Made by a program: the position numbers and the translations under genes | Shown: positions 1-64,000 of the stretch, one piece after another | How the letters are laid out: each line of letters opens with the position of its first letter | Numbering within the stretch: position 1 is the stretch's first letter | Notes under the pieces: model-generated | The model's input: the letters and a program-made list of their open reading frames with translations, nothing else | Databases searched by the model: none | What the model was told of the DNA's origin: nothing | NCBI RefSeq assembly: GCF_037042905.1 | Contig: NC_087251.1 | Span: forward strand, 1,798,001-1,862,000 | Length of the DNA stretch: 64,000 nt | Source of the DNA: Lytechinus pictus | Lineage: Eukaryota | Reading direction: 5' to 3'

Positions 1-343
1 GGTTTCGTTTTTTGTGGGACGCACTGTATAAGCTAATAAATGGGTTGTGTGGGTGTTATTGAAATGGTCATTAGAATATCCGGACATGGGGGGAAGGGAG
101 GGGGATGAGGTGGCTTTCAATTGATTATTTCTTTGATTTAGATCTATTGACATTTCTCTTAGTGGTGGAAAAGAAGGGGTGTTGTATAACAGATCATTGC
201 TTTTATGTACTTCTTATCTGCATTCCTATTTTCTATTCATCACTTTATATTTCATTGCGAGTTTCCCTCCTATGAAGGGTTATTGACTCTTGAGCCATGA
301 TAACACTCCCACCTACTTCAGTCTGTCTAAATCCTATTTTTAC

Positions 344-651
344 TAGGCTATTTCAGACCAGGAAATACTGGAGGGCGTCAATTTGACCCCCCTTCAGATC
401 TCGGCTGCTGATTGTGCGATCACCGCGAAAACTTGCACGTGCGTAGAGTCGGATGTAAAGTCAAAGACTGTATAGTAGAATTTTCAAAAAATTAATTGTA
501 TATATTTTTTTATTTGGTCTCAAAAGATGTGCAAGACTTGAAAGTGAAAAGTCAGCAAGCGGCCCGGTAAAACTATTTCGCGTGATTGACGAAGCTTGTC
601 AAGGGGGGGTCAATTTGACCCCCACCCCACCCCTTGTGAAATAATGGTTAA
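344..651. mobile_element. piggyBac-like MITE remnant
   Basis: Similar to 61860-62340 and to the reverse of 60259-61030; ends GGTTAA. Confidence 0.45.
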
Positions 652-773
652 GCATGCTCTATGTTAGACCAACCTTAATGCTTTTCCTTTTCACCATATA
701 GCTTTCATGTACCGTAATGCTTTTCCTTTTTCTAAATTCCTTTTTTTATCTTTGCTGATTGTATTTTGTTTAG

Positions 774-975
774 ATGTATATACATCCCTCTTGGAGGTTC
801 TAGAAGAGGTATTATATGGCAGATCATGGCTTCAATCTGTTGCTTCTCATTTGTCTGCTTCTGGCATGGTGCTGATGAACATCTTATCTACTGGGCTTTA
901 TTCAACTGTGTTGGACTCCAGACTGAAGTTCTGATTGGCAAACTTGCTCATTGGACTTGTCTCAATAATATGCTG
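774..975 (+). CDS. HHAT: Hedgehog acyltransferase-like MBOAT, internal coding exon
   Basis: Acceptor tttag|A at 773/774 and donor CTG|gtaag at 975/976. Peptide CIYIPLGGSRRG...FVCFWHGADEHLIYWALFNCVGL matches the HHAT YIPxGGS/WHG region and keeps the MBOAT catalytic His. Upstream exons lie outside the window. Confidence 0.88.
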
Positions 976-1668
976 GTAAGCAATATATCCTTTCAAACTA
1001 TTCAGTGTAGTCAATGGCAATTATGTAAATGGTATTTTATGTATCTCTTGTGGAATTGCTGTAGTTTTGGGTGCTAAATGTGATTTGTTTTATTTAATTT
1101 TAGATGTGAGGAGCTTAGTTTGCAATATATTATATATATATAGCAATGGTAGAAATATAAAATTTTACTGCATGTAATCAAGAATCCATCTAGTTTTTTA
1201 GTTTGATGTTTGCTGTTCGAAATCTGATCAAGATTTTAGGCTTAAATTGAAGAAAACCATCCTATGTTTTCTTGTCTGCTGGTTTCTTCTCATCCAGTGT
1301 ATTCTATTACCATGCTTATCAATAATATAATCATTCAAAACAGAGTTTTGTCAATCAGTTAATTTGAATTTAGCACATATTTGACTAGGATTACATGTAT
1401 CTATGCAAACTGTCCCTAACAAATTTTCTGATGGATTTCTCTTCATTTCTTAGGACCTTATATGTGAATATTTCTGCTCTTATGCCAAGTCACATACCAG
1501 CTGCTTTGTCATCTACTGAACTATTTTCAGTAGATGACAATATATCTTCTGAAGCCACTATTCGTGAGAGAAAGTGGAGATTACGGCTTGGGTATTTATA
1601 CTGTGATACAATGTACTTATTTAAATATTTATCTAATATTCATATGGTTATCTGTCATTGTGTTTTAG

Positions 1669-1813
1669 CTTAAGTACTTGTCAGGTGGAATGTATAGAAG
1701 ACTGATAGCTATACTCCTCACTCCTAACTACATGTGCCTTGCTCTATCTAACCTGATCTTCCTTTGTGGGAACAGAACATCTTACTCATATTATGATCTT
1801 CTTGTAAGGCAAG
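1669..1813 (+). CDS. HHAT: HHAT penultimate coding exon
   Basis: ttttag|CTT acceptor (phase 0, matches the previous donor) and CAAG|gtaag donor (phase 1). Encodes LKYLSGGMYRRLIAILLTPNYMCLALSNLIFLCG..., like the HHAT SNLxFLGG segment. Confidence 0.82.
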
Positions 1814-2498
1814 GTAAGTGTTCAAATCTTCCTCATCATCATACAGTATTCTTTGGGTGATATGCTGATAATTAAACCTGGTTATCCCCAGAGTTTTAGT
1901 CCACACTTTGATTGAATGCAGGGTGTTTTCTCAATTAATTTGGTATTCATGACTAAGGTAATGTACCAAATAATTTTAATAACATTCATTATAAACTCAT
2001 ATTAACACATTCTTTTCATTTCATGACACAATTGGTTGCTTTGGGTAACTTTTTGACACAGAATTCAAGTAATCTTTACTTGGTGAATGAGTTGACAAGT
2101 GGCACTCCAACAAAGTATGATCTAAGATACCTAGGGTTAACTAAACCATGGCTATAAGAATACCACCCTGTTTTTGTTTGGGTGGTTTTGTTTGTTTTCA
2201 TAGGTTGATTGTATTATTCTGTTGTTTTGATTTGTTAATTTTATTGTTTTTCTTTCTTTCTGCTCATGATAAAATTCTTCATATTGACAAACATCTATAA
2301 TATACAAGCTCATAACTTGTATATAATTAGCTTCCTTTCAAACAAATCTACCATCCAAATAATGAATCTTTTGCATAAGTATAAAAGATTGTTGGTGGAA
2401 ATGTAGAAAGAGGTTTGCATTTAGAATGTATGAACAAATGAAAACATTAGAGTTGGTTGATCAGTTGTCTCGCGAAGCAGTTGAAACTGTAAGAGAGT

Positions 2499-2539
2499 TC
2501 ACAACGTTTCGTTGGCTGCTGCTCAACTTTGTCAAGTGA
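2499..2539 (-). ncRNA. Second hammerhead copy in the 3' pLTR
   Basis: Reverse complement of the 5015-5055 motif, identical except for a GUU rather than GUC cleavage triplet. Confidence 0.72.
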
Positions 2540-5014
2540 TAGAGACTTCGGTGCGAGGGCGAAGGTTATAGCGAGTATGCCGACGTCAGAGGGATCCGGC
2601 CGAAAGTAAGGGAGGTTGCTGTACGTCGGTGGTGTGTCGAGATGCGGATGTGGGTGACGGCTCGGTGTTGGTGTTGCCGGCGGTGGTTGTTGTTGGTCGG
2701 TTGAGGGCGTTCTTCTGCTGTGGTGTCGTCTGATGCATCGCATCCATGATTCGGCGATCTCGAAGCCTACGTCTCGATTGAGTGTGTTAGAGTGTAGTCG
2801 AATCTGGATGGCTTCCTTCACACGTCTGGTATGCCACTGCTGTGCAGAGTCGATGCATCTGACGCCAGACCAATCGGGTTGGTGTTGTTGTTCCCATGCA
2901 TGTTCTGCTACTGCCGAAAGTACGGTGTTTCACTGCTTAACGTCTCTCTGATGTTCGGTTAGCCTTTCCTTTACTGGTCTGCCTGTCTCTCCGATGTATG
3001 AGAAGTTGCAGCCCTTGCATGGTATCTGGTAAACAACACCGGCTTTCCTGTGAGTTGGTACTGGATCTTTGGCTCTGACGAGTTGGTTCCTAAGAGTGGT
3101 GTCCGACTTGGAAGACAGCGCGGATGTTGAGTTTCTCCAGTTGTCGTCGCAGCTGATGAGCTATGGAGGAGACATAGGGCAGAACTATTGTTGAAGTGAA
3201 CTGCTTCTCCTCTAAGATGATCCGCTCCTTAGATTTGAGTGACTTCTTGATGAAAGCCTTGGGGTAACCATTCAGAGCTAGTGCCGACTGGAGATGGCGC
3301 TGTTCTGGTGACAAATCCGATGGTTGAGAGACGATTCTATTTGCCCTGTCGTAGAGGCATTTGATTAAACAGCGTTTGACAGCGTGTGGGTGGTGGGAGT
3401 CATAGCGTAGATACTGGTCTGTGTGAGTGGGTTTCCTGTAGACAGTTGTCTTGAGGGTGCCGTCTGTCTGCCTGTGTACCTCGGTGTCTATGAAGGCTAA
3501 CAATCCGTTGGTTTCATGTTCGGCGGTAAACCTGATGGTGGTTTCCCTTCCGTTCATGAAGTCCAAGAGATCCTTTGATCTGTGCTTGTTGACGGTGATG
3601 AAGGTGTCGTCGACATAACGTTTCCAGATCTTAGGCTTGAGTTTTGGCGGGCAATCGTTGAGGGCAGTATTCTCAATACCTTCCATATACATGTTGGCGA
3701 TGACGGCTGATACGGGGCTACCCATGGCGGCGCCCTCTGTCTGTTCGTAGAACTTGCCGTCGTATAGGAAGTAAGAAGACTTTAGGACAAATTCTAGAAG
3801 AGTGGTTATTTCTTCTGGTGTCAGGCTGGTCCTTGCGGCAAGCTTGGGGTCTGCTATGAAGCAATCGCGGGCGACTCTGCATGCTCCTTCAATCAGGACG
3901 TTCGTGAATAGAGACTCCACATCGAATGAGATCATTGCGTCGTCATCTTGTATCGATTGTGTGGCGACAAAGTCTGTGGAATTCCGGACGGTGTGTGGTG
4001 AACCCCCGGTGAGAGGAGTGAGGATGTTGGCTAAAAACTTGGATAATTCATAGGCGAAAGAGCCGATGCAGGATACGATGGGGTGTAGCGGGACGGCTGG
4101 TTTGTGTATTTTGGGCAAACCGTAGATCCTTGGTGGTTGTTTCCGTTTGGGTCGGAGCTTTTGGTAGGTGTTTTCATCTAGGCTTCCTTTCTTTTTTAGT
4201 TCCGATAGTGAAGATGTTAACTTCCTTTCTAGGGAGTCAGTAGGATCTTCCTTGATTTCTTTGTATGGGCCAGTGGAGAGGAGGTTGTCCATCTTGTCCC
4301 TGTAGGTGGTGGTGTCTAGAATTACGGCTGCTCTTCCTTTGTCGGCGGGTAAGATCATAATGGTAGAATATTCCTTCAAGGACTTGAGAGCTGCTTCCAT
4401 ATCTTTGGTTATGTTAGATTTCGGTGGTTTAGCTTGCGCTAAGACAGAGCCGATATCATTGCGTAGCGATTCTCTGTCCTCTGGTGTCAATTGGCTTATG
4501 TGTGACTCTACTCTGGCAACGATTTCTGCTGCTGGTATCCGCTTAGGGACAGTGGCAAAGGTCATACCTCTGATGAGCAGAGTCTTCTCGGTGTCTGAGA
4601 GGTTCCTGGAAGACATGTTGATCACCCAGTTGTTGTTGGTGATGTTGTTCGTCTTGGAAGCAGGTTCGAGTAATTCGTTGAACTTCTGTTGTTGCCTCTC
4701 TTTGCATTTACTGAAGATGTCATGGTAGACGGCGTCATGTGTCTGGAAGACAGCCTCGGAGTCTTGAGAAGAGAGTGTGGTTCGAATTTCCTTAGTGGTG
4801 GAAATGACTTCCTTTCTGGCTTCATCCTTGATAAGACGGGTAAGAAAAATTCTTTCCCAGAGAAACCGTAGAGATGCGTTGTCTGCTGCTCTCCTTGCTC
4901 CCCTGGTGTGGACCGGAGATTTGATTCTTAGATCCTTGGGGATAACAGCTGCTTTGATGCATCGTGTGAGAAAGGAGAGGTGGTTGCTAAACCGTGTAAG
5001 AGTTGAAGTCTCCA

Positions 5015-5055
5015 TCACTTGACAAAGTTGAGCAGCAGCCAACGAAACGTCGTGA
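5015..5055 (+). ncRNA. Minimal type I hammerhead ribozyme (U3-A8 variant) in the inverted pLTR
   Basis: TCAC-TTGACAA-A-GTTG-agcagcagc-CAAC-GAAA-CGTC-GTGA. Stem I is TCAC/GTGA, the core UUGACAA is a C3U/G8A covariant of CUGANGA, stem II is GTTG/CAAC, stem III is palindromic ACGT, and the cleavage triplet is GUC. PLE termini are known to carry such minimal hammerheads. Confidence 0.78.
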
Positions 5056-5243
5056 AATCTCTTACAGTTTCAACCGCTTCGCGAGACAACTGATCAACCA
5101 ACTCTATTGAATTCTCCGCGATGATGTACATCTTCAGAAATGAAAACATGTTATAAACTTGGGTTAATTATAGAAGAAATTAAAGATTGATCAAATAACT
5201 TGATCTATATTGTTTACAATATATTTTCTCTTTTTATTTGCAG

Positions 5244-5368
5244 ACTGGCCCAATAACTGCCTTGCTACATTCTTTACTTTCTACTGCACCATCCAACTCA
5301 TCATGACCATCAATAGAAAGTATGGTAAAGACTTCATGTGCAACAAGTTCTATTATCGCTCATGGTAA
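5244..5368 (+). CDS. HHAT: HHAT last coding exon
   Basis: Polypyrimidine tract plus ttgcag|AC acceptor in phase 1 gives (D)WPNNCLATFFTFYCTIQLIMTINRKYGKDFMCNKFYYRSW-stop, resembling the HHAT C-terminal WP...YC helix. Confidence 0.78.
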
Positions 5369-7444
5369 GACGCTCTTAAAGTCAACATCTGTCTGTTTTG
5401 AGCTCTTGCTATGTGTCATTTGTAACTTGTTCGGAAGGGGAAGCAACTCAGAGGAAGCTTTCTTCAAATTTGTGGCAATATTTTAGCATAAATTGTGTAT
5501 TGTAACTTTGTAACACTATCTAAGATTTTGTCCCTGCTGACTGACATACCAACAAAAACTGACTGAGGTTTCAAGTTGAAGGAGTTGAAGTTTTGGAGAC
5601 ACTATTTCCATTTTCCGTTCATGCAATAAGAATATGTCAAATACTCTTTTAAATTTAGTACAACCACTTTGTATGAAACAACCTAAGTACTTAGGATGCA
5701 TATGTATTGCAAAATACACTTCAAATGTTGTTTTATTTTTTTTCACTTTGAATCATACATGTACCTCTAAGTTTCTGAGTGTGAGCAAAACATTTGGACC
5801 TGCCATATGAAGGTATCTTGTGAATGAACCCAAACAAATGCTTTCATAAATGCAGTTATTGACTGTAATTTCATTCCAACCTCATATTCCAAAGTCATAT
5901 ACCTTCCATATAAAGTTTTATACAGTATTGGGCCTTTTCTGATCAATTTCAGCCTCTTGCCAAAGAATTTCAGATGACCAAAGTGCTTTAACGTCTCTTC
6001 AAAATATTTTTTCCTTCGGATTATTAGTCCAATACTTTCACACAGTTTGCTTTGTTACCTACTTGTGTGAACCCAAATATCTATTTAAATTTGTTATGAA
6101 CTTGGATGTACTGTTTGTGATTTCAAGTTCAGTGTGGGTGTTGTTCTTGGTGCCAGGGGCATGAATTAGGCTAACTAACCAAGCTCCAAAGTAGGTTTAC
6201 AGAAAGTCTCTTTATTGATAGCTCAATAACTATTTTGGCCATTCCAAGCACCTGTTTTATTCAAGTTCTGTGCTATGGGTGGTGTAAAGTCAGCCCAACA
6301 GCAACACAAGCTGTCCAAACTGGACCTGAAGCCATTAAATGGCTGCCAACATGTTAAAAATGATTTAACAAGTATTCCTTTACTGCAGAAATTTAAAACA
6401 CACATTACTTGGCTGAAGATTGATTAACATTGTTCACATATTTCAACCAAAATATTATTTTTACTTGTCTTTCATAATAATACAAGGTGTCTTATTTGTA
6501 AATATGTGCATTTGTAATTTATTTGATGATAAATTCTAACAGCCAGTTTCTCAATCAAGTTTAGGATGTTTTTTGTGGTAATCAATTACTTCCATTGGAA
6601 TACTTGAAATATGTTCAGCATCTGTAATTAATGCTGTGCAAAAATGATGGTATTACATTGACCTTGCAATTTATGAATCATTTTGCATATTTATTGAAAA
6701 TTAGTGTCATACTTGTGTGTGATTGTATATTATTTCTTGACTAGGAATGTTGCAGGGCAATCATAGCTCTTAATGATTTTTGTATCATATGTTGCCAATG
6801 ATGGTTGGCATATTCAGAATTTTTCAATATACCTAAATCAATTCTGTAAATGCAGCTTTCACATTTTATATTAATTTACATACCAAAAATATATGAAGGT
6901 CCTTTTTTTTCATTGAAAAACTTGAAATATAAAACTTATCATTGGGGGTAGAAACTTTGTCATTTAAAATAATTATGATGTATTTACAGTGAAATTCAAA
7001 ATTTGTAGTAAGAAGTAATTTAAGGATAAATGTACTAATGCAACATTGGTAATGCAAATGATAATTGATTACACATTTTATCATTAATATTCAATGATGA
7101 AAAACTTGACTTTTTTGCCAAATCATACATGAACTTCAAATTTATATGTTCATCTCACAATGTAAATAATTTACATTAAATATCTGAAATTTTAACAGCT
7201 ACATGTATATAATATATGTATGTTTATCTTTCACAATTGCAATACTTGATGTTAAAATGTCATTGTTTGAAATTTGTTACTTTACCTCATGTTAAGTAGT
7301 ATAAAGCTTAGCTATTGATCATGGGGTTAAAGTTTATGATTGACAATATCAATGCAATCAATCATAGAATTCAGCCCCACAATTAATTGTTAACCTTTAT
7401 GTTACAGGGCTTGAGTGTATTGATGTGTTCTTAATCATACTTAA

Positions 7445-8039
7445 AGGGGAATCCAACCCAAATAAAAACTTGTTTTTATAAGGAAAAGAAAAGTCAGACA
7501 AGTTGATAGGCGAAAGTTTGAACAATATTGGACAAACAACAAGAAAGTTATGAAGTTTTAAAAGTTGTAAATATTGGTAATCACTATACCCATGGAGACT
7601 TCAAATTGGCCGCATATGGGATGTCATAGTGATGTAAGGCAAGGACTACTCTTCCATGTACTTCAATACATATTATGGCTAAAATGTCATTTTTCCCAAA
7701 AGTTTTATTTCAAATTATATTTTTCTTTCATGAGGACATAAAACAATATACTACCTGGGTTATATTTAGATTACTGCCCCAGGGGAATGGGTACTTAGGA
7801 GAAAACCACAAATCCCTGATAATAAAGTACATGGGCTTTGGGAAAGTTGTCCTTGCCCCTTGTCATAATTTACTTACTCAGTTGCCAATTTGAAATCTAC
7901 ATAGTAATAGTAATCTCAATTTTAAAGCAGTTATAACTTTCTTATGGTTTGTTCGATTTCTTTCAAACTTTCACCATTCTGTTTAATTTATTTTTCTCCT
8001 TCCCAACACAACATTTTATGGCCAAGGCTGGATTCCCCT
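7445..8039. mobile_element. Kolobok-like non-autonomous DNA transposon
   Basis: TTAA-AGGGGAATCCA ... TGGATTCCCCT-TTAA: terminal inverted repeats, TTAA target duplication and AG/CT ends; no ORF. Confidence 0.8.
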
Positions 8040-9301
8040 TTAAACAGCAATTTAAGAAAATAAGTCAATATGAATATAACAACATGACACATTTTAAGAT
8101 CAAACAATCAAAGAAAACACATGTATGTTTCAATTTGTTTGTTTTATTCCCTTAGATAACAGTTTTTCAGATTTTTTTCTGAATTATTTAGAATTATATT
8201 CTAAATGGAATCTGTGTATAGCAATCATTATTCCATTCATCAGTGTTGTCATAATTTATATTATAACGGGATTCAATTCCAAATGTATCCCCATTCCCTA
8301 GAAATACATATACATTTTGAATTTCAATATCACTTGAAACCAGTTATGATCAGTTGAGAATTCCAGTTTTGAAACTTAAAAACTTAATTAATACAAGTTA
8401 ATTACTACTTGTTTGTAAATTCAGTGCCAAACTAGTGATTTGTATGACAGACATCTACAGAGATCTTTATAATGGACAACAGTAGAGAGTAAATAATACT
8501 TATCAAGAACTACTTTCAATGACTGGAAGTTTTATGTCATATCCTAATCTTTGTTATTGTATTGTGTTATCAAATCTGAAATCATAGGTTTCACCTGATA
8601 ATATTTGTACATATGTTATAAATCTATTCTTTGATTGAAATACAATTTATTCCATTAAATTTACATCATATTGGTTCTTGTTTGTATTTATTGATGAATT
8701 CATTTATACTGTTCCTTTGATATTCCATCAGCCTACTCTAGTTAATCTCCATTTTAAATTTTCAATTTATTTAAATTTTTCATATCCTGTAAATATACCA
8801 CCTTCAAACAGGTGTTGTTGCTATTCAAATTTTTCGGAATAAAATTATTCATTTAAAGTGTAACTTTATCCATGTATATGGAACAGATTCATAGATCCCC
8901 TACATTATTTTCATAAAATGTCATTCAGTATTTACCAGCACCACCACCCCTTCTCTCTCAATGATTCACCAAATGCCAAAATCAATATTCAAGTTATGGA
9001 ATAATGTTTCTTCCCCATTTTTATATTGTTAAACAAGTAAAGTCTGTAATCAGATGAGGTAGATTTAAGATATTGTTTTTTTATAATAAAATACTCCTTT
9101 CTGCCCAAAAAATTATTGCAGATATTTAGTATCATTCATGCAGGTGTAAAATGTTTCCAAATTATCAAATTATTGAAAAATAAATATGAAATTATTTATA
9201 GTAGGGTCTCCAGTAATTCATACCTTGGAAATCATACCTAGGAAGTAGGCTTAAAGTTATACAAAAAAGATGTAAGATCCTATTATTTAAGCTGTGTTCT
9301 T

Positions 9302-9379
9302 CTAGTTCCAAGAAAAGGCATAGGTAGTTTCATGTTTATATGTGTCCCCAGGATGTAATATGCAACTTGGAAAGTTGGG
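9302..9379 (-). CDS. GALM: GALM coding exon 7 (last)
   Basis: tttttcag|CCC acceptor; PNFPSCILHPGDTYKHETTYAFSWN-stop is the typical mutarotase C-terminus. Not in the ORF track. Confidence 0.9.
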   Translation of the reverse strand, partial: PNFPSCILHPGDTYKHETTYAFSWN

Positions 9380-9734
9380 CTGAAAAAAAAAGAGGAAAAA
9401 TGATTAATAATCTTCACACAAAATATATTCCAGTGCACTGAAGGAAGGAGGATAGGAAAGAATGGAATAGAAGATGTATCACACATCATTTCCTCGATAA
9501 CGAATTAAAATTCCTCACATTACCACACTTTCTGCCACCTAGCAGTCCTGCCTTTCTCTGTCCATGGACCTACTACTCTGTCAGGGTAGTAGGTCCATGC
9601 TATGTCTAACGGTAGCATACTAAAATATGTAACCACGTCTAACAATGTTCTTCGGACAGTATTAAACATGGGAATTCATTACTTGCCAAATCCTGTCGAC
9701 ATTTAGATACTTCAGTTGACATTTAGGTACTTAA

Positions 9735-10329
9735 AGGACAAGTCCACCCCAACAAAAAGTTGATTCGAATAAAAAGAGAAAAATCCAACAAGCATAACAC
9801 TGAAAATTTCATCAAAATCGGATATAAAATAAGAAACTTATGATGTTTTGAAGTTTCGCTTAATTTCACAAAACAGTTATATTCACATCCTTGTCGGTAT
9901 GCAAATGAAGAGACTGATGATATCATTCACTATTTCTTTTGTATTTTATTATGTGAAATATGAAATATTCAAATTTTTTCCCTATTGTGTGAAACAACGA
10001 TCTATTCCTCCCTGAACATGTGCAATTGGCATTGTTTAATACTATATGGTTCAATCAAGTTGGTCCTCATTGTCAAATCTGTAAAAAATGAAATATTGTA
10101 TAATTCAAACAATTAAAAAAAAAGAAACAGTGAGTGAGGGACATCATCGACTGTCTCATTTGCATGTCACTGAGTTGTGCATATCACTGTTTTGTGAAAA
10201 ATAAGCGAAAATTTAAAATGTCATAACTTTCTAATTTTACATCCGATTTTGATGAAATTTTCAGCATAATGCTTCCTTGATTTTTCTCTATTTATTCAAA
10301 TCAACACTTTTCTGGGGTGGACTTGACCT
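9735..10329. mobile_element. Kolobok-like MITE, copy 1 (GALM intron)
   Basis: TTAA-AGGACAAGTCCACCCC ... GGGGTGGACTTGACCT-TTAA, with long imperfect inverted arms. Confidence 0.82.
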
Positions 10330-10333
10330 TTAA

Positions 10334-10925
10334 AGGACAAGTCCACTCAAACAAAAAGTTGATTTGAATAAAAAGAGAAAAATCCAACAAGCATACCACT
10401 GAAAATTTCATCAAAATCGGATGTAAAATAAGAAAGTCATGACATTTTAAAGTTTCGCTTAATTTCACAAAACAGTTATATGCACATCCTGGCTGGTATG
10501 CAAATGAGGAGACTGATGACGTCATCCACTCACTATTTCTTTTGTATTTTATTATATGAAATATGAAATATTCTAATTTTCTCCTCATTGTCAAGTGATA
10601 CAACGATTAATTCCTCCCTGAACATGTGGAATTAGCATTGTTTAGTACTATATGTTTCAGTCAAGTTGGTCCTTATTGTCAAATCTATAAAAAATGAAAA
10701 ATTGTATAATTCAAACAATAAAAAACAAAAGAAATAGTGAGTGATGGACATCATCAACTGACTCACCTAGTTGTGCATATAACTGTTTTGTGAAAAATAA
10801 GCGAAATTTTTAAATGTCATAACTTCCTTATTTTACATCCGATTTTGATGAAATTTTCAGCACTATGCTAGTTTGATTCTTCTCTATTTATTCACGTCAG
10901 CATTTTCGTGGGGTGAACTTGACCT
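10334..10925. mobile_element. Kolobok-like MITE, copy 2, head-to-tail with copy 1
   Basis: Same family as copy 1 and shares the TTAA at 10330-10333; ends GGGGTGAACTTGACCT. Confidence 0.82.
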
Positions 10926-11042
10926 TTTAGTAAGCATTCATATATGTAAAACAGCTGCAGAATTAATGAAGAAACTCAAATAATCGCACATGCATGTATA
11001 TCCCAGACGATATTATCAGATGACAAATAGAAGAACTTGAAT

Positions 11043-11210
11043 GGCGCAGTCACATTTCCCCTACGGCGCGCCGTAGCGTCCGTACGTCGAGTCGACAATA
11101 GCCGTTTTAACATTGTGTGTATCAGCTACATAGAGGTGGTTTGAATATAAATGAATAAAACTGCTATTTTCGACTCACCGTAGGTCGTCGTATGGAAAAT
11201 GTGACTGAGG
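11043..11210. mobile_element. Short MITE
   Basis: CAGTCACATTTCCCC ... GGAAAATGTGACTG inverted ends; CpG-rich relative to the host. Confidence 0.55.
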
Positions 11211-11228
11211 TATAAGTAAAGTTTAAAC

Positions 11229-11403
11229 CTGGTTCACTGAATTTGGATAAAATTGAGATTCCAGACAGAGGGCGCTGTGTTTAGGATAGACCGCCTCATG
11301 CTTTCCCATGGTAGAATCATTCAAGTAGTTTGCAGTGTAGAACTGAATACCAGGTTTGGTCGTATAAACCTTCATCTTGCGACCACTTTCCTTGTAAGTT
11401 ACT
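11229..11403 (-). CDS. GALM: GALM coding exon 6
   Basis: tttacag|A acceptor and CAG|gtttaa donor. Encodes VTYKESGRKMKVYTTKPGIQFYTANYL...ALCLESQFYPNSVNQ, with the catalytic Glu in CLE. Confidence 0.92.
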
Positions 11404-11570
11404 CTGTAAAGAAATGCCATCGAGTGTGGATCGAGTTTAAACGGGAGAATAATATCTCCAGCCCTATTCTAGTATAAGAAAATAGAATTGGGAGAATTTC
11501 TATAAGCATAAAAAGAACTAATTAGATTGCCATTTTTAATTAGATTAAAAATCTAAAACATACAAATAGA

Positions 11571-11940
11571 AATTAACAACATAATTTTGGATTGGTTACA
11601 ATTAGAGTATACAGTCGTATGGTTAATTTTCAATCTATAAATAGAGTACGATGACACCAAGGATGACACATAATAATGATAACATTTTCACCGCAGGGAG
11701 TGGGGGAGTCTTCAGCCCCAGTATATGCACTGTTAAAAAAACCCTGATTTTACAGAAAAAAAATTAACTACATAATTTTGGATTGGTTACAATTAGAGTA
11801 CACAGTCGTATGGTTAATTTTCAATCTATAAAGAGAGTACGATGACACATATAATAATGATAACATTTTCACCGCAGGGGGTGGGGGAGTCTTCAGCCCC
11901 AGTGTGCACTGTTAAAAAACCCTGATTTTACAGGGGAAAA
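11571..11940. repeat. Direct tandem duplication (~190 bp) covering flank plus left end of the CACTG MITE
   Basis: 11571-11761 is repeated at 11762-11940 with one internal indel. Confidence 0.85.
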
Positions 11941-12187
11941 AAAGATTTTGCAGAAAGCAATAAAAGAATCATTCTGTAAAATCATAAAACAGGAATTTTT
12001 CTGCAATTTATCAGAACAGGTCTGTTTCAAAAGGGGACAAGGGTGTTTTCTTTAAGGAAATTTGTAAGGTTCCCTACACCAAATACCAATTTCCTGTAAG
12101 ATTACGCAATCTGGTAAGATTACAGGTGTTCTCGAGACTCTGCTGCAGGAACTTCTTTTATTTTTAAGGATAAATTTTCTAACAGTG
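11907..12187. mobile_element. CACTG-ended (CACTA/EnSpm-like) MITE
   Basis: CACTGTTA ... TAACAGTG ends with a 2-bp TG duplication. Confidence 0.65.
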
Positions 12188-12470
12188 TGCCAGTGATTTA
12201 AACACCCAAGACCCCGAATCTACCACATACTTTTTTTTTTCATAACAGCCGCCCCCACCCCCATTTGTCATGCAACGGTGGTAACTTTGTCATCATCAAT
12301 GATAGCTTTCGTTAAACGTGTGATTCGATTGGCTTTTAGAATATATTTGAGTAAGTTTAGGCAGTGGAAAAAATTATAAAACCAAAGATTAAACAAATAG
12401 GCCTAAGCATTTAAATACCCATATTCGTAATATCAAATAACAGTCAATGTTTGAGTTTGGTACTACTTAC

Positions 12471-12606
12471 GTGGCACAAGGTCTTTCTGAAGATTTCACA
12501 CAGAAGTTATGGTCATATCCTAGTCCTGGAACATCTTTGATTTTATCCTTAAGTCTGGTTGGACTTCGCAGGTCAAAAACCGTATTATCAACACAACTGA
12601 TCTCCC
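12471..12606 (-). CDS. GALM: GALM coding exon 5
   Basis: aatcag|GG acceptor and AC|gtaag donor. Encodes EISCVDNTVFDLRSPTRL...GYDHNFCV; phases 1 and 2 fit the neighbouring exons. Confidence 0.9.
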
Positions 12607-12648
12607 CTGATTGCAACAATATACAGAAAACTAATGATAGGCCCTGGT

Positions 12649-12806
12649 CGGTGTTTCATAAAGCTGTTAAGAGCGACTTTAAGAACGACTGGTGATCCTT
12701 TCTTACGCGCTAAAGCATTGCCAATGAAAATGCCATTTACCACAAGAAAGGTTTACCAGTTGTTCTTAAAGTCGCTCTTAACTTACGAACAGCTTTATGA
12801 AACACC
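12649..12806. mobile_element. Short MITE
   Basis: GGTGTTTCATAAAGCTGTT ... AACAGCTTTATGAAACACC inverted ends. Confidence 0.65.
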
Positions 12807-12900
12807 CACCGGGATGTTTTGTTGTTGTTGTTTTTGTTCGTGCATCGTCTTGATGATGACACTGTTCAATTCCATATTAAACTTATCAAATCTGGGCAGC

Positions 12901-13079
12901 NNNNNNNNNNNNNNNNNNNNNNNNNNNNNNNNNNNNNNNNNNNNNNNNNNNNNNNNNNNNNNNNNNNNNNNNNNNNNNNNNNNNNNNNNNNNNNNNNNNN
13001 NNNNNNNNNNNNNNNNNNNNNNNNNNNNNNNNNNNNNNNNNNNNNNNNNNNNNNNNNNNNNNNNNNNNNNNNNNNNNNN
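12901..13079. other. Assembly gap
   Basis: Run of N. Confidence 1.
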
Positions 13080-13369
13080 AAATATTGATAATAACAATAA
13101 TGTCAACAACAATAATAACAACAATAATAATGATGATAATTATACAACTTATAATAATTCACAATAACGATCGTCGTAAGATTGAATAATTATAATTATA
13201 ATATGAGGAAAATAAGCCGATCGATTTGAGAGTAATCTACTAAATCTAGGTAAACCTCGTCATTTCTTGACATTAAAGTCATCACTAGTAAAAGAAGAAC
13301 GAGCCATTGCTAGCTTAGATGAATTCTTGAGTTGCGTTTAATTGCAAAGATTTTTTATGAACAACAAAC

Positions 13370-13454
13370 CTGTTGGTATAGAAGTTTCCTTCTCTATAGG
13401 TGTGTATTTATCAGAATCAATCTCAACTATATGATCGAGGACACTGCCAGAATC
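13370..13454 (-). CDS. GALM: GALM coding exon 4
   Basis: aaag|GAT acceptor and G|gtttg donor. Encodes DSGSVLDHIVEIDSDKYTPIEKETSIPT(G), matching the DH...YTP...IPTG segment. Confidence 0.88.
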
Positions 13455-13656
13455 CTTTTATTTTAGTGGGGAGAAAAATAATAATTCATTGTCTTTAGAG
13501 GCGAGAATGCTATCCATCAATCATGTTCATCTTATATGAAACTAATGAGTATGGATCATGACGTGGTCAAGAAATAAAAGGGTTGTGACAATTGATAGTG
13601 CGAAAAGTTGCAAGCGTTGCGATTTTCTGCAAAGTACATGTGTATAGTGTAAAGAA

Positions 13657-15090
13657 CAGTGGCGTAACTACGGGGGGGGGGGGGGAGGGGCATGGGGGGG
13701 CACGTGCCCCCCCCCCCCAATCGGCTGGCAAAAAAAAAAAATATTGTTAATTATGTTATATTATATTATAATTATGTTATGTTACATTACATTAAAATAA
13801 AAAAAATCATAACTTTATGAAACATAATTTGCTCAGGGCCTATGTCTTCATTGTTCCTGATGCTCGCATTGTCTGTTTAACGAGATATATAATCCTGTTG
13901 TACTAAAACCTCCCGTTTTCAAGTCAATATACACCAAATATATTTCCTCGCACTTCGAATTATTATTGTTTTATGTAGTAAAATATCATTTTAGGGTCTT
14001 AATATAAAACATTTCCCGTCCGTGCTTACGTTCGCATTAGTGAAATATGTCTGCTTTTCATGAATTCCTAAAATCAGTCCTTAAAATGTCCCTTTTTCTG
14101 ATCTGCATATCAAAAATTACAGCGTGCGCTCGCATCATTTGGTTAGTGAAATACGCATGGTCTACTTGAATTCCTACAAACAAGCCTTAGAATGCCCCTC
14201 TTCAGGTGTGAATTTCCAAATTTTTCTCCTCGAGCTTCGCGCTCGCAATATTTGACTATTGAGATGCGTATGATAATCATGACTACAATGACTACAAAAA
14301 GTATGTCTTTAGGTGTAATTCTAACAAAATCAGCATGCGCTTGGCACTCGCATTAGATGACTATGGTGAGATATGTGTACTCTTAATGGATTCTTTTAAA
14401 AAATAGTCATTAAAATATTCATGTTTGGGGTCAATATATACAAAAATTTTAGCTCGCGCTTCGCGCTCGCTTCATTTGGTTAATAAAAATTCGTATGGTC
14501 TTCGTGAATTCCTACAAACAAGCCTTAAAATGTCCCTCTTCCATGTATTCAGGTCTGAATTTCCTACATTTTCAGCTCGCGCTTCACGCTCGCAATATTT
14601 GATTAGTGAGATGCGCATGTTAATCATGATTACAATGACTACACGTGCTTTATGTGTTTGGATGCATATAATTCTAACAAAATCAGCAAGCGCTTGGCAC
14701 TCGCATTAGATTACTATGGTGAGATATGTATACTCTTAATAGATTCATAAAATATAGTCCTTAAAATGTCCGTTTGGGGTCAATATATACAAAAATTTCA
14801 GCTCGCGCTTCGCGCTCGCATTGTTTGTTTAGCGAGACAGGTACACATCATGATTACAAAAATTTGCTTATAATGTCCCTTTTTTAGGTCTGAATATCAA
14901 AAATTTTAAGCTCGCGCTTCGCGCTCGCATTATGTGATCAGTGACATACATATCCGTTTAATGACACTGTCCTTAAAATGTCTCTATTAGGTCAGCATAC
15001 CTAGCAACTGAGCGCGCGAAGCGCGCTCACTAGGTGACTCAAATTTTTTGCTGGTGCCCCCCCAATGCTGTGACCCACGGTACGCCACTG
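13657..15090. mobile_element. hAT-like non-autonomous element with internal repeats
   Basis: CAGTGGCGTA ... TACGCCACTG TIRs; 8-bp flanks GTAAAGAA / GTAACGAA (7 of 8 match); repeated GCTCGCGCTTCGCGCTCGCA motifs inside. Confidence 0.85.
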
Positions 15091-15664
15091 GTAACGAACA
15101 ACTGCAAACGATCGATCAACTAATATGGAACCCCATTAAATGATGACCAGTGGTGTCGTTATCGTATTCAAAGACATATCACGTATCATTATCGCACATG
15201 TATATTTCAACATGTCTCTGCCATTAATTGATTATATTTTGAAAATTAATGAATTAATGAACTCAGAAAACAGATAATATATCCGATGATGATGGTGGTG
15301 GTGGTGCACATGGTGACGATGATGAAATATAATGATATCGTTGAAAATCGATACATAAATAAGAAAAGCAGAATACAAAAGTATTGGTCACAATCACGAT
15401 ATTCATAATTTTGATGTAACAATTATGATCAAATCATATCGCAATCTTCCATAATTTCATGCATCATTACGTCATTGTTAAAAACTCGTACTATATAAGC
15501 CTTACAATTAAGACAGTGGATTAAATTTCGAATATCGGGTTGTATATCATTACCCGTATTTCACACAAAAATCGAATGCAGACAAAAACAAAGAGAGTTT
15601 GTGTATTTTCAAGACATCCAAGCTTTCAATTCCAGCAATAAAAATATAAATAATTCATACTCAC

Positions 15665-15877
15665 GTGACCCCCAAGGTTGAAGTAGGAATGGTTGGTGAG
15701 ATTGATGGGCGTGGCTTTTGTTGTCTTTGCAGCGTACGACATGATTAGCTTATTATCATTGGTGAGTTGATAATTGATGGTGATAGTTACTTCGCCTGGA
15801 TAACTATTTTCACCATCGGGGCTTGTGTAGCTGAAAGATACACCATTTCCATTGATGTGACCCACATCCCACACTCG
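15665..15877 (-). CDS. GALM: GALM coding exon 3
   Basis: Encodes RVWD...SPDGENSYPG...TPINLTNHSYFNLGGH (aldose 1-epimerase signature with catalytic His); donor CAC|gtgag. Confidence 0.93.
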
Positions 15878-16502
15878 CTTTACAGAGCGGAATGAAAAAA
15901 AAAATCGGACGTTCATATCTATATAATATATATACTGTATATATATATATATGTATAATTATAATGATAATACTAATTAATTAATTATACAATAAGATGA
16001 GTATTCGCATGAGTATTATTTTCCCTTTAAATTATTGTGAGAAATCGATATTCAAACAGCCCCTCTAGGTCATAATCACACTTCTTATATTATTGATTTT
16101 TCTATACCTTCGTCATTTTCATCGAATCTTCTTGATGAATATACATGTATTTCCCCGTGTATTTTTCACTAACAATCTTTTAGAATGTCAACCACTGATT
16201 TTAAATATCTAATTGGTTTAAGGCTCGCTCACTTTGCTCTACTGTAAATATCCTTTTAAAAATGTGAATACTGTCAAATAGTACGGGAGATGTTGATCAT
16301 CGTGGTAGTAGAAAATAAGAAATACTATCAAAACCAGACCCCCAAACTTTCATTACTATGCCAATGTTCGTATACATAAGCACAATTCGATAGGTGCTTA
16401 AGCAGAACTTCAAGTAATTGGATTTCTGAAATTTGTGAGCAAGGTAAAATTTAATCCACATAATTGGTGTATCAAATTAATTATTTGTCTGATTGTGCTT
16501 AC

Positions 16503-16657
16503 ATGTGAGAAACTGCTTACACCTCCATGGATATGGTTTGGACCATTATTAATCTCTAGCTGATAAGCAACACCATCCAAGGAGAACTGTCCATTAGCTA
16601 TCCGGTTTGCAACACGACCAACGATAACACCAAAATAAGGGGAATTGCTCTCATATC
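16503..16657 (-). CDS. GALM: GALM coding exon 2
   Basis: catcag|GA acceptor and CAT|gtaag donor. Encodes YESNSPYFGVIVGRVANRIANGQF...NNGPNHIHGG. Confidence 0.93.
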
Positions 16658-17904
16658 CTGATGAAGGAAGAGTCATTCAGCAACAAAGCGGTTCAATGAA
16701 TGAGTGAATATACAAATAAGTTTTTTTTTTTTAATTACTATTTGGATAATCGCCCTTATACGCGTAGGCGTATACATCCCCAAACCATCAAGGTTCTCAC
16801 ATTTTGTGCATTTATATAAATAATGTAGAAATAATGTAATGTAATAAATAATGTAGAAATTTGTCACAAGGAAGAAAATAACTGTTTATTTCGATTGAAT
16901 TGAATGTCTTCAAAATAATAAGCGAAAGACAGAATATTGAACAAAAATGGATTGAAAAAAATGATCCCTTTTCGTTATTACACAAGTAAAATTATGTAAA
17001 GACATTTGCCTGAGTAAGAAGCTATACAGGCGGTCTTAATGGACCAATGCCGTATTCAGAATGATTTTGAATTTTAGCACTACTTGAGCTTAAACCAAGT
17101 GTCTTTAACTTCATAACGGCAGCTAATGAATTTTCTGTTTTAAAAAAAGAGAAGAGATTATTATACCATTGTGACATTGGGTTGTGTAGGAGCACAGATT
17201 ATCAAATTTCTGCGAACATACCCGAACATGACTATTGTGTAAAACAAAAATCTTTCCTTTTTTCAAAGCAATAAGCTTTGTGCCCCCCCCCCCGACACCT
17301 GGTAGAATTTAAGTAACTCTATCGTGTCTATAGGATAGTGAAGAGTCAGTGACATTGATGTTGTACATTGCCATCGGAAGCCCAAAAGCAAAAAGTGCTA
17401 TGAAATGGTAATTAACAGGGAGAAAGTAGATGATAGGTATTTTTTCATGGGAATGTGCTTTAAATATTATTTTCCTTGGTTTTAATTGGCTAAGGAGTAT
17501 AGGAGATTGTTACTATAGTAACTGTCGGATAAAACAGACTTAATGTGCAAGTCATTTAAGCAACTTGAATGGTGCAGTTATTGTGCAGTATACAGCATGT
17601 AGAAAGGGCATATAGAGATGAGAGCATTATAAGAAGATTCAAATTTGAATCCACTTTTACGTGAAATGTCATACACCGCCCTAAAAGTGTGGTGCAAATA
17701 ATAAAAAAGATGCATTTTATTTGCACCATTTTTTTTTACTAGGGTGCGATATGAAACCCCAGTGGTACTGTCGATGTTAACATGGTCAAAGAGCAAACCT
17801 AAACTTTTCTCCCCAGAAATTCATTAAACATGGAAAACGATTTTAGGGATATTTTGAACATGAGAAAGTTCATGTACTATAATATATATATATATATAAT
17901 ATAC

Positions 17905-18091
17905 CTTTGATGTCAGGCCAGCCCAAGACAACGTCATCTATCTTTCCATTCTTATCAGGTATCCAAAGCTCGGTTATAGCAGCACCATAGTTGATGATCT
18001 TAGCAACCAGTCCGTTCACATTGCTCAATGTATACTGTTCTACCAGTTGATTGTTTGCAGTGTGACCGTATTCTTCTTTAGTGACAGGCAT
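17905..18091 (-). CDS. GALM: GALM coding exon 1 (aldose 1-epimerase / galactose mutarotase)
   Basis: ATG at 18091, MPVTKEEYG...IINYGAAITEL...DDVVLG, donor G|gtata. The seven exons total 1029 nt = 342 aa + stop with all phases consistent. Confidence 0.92.
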
Positions 18092-18125
18092 ACCAAAATA
18101 AGTAGGCTACAAAGTGATAATAAAA

Positions 18126-21100
18126 GAAGAATAGATCTTGAAGTCTTCAATGAACATATAGAAAGTGTGTGCATCGAAATCATTGGGAATAATACTAGTA
18201 TCATAGTTTTAGTGGCCTACCGTCCACCTCGTTATAATCCTGTGAAATTTATTGAATTTATTCAACCTATACTTCATGTCATTTCTCGTGAAGATAAACA
18301 ATGTGTATTACTTGGGGATTTCAATGTTGATATTATGAAATATAATCACTCAAATCATGTTAATGATTTTGTAGATGTATTGCATTCATTCTCTTTTGAT
18401 CCACAAATATGCAGGCCAACCAGAATAACATCACATTCTGCCACAATACTTGACAATATATTTTGTAATCAAACTGATAAGGTAATTCATGCTGGTATTC
18501 TTTTAACTGACGTGAGTGATCACTTGTCACCATTTATCATTACCAGTGCTCCCTCTTTTATGAACAAGTCAAATGATGTGATCAAATCTATAAAAAGGAG
18601 AATCTTTAGTGATGAAAACAAAGGAATATTTCAAAGGAGATTGCATGAAGTTCATTGGGGTCACCTAAGTTCCTTAATGGATGTGGATGAAAAGTTTGAT
18701 GAATTTTTAAGTATCTTCTTGAAAATATTTGACGAATGCTTTCCTGTCACTGAAACTACACTGAACCTGAAAAGAAATAAGAAACCTTGGTTTAATTCGC
18801 ACCTAAAAAAAGTATGTAAGAAGAAACACGACTTATATAGAAAGTTTGTAAATAATCCCTCTTCATACCGTGAAACCACTTATCAAAATTATAGGAATTT
18901 TGTAAATAAGGAGATTCGAAATAGCAAGCGTAAATATTATAATAATAAATTTATAAACTTAAAAAATAATCCACGTGCAACCTGGAAAGTTATAAATGAA
19001 GTTCTTCATAAAGCCTCTAGGTCTCATGATTTTCAGCTTGAAGATGCAGACAATGTAGGTTCACATATTGTTAATAAGAATTTGATAGTAAACATGTTTA
19101 ATTCATATTTTTGTAACATAGGTCTTGACATTCAAAATAAACTTGATTCAAGTAATTCTGTCATTGGAAACTTTGAACAATTTTTACATGGGAATTTTGT
19201 CAAGTCAATGTTTTTTTCTAGAATAACACAAGGAGATATTTTGGAAGTTGTTCATAAACTGGATCCCAGTAAGAGTTCAGGGTATGATGATCTTGATCCT
19301 AAGATCATTAAATGTAGTATTCTTGCCATAGTTACTCCACTTTGTGATATTTTTAATGCATCTCTTGCCCAAGGGAATTTTCCTAGATCTCTTAAGATAG
19401 CAAAAGTAATACCAGTTTTCAAGAGTGGAAATAAAAGTAAACTTACCAATTATAGACCTATATCTGTTTTGAGCACCTTTTGTAAAATATTTGAGAGACT
19501 TGTTTACAATAAATTGATGACTTACATTTCAAACAATGATATTTTATGTGCTAAACAATATGGATTCAGACATGGGTATAGCACAAACTTAGCACTCATT
19601 GATTTCACAGATAGACTTGCAAAGGCTTTTGAAAATAAACAAACCACAGTTGGCATTTTTTTAGATTTATCTAAAGCATTTGATTCAATTGACCATTCTA
19701 TTTTACTTAAGAAATTACAATTTTATGGAATCAGAGGTTTAGTTTTACAATGGTTCACTAGTTATTTAAACGGTAGAAAACAATTTGTAAAAATTCAGGA
19801 TTTCATCTCTGATTGTAGGAATATAACCGTAGGCGTACCGCAAGGTTCGATTCTCGGTCCGCTCTTGTTTTTGTTATATATCAACGATCTTCAATTTGCT
19901 AGTAGTATTCTGTCAATTTTGCTTTTCGCAGATGATACCAACCTTTTTTTAAGTGGAAAAAATCTAATAGATTTAAATAACATACTACAAATTGAATTGG
20001 TTCATATTAGTGATTGGTTTTTTGCAAATAGATTGTTGGTAAACTATGATAAGACTTGTTACATGATCTTCAAATCTAAAAAACATAACAATGATGACGA
20101 CTTTGTCAACATTTCTCTTAACGGTATCACTATTAAGAGAGTAACCAATACAACATTTTTAGGAGTGACCATTGACTCCAACCTCTCTTGGAGAGTGCAC
20201 ATTGATAACTTATGTACCAAAATATCTCAAGCCATTGGCATTTTGAATAGACTAAAAAAAATCCTTCCATTAAATGTATGTGTTACTTTGTACCACACAA
20301 TGATTTCACCATATATAACTTATTGTATTACTGTATGGGGTAATTGTGCGAAATACCTTATCAATAGAATTTCCATTTTACAAAAAAGAGCAATTAGAGT
20401 AATCACAGATAGTCATTATCTTGATCATACTGATCCCCTTTTTAACAAACTTAAAATTTTAAAAGTTCATGACTTGTACAATTTGCAAACGGCTTGTTTT
20501 GTGTTTTCAGCAATGAAGAAGCTCCTACCTCAAGTATTTAATGATTATTTTGTGTATAGATATTTTTTTAATAGGTATAATTGTCGTAACTCTTATGAAT
20601 ATCCCCTCATGGGGTTATCAATTTTCTAGAAGTACTATATGTTATAGTGGACCTGTTTTATGGAATTCTTTGCCCCAAGATATGAAGCAATGCCCAACCA
20701 TAAGTAATTTTAAAAGAAAATATAAGATATTTTTATTGAATTGTTACATTAATAGGTAAATTCAACTTATTGCATGTTTTTTTTTTTTTCTTTCTTTTTT
20801 TCTTTTTTTATGTAGGGTCTTTCTTTTCTATTTCTATTAAATCCAATAACTGGTTTCTTTTTTTGCAGTATACAAGGGATCAGCCTAGACAGGCCAACGG
20901 CTTATTGCTGATCCCCCACATCCACTGCTACTTAATGTTATTCACTCCTATCTGTTCACTTTTTTACAATTGATTTATCGTGTATTTTTTTTCTTTGTTT
21001 CTATTGTGTATATTTGTATGAATATGTTTTTATATTGTATTTGTCATTTGAATGTTTTTATGAGAGGTGTGAAATAAATGAAATTGAATTGAATTGAATT

Positions 21101-21126
21101 GAATTGAATTGAATTGAATTGAATTG
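18126..21126 (+). mobile_element. Non-LTR retrotransposon (CR1/L2 group, Crack-like), 5'-truncated within the APE domain
   Basis: ORF with APE motifs YRPP, LGDFN, LDNIF and SDH, and RT motifs FLDLSKAFD, GVPQGSILGP and FADD. One frameshift near 20610, with the C-terminus ending at 20759. A 3' stem-loop lies at ~20876-20915, followed by a (GAATT)n tail. Candidate TSD AATAAAA at 18119-18125 and 21127-21133. Confidence 0.93.
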
Positions 21127-21425
21127 AATAAAATAATGAATGATGAAATAGAAATACCGGGATGCAGTCACCATGCACACTGCACTCGGCCGAGAGCTGT
21201 CAAAAGGTCAAGTAATACATCTTAATTTCGGCACAACTTGTAAGGCAACACTAGCCTATAATCTAGTCTATTATCTAGGCGGAGGCTGCAGCTACTTTCT
21301 TTGCTTTCACGAGCCTGAAAATTTCACGAAACGTAAGCAATATGTCTGATGCGGCAAAACTACGGAAAATGACTGCGAATCTCCTACTGTAGTCTCGCTT
21401 ATTGATTTTCAGACGCATCGTTTAC

Positions 21426-21470
21426 CTTTCCAGTAAAGATAAAGCGGCAACCTCCAAGATGGCAACATTT
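21426..21470 (-). promoter_or_regulatory. Candidate GALM non-coding first exon / promoter-proximal region
   Basis: An acceptor tttgtag lies 15 nt upstream of the GALM ATG (18107-18108), implying a 5'UTR intron. A donor GGAAAG|gtaaac sits at 21426/21425 and a YY1-like CAAGATGGC at 21455-21463, in a CpG-richer patch. Confidence 0.35.
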
Positions 21471-21500
21471 TGACAATCTCACATAGGCCTCAGCTTTTCT

Positions 21501-22466
21501 TCATTATTCCAACATGATTGAAACACCCAGTTCCCACTGTTACGATTCGCGCCACGGTTGAAACTTTGGTCTGATCGTGTCAGATCTTACCGGATCTTGA
21601 GGTCAGTTGTAGCAATCGTATTCATTATTCCAACATGATTGAAACACCCAGTTCCCGCTGTCACGATTCGCGCCACGATTGAAACCTTGGTCTAATCGTG
21701 TCAGATCTTACCAGATCTTGAGGTCAGTTGTAGCAATCGTATTCATTATTCCAACATGATTGAAACACCCAGTTCCCACTGTCACGATTCGCGCCACGAT
21801 TGAAACCTTGGTCTAATCGTGTCAGATCTTAACAGATCTTGAGGTCAGTCGTAGCAATCGTATTCATTATTCCAACATGATTGAAACACCCAGTTCCCAC
21901 TGTCTCGATTCGCGCCACGATTGAAACTTTGGTCTAATCGTGTCAGATCTTATCAGATATTGAGGTCAGTGGTAGCAATCGTATTCATTATTCCAACATG
22001 ATTGAAACACCCAGTTCCCACTGTCTCGATTCGCGCCACGATTGAAACCTTGGTCTAATCGTGTCAGATCTTATCAGATCTTGAGGTCAGTCTTAGCAAT
22101 CGTATTCATTATTCCAACATGATTGAAACACCCAGTTCACACTGTCACGATTCGCGCCACGATTGAAACCTTGGTCTAATCGTGTCAGATCTTATCAGAT
22201 CTTGAGGTCAGTCGTAGCAATCGTATTCATTATTCCAACATGATTGAAACACCCAGTTCCCACTGTCTCGATTCGCGCCACGATTGAAACTTTGGTCTAA
22301 TCGTGTCAGATCGTATCAGATCATGAGGTCAGTCGTAGCAATCGTATTCATTCTTCCAACATGATTGAAACACCCAGTTCCCACTGTCTCGATTCGCGCC
22401 ACGATTGAAACATTGGTCTAATCGTGTCAGATCTTATCAGATCTTGAGGTAAGTCATGGCAATCGT
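21501..22466. repeat. Tandem array, 121-bp unit x 8
   Basis: Units start at 21501, 21622, 21743, 21864, 21985, 22106, 22227 and 22348 (TCATTATTCCAACATGATTGAAACACCCAGTTCCCACTGTC...); near-identical and without spacers. Confidence 0.95.
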
Positions 22467-22665
22467 TGTGATTGTAAATGAAATTATGGATGGCCCAAAT
22501 ATGTTCGCGATCAACTACGAAAGGCCAATCGTAACTGATCACACGACAGTGGGAAGGAGATATGCGTATAGGTCAATCACCTTTTAAATTACATGAAGTT
22601 CAATGACTAACCTAATGCAGAAACTCCGGTGTAGATTTACCACCAGCCCGTAATCTATATGCCCG

Positions 22666-22797
22666 CACCAGAGAAATGTTAAACAACACCAGTTTGGTTT
22701 TGGTCTAACACAAGATATGTGTTAATACACCAATTTAGTATTGAAACAGCATCGGTTTGATCCCAACCTGGTGTTGTTTGAAAACTTCTCTGGTGTG
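22666..22797. mobile_element. Short MITE
   Basis: CACCAGAGAA...AAACAACACCAG and CTGGTGTTGTTT...TTCTCTGGTG inverted ends. Confidence 0.55.
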
Positions 22798-23339
22798 GAC
22801 ATAGATTCCGGGCCGGGATTCCGGACTGGTGTTTATTTATTTATTATTTATCTATCTATCTATTTATTCATTTATCTATTTATTCATTTATTAGAACATA
22901 TTAATTCAGGTAAAAAAGATCAGCATAAAACTGTTTTTCATCAATGACCTGACGAAAACATAAAGAACAACATAAATCATCATATCATACAAAAAAATAA
23001 AGTCAATTGATAAAAAAAATAAAGTCAAAATCTAACAATGCTTGGTAACATAAATAACAAATATTTTTACTTAAATGATAATATGAATCAAATTTATCAA
23101 AAGGGAACAGTTACTAATTATAAAACTACTAATTGTATAATTCATTCACTGATAAAAAACACTGAAATGATAGCAATGAAATCAACACCGGCGTTTGTGT
23201 AGGTCGATACATCTCGTTCACCCAGCAAACTCATTATAACCTTTATCTTTGACGTGAGAACATGAATGAGGCCAATGAACTGAGAGGTGTATAGAATTAT
23301 ATTTTCCGGTGAATTTTATTTTATATATGTTTGAAACGA

Positions 23340-23525
23340 ACATCCTATAGCTCCCGACTAAGCCACTTTGAAAGTCCGGGGCTCGAGGGTGTTCGATCCC
23401 CGGACAAGGCATCTATGTCCGAGAGCAACAGTGCTCTTTTATCCTGCATTACATGGAAATGCAATATGCATTCTTGGTTTTCAATAATAATCATAATATC
23501 AAAAATAATAATAATAATGATTATA
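23340..23525 (+). mobile_element. Probable tRNA-derived SINE fragment
   Basis: B-box-like GTTCGATCCC at ~23390-23399 followed by a short body and an (AAT)n-like tail. Confidence 0.4.
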
Positions 23526-23904
23526 ATCCTATAAATATACATGGATCAAGGAATTGAGAGACAACTGGTCTGGAATGTTGGCGAGAGAAAAGGTTATAGG
23601 GAAAATTAGGATGCGTTAAAAAGTTTTATTTTCAATTCATTAGGGCAGATGGGTGTGTAGATGATAGAGACACAGTGGGAAGCAGAAATGGTATTAGCCT
23701 CTTGTCGAGGCTCTGGTGGCTCTCCCGAGCAAAGAGAGTGATACCTTACATACCTCGCGAAGTGCGTTAGGCCTGGCGAGCGACAGGGGTTAGAGAATAA
23801 AGATGAGTCGCCAGGGCCTCGACAAGAGTCTATATTGATATAGGATTTAAAAAAATAAGTACTACAAAAGTAGTTCATAAACAGCTGACAATGCAGTGAA
23901 AAAA

Positions 23905-24110
23905 ATTCAATTCAATTCAATTTCATTTTCCACATATTGAGTAAAAAACATGCAATATCATTACAATCGAATACATACATAAATAATAAACAATACAAAT
24001 ATAAAAAGTTACAATATATTACTTAAAAAATACATAGAAAATCAAAATGTGGAGGGGATTGACAAAGGCCATATTGATCTATCAAGGTCAATCCCCAATG
24101 AAAGAAATAA
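23905..24110 (-). mobile_element. 3' end fragment of a (GAATT)n-tailed LINE
   Basis: (AATTC)n on the + strand at ~23905-23925, and a GGGGATTGAC...GTCAATCCCC stem-loop like the one at ~20876-20915. Confidence 0.5.
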
Positions 24111-25757
24111 ATGGAATACATAAATTACATATGGAAAAAAAAAGAAAAGAGATACTAGACCTCAAAACCCCAGACAAAGCAAGAGAAAGTAAAATACGAA
24201 TAAAGGGGAGGGAGAGGCAAATATAAAAATCACTGCACTAAATTGGAAAAAGTTGATTGTCTCCATGTGTGAATATGCACGTGATAGACTAGCGTGTGAG
24301 GTTTTGTCAGAGTTCATATACCGTAATATCTTTTTTGAAGCAATTTCACATCTTTGTCATCAACTTAAATTAATTTACAAAAAAAATACTAATTTGTTAT
24401 TCTTACCAATGGAAGTGAATAAGTGATAAACGGAAGTACCTGTTCCTTATCCAAACGCTATATGTCGAATTCGTTATGACCGTTGTACATCAATGTGATA
24501 ATATTAATGTATCGTTTACTATGTGTGTAAATATAATACACATATACTACCTATCAAAGGTGAAATGTTGTGATCGTTGGACTATGATACGTCAATGGTA
24601 TACAATCAGAATGATTGATATAATCAATAAATGAATCTTCAAGGATCTATGGAACAAAGGGTGCTGGAGAGAAGCAGATCGAGGATAGGGTGGGGGGGGG
24701 TCTTACCCTCGGGGCCAACTCAGTGTGGAAGGGAAGGGGTATACAATCTCGTTATACATGAAACATGAATTGTCTGCAAACTCACATAGGGCTATGACGT
24801 CATTTCCTAAACTATAGACCAAGTGAGAAAATATGCTATTTTATCTAAGTTCGGTATCCCCATATCAGAATGGCATTCCAGTGATGTTTTATCCAGTGAA
24901 ACTATAACCGCCCTTTCACACGGTAAAAAAAAATCGTAATTTGAATGTTGATTCCAGTAAAATATAAGGCTAATGACGAATTTTTAGCAAGTGTGAAACC
25001 AAACTAAAGTGACGAACGCTAATCACAATCACGAATTCAAATTCTACTCTGGAGGTGAATTCCAGTTAAGTTTCACTCAAATTACGGTAAGAGTTTTCCG
25101 TGTGAAAGGTCCGATGATTCTAAAGACGAATTGCAATCATCATTACAATGATGATTCAAGATTCACGTATGAAAATGCCCTAAGAATTTTGTACCGTGGT
25201 GTGAAGTGAACTCGATCATTTTTTTTACCCCCCCCCTCCCGTGAAGCTTACACTCTTGTTGGAAATTCAATCAAAATTAACTCACCACAATTTATTTGTT
25301 GGCTCATTTACTTGTGCGAAAAATAAAGTTGAAGTTGAAAAGGAGTATCAAATCCCTCCATTTCAATTTAAAAGTGCAGAAGTGGCTTCATGTTCGCTAA
25401 GTCTCTTCGACAAAAATATTATTCATCAACCCAAACTCCCAAAAGTTCTATGTACGACCCTTATTGCCTCCAAAAATTGATGAAAGTACGCCTTTCTCAC
25501 CCCCCAAAAAGGTGACCCCTGGGACGTTTGCCCCATTTTGCTTTTGGCGCACCTACCCATCATGACCCATTGTAGATAACACATTTGTAGTGAGGAAATA
25601 TGTAGTAATTCATACGCTAGAAAAATATTCTATACATAGCAAATACGTTACAAGGTTTATCTGGTTAGAAGAATAAAACAAAAGAGGGGCTTTTGGGCTA
25701 AGCAAGAGCTTTTTATTTTCATAAAATGAAATTGGGCCAAGGATTGTAGGCCATTAA

Positions 25758-26327
25758 CGGACAAGCCCATCCCAACAAAAAGCTTATTTGAATAGAAAGA
25801 GAAAAATCAAACGAGCATAACACTGAAAATTTCATCAAAATCGGATATAAAATAAGAAAATTATATCATTTTAAAGTTTCGCTTAATTTCTCAAAACAGT
25901 TATATGCACATCCTGTTCGGTATGCAAATGAGGGGACCGATGACATCACCCAATCACTATTTCTTTTGTATTTTTATCATAATTTTTATGAAATATGAAA
26001 TATTTTGATTTTCTCGTCATTGTCATGTGAAACAGAGTTTGATTCCTCCCTCAACTTGTGGAATTCCATTATTTTAACATTTTGTGGTTCAAGCAAGGGG
26101 GTCCTAATTGTCAAAGTCGTAAAAAATGAAATGTTGTATAATTCAAACAATAACAAGCAAAATAAAAGGGAGTGAGTGACATCATCGACTCTCTCATTTG
26201 CATATCACTGAGTTGAGCATTAAATTGGCATAACTTTTTTTATTTTACATCCGTTATTTTCAACGTTATTCATGTTTGATTTTTCTCTATTTATTTAAAT
26301 CAACTTTTTATGGGGTGGACTTGATCT
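25758..26327. mobile_element. Kolobok-like MITE, copy 3 (more diverged)
   Basis: Aligns by eye to 9735-10329; TTAA at 25754-25757 and end GGGGTGGACTTGATCT. Confidence 0.78.
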
Positions 26328-27190
26328 TAAAAGGTTAACTTCAATTTAGGCCTACCATCATTGACTATAGCAATATATAAATTGATGATACTTCTCTTGA
26401 CTCCTCGCCTATAGGCCTATGTTTGGTACGTTGTGCTAGGTGCATGGACTATACTTAATTACAAAATGACACATTAGGTAACATGTAACTAGTACTAATG
26501 ACTACTTCTCAAGCCCGTAGACGAGGGGGGGGGGGGTCTAAGGGTGCGATCGAATTTCCTTTAAAAAATCTAAAAGAAAGAAATAAAATTGGGGAGGAAA
26601 AGAAGAAGAGAGATGGGAACAGAAGGATAAAAAGAAGCGAAGAGGAGAAAGGGAAGAGAAGAAAAAGATAAGAAGAGAAGAAAGAGAAGAGAAGAAGTAA
26701 GAAGGGAAAAGAGAGAAGGGATGAGAAAAGAAGAAACATTTTAAAGCTATAGTGGGGGGGGGTCGAGAAAAAAAATAGGCCTATAGAATTGACCGTCGAG
26801 GTTCGCGCGTAATGCATATACCTGAGCCTGAGGCTGTTCTCACTACGTTCCTAAAACTACACTGTTGGTCATAAAGGTGGAATATTTCTTTTCACCAAAT
26901 TTTCACAGCGTATTTATAACAACATGATTTGAATATGGCCTTTATGGTGCATGATAACCACTTTACTTTATTATTCTGCCTTTTATACACGTTTGACAGT
27001 GATATTTTACAAGTTTATCTCCTAAGCGATGGATGTCATGAGCATAGAACAACAATGACGACAATATACAGTAAATTAAAGGATCATGATATATTTATTT
27101 TCAATCTCTCTCAGTATTCCAGATGACTTCTTTTTTGTGATTTCATGGACAAATTTGTATCAAACTTGAGTCATTGTTCTTACTCAGTCA

Positions 27191-27588
27191 CTAGTATCGG
27201 GTATGTCCACCCCTGGCACGAACCAGCGCATGCAGACGTCGTGGCATGCTGTCCACTAGCTTGTTGATGACGTCAACAGGCATAGCGTCCCATTCTTCCC
27301 TCAGAGCATCTGCCAACTCCTGCAGATTTTGAAGAATGACCTCTCTGTCGTTGATGGCTCGGCCTAGGGCATCCCATGCATGCTCTATGGGGTTCATATC
27401 CGGCGAACAAGCTGGCCATGGCAACTGTACGACGCCCTCTGCCTCCAGGAATTCCCTTACTGCAGCGGCCCTGTGCGGTCTAGCGTTGTCATCCTGCAGT
27501 CGGAAATTGTGCCCATACACTCGTTTTGCATATGGAAGACAGTGGAACTCCAAGATATCCCTGTAGGCGGCGTTGACGGTTCCGTCCG
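27191..27588 (-). pseudogene. Tc1 transposase C-terminal piece
   Basis: PDGTVNAAYRDIL...QDDNARPH...WPACSPDMNPIEHAW...RGGHTRY-stop; 34 residues between the second D and the E. Confidence 0.92.
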
Positions 27589-27590
27589 GA

Positions 27591-29087
27591 CCCAGGACCA
27601 AAATCCAATTGAAACCAGTTGGATTTCCAACTGGTTTCAATTGGTTTCAATTGGTTTCAACTGGTTTCAATTGGTTTTAACTGGAATATAACAATTTCCA
27701 ATTGAAACCAGTTGGGCAACTGGAAATCCTAACTGGAACCAGTTGGGTAACTGGAAATGACTTCCAACTGGAAATGATTTCTAACTGGAACCAGTTGGGT
27801 AACTGGAAATCCTAACTGGAACCAGTTGGGTAACTGGAAATCCTAACTGGAACCAGTTGGGTAACTGGAAATGACTTCTAACTGGAAATGATTTCTAACT
27901 GGAACCAGTTGGGTAACTGGAAATCCTAACTGGAACCAGTTGGCTAACTGGAAATGACTTCCAACCGGAAATGATTTCTAACTGGAACCAGTTGGGTAAC
28001 TGGAAATCCTAACTGGAACCAGTTGGGTAACTGGAAATGACTTCTAACTGGAAATGAGTTCTAACTGGAACCAGTTGGGTAACTGGAAATCCTAACTGGA
28101 ACCAATTGGGTAACTGGAGATGACTTCTAACTGGAAAGGTGATTAACTGGAAATTAATTATAATTGGAACTTGTTGGGTAACTGGAAATCCTAACTGGAA
28201 CCAGTTGGGTAACTGGAAATCCTAACTGGAACCAGTTGGGTAACTGGAAATGACTTCTAACTGGAAATGATTTCTAACTGGAACCAGTTGGGTAACTGGA
28301 AATCCTAACTGGAACCAGTTGGGTAACTGGAAATGACTTCCAACTGGAAATGATTTTTAACTAGAACCAGTTGGGTAACTGGAACCAATTGGGTAAATGG
28401 AGATGAATTCTAACTGGAAAGGTGATTAACTGGAAATTAATTCTAACTGGATCCTGTTGGGTAACTGGAAATCCTAACTGGATCCAGTTGGGTAACTGGA
28501 AATGACTTCCAATTGGTATCCAATTGGAAATTTTCCAGTTACCCAACTGGTTCCAATTGAAACCAGTTTATTTGCATATTATCTGCCAGTGTGCACAGAT
28601 TAATGGTTTATGTGATTCATCATCATTTAAAATTCAAGTACCATACTTGTTTCAGATAAGTGTTTAAAATGCTTAGCAGTGAAAACCATGTTCATAAATG
28701 TTATAGATTATAATTAAAACAGATTATAAGATAATTAGTACACCACTAACTGTTACCAAATTACATCAAATACAAATACATATATTTGAAGATCTCTCAT
28801 ATAAATTTATGTACATTAAGAATGTATATTTTATCAATGCCCTTTACATTGGTATTAATAAACATAAAGCACTGCTTCTTTGTTGGCATGAGCAATATAG
28901 TTAGTGCAAATTCTAATTAATTTGTAACTAATTAAGTCATTCCAACTGGAATTTCCAATTGGATCCAGTTGGAAACTAATTAGTTTCAACTGGTTCCAGT
29001 TGAAACCAGTTGCCTCCAATTGGTTTCAACTGGAACCAATTGAAACCAGTTGCCTCCAATTGGTTTCAACTGGTTTTTTGTCCTGGG
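27591..29087. mobile_element. Foldback/CACTA-like non-autonomous element with internal AACTGGAA satellite
   Basis: CCCAGGAC(C/A)AAAA..CCA.TTGAAACCA TIRs at both ends. About 850 bp of nested AACTGGAA-based repeats at ~27700-28560. The flanks read as a 3-bp GAC duplication. Confidence 0.8.
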
Positions 29088-30991
29088 ACACTACAGTCGA
29101 CCATTGATTAATACTGTTCTAATGAAAATGCAGGGGTTCTTATCACCTGGTTCTTACAATACCTGTTTTCTTTAATTAGGGCTAAAATAATTGAAACTGA
29201 CAAGGGAAACCCAACTATTGTTAATTCAAATCAAAGTTATTCAAAAATATTAATCAGATCTGGACTGGAGATAGGGGTCGCGAAGTTAGCCTTGAGCCCG
29301 TTGAGGACTCCATGATGATATTTTCAAATATTTTGACATATATAGCCATAGGACACATTAGAGTAATTCATCCGCGAGCAAAGCATGTCGTAAAGCAGGC
29401 GTAAGTAAAGATCACATGACTTTATTGATAAAAATAATTCATTAAAAACAGACAAAATGTTTGTACAAAATATAAATGATAGAAACAATGTCATGTTCAT
29501 ACTCTTTCATAATTAAGGCCCATGGGGAGGCTAGACTGCATTTTTGTATTTCATTTTAATTATTATTACCCACAATGCAGTTTGGGTTTTTCTGGCAATG
29601 AACTGGTCAAAATTATGGTTAGTCTTATTTCAAGCCATTTAACTTTTGATTGAGCTGGACAAGTACCCGATTGACATATCAAGTTTTAATGTACTGTTAA
29701 TTGTGACTAATGTCACTGATTTAAAGCAAAATCTATCGTACGTGGGATTGATTTTTGATGAGCTATCATGATTTAACACGTGAGTGAATGGGGGTCTGTA
29801 ATACTCATGTGACCCCTATACTTCATCATGGAGAGACACATCATAACAAAGATGGATTTCCCTAGGAAGTCCATCTTTGAGATCATAGAAATCACGTAAA
29901 TGTGTGTGATTTTATTTATTTTTACACCTTCATACACCTAATGATTTATGCGTGTGAAGGTTCCAAAAATTGGTTAATAAAAAGGTGAAAAATTGAAGGT
30001 TTCTTACCAGACCAATCTCGTGTAGATCCCTCGATCAGTTTGTCAACAAAGCAAATACAATAGGTCTGACCCTTGAACCGCTTCGTTATGACGTACATTA
30101 GATTAGCGATGTTACAAAATGTGGTTTTGAAGCTAGAACAATTTATAGATAAAAATTATTACATAACAAGTACTATAATTTAATAAGTGATTATAAATAA
30201 TTATTATGATAATAATTGTTTATAATGCATGTATTAAATTCCAAGTATTGAATTTTGATGGGTTTAAAGAAAAATGCTTAAAAAAAATCTCCACTGTCTC
30301 TTTATTCCAGTGCTTTTTATTCTAATAAACTTAAAAAACAAAGAACATTTTCTTGAATATGTTAGCCCTCTTGTGGCCAACATTGCGTAGGTAATATGAA
30401 GAATCAGCTTACATGCATCAGGAACGTGCCATGTGGCACTCATTTCCAAGGGGCCAACTATTTGGATAGTGACTTCATTTTGAATTAGCAAACACTGACA
30501 GATAAGCGAATGATTTCCTAGAGGGTTTTATCATTAAAATGAGAGATGAAAGGTCAAATAGGATGCAAGTGCCGGAATTTGGGGGTCCCCTATTGTAAAA
30601 TGTTTACAATGTAGGCCTTGCATGGACATTTTAAAGGCAGTATCCATGTCTATTTCGAACAATGAAATATGGATTTTCATTTTTTGATTAACTAACAATG
30701 TACTTCTTGCATGGACATGAATTCTAGTAGAGTGCTCGTCACTTTAAAGCCAGCTTTATCACAGCTACAATGTACTTTGAAAATTGCCAGCTCGGTCAAG
30801 TTAGTCATATCTTTATACGTTTATACCGTTTATACCGCATCTACTGGAAAAATACAGTTGTGTCTGCAGTCAAGTTTCCAGGTCTATCTTGTACTGTACA
30901 TTGTCTTCCTAGCTTGGATAAGTTGCTATCTGTGCTATTTGTGCTTTGCTGTGCCAATGCAGTAACTACTAATCCCATGCGTGAACATAAT

Positions 30992-31105
30992 AATAATAAT
31001 AATAACATTTGTAGGGCGCTTTATACTGGTGTTTCAAAGCGCACAGGTTGGCAGATTATAATAATATACAGTCAATCGGTCGGAAAAAAAGGGGGAAAAA
31101 AGGGG

Positions 31106-31139
<34 letters not shown>

Positions 31140-32640
31140 ATGAGAAAAGGTGAGCTTTAAGTGACGATTTGAAAATTTCTACGGAGGGAGCATTTTGGAT
31201 ATGAATTGGGAGTTTATTCCAGAGGGTGGGAGCAATTACAGAAAATGCACGATCACCATATCGGGTCTTAGTGCGAGGGCCATGAATTAAATTATTGGAA
31301 TATGATGAACGTAAGGATCTGACAGAAGAGGAAGAACGAAGGGAAATAAGGTCTTGGAGATATTTGGGTGACATATTATGGGTAATTTTGTATACAATGA
31401 GTAGAATTTTGAACGTTATGCGAGAGTGAACCGGAAGCCAATGAAGTGATCGGAGAATAGGGGTGATGTGTTCGTGTTTCTTGCTCAAGGTTACCATTCT
31501 CACTGCAGTGTTGAGGATTCGCTGGAGGGGAGAGATGGAAGAAATTGGGAGGCCGGCAAAGAGGGAGTTGCAATAGTCTAGATGGGATGAGACGAAGGCA
31601 TGAATGAGTTTTTCAGTAGAGGCTTGGTCGAGTAGTCGCCTGACCTTACCAATCCTAAATAAACCACATGATGCTGATTTGCAGATGTTCCTGATATGTG
31701 GCTGGAGGGTAAGGTGCTTGTCTAAAGTGACACCAAGGTCTTTGACAGAGTCAGACATCTTAAGTATGCCCTCTCCCATATTGAAGTCTGGCAGAGGCTC
31801 CGTAGCTCTAAATTGCGAAGAAAGATGTACCAGTTCTGATTTGGCTTCGTTGAGACAGAGTCTGTTCTTCGCTGACCAGACCTTGATGTCCTTGAGGCAG
31901 TCACTCAGTAGATTAACAGCATATGTCTTCTGGTCGGATGCCATGGATACGTAGATTTGCGTGTCATCTGCATACATGGCATAACTCACACCCCGATGGC
32001 TAGTGATAATTTTTGCGAGAGGACCAGTGTACAGAAGAAATAGGAGAGGGCCCACAACAGAACCTTGGGGGACTCCGCAGCTCAAAGCGAAAGGTGCTGA
32101 GAAAGTTCCATTGATAATCACCCGCTGAGTACGATCTTGCAGGTATGACTCAATCCAATTTAGAGCCGTTCCGGTAATGGAGTAGTCATGTGCAAGACGC
32201 TGGAGCAACACTGAGTGGTCTAAAGTGTCAAACGCCGCAGAATAGTCCAGTAGAAGGAGTGCAGCTTCGTTACCCTTGTCGACGGTAAGCAGTAGATCGT
32301 TGAGTACTTTCAAGAGAGCCGTTTCTGTTGAATGAAAGTTGCGATATGCTGACTGCTTCTCAGGAAGCAAATGATGACTGTCCACATAGCACATGAGCTG
32401 GGATGCGACGATTCTCTCCAAAACCTTGCTAACAAATGGCAGGTTGGCGATAGGGCGATAATTGCCAAAGTCATTCGGATCAAGATTGGGCTTTTTCAAC
32501 AGAGGAAGAACTAGTGATGATTTGAATGATTCAGGGACAACACCTGTTGTGAGTGATGAATTGATAATGTTTATGAGAAGCGGTAGAAGTTCATCAATAC
32601 AGTCTTTGAGCAACCAAGTTGGAAAAGGATCAAGACTGCA
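30992..32640 (-). mobile_element. L2-clade LINE, 5'-truncated, RT frame open
   Basis: ORF to 31138 with LLDYSAAFD, GVPQGSVVGP, YADD and LHWLP. The 3' end has a GCGCTTT...AAGCGC stem and a (TTA)n tail. A 9-bp TSD GAACATAAT lies at 30983-30991 and 32641-32649. Confidence 0.93.
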
Positions 32641-32967
32641 GAACATAATGCCACGCAGACCAAAACTTGTCTAGTTTTGTTTTACTAATCCGTTTCACAA
32701 AAGGTTTCCTAAATAGAATCCCTTGATATCAATACTATCGGCATTTGATGAGACGTAGCCTTGGTCACAAAATAGCATAATTTTCAAAAAGCAAAATTAT
32801 GATAAAACTGCAATTACATGTATGTGATGTGTTGGGAAATACATCCAATGAAAATAATAGCAAACTTAGGCCTAAATTACTCCATGCAGACTGGAGCATT
32901 CTATCGCTGAGAAAAATTAAATTATGAACAATTCATTTCATGACTATAAAATCACATGTGGACCGTG

Positions 32968-33783
32968 CAGTGGCGTAGCTAGGATTTTTTTCCTGGGGGA
33001 GGGGGGGGGGGGGCACTGGGGTCGGGGGTCCTTGCTTTTTAATGGGGGGGGGGTGGCACCTGTGTGTGTATGTGTCGCAGGGGCGGATCCAGCTTTCGCC
33101 AATGAGAAGGTGGGGCCGATCAGCCGCTCAAAGTTAATTTTTCTTTGTTTTAAGGGGTAGTCCTCACAGTAAATTCTTAGCTTTATTCTTATAAAACGAC
33201 ACAAATCTGAAATAATCTCATATGAGACCTGTATAAAAAGTGGGAGTGCAAAGCGCAAGCTAATTTTTTTGGAACTTTATGCATTTTGTAACATACTGAG
33301 CAATGTTTGTGATCCTGAATAAGATTTGTATGTAACTAGATAATTACCGTGAACGCCAAGCGTGAGTAGAAATTTTTAATAAACCTTCTGGTCTGATCAA
33401 AAAAGGGACCAGTTGAGGACTGTTTGCAGTTACCCATGAAGATGATACATATTTCAACAATTAAATTTTGACATTCCGACCCCCAAAAAAATTGTCATTC
33501 GAAGCACTTTTCTTAATCATAAAAGGGATAGGTATGCAAACAATTGATGAGAACGCAAAGCACAAGCGGAAGACAATTTAGATTTTAGACCTAAAAACGG
33601 GACACATACTCTATTCATGTTTTGTAAATCATGAAAGGATGGGTAATTGGGTATCTTCCTACATTAATAATGCAAACGTGAAGCACAAGCAGAAAATTAT
33701 TGATATTCTGATCTGAAACTGGATAATTTAATTTCAGGGGGGGCACCTTGGGGGGGCACACCAAATCTCAGGGGGGGGGCACG
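32968..33783 (+). mobile_element. hAT-like MITE, right end missing
   Basis: Begins CAGTGGCGTAGCTAGGATTTTTTTCC; same family as 37861-39147. Confidence 0.75.
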
Positions 33784-34169
33784 TTAGAGTTATGACGTTG
33801 TTGAGAAACGGGCCCCTGGATCCTTAACCCAAGATGCAACATTTTTATGTGTACACGTAGTCTTATATTTTGGAATAATTTTTTCCTTCTATTTGCATAT
33901 TTCCTTTAGGGAGAATTGAAATATGTACACACTGTATACTTCCGAAAATTCAAACATTAGTTTCCAATAAATTTGAAATTCACATTATACATTTTCAACC
34001 AAAATTCACAATATATTCCTGACTGTCTTGTGAAAGAGAACTTATGGCTTGGTTAGGGAACAATTTATGCAAAGCCAGAGGTATTATTAAAAGTTAAACT
34101 GCACAGCACAGCACATAGTATTATGCCCATCCAGACAATAATACATGCATCATATAATGACTTGATATA

Positions 34170-35072
34170 CAGTGCGTCCCAGAAAAAAGGAAACCGAGAT
34201 TCAGTGTAAATTTTTCCCATCATGATCATATATTTGCCTCATAAAATGTTGTATGTACATGAATAGAAAGATAAAGTTTCTCTTCTTTCATTTGAGACCC
34301 ATTCCAACAACGCACGCATGACTTAGTTAGAACAACGAAAAGGGGAGGTATCAAATTTTCATTTGCCTAAGCAAATTATGATTTTGAATGAGTTTTGCTG
34401 GTTTTTACTGCTATTTGGAAAAAAAATTTATAACTTCAATATCCATCTTTTCCTCTTCAAAATGAGACCTTATGCATGAAATATGAATGACGCATGGTCG
34501 AGAAAAAGCCTGTATTTTGCCGCTTTGTTGGGAATGCTCATTTTTCAATGATCCGCCCAACAGGTAGAAATCAAGCACATTGTGTTTTCATGCAACTTTT
34601 TCTTGACAATGCGTTAATCATATTTTTTGCACGAGGTCTCAAACGAAAGATGAAAAAATTAATTTTAAATTTATGAACTTTGTGTTCTGAGTACATATAG
34701 CAGTAAAAGCCAGAAAAATTCACTCAAATTTGATATTTGCTCGTGCAAATGGAAATTTGCTAGCACCACTTTCAATTGTTCTAACTCAGTCATGCATGCA
34801 TTACATTGAGATAGGCTTCAAATGAAATAGGGAATAATTCCTCAAAAGCTGTGTGCACCTGAACCGGTAGCCTAGCTTAGCCGGGTAATAATATTAGCAG
34901 GGCCCGCTGGGAGAACAGTTTTAGGAACTGAAGTGGCTACCCTGGGTAAATATGCCGTTATTATTATTATTAAGTGCATCTTTTAATTGATGTACATCTT
35001 ATAAAGCAAATTTGTAATTATGGTGGCAAAAATTACACTGAATTCTGGTATCCTTTTTTCTTGGACGCACTG
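34170..35072. mobile_element. Tc1/mariner-type MITE containing a SINE 3' end (~34840-34971)
   Basis: TA-CAGTGCGTCC ... GGACGCACTG-TA ends; the same end sequence occurs at window positions ~10-30. Confidence 0.78.
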
Positions 35073-35996
35073 TATGATGAAAATAAATTCAGTATGACAA
35101 TACTGTGACATCATGTGGAACCATTTGGAGTTTGGCAACTTGCTTTGGACCTTTTATCAAAAGATAAAAGAGTGTTGGAGCATATAATGCACAAATATAG
35201 CATTATCACTACATGTACATGTATGTTGGAACACTTAAGGGTGTGCTCAATGTCAATTTTTTAATTCAAATGGCAACATGAATCATGATTGAAAACTCAG
35301 TTACATGTACATTCCACAAAACACAGAACACTAACACGATCAGCGGGGCACTGTTCACTGTTGAAATTATAAAACTGATTATTTGTCGATCATCTTTCGT
35401 TAGCTTTAGTGCGCAGTTTGACCTGTTACAAGAAATGTCAATTCTGGCAGATGCTTTTGTAGGCTTCCACTGCGAGAGCAAATTTAATTTTTAAAGACAT
35501 TTCAAAATCGATTGTGTTTAATGCTGAAGATCGTAATCTGAGCTGACTGCGTTTACAAACGCATATTTTGCGACGTTTTAGATTTTCCTCCAAATCATGA
35601 TTTGTGAAAGACGTTTACTTTTATGACCCGGAATGTAGTACACACCCTTTGTTTCTCATATATCTGCGTTTTTGTACTCGTGTTTTAAGTTGCTGAAATT
35701 TGTCACACATTAAATCTCACATTGCATGAAATGAAAAATTCACATAAAAAAAGTTAACAAGTACTGTTGATTTTAAAATCAGAAATGTGGGAAAGAGGTA
35801 CATTTTACATTCTCTTTCATTTATGAAGAAGGAAATAAATATATCTGTAGATATATGGAAAGATTATTTCCTCTTCAACAGATTCCGAAGTCCAGAAAAT
35901 TTGTATCTGACCACCAGGCCAAATATTGGCCTTTCCCCTCTCCACTCTAAATGATAGTCATAAGGCTCTCTTCTGTAGTTAGTCGAGATAACATCT

Positions 35997-36270
35997 GGGC
36001 CCCATCTTACAAAGAGTTGCGATTGATCCGATCAATCGCAACTATGGACGGCCAGCAACGTCAACATATGAAATGCATGTTTGTTCAAAAAAATTTCTAG
36101 ATATGAATGTATATCCATAAAGTCATTGATTTCTTGACAATCTGGTATGTTCTCCTTTGTTTACAAAGGACATTTTTACAAATTTCCTGTAGAAGAAATT
36201 ATGACACTGATGGATTTCCATAGAGTTACGATTGATTGGATTTATCGTAACTCTTTGTAAGGCGGGGCCC
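35997..36270. mobile_element. Harbinger-like MITE
   Basis: GGGCCCCATCTTACAAAGAGTT ... AACTCTTTGTAAGGCGGGGCCC TIRs. Confidence 0.75.
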
Positions 36271-36302
36271 TGGAGTTCACTTTTTAAACTTCTGCATTTG
36301 TC

Positions 36303-37426
36303 GAACCACCAGTGGCGTTTTCCCTCCATAATGGATGCCGGCCCATATCATCACTGAGCCGCCTCCGCCTTGAGTCGTCTCGTAGATACATTCATCGACG
36401 AACTCGTTATTTCCCATCCTTTCGGTCAAGGATGAGCCGGCTCTCGTCCGTGAAGACCACGTACATGTTGCCAATGTCCTGGATGAAGCCTTCTGTGCTC
36501 CCTAGCCCAAAGAAGACGAGCTACTCTGTGGCGAACAGGCAGGCGTGGACATTTGGTCAACCGTCGTGTTCGGTAACCATGTTGGAGCAATCTGCGATTA
36601 ACGGTTGACCGGGAAACGTTTATCCCATGATATCTCCTCCACAAGCGACGAAGACGGCTCGTGGGCAATTTCCGGTTTCTGCGGCTGAAATTCAACAGTT
36701 GGCGATCATCTCTTCTTGTGGTCAACCTGGGACGTCCTGGAGATTTGCGTGGCCGCACATTCCCCGCCTCACGTTGACGTTTCAGGATCTTAGAGACTGC
36801 ACTCTGTGATATCCCTAGGACCCCGGGGGGGGGGGCACTCAGTATATAATGCATAGTGGGTATGTGCCGCGGAGGGGACCCCCATGTTTACACTCAAATT
36901 TCCGTTCCGAGGCATAGCATTTTTGTCTTATTGAGAAAAAGAACAAAGAAAGCCGCTCCAGAGCATAGCATTTTCTTCTTCTCGAGAAAAAAGAAGAAAA
37001 AAATCCGCTCCAGGGCTTCGCATATTTTCCGTTACGCCGTTCCGGTCGCAATTTTGGTGAAAAGCGGCCGCAGCTCGCTGTCCGACCATCGCCTCTGCGC
37101 TAGCGCGCCCGTCAGTCGTGCCGTCGAGCTAGCTGCACGTACGTTCCATAGGGATGCATACGCACTCGCACGCAGGCGACCCGTTCCAAGGACCCCCGTT
37201 TTCACAAACATTTGTAGTTCCGAAGCCCGTTCCGAGGACCCTCCTTTTTACTATGAGCCCGCTCCAAGGCCCCCGTTTTTTGTCTCGCCCGCGGCACACC
37301 CCTACTACTTTTTTGGTCGAGTGCCCCCCCCGGGCCTAGGACTTCTGCGATATCAATCTGCTTGTAGCCCTCCTGTCGCAGTGCTACCACTCTCTCGCGT
37401 GTTGCTGTTGCCGTTGGACCAGGCAT
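36303..37426 (-). pseudogene. Tc1 transposase N-terminal/middle pieces (interrupted, frameshifted)
   Basis: Reads MPGPT...IAEVLG, then the MITE, then ISQSAVSKIL...GRPRLTT...HWQH, a shift to VFTDESR, and GGGGSVMIWAGI...KTPLVV. Confidence 0.9.
36822..37334. mobile_element. MITE with 8-bp TSD inserted in the Tc1 transposase
   Basis: CCCGGGGGGGG..CACTC / GAGTGCCCCCCCCGGG TIRs and a perfect TSD CCTAGGAC (36814-36821, 37335-37342). Removing it restores AEVLGISQ in frame. Confidence 0.9.
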
Positions 37427-37860
37427 AGTCCAGTGAATGTCTCTACCGATTTTTATTTCAAACGGTAAAAGGAACTCGAAAAAATGCCACCTTCTTATAC
37501 ACAGTGCTAAATCAGGGAATGGGACAGAATATCATATGCATAGGCTATAGTCTATAACAAAAGAATTTATTACGTAATCCAAATTTCTCATGTTATAATG
37601 TCACCTGTGTAATGGGGAAACATTATGTAATCACTCAATTACCATTTTGTCTACGCGTAGCCTTTCAAATACCAACAAAACTGTCGATTTTTATTTAAAA
37701 ATATTTTATTCCACCTTTATGACCAACAGTGTAGTTTACTGGAAACTAGTTTAGTGGAAACTAGTTTAACGCGTAGTGAGAACGGTCGAAGCGGTCTTGG
37801 AAGCGATCTTTCAAACCAGTTTGGAAAACCACCTCGCGATGTAGTTTTCAAGATCGCTTT

Positions 37861-39147
37861 GCCCCCCTGAGATTTGGTGTGCCCCCCCCAGGTGCCCCCC
37901 CTGAAAAAAATTGGCAGAGCAAAAAAAAAAGGGAGAAAGAAGAAAAGAGAAAAAGAAAAAAGAAGAAAGACAGAAGAACAAAAAGGAAGAGGAAGATAAG
38001 AAGAGGAAGACGAGTGAATGAAATAATGTGAGGGGAAGACTTGCAAAAAAAAAATCTATCATGTTACCTATAAATTTTTTGCTTGCGCTTTGCGCCAGAA
38101 TTGCCTGTTCAATGAGATTCATATCTTGCTCAATAGGCTGATATGGAGCAAGTTTTGAAGTCTATATACAAAACATGTTTTAGCTCAGACATCGAGCTTT
38201 CATTATTTTTTTTTCATTTACAAATTTAAGTGCTCTGTAAAATGTTTGTTTTTATGGTCTACATATCAGCATTTTAAGCTCACTAGGTGTATTCCATAAT
38301 GTTCCATTAAACAAATGTATTCAGAATGCCCAGATTCTAGGTCTAAATCTAAAACATGCGCGATGGCCTGCATGTTCTTTATTTAAAATGTACTTAAATT
38401 ATCCAGTTTCACGTCAGAATATCAATAATTGTCTGCTCACGCTTCATGATCGCATTATTAATGATACCCAATTAACTATATCCTATTTATGATTTACAAA
38501 ATATGAATAGAGTGTCCCGCTTTTAGGTCTGAAATCTCAATTTTCTACCTCTCGCGCTTCGCGCTCGCATCAATTGTTTAGTTACATACCTATCCCATTT
38601 ATTAATACAAAAAGTGCTTAGAATGACCATTTTTAGGTCGGAATGTCAAAAAAATTTGCTCGCGCTTCGCGCTCGAATTATTGAAATATATACCGTCTTC
38701 GTGGGTAACTGTAAGCAGTCCTTAACAGGTCCCTTTTCAATAATGCTAGAACAATTCATTTAAAAAAAATTCTGCTCGCGCTTGGCGTTCGCAGTAACCA
38801 TCTAGTTACATACGAATCTTGTTCAGGATCACACATAACATTGCCCAGAATATTAAATTTTCAGGACAAAATACATAAAAGTATAAAAAAAAATCGCTCG
38901 CGCTTCGCGCTCGCACTTTTTATAAGGCTTATTTCATGTTAATGTTGTTTTATAAGAATAAAACTAAGAAGTGACTGATCGGGGAAAATATAGGTGAAGA
39001 TAATTTCGGGCACCGTCCCCTATTGGCGAAAGTCGGATCCGCCCTTGTGACACATACACACACACACACCGAAAAAATGGTGCCCCCCTGAAAAAGCAAG
39101 GACCCCCCCAGTGCCCCCCAAGGAAAAAAATCCTAGCTACGCCACTG
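37861..39147 (-). mobile_element. hAT-like MITE, one end missing
   Basis: Ends AAAAAAATCCTAGCTACGCCACTG and has GCTCGCGCTTCGCGCTCG repeats; inverted relative to 32968-33783. Confidence 0.78.
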
Positions 39148-39318
39148 CTCTCGCGTCGGGTGCACAAGTACTGACGAATAAAAAAAAATCGTCCCGGGGC
39201 CGATGGTCTGAGACCATAAAAGGTGGCTAATTGTCCTTGCAAGATTAAAAGACTGACCGTACGTGGGGCGTGGGGCTAACCAATACTTAGTCATGTTTTT
39301 TATTCTTACTATATACAG

Positions 39319-39846
39319 TAACAGCAAGGAATTCTTGACTTTGAATCACCGTCGCGCGGATGTATTTTCTAATGGTATGGTTATTTGGCTTTCTCCTGCT
39401 ATGATCACCAGTTTATGCCTCATTGATGTCAAACTCTTCCCTTTCGATATTCAAACTTGTAAATTTGTATGGGGGCCCTGGTCGAATCCCGTGAACATTC
39501 AGGACATGGACTACTTCTTTGAACGTAACGAAACGACCACAGACCGATACGTTGACAACGGCGTATGGGAGATCTTGGATGACACAGCATATAGGACTGA
39601 AGAAACCTACAGTACCGCTCCCGAACCATTTGTGGAGATTTGTTATGCCATCACATTCAGGAGGAAATCGAAGGTGTACGTCATAGATATTATTATCCCG
39701 TCCGTCTTACTCTCTCTATCAACCATGATAATATTTCTACTGCCTCCAGAGTCTGGAGAGAAGATCTCATTTGGTATCACCAATCTTCTAGCCATGCCAA
39801 GAAACAGTCCGATCTGCCATGCCACCGACAGGTTCTCCAATCTTTG
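39319..39846 (+). pseudogene. Nicotinic acetylcholine receptor-like Cys-loop subunit exon (ligand-binding domain C-half, M1, M2), frameshifted in M2
   Basis: tacag|T acceptor; Cys loop CLIDVKLFPFDIQTC, then NGVWEI, FRRK and LPPESGEKISFGITNLLA. After a frame change it continues QETVRSAMPPTGSPIF with donor G|gtaat. Confidence 0.85.
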
Positions 39847-39854
39847 GTAATTAG

Positions 39855-40022
39855 NNNNNNNNNNNNNNNNNNNNNNNNNNNNNNNNNNNNNNNNNNNNNN
39901 NNNNNNNNNNNNNNNNNNNNNNNNNNNNNNNNNNNNNNNNNNNNNNNNNNNNNNNNNNNNNNNNNNNNNNNNNNNNNNNNNNNNNNNNNNNNNNNNNNNN
40001 NNNNNNNNNNNNNNNNNNNNNN
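39855..40022. other. Assembly gap
   Basis: Run of N. Confidence 1.
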
Positions 40023-40679
40023 TTGTATAGAGTACTCGATGTCCTTCACAGGAAGAGCTTTGAATAATAAACACAAGTTCACAAGGTTGACTGGAGGTTC
40101 ATCAAATTTAATTGCAACTCTGAGTTTCACGCATATATATATATATTGCGATAGAAATGAATAGGTCTATGTGTAAATAAAAAATTAGCCTCCTTGGCAT
40201 CTAAAGAATGCAAGAAATATCACGATTAGTAATAGAAGAATGCCTCAAACAAATTGAAATAATAGATTTTAAAATAAAACGGAGCTTAGCTCTAAAAAAT
40301 GAATGGCAACGTCATACTCTTCGTCAGTGCCAATCAAAGGTATGACAAAAAATAGTTCAAAATATGTTTCCGAAAACAGTCATAATACGGACGTGTTTTT
40401 TTTCCGACTGTTTCTGAATCTCCATTTTTGTCACACCGTGGGCATTGACGAAGAGTGTGATACCTTCTGTTTTCTTATCTATTGTGCGCAGCATAAATAG
40501 ACACTTTTAACAATTACATCATAATTTTGAAGGGTCCACTTGGAGATCTTACATCAAGAGCAATTAATGATAAGTTTAACAAACCAAGCGGTTTCATTCA
40601 CTGTTGTCTTCTTGTCTGTCTTCGTGTTTGTGATATAATATTCATATAATTTACTATATCGCCAACATCTATTTTCCAG

Positions 40680-41072
40680 CCAATTACTTATGTACGATGG
40701 TAGTCGTCGCAGGTGCATCTCTGATAGCAGAGGCACTCGTTCTGCGAATGCACAGCTTCGCCAACACAAGACCTGTACCTCAATGTATGATGTGTTTATC
40801 GAGTGAAGATCACCATTGACATGTCAGATCTGGTCAAAACGGCGAACCCCAACGATTGTCCAGAACAAAGCGTACTGACAGATCTGAGGAGTCCCTCAAG
40901 GCTATCCAATATCCCCGCGTCAGAAAATGCTGAACTCGGGAAGCTGATCGCGTCATCTGTTGAACATAAAGCTGCTATCATAACCATTTGCTGCATCATA
41001 GGAAATTTCTTGTTCACGTTTTTGAGAATGTTCACAGCAAAATACACAAAGGGTGATCATGATCATGATTAG
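40680..41072 (+). pseudogene. Same receptor, M3-loop-M4 exon with a second frameshift
   Basis: ttttccag|CC (phase 1) gives ANYLCTMVVVAGASLIAEALVLRMH...PVPQ (M3). After a shift near 40800 it reads KLIASSVEHKAAIITICCIIGNFLFTFL (M4-like), with a stop at 41072. Confidence 0.65.
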
Positions 41073-42216
41073 CATTCTTTCTCTACGAACATGATATCGC
41101 CTTTTTAATGTAACAAAATCTCATCTGCTTTGGTAAATTTTCCCATGAATGTTTTTATTCCTGTTTTGTATTACTAAATTTGTTTTAATGCTGCTTTGAT
41201 GTAGATGGTATGCAATAAATCGTGGTTTAGTGAATATAATTTTTTATTATTTTTATATGAACAAATATTTTAAGTGAAATTCGCAGCTGCAACGCTGCAA
41301 GAAACTTATACATTCAGTTCCAAATCAAGCAGAGGTCAAAGTCAAGTATAAGTCCGTTAATTAAACGCAAATTTTGTAGATTTGTGTTCAATGTCAACTT
41401 CTTTGCAACCCCCATTCATATGTATGATTTTTAATTGTATCTTTTCTTGCAACGTCCCATTATTCTGGGAATGCACTCGCGTTTTTCACTTTATACATGT
41501 ACATGTACACTAATTTTGTGATTATATAAGCAAGGATGTTAACATTCATGTTTAATGTGCATACAATGTGAATCACAAGCAAATTTAATTAAGGGCTGTG
41601 TAATAAGGTAATCTTGCTTGTAATGGGATAATAATCAACAATTTTAGGGGACAGAAATGGAGGGTGGAGCAAATAATCTAAAAAGATGCAAAATTCTACA
41701 ATATTTTGATAGATAATGACAAAATACTCAGAAAATAATATTTCAATCCTTTAATTTTCTTTCTTTTTATTTTTGTGCTTGCTCCATAAAACACAATATT
41801 TTGATATTTGGGGGACGCAGCAATAGATGTCACCCAAAGGATAATCCTCTACTAGACTCTCTACTCCGCAGCCCATGACTCTAATAATGCTTTCTTCAAT
41901 TTTATTTGACAGAATATCTACGAATATTGACCACCGAGTATATGGCAGGTTTTTTTTTAAGAAAATGTGTGTAAATGTTTACATAGTGTATTATTAATGG
42001 ACAAAATGTTTCGATTAATCACCGATATAATTATACAGGTATATGATGATGATTATGAAATGTGACAATTTCAAATCAATATATGGGGAATTTGAATATA
42101 ATTATGTATATACTAAGGGATGCCATTAATTGTTTTACTCACTCATGCCTGTTCAGCATAAGATATATATTCTTCATCACAATATTCTGCAATGCAATGA
42201 CTAGAAGAGCAATGCA

Positions 42217-42288
42217 TGTCTCTGCCGGGAATCGAACCCGGGCCCCCGGCTTGGAACGCCAGTGCCTTAACCACTAGTACACAGAGAC
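42217..42288 (-). tRNA. tRNA-Gly(TCC)-like cloverleaf (probably SINE head or pseudo-tRNA)
   Basis: Acceptor GTCTCTG/CAGAGAC (7 of 7), anticodon arm CTGGC-GTTCCAA-GCCGG, T arm CCGGG-TTCGATT-CCCGG, and A box TAGTGG. The D stem pairs poorly. Confidence 0.5.
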
Positions 42289-42393
42289 GGGTTAGTGGCT
42301 AGGGCGACCCCGATCCGATTGACCGTCAGATAAACAGATTTCCGACACAAACCAATTTTAATTTTCTCTGTTTGATCTGATACCACATTGTAA

Positions 42394-42435
42394 ACTCCTG
42401 AAGAAGACAGAGGGAGGACCGTCGAAAATTCGAGT
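42394..42435 (+). ncRNA. Minimal hammerhead ribozyme (canonical core)
   Basis: ACTC-CTGAAGA-A-GAC-agagggaggacc-GTC-GAAA-ATTC-GAGT. Stem I is ACTC/GAGT, stem II is GAC/GTC, stem III is palindromic AATT, and the triplet is UUC. An A-rich AATAAA-containing tail follows, as at PLE ends. Confidence 0.78.
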
Positions 42436-42580
42436 GAATAATAAAAACTTCATTGGCAATCAAAGCATTATCATCAGCATTATTTTGTTACATTACTGAA
42501 GCCAATACGTGAAACTTTATATTAAGAGTATATATAAATATATATCTACTTAATCCAAAAATGAAGATAAAAATGAAGGT

Positions 42581-43215
42581 AGAATTCCCTTCGTTTCCAC
42601 ATTCCACCCTCAAACTAAAAAGCTTGCCCAGACGGTCAAGAAAGAGTGGAGTGAAATGGGTGAAATCACGGCGGACAAGCATCTCACTAAGGTCATGCCA
42701 AAGGCCCCGTTGCATGCACAGAGGCAGCCTCCCAGCCTTAAAAGGTTGATCGTGAAGAGTCGGCTACCGGGACCCCCTCAACCTAAGGGTAACCAACCCT
42801 GTTGAAAAGCCCGTTGTCAAATATGTCCGCACATCATAACCGACAGCTCAGTACACCTCCCTACTGGTTATGCAATCAAACCTACTGTGATTCAAGCAAT
42901 ATTCTGTATTGCTTACTCTGTAGCAAATGCCCAGATGTAACATACATTGGAGAAACCAGTACTAAATTTAGGACAAGATTCAATAATCACAGGTCTACTA
43001 TCCGACATCACCGCGATGGTTTCCCGGTAGCTGAGCACTTCAACAGAGAAAATCACTCTATCAGTGATCTCAAAATAGTCCTTTTCGGAGGAGGTTATCA
43101 GTCCGCGGAAGAGAGGAAACTCGCTGAACTTCGAGCCATTATTCATAGCCGAAGTTTTCAGTATGGCCTAAACAAGGATCTGTCTTGGCTGGACAAATAC
43201 AATTTTTATAAATAA
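42581..43215 (+). mobile_element. Penelope-like (Neptune-type) 3' fragment: linker, Cys motif and GIY-YIG
   Basis: RIPFVSTFHP...RQPPSLKRLIVKS...GNQPC*KARCQICPHI, then a frameshift to CDSSNILYCLLCSKC..YIGETSTKFRTRFNNH...VAEHFN...YGLN. Confidence 0.85.
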
Positions 43216-43643
43216 TTTCAAGAATTTCTCATAGGTTTATTATCATTATTATTGCTCTACTCTCCTCCATACATTATTAACAGTTGATTTCAAGATAGAG
43301 TGATTTGGGAGGCCATTGTCACCTCCTTTTATCGTAATTTATTTTCTTGATATATTATAAGCCTTTATCCTTTCTATTCTTGCATTTTCATGATTGTGGT
43401 GGCGTCATAATAAGTGATTGTTACGTAACAATGATATCCTCACGCGATAATTTTTACAGCCTGCGCCTCCAATATGCTTTTTTTAATTATTATTATGATG
43501 GTGATGCTGTTTTGTGCGCGGTTCCATGACTACCACAATCATAAATGTTATTATTTCAGTTCATTTAACGTCGAAAATTTGGAATTCAAAATAAACTGTT
43601 GGAACTAATTACAATGCATTACCACTTTGCCTCATTTATATAC

Positions 43644-43679
<36 letters not shown>

Positions 43680-43680
<1 letters not shown>

Positions 43681-44228
43681 GTGGCTGCCTCTATAAAAGA
43701 GGAGTTTCCAATAATATACGACGAATGACAGGACAAGTTTCATACGATTTAAAGAACTCTTTAATATAGATGATTGTCGATTAATGATCGTAGAAATATT
43801 TTGTAGATTAAGCGTTGCAGATAACATTCTGAAAATTATAAAACAGATATACAAGAATCATAAATACACAGACATATTATCTTCTCGTTTACACATTAGA
43901 TTCATATTTACATAAAAACAACATTCATTCATCATTATTCTCATAATAAATATTTGGTAAATAACAGAGTGCAATTAATAATCAAATAAAAGTAATCAAA
44001 CTTACCAAATATGGCTTTCTGTTTCTTTCTGTATACTGGACTGGACACAGTCCTTTTCCTTCGTAATACTTAAACAATGACAATTATTTATAACACGCGC
44101 GCAACTATTATGATTATTATTATTATTATTATTATGCGCAAATATACATGGCAACCATGACGCAGCAATCAAGATTAAAATTACACTAATTACATCACAA
44201 TTAATGCGCGCAATGCGTCGCAGTAACA
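43680..44228 (-). repeat. 3' LTR
   Basis: Direct repeat of 50587-51129. Confidence 0.95.
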
Positions 44229-44939
44229 TGGCTCCTTTAACTGATTATCCAAAACAGTTACTTATATATACTTATAAACTTCAATTAGAAATATATATAG
44301 CGCTTGCATAAAAAGAATAACACTATAAACCACTATTAAAAAATAACAATAAACAATAAAGTATTCATGCTTTAGTATTATGCTTGCATGCTCTCATCAC
44401 AGTTTGATAAGTGAATAATTCTAATATATCGAAGTTTCAAGCGTTCGAAAGCAAATTCAGGTCAAAACTATACGATCAAATCATAAAATGATAAATAAAA
44501 GAATGCATTATATAATATTTTGAACGATATCTGAAAATATAGCAAGACTTTTTTTTTTCTTTTCAAATGCATTTCTTTTTATCCAATTTGATTCTTGAAA
44601 CATCAAGAAGATAATATATTAAATTTGTATATGTATCATGCCAAAAAATGCACACTGCAATATAAGCAATGTTTCGCTCATTTGGTTAAACAAGACAAAA
44701 TGAAAGATCACATATTCAAATAGCACAGAAACAATTTCCCAAGCTATCAATAACTTTGCATATCAATCTGCTCATTGCCTATTGATATAAAAATAAACGA
44801 TAATAATATAACAGTCTAATTGTTCTTGTGTTTGGCTCCTTGCGGGGGAATCCCTAAATGTCTTTCGCGTGGATTATACTAGCCCATGTGAAAAGCAGTC
44901 TCTTTCTGTTATAGTGTCAGTATCACATTAAGAACAAAT

Positions 44940-47900
44940 CTAGTCATCTGCTAGGATCAAAACGAGCTTATGTATGGGTCTTTCCAAAAATCTAGGCTCA
45001 TGCTTACGTTTACCGTCTTTTCGAAGATCGCGATCAGCCATGATCAGTTTCACTTTACGAACTCGGCCGTCATCACATTTGTAGGCTTCTGTCACTCTTC
45101 CTAGTGGCCACTGACTTCGAGTATCGCTGCAGTCTTTTACAATAACGATGTCGCCTATCGCGAGGTCACGCTTTGGATGGACCCACTTCTGTCTTGTTTG
45201 GATGTCTTGGAGATATTCACGCTTCCATCTACTCCAGAATTCGTTCGCTAGATTCTGCACACGACGCCACCACTTCCGAGCATATACGTCTTCTCGCTGA
45301 AACTTGCCTGGGGGAGGCATTACAACTTTTGCCTTCATGGTTAGAAGATGGTTCGGAGTCAACGGTTCAGGGGCATCTCCTGCACATAGATTAGCTGTAG
45401 ACAGTGGTCTGGAATTGACAACTGACTCCACTTCAGTAAGGAACGTCTGGAAGGATTCATCATCTAGTTGTGACCCTGAATTCATTAAGAGGGGTTCAAG
45501 GACTCTGCGTACTGTACCAATCTGGCGCTCCCAAACTCCTCCCATGTGAGATGCACTCGGCGTGTTCATCTGGAAGGGTATCCAATCAACTCCATTCTCT
45601 GGTAGATACGTCTGGATAGATTCCTGGTCCAACTCTCTCATTGCTTCCCGCAACTCGTTTCTAGCGCCAACGAAAGCAGTCCCTCTATCAGATCTGATCT
45701 GTCTGACTGGTCCACGACGAGTGAGGAACCGCCGGAGGCAGTTGATGAAGCTACTGCTTGTGAGACTATTTGCCGCTTCTAGATGAATGGCTCTCGATGC
45801 CATACAAGTGAAAAGTACTCCATATCTTTTCACAATACTTCTTTTTTCTTTGATGTTGACAGGTCCAAAGTAATCCACAGCACAGTATGTGAATGGGGGT
45901 GCCGGTTCTAGGCGACCTTTTGGCAGATCTGCCATCTTCTGTTGCTGCAATGGTCCTCTCATTTTTCTGCACAAGACACACTTTGATATGATACTGGAAA
46001 CTGCAGAAGAACCACCAATCACCCAGTATCCATTTTGTCTCAGTTGATTATGTGTGATTCCTCTTCCCATGTGGTTAACCTGCTCATGCTTGTGTCTTAT
46101 GAGCAATGTCGTCATATGAGAATTTCTCGGCATGATGACGGGATGCTTGATTTCGTCAGGTACGGCAGCTTTGTCGATTCGTCCACCAACTCGCATGATA
46201 CCATCACTGCCAATGTATGGATCTAGACGATATAGAGAACTGATTGGCTTGATTTCACTGTTTCTCTTCCTTGCTGTTTGTCTGTCCTTTTGCTCACCAG
46301 AGCCTAAGTTGCGAAGTACCATCAATTCGTCACGAAAATGTTCTATTTGCAAGTTTCGGATTACTTCAGTTTCTGCTGCATCGACTTCTGCAACTGTCAA
46401 GATAACACGTTGGAGTGGACGGTTCAATTTAGGGCTTGTCTTCCTCTTCACTTCTCTCTTTCGTAGTTTACTTTTGAACATCATACATAGTGCTACCACT
46501 CTCTTGGCACGTTGCCAGCTTGAGATATGCTGGAGGCGACTAATCTCGAAGTGGTTGGCTCTAGCAGTCATTGTAGACAAAGTCGACACATGTCTAACTT
46601 CTGGGTCATCTTTCTCACAGCTGGCTTTATACTGCTCTGTAGGAATCTTGAATTCTCCTTTCTCATGAAGAAACTTCGGTCCAACCATTCAGCGGCTACT
46701 TTCAACGAGCTCCTTTGCTGTCATCCCTCGAGACGCCTCATCAGCAGTGTTGTCTTCTGTGTTCACATAGAACCATCTTTTGGGGTTTGTTTCGTCATGT
46801 ATCTGTTGCACCCTATTTGCCACGAAGACATGGAATCTCCTTGCTTCGTTACGAATGTAACCCAAGACCACTTGACTATCTGTCCAGAAGAATTCTTGAG
46901 GTTTAGCCACTGTCAATTCTTTCCTTAGAAATGTACTCATCTTTGCTGATACAGTGGCAGCCGTCAGTTCGAGTCTGGGAATAGTCATCTGTCTGAGTGG
47001 GGTTACTCTTGATTTGGCTGTCACGAGAGAGCAACACACTTTGTCCTCTTCATTCACCAGGCGAATATAAGAGCACTGTCCGTAACCATCAAAACTTGCA
47101 TCTGAAAAGTGATGTAACTCTGTACGCTTTACTTTGCCGAAGTTTGGAGGCTTGTAGCATCTTGGGACGTTTAGTTTCTCGAGTTCACTTATTTCAAATC
47201 TCCATTTCTCCCACTGTGGTCTGACGTCATCGGGTAAGGGGCTGTCCCAATCAAGTTTCCTTCTGCAGAGGTCCTGGAGAATGTGCTTTCCTCTCAGAGT
47301 CACTGGACTTGCAAGGCCGATAGGGTCATAAATTGAGCCAACAGTGGATAGAACTCCCCGTCTAGTAAGAGGGCGATCTTTAAGCTCAATTCGGAACTGC
47401 AATGTATCACTTTCCACGCACCAGAATACACCTAATGCTCTCTCTATTGGTAGTGGATCAACTTCTAGGTCCAAGTCAGCAATACCCTTAGCTCTGTCTT
47501 CGATAGGAAAACTCTGCAGAACCTCCTTATTGTAAGACATCATCTTGTGTAATCTCAGTCCAGCTTTACTGCAGATTGCTTGACTTGCTTTCATGACACT
47601 CACGGCTTCATCTGGGGTTGCGACTGACTTAAGTCTGTCGTCGACATAGAAGTCATCTCGAATATATGAAGCTGCATCGGACCCAAACTCAGCTTCGCCA
47701 TCATCTGCTGCTTTCTTGAAGCCATAGTTAGCACATCCAGGTGAGCTAGTAGCGCCGAATAGGTGAACCTTCATCCTGTATTCGATCACGTTTTTGTTTG
47801 GGTCACCATCTTCCCACCACAAGAAACGGAGAAGGTCCCGATCTTCCTCCGACACGAAGAATTGGTGAAACATTCCTTTGATGTCTCCAACGACAGCAAC

Positions 47901-50537
47901 TTCTTCTTGGCGGAACCTGCACAGTACTCCAACTAAGCCATTAGTCAAGTCTGGTCCTTGTAGGAGGTTGTCATTGAGTGAGATTCCTTCACACTTTGCT
48001 GAGCAATCAAAGACCACACGTATTTTCCCTGGCTTTTTGGGATGATAGACACCAGTATGGGGTACATAGTTTACCTTTCCTTGTTTGTAGCTAGAGGGAG
48101 CCCTTTCAGCACATGTTTCAAGCACATCTTTCATGAATTCTATGTAGTCTTCCATAAACTTTGGGTTCCTTCTAAACCTGGCATTTAGTTGTTTCCATCG
48201 GTTCTCTGCTACTTTGCGATCGTATGGTAGCGATGTGTTAGGCGTCTTGAGAGGGAGGGGCATCTCATAATGTCCGTCTGGTCGTTTCCTTATTCCTTTC
48301 TCCATGATTCGCAGGAACTTCTTGTCCTCCATTGAGATAGACTGCCCTCCCATGTTTTCATCAGCAAAGTCCTTCTCGAGAATCGCAATGACTTTCTGCG
48401 GGCAGAGGATTTCTTTCGCTGTTGACGGGACTGCAAACTTCACGCTCTCACAACTTGTAGCTTTGTTCCAAACAACAGCACCTGAACTTTCAGATGTCAG
48501 GCAGACTTTTCCAATAATTCCCCAACCTAGGAGAGATTTTTGAGCATAGGGATCATCCTCCCCTCCAGTGATTACTTGTCGAGGCCGGATAGCTCTTGGG
48601 TAATCGTTTCCGATCAAGAGTGACACATCAATGTTTCTATCATAGGGTATCATTTCATCCGCAACTTGACGAAGATGAGGCTAGTGATTTACCACCTCCT
48701 TCTTGGGTATTTGTGACCTGCTGGCTGGTATTTCCTGTCTTGCAAAGGCCACTGGTAGTTGAATTACATGCTCCTTATTATAGTCTTGTATCTCCAGACC
48801 CTTGATTTTCTTACTTTCGATGTTAGAACTTCCATGCATTGTTGTCAGCTGCAGATTTGTTGAAGCTCCCTTTACGCCGAGTTTGTCACGCAGTTTCTCT
48901 GACATGAAGCTTACATTTGACTGATCATCAAGCACTGCATACACAAGGCACTCTTTACTTGGATTTTCTTGATGTCTCACCCAGACTGGTACAATCATAC
49001 TATGATCTCTGCCGTTTTGATCCTGGATTGAGCATACTGTAGTACAGTTGACAAAACCTGCATGCTCAGTCTTCTTGGTAGCATAGTGTAGACAGGACAG
49101 ATGGCTACCGCCACATTCCTTGCACGATCGTCGATCTTGGCACTCCTTGATACGATGACTATCTGTCCTCCCACATCCCATGCACAGTCTCCGCTTGAAG
49201 AATGCCTTCCGGTCATACATAGGCTTGGTGACGAAATCATCACATTCATCTAGGGTATGGTCTTCCTTACACCAAGGACATTTTGCATAGCTTCCATTTT
49301 TCGACCATTCCGATTTTACCCTCCTTCCATCTGTAGCGAAGGTTCTTGCTTTAGGACCCAATGCTCCAAGACTTCTCGAGGTTTCTCTGAGGCCTGCAAG
49401 TTCAGGGATGTTGGCCTTGTTAGCTGCCCTTCTCACAAACTCTTCGAACTTTGAGAATGATGGATATTCTTGTTGGTCGATGTTTTCTCTTTGACGGTCA
49501 ATCTCATCTCTCCATCTTCCTTCGAGATATACAGGCAATTTCTCTAGAAGTTTGGCATTCTCCTGTGGATAATCTAAGATTCCAGGAGATTTTACTGATT
49601 GCTTTGCTGCCTTTACTTTTCCTAGGAAATCTGCGAACTCCATCAAACCGTTGCAATCCTTTGGTCCTATCTTTGGCCAGGCGGCAAGTTTATTCATGTA
49701 GGCTGTGCTAACGATGCTTGGATTTCCATATCTCTCACTTATGACACTCATCACTCTTTCATAGCCATCTTCACTTCCTATCAGCATGAAATGCTGGACG
49801 ACATCCTTTGGTTTTCCTGTTACATAATTATTCAGGTACATCAACTTGGTGGTAGATCCCATTGGCTTGCTATCTATCATACTTATGAATGCATGCTTCC
49901 ACATTGGGTAGGTCATGGGGTCTCCATTAAAGATGGGAATGTCTATCTTAGGTAGCTGAAGAGATGCCAACATTTCCTGATTAGCGGCACATTGTTGGAG
50001 ACTTACGTTGCCGAGCTGAGTAACACATCTTTCCAGTGATTTGGCAATATGCTCCCATCCTGACTGTTGGGTAGAAGGTACTTGGAAATTCTGCGGCGAC
50101 TGCCCCGCTACAAGATTTGGAGGAGGCGTTACATCTGCCTCGCATGACTTCAGAAATCTTTCCATATCAGCTTCTTTATTGATATCAAGTCCTTCCAATA
50201 GGGATGATTTCTCTAATCCATTCTCCTTTCCAAATTCTTCCAGCACTTCTAACTTAGCTTCGTTTTCTGCGAGTTCTATCTCGCAGACTAATGCATCTTG
50301 CATCTCTTCGTATGCTTCTTGTGCCATCTTGGCTTTTCTTTCCATTTCCTTTACTTTCTTTTCCTTTTCTTTGAAAGACAATTTTGCTTGCATGGCGGCG
50401 GCCTTCTTTTTTAACTCCAACATTTCCAGCTCTACAGAGACCGCTAGACTTACTCCGGTCCTCGTGGAACTGCACTTTGACTTGAGAGATCCGCATTCTT
50501 CCTTATCACGCTTATCTTTTCTCTCCATCATGTCCAT
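44940..50537 (-). pseudogene. BEL/Pao gag-pol, single frame with two premature stops
   Basis: The three track ORFs share one frame, with stops at 48681-3 (NH*PHL) and 46689-91 (SR*MVGP). It contains three Cys/His knuckles, protease LDDQS, RT YVDD, RNase H FSDAS/PRLEL/WTDS, and integrase H..H..C..C with VDYFGP/SDRG/WER. Confidence 0.93.
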
Positions 50538-50586
50538 TGTCAGCTTTTTGAATGTTATTCAGCTTGATGCTTAATTTGAATGTTAT

Positions 50587-51129
50587 TGTGGCTGTGTCTA
50601 TAAAAGAGGAGTTTCCAATAATATACGACGAATGACAGGACAAGTTTCATACGATTTAAAGAACTCTTTAATATAGATGATTGTCGATTAATGATCGTAG
50701 AAATATTTTGTAGATTTAGCGTTGCAGATAACATTCTGAAAATTATAAAACAGATATACAAGAATCATAAATACACAGACATATTATTTTCTCGTTTACA
50801 CATTAGATTCATATTTACATAAAAACAACATTCATTCATCATTATTCTCATAATAAATATTTGGTAAATAACAGAGTGCAATTAATAATCAAATAAAAGT
50901 AATCAAACTTACCACATATGGCTTTCTGTTTCTTTCTGTATACTGGACTGGACACAGTTCTTTTCCTTCGTAATACTTAAACAATGACAATTATTTATAA
51001 TACGCGCGCAACTATTATGATTATTATTATTATTATGCGCAAATATACATGGCAACCATGACGCAGCAATCAAGATTAAAATTACACTAATTACATCACA
51101 ATTAATGCGCGCAATGCGTCGCAGTAACA
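50587..51129 (-). repeat. 5' LTR
   Basis: Direct repeat of 43680-44228. Confidence 0.95.
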
Positions 51130-52578
51130 ATATATATATATATATATAACTCTTTGATTTATATATATATATATATACATATATATAACATTCTGCAAGT
51201 TCTGCAAGCAATTTGACAAATTGCATTTTAGCGACAACAGACCTTTTAGTAAAGATGGATTGGGTTTTAACAACATGCCATATCCAGGATGGAGTTTTAC
51301 AAGCCGTTTATTTTTATAAATAGTATGATCTTTATGAATAACTAGATGTGACGTGCTATATAATTGAGTCAAGAGTATAGTATGGCATAAATTAATTTAC
51401 GCCTGTATCGTCTTTCAACTAGTTATATTCAAATAACGGCAAAATATGGTCCTTACCCTGGTGATGTGTTTCACCTGTTACAATAAATTGTTATTTTATC
51501 GGCATCTGCTATAAGTGAGACGTCTGCATTTGCCTTGTCATGTTTGTAGAGTTTCATGTAACATTGCGAACAGCCATTTGCTGCTAATATTGCTATATTC
51601 AAATAGGATTTTTTTCTTCAATTCCTTGAAAGTTCTCGGTTTTCGGTACATTAGATCAATTTTCTAATAGAATTATTCATGCCAGCTATAACAGACTCTG
51701 TCAGATACCTGATGTAATTACATAATTGCTATATTCATCATTTTGAACCTTTTAAAAACACTTTGTTTAAAAGTGTTCAACTAGCAGCCGCATCCCCTCA
51801 ATGGATTTTACATATTTGATCTTGATCATGATTATACAAGTGATCAAACTATCAAATAAAGATTCCCAAAAGCTTGGTGAAGGTAAATGGAGATTCAGTT
51901 GTGACATTCTAGACAATGAGCCGAATACATGAAAAGTAGCAGTTTCTTTTTCTAGCAATTTGGTAGCCTTTGCTTGAATTGGTATATACATGTATACGAA
52001 TAAGCAATTGCTGGTAACAGAAAGCTTATAACTCTTTGAGTTCGAACTAGTGTGACTAACAAATGTTTGCTCAGAGAAAGCAAACTAAATCATATGTTCA
52101 ATTTCCCATTCATTACCATTATATGCTTGTCGCCTGACCATTCACTCCTCTCGTGCAAGCACATGCCACTCCCCTCACTGGCCATCCGTTGCCTCGAGCT
52201 AGCATTTGCGTTTGGTTTAGCAGTCAAGCCGAGAAAAAAAATGAAAGGCAGCTTTATTGACTGCCATATGTGGATAGCTTACATCTTTCTTTATTGTAAC
52301 CAGACAATCTGGCAGGTATTCAGTTTCGTCTTGAAATGAGATATTTTTTTATTTCTAATAACTAATTTCATTCGTGCAACATTTCAGCTACGTTCTTCCT
52401 AAAATATGATTCCGAAAAGTAAAAAAATCAGATTGTGCAAAAGCTTGAGCTCGCATAAGATAGCTTGAAAAATCGTTAGTAAATGCAAGCGAAATCATCT
52501 TTTTGTGCATATCTTTAACGCTTGACTACTTGATAACTACCAAAACTGAGTTAAACATTGGAAATTGTTACTTGCATA

Positions 52579-52786
52579 CACTCTTAAAAATGTTGGGCAA
52601 CATGCTGTCCACACAACAACTGGTTAAAACTTTATCAAATTCCCGGGATCCAATTCTGGGTAGTTAAACCAGTAATGTGTGCTTTGGGTGAAAACTACAC
52701 GGTATTGGTTGAAAGCTACCCAGAGTTGGATAATTTTTTTAACCAATTGTTGTGTGGACAGTATGTTGCCCAACATTTTAAGAGTG
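52579..52786. mobile_element. MITE with ~50-bp TIRs
   Basis: TA-CACTCTTAAAAATGTTGGGCAACAT ... ATGTTGCCCAACATTTTAAGAGTG-TA. Confidence 0.8.
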
Positions 52787-53737
52787 TATGAGCCCATTTT
52801 CTGTGTAAGTTGATATCCCAGAATCAGAATTCTACTAATAAGTAACTTGAAAAAACTGACCAAAATAACTTTGGACAAACATGTAAATAGATTTTATTTC
52901 CTTGATTAGCTCGAATTGATCTGCCAAGGGTTTGGGGAATTTTTTATATTCATATAGAAGAAAATAAGTACAGGAGATAAAAGAAAAAAAATACATCATT
53001 AGTTACATATTTTGATAAAGTAATTTATTACAAGAAAGGAATACATCCTTAACAAACAAATAAATAATTGGACAACCTTTTCAAAAAACAATAACGTGCC
53101 TTTACTGTGTCACCTTTCATGTGTAACATTGAAATAACATTCACATACCTTTAGAAGAATACTTAAAACATTGTTTCTGACAAACTAAATGAACTTGATG
53201 TTCCTGCAATAAACAGATAATTCAGAATTGGTTTGCAATTACATGGAATGTCCTTTCTAAAGATAAATTGGTGGAAAAAAACGAGGAAAATTTATGAAAA
53301 TTTTAATAAAATCAGTTACAAAGCTTCAAAGTTATTGATTGAAATTTCCAGCTTGTAGCTGGCACAAATGTCATGTAATATCAATGTTAGACACTGCAAT
53401 TTCTTATTTGTTCATGACTGCTGTAAAATTGCTTCCAGGGGCAGCACTATAACAGTGTGGATGGCCTCTACACCTTTATGATTTCCTCAGTAATCGGGGG
53501 AAATATAGACTGAAAAAATATTTGTGTTGTGTATTTCTATATTAACCATATTATTCAATAAAATAATGACGTTTCCCGTTCCTTAGGTGCCCCTGCCCCC
53601 GCCCCCCCATCAAAAATGGCATACCATTTGTGAGATATATTATTCATACTTTAGTATAATAAATTAATCAAAGAATGAAGGTGTTTCCAACAAAGTGACT
53701 CATGCATAAATATATATATATATATACATATATACTG

Positions 53738-53778
<41 letters not shown>

Positions 53779-53800
53779 TGTATATACAGTATATATATAT

Positions 53801-54409
53801 AAAGTTGAGGCCAGAAGTTTACATACACCCAGGAAATTGAAAGGAAAGTTGACATTTGCCAAACATAAAATTTACTTTATCGTACAAAATATTTGCGCTA
53901 TGACAAATTTGATATCAAACAAATGAGTAAATCATGCCCCTTCATCACATTGCTTTGTCATCATGAGCTGAAAAATATTTAGGTGTCATTTTTTCCCAAA
54001 AAAATCTTCATATTTTGGACGAATTAAAAATAAAAACTTGACGAAAACATTTCATATTTGTGCTAGTTACTTCTCAACACAAACATTTCAGATACACTTT
54101 TTTGTTCAGTGGTGACTTATCATGATAGAAAATGTAATATAAATCAGAGATTTGACATTTAAATATTTATATGAAACGATGTTTGAAAATATAATAACCA
54201 TACATTTGGCATGAATATTACTTTTTTTCTTCAAAGAAAATTCCACCTGAAATATACTTTAATCCCAACGGCGTACCAATCATGTGAAAGAGCTTAATTT
54301 GCTCTTTCATTTGATACCAAATTCGCCAAGGTAATATTTCTATTTATGTGGCAAGCGAACAAATTTCACTGAATTCCATTGGGTGTTTGTAAACTTTTGC
54401 CTCAACTTT
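53801..54409. mobile_element. Tc1-type non-autonomous element next to a (TA)n tract
   Basis: AAAGTTGAGGCCAGAAGTTTACATACACCC ... GGGTGTTTGTAAACTTTTGCCTCAACTTT TIRs. Confidence 0.75.
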
Positions 54410-55303
54410 ATATATTTTTTAGAGACATCAAATATCTAATTTCAAAACGAATGCTGACATGACATTTTGATTGATGACAATGGTAGAAGACACAACAATG
54501 ATAATAATACTCAGTTCTTGTATAACACATACCTTAAAACATTGCTATGTGCTTCAACACGGACATGGATATTATTTATTGTCCAGGCAATAAATAATAT
54601 GCTGAGAAGAATGACCATCTCACACTGTGATAATAAAACGTACCTCTCATCAAGTTTATTTACATATTTACATAATAAATGAAGGATGAAATGGCTGTAA
54701 TATATTACAGACAAAACTGTCAAGATCTCATATTTTCAATTAAAGATTTTGTAAAAAATCGGACACAGAAGGCCTTAACATAACCAGTTAAACTATTTTT
54801 TCCTAGATGACATATATGTAACACCTTGGCTGAAATTCCCCCATAAACCAAAATATAAACTATTCATTTTTTCTTACACTTGAAATTGGACAAACAAATT
54901 GCTAGTTTAATACACACAAATAAAGTGTTAAACGGTAAAATCTTTTATTCCTTTCAAAGTACAATGAAAGGTTTAGAATTGAATGACCACAGCATAAATT
55001 TGTATACATGTGGTAAATATAAATGCTTTGATTTTTGGCTGCCTCAGGGAACTAATTTTTCATGGATTTCCATAGCTCTTCAACTCCAAATTTCTAAAGT
55101 CATTTCTATCCTCCCCCTGACATCAAGTCATTTGTAAAGATAAAAACTCTGTCAAATACATGTACATGAAATAACATTGCTTAACATGTATCAGTAAGAG
55201 CTCTACTGCGGTAAAAGGTTGAATTTAAACATGCAGAAAAGTTGCTCAGTTTTGGGGCTTCCTTACTTATTTTTAAAGAGTCAACTCAAGACAAGAATCT
55301 GAC

Positions 55304-55467
55304 TCAAAGCATGAAAGGAAGATCCTTGTTCTGTTCTCCTGTACCACTGTAGATATAACCAAACTTTGTTGAGCTTGGCACATGATAGAAACTCAACCCA
55401 GGCCAAAGAAGACTGCGTATGATTACCAGTCCACTCCCACGTGCAAAGTCCAAGGACCAGGAACCGC
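55304..55467 (-). CDS. RSPH9: RSPH9 last exon
   Basis: ttctag|GC acceptor; GSWSLDFARGSGLVIIRSLLWPGLSFYH...GYIYSGTGEQNKDLPFML-stop, the hallmark RSPH9 C-terminus. Confidence 0.93.
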
Positions 55468-55867
55468 CTAGAACGGTAATAATAAAAAACATTTCTAATA
55501 TAAGCAATTGCACTAACTTAAGTGTTATGCAGTTAAAGCAGCTTTTGCAACTACATGTATATAAAGACCGCAATGTCAGATTCAATCTTGAATTGTATTC
55601 CTTTTCAATAAAAGTGACCTGCCAGTAATCTAACACCCCTTTTCCTTTCTCCCTTGGCAGTTTATATCAAGCAACCATGTTGAGTGAAATAAATTCACAA
55701 ATCATTGGATTAAAAGAAACTTCTTAACAAACATAAAAATATGCCATATTAAGCATGTTTGATCTCGGGGAAAAAATGGCAGAATATTTTACCCAATACG
55801 ATTTTAATGTTGGGATGAACCACATACTGAAGTCTATTCCCGCAAACTGAGAAGTAAAATAACTTAC

Positions 55868-56014
55868 CTCTTGGAATGTCTTCATGGATAGCATCTAGAA
55901 AGTCTATTGATTTATCAAGGTCAGCTTTCTCTAACAGAGTCTTCTCATTCAATCGCACTGCCTCTCGGAAGTGGAAGTAGTTGTGAAGCTTCCCCGCCTC
56001 AGTGACAGAGAGTC
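55868..56014 (-). CDS. RSPH9: RSPH9 exon 4
   Basis: ggtcag|GA acceptor and G|gtaag donor. Encodes LSVTEAGKLHNYFHFRE...KADLDKSIDFLDAIHEDIPR. Confidence 0.92.
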
Positions 56015-56483
56015 CTGACCATTATACATAAAATAAAACAAAATACTGGTAATCTCCATACTGAACAAAAACGGTGGAAACTATGTAAGCATGCTCTCTA
56101 TTGTTCTAAATATCCTTGTTGAACAAAAATCATTGACATAAATACAAAGTGTTGTACTACTGGCATGCTGCAGTCATAATTACCCCCAAATCCATAAAAG
56201 TCCCTGTGATAAGTTTGCTTTCAGACTGAACTTTCATTGACCTTCCACCTTTTTAATGAGTTCAAGTCTAAACCTTTTTTTAACTTTCCCTGCGAATTAA
56301 AATTCTACATGCATATCCCCTAACTGTTGAGCAATGGGGGAAACATTAAAACAAAGTAAGACTAGATGGATGGGTGATTGACTGTACAAATTCATGTCTT
56401 CATCATTCAAAAGAATAAATACATGAGATTTGAGCTACCTTGACAAAACAAACAAAACATTTTTATCAAAATAAACTCAGAAG

Positions 56484-57286
56484 GGAGTGTATCATAATCC
56501 AAGGCAAAAGCGATTTTGTGTCTCGCCCACTTATGAAAATAACAAGAAATATCGTGATTTGCGAGGGCACGCAACAGAATTGTATCGAAACTTCATTGTG
56601 AAATGACTGGGATGGAATAACACTGAAAATGACCGTTGACCTTACCATGTGACCTCCGACTGCAGCATAACATGCAGGTCGCCTAAGTACATCTACCATC
56701 CAAGTTTTGTTAAAAAGTGACTGACGGTTGCGGAGTTAGGTGTCATAAGAGAGTCTTGCATGTTAACTTTAACGTTGACCTGAAAATGACCTTTGACCTA
56801 ACCATATGACCTCCGACTGCAGCATAACATGCGGGTCCCCCAAGTCCATCTACCATCAAAGTTTGGTTGAAAAGTGACTTACGGTTGCCGAGTTAGGTGC
56901 CATTAGAGTCTTGCATGTAAACTTTAACGTTGACCTGAAAATGACCTTTGACCTAACCATGTTACCTCCGAATGCAGCATAAGATGCAGGTCCCCCAAGT
57001 CCATCTACCATCCAAGTTTGGTTGAAAAGTGACTTACGGTTGCGGAGTTAGGTGTCATAAGAGAGTCTTGCATGTAAACTTTAACGTTGACCTGAAAATG
57101 ACCTTTGACCTTACCATGTGACCTCCGACTGCAGCATAATATGCAGGTCCCCAAAGTCCATCTACCATCCAAGTTTGGTTGAAAAGTGACTTACTGTTGT
57201 GGAGTTATGTGTCATTAGGTTTGTGACGGACGGACGACATTTGGATCCCTAAGTCTCGCCTTCACCTCTGGTGGGCGAGACAAAAA
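56484..57286 (+). mobile_element. Helentron/DINE-like non-autonomous element with ~158-bp internal tandem repeats
   Basis: TGTCTCGCCCAC at ~56518 pairs with GTGGGCGAGACA at the right end, where GTCTCGCC...GGCGAGAC also forms a hairpin. About four tandem units lie at ~56625-57215. Confidence 0.6.
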
Positions 57287-57402
57287 TTCAGAGATAATAA
57301 AAAAAAGATTACTTTTCCACCAGCTTCAGTTATGAAATCATAAACTGGTTTTCTTTATTCAAAGACAAATTTTATTAAAAATATATACTACCCAGTACCC
57401 AC

Positions 57403-57532
57403 CTTCAAAGCTACGATTTTTACAAACAAGGTTATTAGGGTTCCTTGCGTAGGCTCCCCGTGGAACGATGGCTACCTCCTCATCAATCTTTGCGATCATT
57501 GCTGCAAGACGATCTTCTTCCTTGATCATTAT
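57403..57532 (-). CDS. RSPH9: RSPH9 exon 3
   Basis: gtaaag|ATA acceptor and G|gtggg donor. Encodes IMIKEEDRLAAMIAKIDEEVAIVPRGA...NRSFE(G). Confidence 0.92.
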
Positions 57533-57857
57533 CTTTACAAGAAAAAAAAAATATACATATACTAGTAGTTTTGAATTCACCCAAACTCACATTTGTTTAG
57601 ATTATACCAAGATGTATTGCTAATTCGGTAATCCAAAATATATTGTCTGATCCCCCCCCCCAAAAAAAAAATATATATATATTTATATACATGTACAGTT
57701 TGCTTTACAACAATTATAATAGTATAGCATACATGTATTTCAACCCTATTTTGGGGATTTATATCTTGCTTGTAATATTTAGGTTATTCTTAAAAGTCAT
57801 TAAACTTTATGGACAGCTTTATGAAATAGCACACTAGTATGGTTTGTGTTCTCTTAC

Positions 57858-58023
57858 CGTATTTTCTTCCTCTGTAGCATCTTCCCCTTCTCCTAACTTC
57901 TGAATTTCTATGTGTTCATACTCGTGTGATGGATCTCCAATGAAGCGGCCTTTTACCACTGAACACTGGTCCCGAATTGCTTGAGTAGCTTGTGGTAGAA
58001 GGCCCCATGTAACACAGTCAAGA
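57858..58023 (-). CDS. RSPH9: RSPH9 exon 2 (exon 1 not found in the window)
   Basis: caacag|T acceptor and ACG|gtaag donor. Encodes LDCVTWGLLP...KGRFIGDPSHEY; phases are consistent across the four exons. Confidence 0.92.
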
Positions 58024-59861
58024 CTGTTGGACAATGCAAACAATAAATGGGAATATTAACATATGATCTTGAGTCTTCTTCACAGCACCAACCTTACAAA
58101 ATGATTTTCTGCAAAGTATGTATCCTTTAAATCTATTATTTCTCACTCCAAGATCTGACATGAAGTGTCATGTATACAGGTGTACTTTGAATGGCCCTAC
58201 AAAACCTAGACAGAAGTCTTCTCACTGCTGTGTCTCTAGATTGTGTGCCAAGAATAATGACCATACTTATTAATTTTTTTGTAGTGTAAAGTTACAATGT
58301 TTGATATCAAAATAAAGTTTTAAATACATTTGTTCAAATTCATACCATTTTATTGAAAGTTGGGGGTGATAATTGTTTTCAGATTGAGGGGGTGGCATGT
58401 TAATGTAGATATCAGCTCACATAGTCTGAGAGCTTTTGAATTTGAGACCAAAGCTCAATGTAGAATAACCTGCCCAATATTTAACATGTGCATCTTTTCT
58501 GACATATCGATTTTTTTAAAATTTTGATCGTAAATAATTATTTAACAAATTCACGATCAAGATTTAAATTTCATCATTCATTAAATAATATTTCTAATCT
58601 ACACTGTATAAATCGTTCTTCAATACGGCAGTTCGTAACATCACTCATCGAAGCTACGTCAAGCCTATTGTATATATGCAGTGTTTACAAATGGATACAC
58701 GAGATCGGTCTTGTAAGAAACCTCTCATTTTTCTGATTTTGGGGGCGAAAGGGTTTTATACGCATTCAATGAACAAGGTTATGATATAACCTTGTTCTCA
58801 GTTAGTACTCCATATGTGGCAAAATAAGGTTGGCAATGTTATTTTCTCTTTTTTCTTTGGGACAAATGCTTGATTGTTTGACACTGTCAGATTCCATTAC
58901 AGCTTATCATCACATAACTTGGCTCTTAAGTAAATTTGATTCTTTTAATTATTTTTTGCAAATTAAAAAGGTTGAAAATGAAAATTTTCTTGCCATATTA
59001 CTTTCCACCAATAGAGGGCGCACACAAAAATATGCTCAAAATTAATGTTTTTGAGCGTTCTATTGAATACAAAAATTATTCCCAAGTTACTAATGAAAAA
59101 TAAATTGCAACTGCATAGAAATTAGTATTTTTGGTCACAAAAGTGATATTTTAATGATTTTTTAATATGTGTGCTGGGGCCTGTTGCATGACGAGATGAG
59201 CAATACGTAGAAACGAGATAGGAAGATTGGCGACAAATCAGCGCTTTCCGTTTACTTCCAAGTCCGCGACATTGTTTGATATAGATAGTATCGGAAAAAT
59301 ATTTAGTCTTCACCGTCACCTGAACCTTTTATTTCCGAATGACAACTTTTCATAAAATCATATATTTCAATAAAAGGAAATTAAATAATGTTTTACTTAT
59401 TACTGATCGTAGAATTGATGTATGGAGCTTACTTTATGAGGTAAAAAGAGAAAAAAAATTAAAGATTCACAAAAATAACTGAATAAAATCGAAATTTTCA
59501 TTATTTACCTTATTTAGAACACCGTGTCCTTTTAGAGACACCGTTCATTGATATTTCAACGAAAGAGACCCTTGTCCGACATAAAAATTGATTTAACTAA
59601 GTAATTTCGACATTATTAGTTCAATATTCTGTATTTTTATAGAATACTTATATCTAATGATAATTTTGCAAATTATGCGTTAATATGTTATTTGTTGAGG
59701 TAAAAATAGGGTTTGAATGGAGTAAACAAAATCAGCAGCGTCTGATTGTATGAGACTAAAAAGGAAAATATGAGAGGCTGCGTGTGAAAAATCTAATTTA
59801 TTTTATTTGTCAGATATAATGCAAGAAATACAAATGTGAGTGTTTAGAGTATAAACATACC

Positions 59862-62800
59862 CAGGGTTGGCGCGTTTTAAATGGTGTGTTTTAAAACACG
59901 TTTTAAAACACCAGTTTTTTTTACAAAAAAAACGTGTTTTAAAACACCGCATAGACTTGTGTGTTATAAATTTGCATGAATGTGATTTTAGATGAATGTT
60001 GTTTTTTTAATACCGTTTTTTATTAAGTGGTGTATTATTTCCTTCCAACTAAAACTCTTTTTCAACACCACTCCTTTTCTCCTCTTTCTTTCTTTCTTTC
60101 TCCATTGCTTTGTCTTGTTCCTTTTCTCCCTGTTCAATTGTGCACATCAATGATCCAATCCACATTAAGAATATTATCATTTTAACAAACATCTGAGTGT
60201 TGTGCTCACTTTTTGAACAGGGAAAGAAACAATATTTTAAAATGAGCTCAAATACATGTTAACCCTAATTCTCCCGGGGGGGGGGGGGGAATTATGGCCC
60301 CCCCCTCGACAATTTTCGCGATAAATCTGCTGCGCAAAATTTTTTGACCTCGCCGCTCACTGACTTTTTACTTTCAAGTCTCGCGCAAATTTTGAGACCA
60401 AATTTGTGACGCCCGGATACGCGGTTACGACATTACGCAACATTATGTAAGTGCATGTCAGACCCAAAATTGCTCATAAACGTGATTTCATGTACAAATC
60501 CAATGCAAATTGTGTATTTGGCCAAAATTCATAAATGTATCATTATTTCTACTTTTAATGATTAAACTTAATTAATTTTGTCTTGTTTATGATTAGAATT
60601 AAGTCTGGAACGATTTCCATCGAAAAAACAATAAAAAACAAAAAGTAAAAAAACTAAGAAATACATAAGAAATTAAAAAAACAATAAAATACATAAGGAA
60701 TCGGTCTTGGTACCAGAATTTTATTCATTCACAATTGTTAGGAATGCTATAAAGAATATTTTCACCAAAAAATAGCATTCTAGGAGCTTTATTTAGTGAA
60801 TCAGAGCAAAACGTATGATTTCATGAATAAATTAGCATAATTAATTAATATAAAATAAACATATATGAATTCAGTGAAATTTACCAATGCAACTGCGTAG
60901 ATTACGTCATTCTCTACCATCATGCAAATTTTCGTTGTGATCACACAATCCACGGCTGAGATCTTAAGGGGGGGCCATAATGCCCCCCCCCCCCCCCCCC
61001 GGGAATGACAAGAATCAAAATACCCCGGGGAGTACTTGAATGAAATGGAAGTGTTGCACAAGCACAATAATATTTTACAAATAGTCTGTAAACCTGACAT
61101 CATACTCTTGAAGTACACCGTACACACAAAAGCAGTAAAACTTTGTGCTTTGTAAAGATGAAGAAAAGTACTTTAAACAGTGTAAGATAATCAGCTAGCA
61201 ATGGCCCCCTAAAACTTTCTATGATAAATCCATTAACACGACAGGGCCATGACATATCGTTCTAGACTATTTTTGGGATGCATGCATGGGTGTGCAGTTA
61301 TGATATACACCACAAGTGCATATTATCAGATCCCGAATTGCTAAAAAACGTGATTTCATGTATAAACCCAATGTGAGTTCTTGCCAATAGGCTGTAAACC
61401 TGACATCATACTCTTGAGGTACACCGTACACACAAAAGCGGTAAAACTTTGTGCTTTGTAAAGATGAAGAAAAGTACTTTAAACAGTGTAAGATAATCAG
61501 CTAGCAAACCTTAACCCGAACAATTCCAGGGGACCTTAATGGCCCCCTAAAACTTTCTATGATAAATCCATAAACACGACAGGGCCACGACATATCGTTC
61601 TAGACTATTTTTGGAATGCATGCATGGGTGTGCAGTTATGATATACACCACAAGTGCATATTATCAGATCCCGAATCGCTCAAAAACGTGATTTCATGTA
61701 TAAACCCAATGTGAGTTCTTGCCAAAATTTGTATCTGTATCATTGTTTGTACTTATTGTTAATTATTGGAAAATTATTGCCAAAATTTCTATTAGTAATA
61801 AAAAAAAGTTTAAAAAATCTATACATAAGAAATATAAAAAAGTTAAAAAAACATTACCGGTAACCTAAATAGACTGGGCTATTTCATTTCCTAAGAAGAC
61901 TGAAGGCCCCCATCCCCCTTATGATCTGGGCCCTTCGATCGCGAGATCACAACGAAAATTGGCACAAGCATTACCCATGGCATAAACTAAAAATAGGAAA
62001 TAGGGAATATATTTTGACCATAAACAAGGTGAAATTAATTGTTTTAATCGGTAAAAGGAAAAATAATGACACATTTATGAATTTTGGCTAAGAACAGTAT
62101 TTGCATTGGACTTGTACACGAATTGACGTTTTTGAGCAATTTTGGGTCTGCATGCACTTACAAAATGTTGCGTGATTTCGGCACCGCATACCAGGGGGTC
62201 GCGATTTTGGTCTCATAAGTTGCGTTAGACTAAAAAAAGGAAAGTCTGTGAGTGACGCATTAAAAAAAAATTTGCGCAGTGGATTTATCGCGAAAAATTA
62301 CGAGGGGGGGCTGAATCCGCCCCCGTCTCATTACGGTTAAAAAAACATACTATAGGCCTACTAATTTGTTTAAATACTTTTACATTTGATCAGAATTCCT
62401 GAATTAAAAAGATAAGTAGTTCAAGGGCTTTATTTATAGATTTGAATTGAGTTTGTGTTTCATGCACTAAAATTGGTATAATTGATTCAAATGAAATAAA
62501 GCATATTGATTTACCGGTAATGAAATTAAGCTTTGAAACCCCAAGTACGTCAATTTCTTCCATTGTGTGAATTCTTCTCCCCCCCCCCCCCCCCCCCGAT
62601 TGACAAGACTCAATATACCTTGGGACTACATGTATACATGTATTAGGAATAAAGTGTCAACTTACTAAGTGTTCTTTTTTTGTAGGCATTCAATTTCCAT
62701 GATTTAGTAATTTTGGGGGAAATATGAACTTTTCTGTTGCAAATTCATTAACAAAATAGTGGTCATCTCTTATTTAAAACATCAAGAGCTTAAATCATAC

Positions 62801-62955
62801 TGTATTTAGTGTCAGTAGTGTATAGTTTCATTGATTTACAGAAAATTGCATCATTCATTGAAAAAAACGTTTTAAAAACTTTTAAAACGTTTTAAAACAA
62901 TAAAAAACGTTTTATTTGTTTTTTTTTATAAAAAACGTTTTTTATTACAACCCTG
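59862..62955. mobile_element. hAT-like non-autonomous element (3.1 kb) with nested piggyBac-like MITEs
   Basis: CAGGGTTG ... CAACCCTG ends and a perfect 8-bp TSD AACATACC (59854-59861, 62956-62963). Contains TTAA-CCC-type repeats at ~60259-61030 and ~61860-62340, related to 344-651, and a ~300-bp duplication (61086-61386 / 61392-61724). Confidence 0.85.
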
Positions 62956-64000
62956 AACATACCTCAGTTGCATAACCCAAGAAAATGAAAATATGAAAAT
63001 TGCTGCAAACATGTCCAAGTGGATAAAGTAGTGCTTTGCAATAATAATTAAAACACAGAAAAAGGTGTGAATCAATCCGGGCGCAATGGAAAAAATACTA
63101 TTTACAGAAATAATGCTAAAAATGACAACGATCCTATATCGATCCTCGATCACTTATTATTTATGGAAGTTTATATAAGAATATAAGGTTTAAGAAATAA
63201 TATAAAAAATAAATATGTTCAACATTTCAAAGTTAAGGAATATAGAGACTACATTATTGCTTTAACATGACATAGGGGCCGAAAGGGGCCTACCCTGCGA
63301 TTTAAAATGCGCCTCTTTGTATGGACTTTCCATAATCTTTTTCTTTAATGAACTTATCTTCATTTGTAATGATTGTGATGGATGTGTAAGCTATAGGCCT
63401 AATCTGTATCTTAAATTCAATATTAGCTATTTTGTTACTGCAGGTTTTTTGTTTTGTTTCACTTCTCAAGTTTGCCCAAATCCAACAATTAATTTTCATT
63501 GATTAAAATTAATCTCAGCAAAAAACAATAATTATAGAAAATGAAATAAAAATAAATAAATGATTTAGCATGTTTAACATCTTAGTTTTGTATCATCTTT
63601 TTAAAACTTTTTTTTGCTGAACATTATAAACACGTTTTTTACCTTACATAATTTCTATTAAAGAAATTTGTTTTCATGTTGTTTATCTATAATGAGAAAG
63701 CATGAGGGGTCAGAGAGATAGTGCCGCCCATTTCGATATTTCAAGTTTAATTGTTTTAAATGGAAAAAGGGTGGGGATAAGACGGAGGGAGAATAAAAGA
63801 AAACATATTTAAAAAAAATATTTGGGCCTACATTACCCCTGATCATAATATCCTGGAGAAGTTAAAATGACATCCGTTTTTGGTCGTCTTGCCGTGCAAA
63901 AAGACGACCTGAAATTGATGACAACTAGCCCACATGTAAAAATAACTTGGCGCCATCCCACATAAAATGCATCAGAGTGCAACCCCCAATAATGTTTAAA

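What the first reader, a model, noticed from the sequence alone, without database searches (positions are those of the whole stretch)
5015..5055. Hammerhead ribozyme on the HHAT sense strand, ~190 nt upstream of the last exon
Seen: the PLE is antisense to HHAT, but its inverted 5' pLTR puts a complete minimal hammerhead (UUGACAA core with the U3-A8 covariation, GAAAC, GUC triplet) on the + strand. That places it in the HHAT pre-mRNA just before the terminal-exon acceptor at 5243. Established: PLE termini carry minimal hammerheads that usually cleave weakly as monomers and better as dimers through palindromic stem III. Inference: co-transcriptional cleavage could truncate or down-tune the Hedgehog-palmitoylating enzyme from this allele.
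Basis: partly seen in the sequence, partly recalled or inferred. Interest (0 to 1): 0.7.

Follow-up and report, generated by a model that had tools for sequence, protein, structure and literature searches.

The report
Penelope retroelement hammerhead in HHAT intron
The 41-base motif is a real but ordinary minimal hammerhead ribozyme carried by a broken Penelope-like jumping gene in the last intron of the HHAT gene. It is unlikely to cut the HHAT message, which is spliced normally across that intron.

Summary
Observation confirmed. Window 5015-5055 (+) has every published hallmark of a metazoan Penelope-like-element (PLE) minimal hammerhead: a UUGACAA core with U3-A8, an extra A after A9, G10.1-C11.1, GAAA, a palindromic ACGU helix III, GUC, and a 4-bp helix I. 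A descriptor built from these hallmarks hits only this site and its twin at 2499-2539 (-), and nothing in 300 random 64-kb sequences. A covariance model finds at least 143 relatives in this genome, with compensatory changes in stems I and II (0 of 500 shuffles reach the observed covariation) and C3-G8/U3-A8 co-variation.

The host element is a 5'-truncated, frame-broken PLE at 2448-5137, flanked by a 12-bp target-site duplication. Its 5' end carries an inverted 133-nt terminal fragment. It lies antisense in the 3430-nt last intron of an HHAT orthologue.

The functional inference is not supported. Only one copy lies on the pre-mRNA strand, and no partner was found in the window or the 20 kb upstream. 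Published minimal hammerheads show no monomer cleavage. The motif can be locked in a 110-bp duplex with the other arm (-181 versus -8 kcal/mol). RNA contigs show exact GT..AG splicing into the terminal exon.

The scan's notes list other PLE hammerheads in this genome. This is a new member of a known kind, of low interest.

The parts
5015..5055 (+). Minimal type-I hammerhead (min-HHR) on the HHAT sense strand. Helix I 5015-18/5052-55; core UUGACAA 5019-25; extra A 5026; helix II 5027-30/5040-43 (+5032-33/5038-39); GAAA 5044-47; palindrome ACGU 5047-50; C17 5051. Predicted cut 5051|5052.
   Evidence: Sequence; descriptor hit with 0 hits in 300 random windows; CM R1 63.9 bits; features match PMC4209133.
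2499..2539 (-). Twin min-HHR in the element's own sense orientation, in the 3' terminal repeat. It differs by GUU instead of GUC at the cleavage triplet.
   Evidence: CM R1 64.3 bits.
5005..5137 (+). Inverted 5' fragment of the PLE: the last ~105 nt of the terminal repeat plus a ~30-nt 'tail' ending ...ATCTTCAG. This fragment places the hammerhead on the + strand.
   Evidence: Inverted repeat 2440-2549 / 5005-5114, 94% complementary. BLAST to other copies runs to about 5139-5141, into the target-site duplication. The other copies' contigs diverge at 5134-5139 (table 7).
2448..5004 (-). Main body of the PLE copy. It is 5'-truncated by ~95 nt relative to a tandem copy elsewhere (L009) and ends at ...CAACCAACTCTAA.
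   Evidence: BLAST to L009/L010 at 91-92% identity; alignment of 30 terminal repeats.
3093..5004 (-). Reverse-transcriptase reading frame (YGLPKIHK motif). The listed ORF 3090-5042 runs 38 nt into the inverted fragment, so its apparent ATG (5015-5013) is not the native start.
   Evidence: Pfam RVT_1 30.8 bits, E 3.1e-7.
2933..3070 (-). GIY-YIG endonuclease remnant. It is in a different frame from the RT ORF and is interrupted by a TGA at 2932-2930, so this copy is defective.
   Evidence: Translation; Pfam GIY-YIG E 8.3e-4, 20.1 bits for the half-domain.
2436..2447 (.). Target-site duplication, left copy (AAATGAAAACAT).
   Evidence: Read directly; identical 12-mer at both ends of the insertion.
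5138..5149 (.). Target-site duplication, right copy (AAATGAAAACAT).
   Evidence: Read directly.
774..975 (+). HHAT exon encoding the catalytic-His region (..FWHGAD..).
   Evidence: phmmer hit to human HHAT residues 347-422, E 9e-11, with no other PDB family hit; Pfam MBOAT 241-333; splice joint 975|1669 in 4 runs.
1669..1813 (+). Penultimate HHAT coding exon.
   Evidence: Weak hit to human HHAT 417-459, E 0.1; joints 975|1669 and 1813|5244, GT..AG.
1814..5243 (+). Last HHAT intron, 3430 nt. It would be ~728 nt without the insertion and one TSD copy.
   Evidence: Joint 'skips 3430, GT..AG' in contigs of X1, X2, X15 and X5.
5244..5368 (+). Coding part of the terminal HHAT exon (stop TAA 5366-5368). 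The exon continues as 3'UTR beyond 5600.
   Evidence: Phase-compatible with exon 1669-1813. X1's 2344-nt contig covers 5242-5600 with 0 mismatches.

Best explanation
A 2.69-kb defective Penelope-like retroelement inserted, antisense, into the last intron of an HHAT orthologue. Like many PLE insertions it has a 5'-truncated body preceded by a short inverted copy of its own 3' terminal repeat.

That repeat encodes the family's minimal type-I hammerhead. This is a U3-A8 core variant with a bulged A before helix II and a helix III reduced to the palindrome ACGU. In the element's life cycle the hammerhead is thought to process tandem or read-through PLE transcripts, as a dimer or with help from the PLE protein.

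The copy at 5015-5055 is that ribozyme motif, placed on the HHAT sense strand as a by-product of the inverted fragment. In HHAT pre-mRNA it is a lone monomer that cannot form helix III. It competes with a 110-bp duplex to the upstream arm and is removed with the intron, so it most likely has no measurable effect on HHAT.

Shown here: the motif, its family-wide covariation, the element's anatomy, the target-site duplication, the HHAT exons and normal splicing. Inferred: the ribozyme's native role and its inactivity in this context.
For: - **Motif and chance.** Searches show 2 hits in the window and 0 in 300 random 64-kb sequences.
- **Genome-wide family.** 143 of 150 scored candidates match CM R1.
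- **Covariation.** In 65 distinct sequences 93.4% of cells are paired. There are 39 double-sided changes against 7.1 in shuffles (0/500), and slid controls collapse.
- **Helix II variants.** GUUG/CAAC, GACG/CGUC, GAGU/ACUC, GUGU/ACAC and GUCC/GGAC all occur.
- **Core and helix III.** Positions 3+8 read UA 50 times, CG 2 and mismatched 3. Positions 15.2-16.2 are self-complementary in 49 of 55. RNAalifold recovers helix II independently.
- **PLE identity.** RVT_1, a GIY-YIG remnant, an inverted terminal repeat, at least 36 terminal-repeat matches and tandem copies.
- **HHAT and splicing.**
- **Against activity here.** There is no second sense-strand motif in the window or the 20 kb upstream. The monomer MFE pairs G5-A6-C7 with G16.2-U16.1-C17 and has z = -1.0. 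The arm-arm duplex is -181 kcal/mol against -8.2 for the hammerhead fold.
- **Literature on weak activity.** Monomer cleavage is nil, dimer cleavage is low, one PLE hammerhead needs protein, and no RNA-seq ends were found (PMC4209133, PMC6765202, PMC11167929).
Against: - No cleavage assay exists for this sequence.
- The RNA data are assembled contigs, which cannot show RNA ends or levels, so a partial reduction of HHAT output is not excluded.
- The spliced mRNA could come from an insertion-free allele if the sampled animals are heterozygous. There is no evidence either way.
- PLE transcripts carrying the same ACGU palindrome are present in the RNA runs and could in principle pair in trans.
- PLE protein, if expressed from other copies, might assist folding.
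- Helix I support is modest: 4 bp with few compensatory cells, and RNAalifold does not predict it.
- The descriptor was written after seeing the motif, although from published criteria.
- A2 was aligned to the model, so its pair counts lean towards the structure.
Confidence: 0.78

Rival explanations
1. One reading: the sense-strand hammerhead cleaves nascent HHAT pre-mRNA about 190 nt before the terminal exon, truncating or down-tuning HHAT from this allele.
For: The motif is complete and lies on the pre-mRNA strand inside the last intron. Its catalytic core is under family-wide constraint. Intronic sense hammerheads that cleave are known in amniotes (HH9/HH10; background knowledge). A bioRxiv study reports that hammerhead-bearing retrozymes are depleted from Xenopus introns (10.64898/2026.07.22.740005).
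Against: - It is a lone monomer with no helix III, and no cis partner was found.
- Monomeric min-HHRs show no detectable cleavage, and even dimers are slow (PMC4209133, PMC6765202).
- A 110-bp competing duplex with the upstream arm is available.
- Exact splicing into the terminal exon is seen in all four runs.
- In Xenopus, 42-44% of retrozymes are intronic anyway.
Confidence: 0.06
2. In HHAT pre-mRNA the relevant structure is not the ribozyme. It is the 110-bp inverted-repeat duplex (2440-2549 with 5005-5114), which loops out the 2.45-kb element body. This could mask the hammerhead, shorten the effective intron, and make a substrate for dsRNA editing or small-RNA pathways.
For: The arms are 94% complementary. 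The predicted duplex is -181 kcal/mol, against -33 and -16 for the arms alone. Both arms lie in one intron of one transcript.
Against: There is no direct evidence that the duplex forms in vivo. The A>G differences seen at 2541 and other positions are explained by paralogous copies, not editing. Co-transcriptional local folding and fast splicing may pre-empt long-range pairing.
Confidence: 0.12
3. The conserved motif in PLE terminal repeats serves mainly as a protein-binding or reverse-transcription recognition structure, and RNA cleavage is incidental.
For: For the Anolis PLE, hammerhead catalytic mutants did not affect in vitro insertion. Cleavage needed the PLE protein, and no RNA-seq ends were found at the cut site (PMC11167929). 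RNA contigs here read through the motif uncut (X2 record 18).
Against: Conservation extends to catalytic-core positions. It includes 3-8 co-variation (UA 50, CG 2) and a self-complementary 15.2-16.2 in 49 of 55 sequences, features that matter for catalysis and dimerisation. Fungal and plant PLE hammerheads cleave well (PMC4209133).
Confidence: 0.12
4. Chance resemblance: a few short conserved boxes in a relaxed pattern, with no RNA function.
For: Rfam finds no hammerhead, even at E<=10. The monomer fold is not unusually stable (z = -1.0).
Against: There are 0 descriptor hits in 300 random windows. The motif sits in the PLE terminal repeat, exactly where such motifs are documented. Covariation across several sequence families in the genome is strong. 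Rfam also misses canonical-core relatives.
Confidence: 0.02

Closest known systems
Metazoan PLE minimal hammerheads (min-HHR), including the Schistosoma Cercyon U3-A8 variant (Cervera & de la Pena 2014, PMC4209133)
   Same: Location in PLE terminal repeats. Type-I topology with an open 4-5 bp helix I. An unpaired nucleotide between A9 and G10.1. G10.1-C11.1. Helix III reduced to a palindrome. The U3-A8 core covariant. Copies also found close together on opposite strands.
   Different: Helix II here is short (4 bp, a bulged A, then 2 bp) rather than the 7-8 bp of the schistosome families. It comes from a different host genome and a different PLE family. No activity data exist for this family.
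Poseidon (PAc) hammerhead of Anolis carolinensis (PMC11167929)
   Same: A PLE-borne hammerhead near the pLTR/ORF junction. It is weak or inactive alone. The 'tail' signature at insertion ends is also seen here, as the ~30-nt ...ATCTTCAG extension.
   Different: PAc has a C3-G8 core and overlaps the ORF start codon. Here the motif lies ~70 nt upstream of the tail that holds the likely ATG. Protein assistance was not tested here.
Intronic hammerheads of amniotes (Rfam HH9, HH10) and the discontinuous Clec2 3'UTR hammerhead
   Same: A hammerhead on the sense strand of a protein-coding gene's transcript, with potential to cut pre-mRNA.
   Different: Those are full-size ribozymes with a stable helix III and loop-loop tertiary contacts. 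They are active as monomers and conserved at orthologous positions. This one is a TE-borne minimal monomer with no helix III and no Rfam score.
Non-LTR retrozymes and satellite hammerheads (newt, Schistosoma Sm-alpha, Xenopus)
   Same: Type-I hammerheads with a short palindromic helix III that need tandem copies to dimerise. A preprint argues they derive from PLE pLTRs (10.64898/2026.07.22.740005).
   Different: Those occur as tandem arrays giving circular RNAs. Here a single copy sits beside an inverted partner, not a tandem one.

Membership tests
PLE minimal hammerhead (min-HHR, PMC4209133) | Catalytic boxes CUGANGA (or the U3-A8 covariant), GAAA and UH in type-I order | tested here: met
   UUGACAA ... 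GAAA ... GUC at 5019-5051.
PLE minimal hammerhead (min-HHR, PMC4209133) | [quoted passage not shown] | tested here: met
   A5026. An A is present in 55 of 55 distinct 41-nt relatives (model-biased).
PLE minimal hammerhead (min-HHR, PMC4209133) | G10.1-C11.1 closing pair of helix II | tested here: met
   G5027-C5043. GC in 60 of 65 distinct sequences.
PLE minimal hammerhead (min-HHR, PMC4209133) | Palindromic 15.2-16.2 (helix III formed only in a dimer) | tested here: met
   C5048-G5049, giving ACGU. Self-complementary in 49 of 55 relatives, against 25% by chance.
PLE minimal hammerhead (min-HHR, PMC4209133) | Consensus families in one genome with compensatory changes in the helices | tested here: met
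   39 double-sided changes against 7.1 in shuffles, 0/500; at least 5 helix II variants.
PLE minimal hammerhead (min-HHR, PMC4209133) | Resides in the terminal repeat of an RT + GIY-YIG element | tested here: met
PLE minimal hammerhead (min-HHR, PMC4209133) | Self-cleavage 3' of position 17 (as a dimer) | not testable with these tools
   Only contigs were available, and they show no RNA ends.
Rfam hammerhead families (Hammerhead_1, HH9, HH10, II, 3) | Score at or above the family gathering threshold | tested here: not met
   No hammerhead hit at gathering or at E<=10. Canonical-core relatives are also missed.
Rfam hammerhead families (Hammerhead_1, HH9, HH10, II, 3) | Stable helix III and closed loops 1 and 2 for tertiary contacts | tested here: not met
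   No helix III in the monomer, and helix I is an open 4-bp stem.
Penelope-like element | Reverse transcriptase domain | tested here: met
   Pfam RVT_1 30.8 bits, above the 29.6 cut-off.
Penelope-like element | C-terminal GIY-YIG endonuclease | tested here: inconclusive
   The half-domain before an internal stop scores 20.1 bits against a 22.6 cut-off, E 8.3e-4. The motif ..YQIPCKGCNFSYIGETGR.. is visible.
Penelope-like element | Terminal repeats from tandem units, with frequent 5' truncation and an inverted 5' fragment | tested here: met
   Tandem copies about 2.66 kb apart. Inverted pairs at five loci, including this one.
HHAT (MBOAT family) | Best similarity to HHAT across the catalytic-His region, with transcribed and spliced exons | tested here: met
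   Only HHAT chains are hit, E 9e-11, residues 347-422 with WHG kept. Spliced contigs. HHAT versus HHATL was not separated beyond the retained His.
Host-regulating intronic ribozyme | Cleavage of the host pre-mRNA, or conservation at the orthologous site | not tested
   No raw reads and no orthologous genomic sequence were available. The related organism B shows only spliced mRNA.

The most novel reading that the evidence does not exclude
The lone sense-strand min-HHR becomes active only when PLEs are expressed. Activation would come either by pairing its ACGU helix III in trans with abundant PLE transcripts or through PLE-protein-assisted folding, as reported for the Anolis element. HHAT (Hedgehog palmitoylation) output from this allele would then be coupled to retroelement activity. 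When PLEs are silent, the 110-bp inverted-repeat duplex would act as the off-state.
Probability: 0.04. Interest if true: 0.6.

Novelty: new member of a known kind. Interest (0 to 1): 0.2.

Why it matters
The result mainly serves annotation. It shows that this genome carries hundreds or more U3-A8 minimal hammerheads that Rfam models miss. It also supplies a small, covariation-supported model for finding them.

For HHAT it argues that a ribozyme-bearing insertion on the sense strand of an intron is tolerated. This fits the view that minimal PLE hammerheads are inert as monomers. If cleavage were nevertheless shown, this would be a natural case of a transposon-borne ribozyme modulating a developmental-signalling enzyme. 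Present evidence makes that unlikely.

Tried and rejected
- **Rfam scans.** Gathering threshold on the whole window and E<=10 on 4900-5150 gave no hammerhead. I rejected this as evidence against the motif after a control: five genome relatives, two with C3-G8 cores, one of them (L095) the canonical CUGAUGA, also gave nothing.
- **Terminal-exon peptide against PDB.** No hit. The exon assignment rests on reading-frame phase and the RNA joints instead.
- **Young-family alignment.** Copies are 80-97% identical. Their stem I changes break pairs rather than compensate, so I widened the search with a covariance model.
- **RNAalifold.** It recovers helix II only. Helix I support comes from the pair counts alone.
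- **RNAcofold of two copies.** It predicts a domain-swapped extended duplex rather than the textbook dimer. I did not use it as evidence either way.
- **The 'opposite strands' joint 2499 to 5063.** I considered it as a possible rearranged RNA and rejected that. The contigs carry 7 mismatches and come from other copies, and the aligner switches between the two equivalent arms.
- **A>G differences near 2541.** I considered editing and rejected it, because other copies carry that base.
- **The ATG at 5015-5013.** I rejected it as the native PLE start. It lies in the inverted fragment, and tandem copies continue about 95 nt further upstream.
- **Lunse et al. 2016/17 (PMC5785218).** Not held in the library, so it is cited only through the review PMC6765202.

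Full report
**1. What is in the sequence**

The + strand at 5015-5055 reads UCAC-UUGACAA-A-GUUG-(A-GC-AGCA-GC)-CAAC-GAAA-CG-UC-GUGA. In hammerhead numbering:
- Helix I is 4 bp, 5015-18 with 5052-55.
- The core is U3 U4 G5 A6 C7 A8 A9 (5019-25), followed by one unpaired A (5026).
- Helix II is closed by G10.1-C11.1 (5027/5043).
- G12 A13 A14 A15.1 occupy 5044-47, C15.2 and G16.2 occupy 5048-49, U16.1 is 5050 and C17 is 5051.
- The predicted scissile bond is 5051|5052.
- A15.1-C-G-U16.1 is the self-complementary tetramer ACGU, so helix III can only form between two copies.

It omits only the extra A.

**2. Is it more than chance?**

Rfam gives no hammerhead at gathering score on the whole window, nor at E<=10 on 4900-5150. 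This negative carries no weight. Five relatives from the same genome, including two with C3-G8 cores (one the canonical CUGAUGA), are also missed at E<=10.

I wrote a descriptor from the criteria that Cervera & de la Pena (PMC4209133) list for metazoan PLE minimal hammerheads. The criteria are the catalytic boxes with a C3-G8 or U3-A8 pair, 0-1 nucleotide before helix II, G10.1-C11.1, a palindromic 15.2-16.2, and helices of at least 4 bp.
- It hits exactly two places in 64 kb on both strands: 5015-5055 (+) and 2499-2539 (-).
- It hits nothing in 300 first-order-Markov random windows.
- A laxer version hits 0.023 times per random window.

**3. Family evidence**

The 110-nt repeat holding the motif gives at least 36 matches in the 812-Mb assembly at 80-100% identity. 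Within this young family the motif is almost invariant, and the few stem I changes break pairs. That says little, so I looked wider.

One locus held a second, unrelated-looking motif with the same architecture. I built a covariance model from four sequences and searched the assembly. Of 150 scored candidates, 143 matched, out of a very large first-look pool. I fetched 60 lower-scoring places and aligned 79 matches, of which 65 were distinct.

| Measure | Result |
|---|---|
| Helix II variants | GUUG/CAAC, GACG/CGUC, GAGU/ACUC, GUGU/ACAC, GUCC/GGAC |
| Helix I variants | UCAC/GUGA, UCAC/GUGG, UUGC/GCAA |
| Cells forming a standard pair | 93.4% |
| Cells changed on both sides | 39, against 7.1 in shuffles (0/500 reach it) |
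| Slid controls | paired cells drop to 10-67%, covariation score from 0.31 to at most 0.04 |
| Positions 3 and 8 | UA 50, CG 2, mismatched 3 |
| 15.2-16.2 self-complementary | 49 of 55 (AU 35, GC 8, CG 6), against 25% by chance |

RNAalifold independently recovers helix II with compensatory pairs, but not the weak helix I.

There are caveats. A2 was aligned to the model, the sequences are related by descent, and the model favours the extra A. Even so, the pattern is what the 2014 paper describes as the signature that these motifs are not random.

**4. The element**

- **Coding content.** The minus strand carries a 650-codon ORF (3090-5042) with Pfam RVT_1 and the YGLPKIHK motif. Downstream, in another frame and with an internal TGA, lies a GIY-YIG remnant. 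The copy is therefore a defective Penelope-like element.
- **Inverted repeat.** Its last ~110 nt (2549 to 2440 on the minus strand) are repeated, inverted, at 5005-5114 with 94% complementarity.
- **Inverted fragment.** Comparison with other copies shows it runs to 5137. It includes a ~30-nt tail (...ATCTTCAG) that in tandem copies is the start of the next unit.
- **Truncation.** The body starts about 95 nt short of that unit start. The apparent ATG at 5015-5013 lies in the inverted fragment and is not the native start.
- **Single insertion.** The whole composite (2448-5137) is flanked by a perfect 12-bp duplication, AAATGAAAACAT, at 2436-2447 and 5138-5149. It is one insertion event.
- **A family habit.** The same head-to-head architecture recurs at four other loci of the family. 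The 2014 paper also notes min-HHR pairs on opposite strands.

**5. The host gene**

- A + strand exon at 774-975 matches human HHAT residues 347-422 (E 9e-11). Only HHAT chains are hit, and the WHG histidine is kept. The same exon matches Pfam MBOAT.
- The next exon (1669-1813) weakly matches HHAT 417-459.
- The terminal coding exon (5244-5368) is phase-compatible but too short and divergent to hit on its own.
- Assembled contigs from four public runs join 975|1669 and 1813|5244 with GT..AG ends. One 2344-nt contig (X1, depth 50.7) covers all three exons with no mismatch. The runs are labelled only 'RNA?', but spliced contigs show that they hold RNA.
- The last intron is therefore 1814-5243, 3430 nt, and would be about 728 nt without the insertion.

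**6. Does it act on HHAT?**

Several lines say probably not.
- **(a) No helix III as a monomer.** The literature reports no detectable cleavage for single min-HHRs and low activity for dimers and trimers, mostly at non-physiological Mg2+ (PMC4209133). A review concludes that they do not cleave as monomers and are slow even as dimers (PMC6765202). The Anolis Poseidon hammerhead cut only in the presence of its protein, and no RNA-seq reads began or ended at its site (PMC11167929).
- **(b) No partner on the same strand.** The descriptor and the model find no second sense-strand copy in the window or in the 20 kb upstream. The best score there is 15.3 bits, against 30-64 bits for true members. The twin copy is on the other strand, so the pre-mRNA carries its complement.
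- **(c) A competing duplex.** That complement can pair with the motif's arm. The predicted duplex is -181 kcal/mol, against -8.2 for the hammerhead fold. The monomer MFE (-9.5, z = -1.0) ties up G5-A6-C7 with G16.2-U16.1-C17.
- **(d) Normal splicing.** Spliced mRNA using the terminal exon is present.

Limits remain. Contigs cannot show RNA ends or amounts. I cannot tell whether the sampled animals also carry an empty allele. A contig in X15 bridges the left junction (2262-2488, 0 mismatches), so the insertion is present in that sample. Trans pairing with PLE transcripts, or protein assistance, cannot be excluded.

**7. Comparison with what is known, and verdict**

This is a member of the published class of metazoan PLE minimal hammerheads. 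It belongs to the U3-A8 sub-variant first seen in schistosome Cercyon elements. All sequence-level defining features were tested and met. Catalysis could not be tested. It is not a member of the Rfam hammerhead families by score. It also lacks the stable helix III and loop contacts of the intronic HH9/HH10 ribozymes that do act on host transcripts.

Intronic copies of hammerhead-bearing repeats are common: 42-44% of Xenopus retrozymes are intronic, although they are reported as depleted relative to intergenic DNA.

- **Novelty:** a new member of a known kind.
- **Interest:** low (0.2). The residual interest lies in the small chance (about 4-6%) that the motif is conditionally active on HHAT, and in the inverted-repeat duplex as a possible dsRNA source.

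Earlier notes of this scan mention other PLE hammerheads in the same genome. They agree with the picture of an abundant family but were not used as evidence.

Noticed in passing
window 42394-42435 (+), next to the tRNA match at 42217-42288 (-): Another min-HHR-like motif, with a C3-G8 core (CUGAAGA), an extra A, a 3-bp helix II closing stem and an AU palindrome. Only the relaxed descriptor finds it, and model R1 scores it weakly (16.4 bits, E 0.25). Rfam reports no hammerhead there. The neighbouring tRNA scores 48.8 bits.
   Followed up: partly
L003:1260-1440 (G000:C13 about 16967107-16967287): A near-perfect palindrome made of two head-to-head ends of a different PLE hammerhead family (UUGAUAA core, helix II GACGG/UCGUC, AU palindrome), flanked on both sides by (AT)n microsatellites. 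This family is the commonest min-HHR type among the model's hits.
   Followed up: partly
L020, L021, L027, L028 (G000:C8, 17.5-17.8 Mb): Four copies of the same terminal repeat carry a 5-nt insertion (CGTCG) between GAAA and the cleavage triplet, which alters the helix III region. Two of them also lack 16 nt further downstream. They look like a locally duplicated sub-family.
   Followed up: no
window 2070-2172 (+), inside the HHAT last intron: A short stretch with very high summed contig depth in all four runs, and many contigs that diverge on both sides (tables 2, 7, 8). It is probably a fragment of another abundant, transcribed interspersed repeat.
   Followed up: no
window 2600-4400, run X5 (organism B): A related organism holds contigs 90-95% identical to the PLE body at high depth, and HHAT exons about 98% identical (6 differences in 347 nt) with the same splice joints. 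The PLE family is therefore shared by, and probably transcribed or abundant in, a close relative.
   Followed up: no
window 2499-2577 and 5063 onward, runs X1, X2 and X15: Contigs from other copies of the element (7 mismatches; one is 2406 nt long) run straight through the hammerhead. RNA or DNA with an uncut motif is therefore present in these runs. The aligner reports them as an 'opposite strands' joint because the two arms are equivalent.
   Followed up: partly
window 3090-5042 (-): The mechanical ORF gains an apparent start (ATG 5015-5013, or TTG 5042) from the reverse complement of the hammerhead's helix I region in the inverted fragment. Most copies have ..CCAT.. there, so inverted fragments of this family routinely supply a spurious ATG to truncated bodies.
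   Followed up: partly
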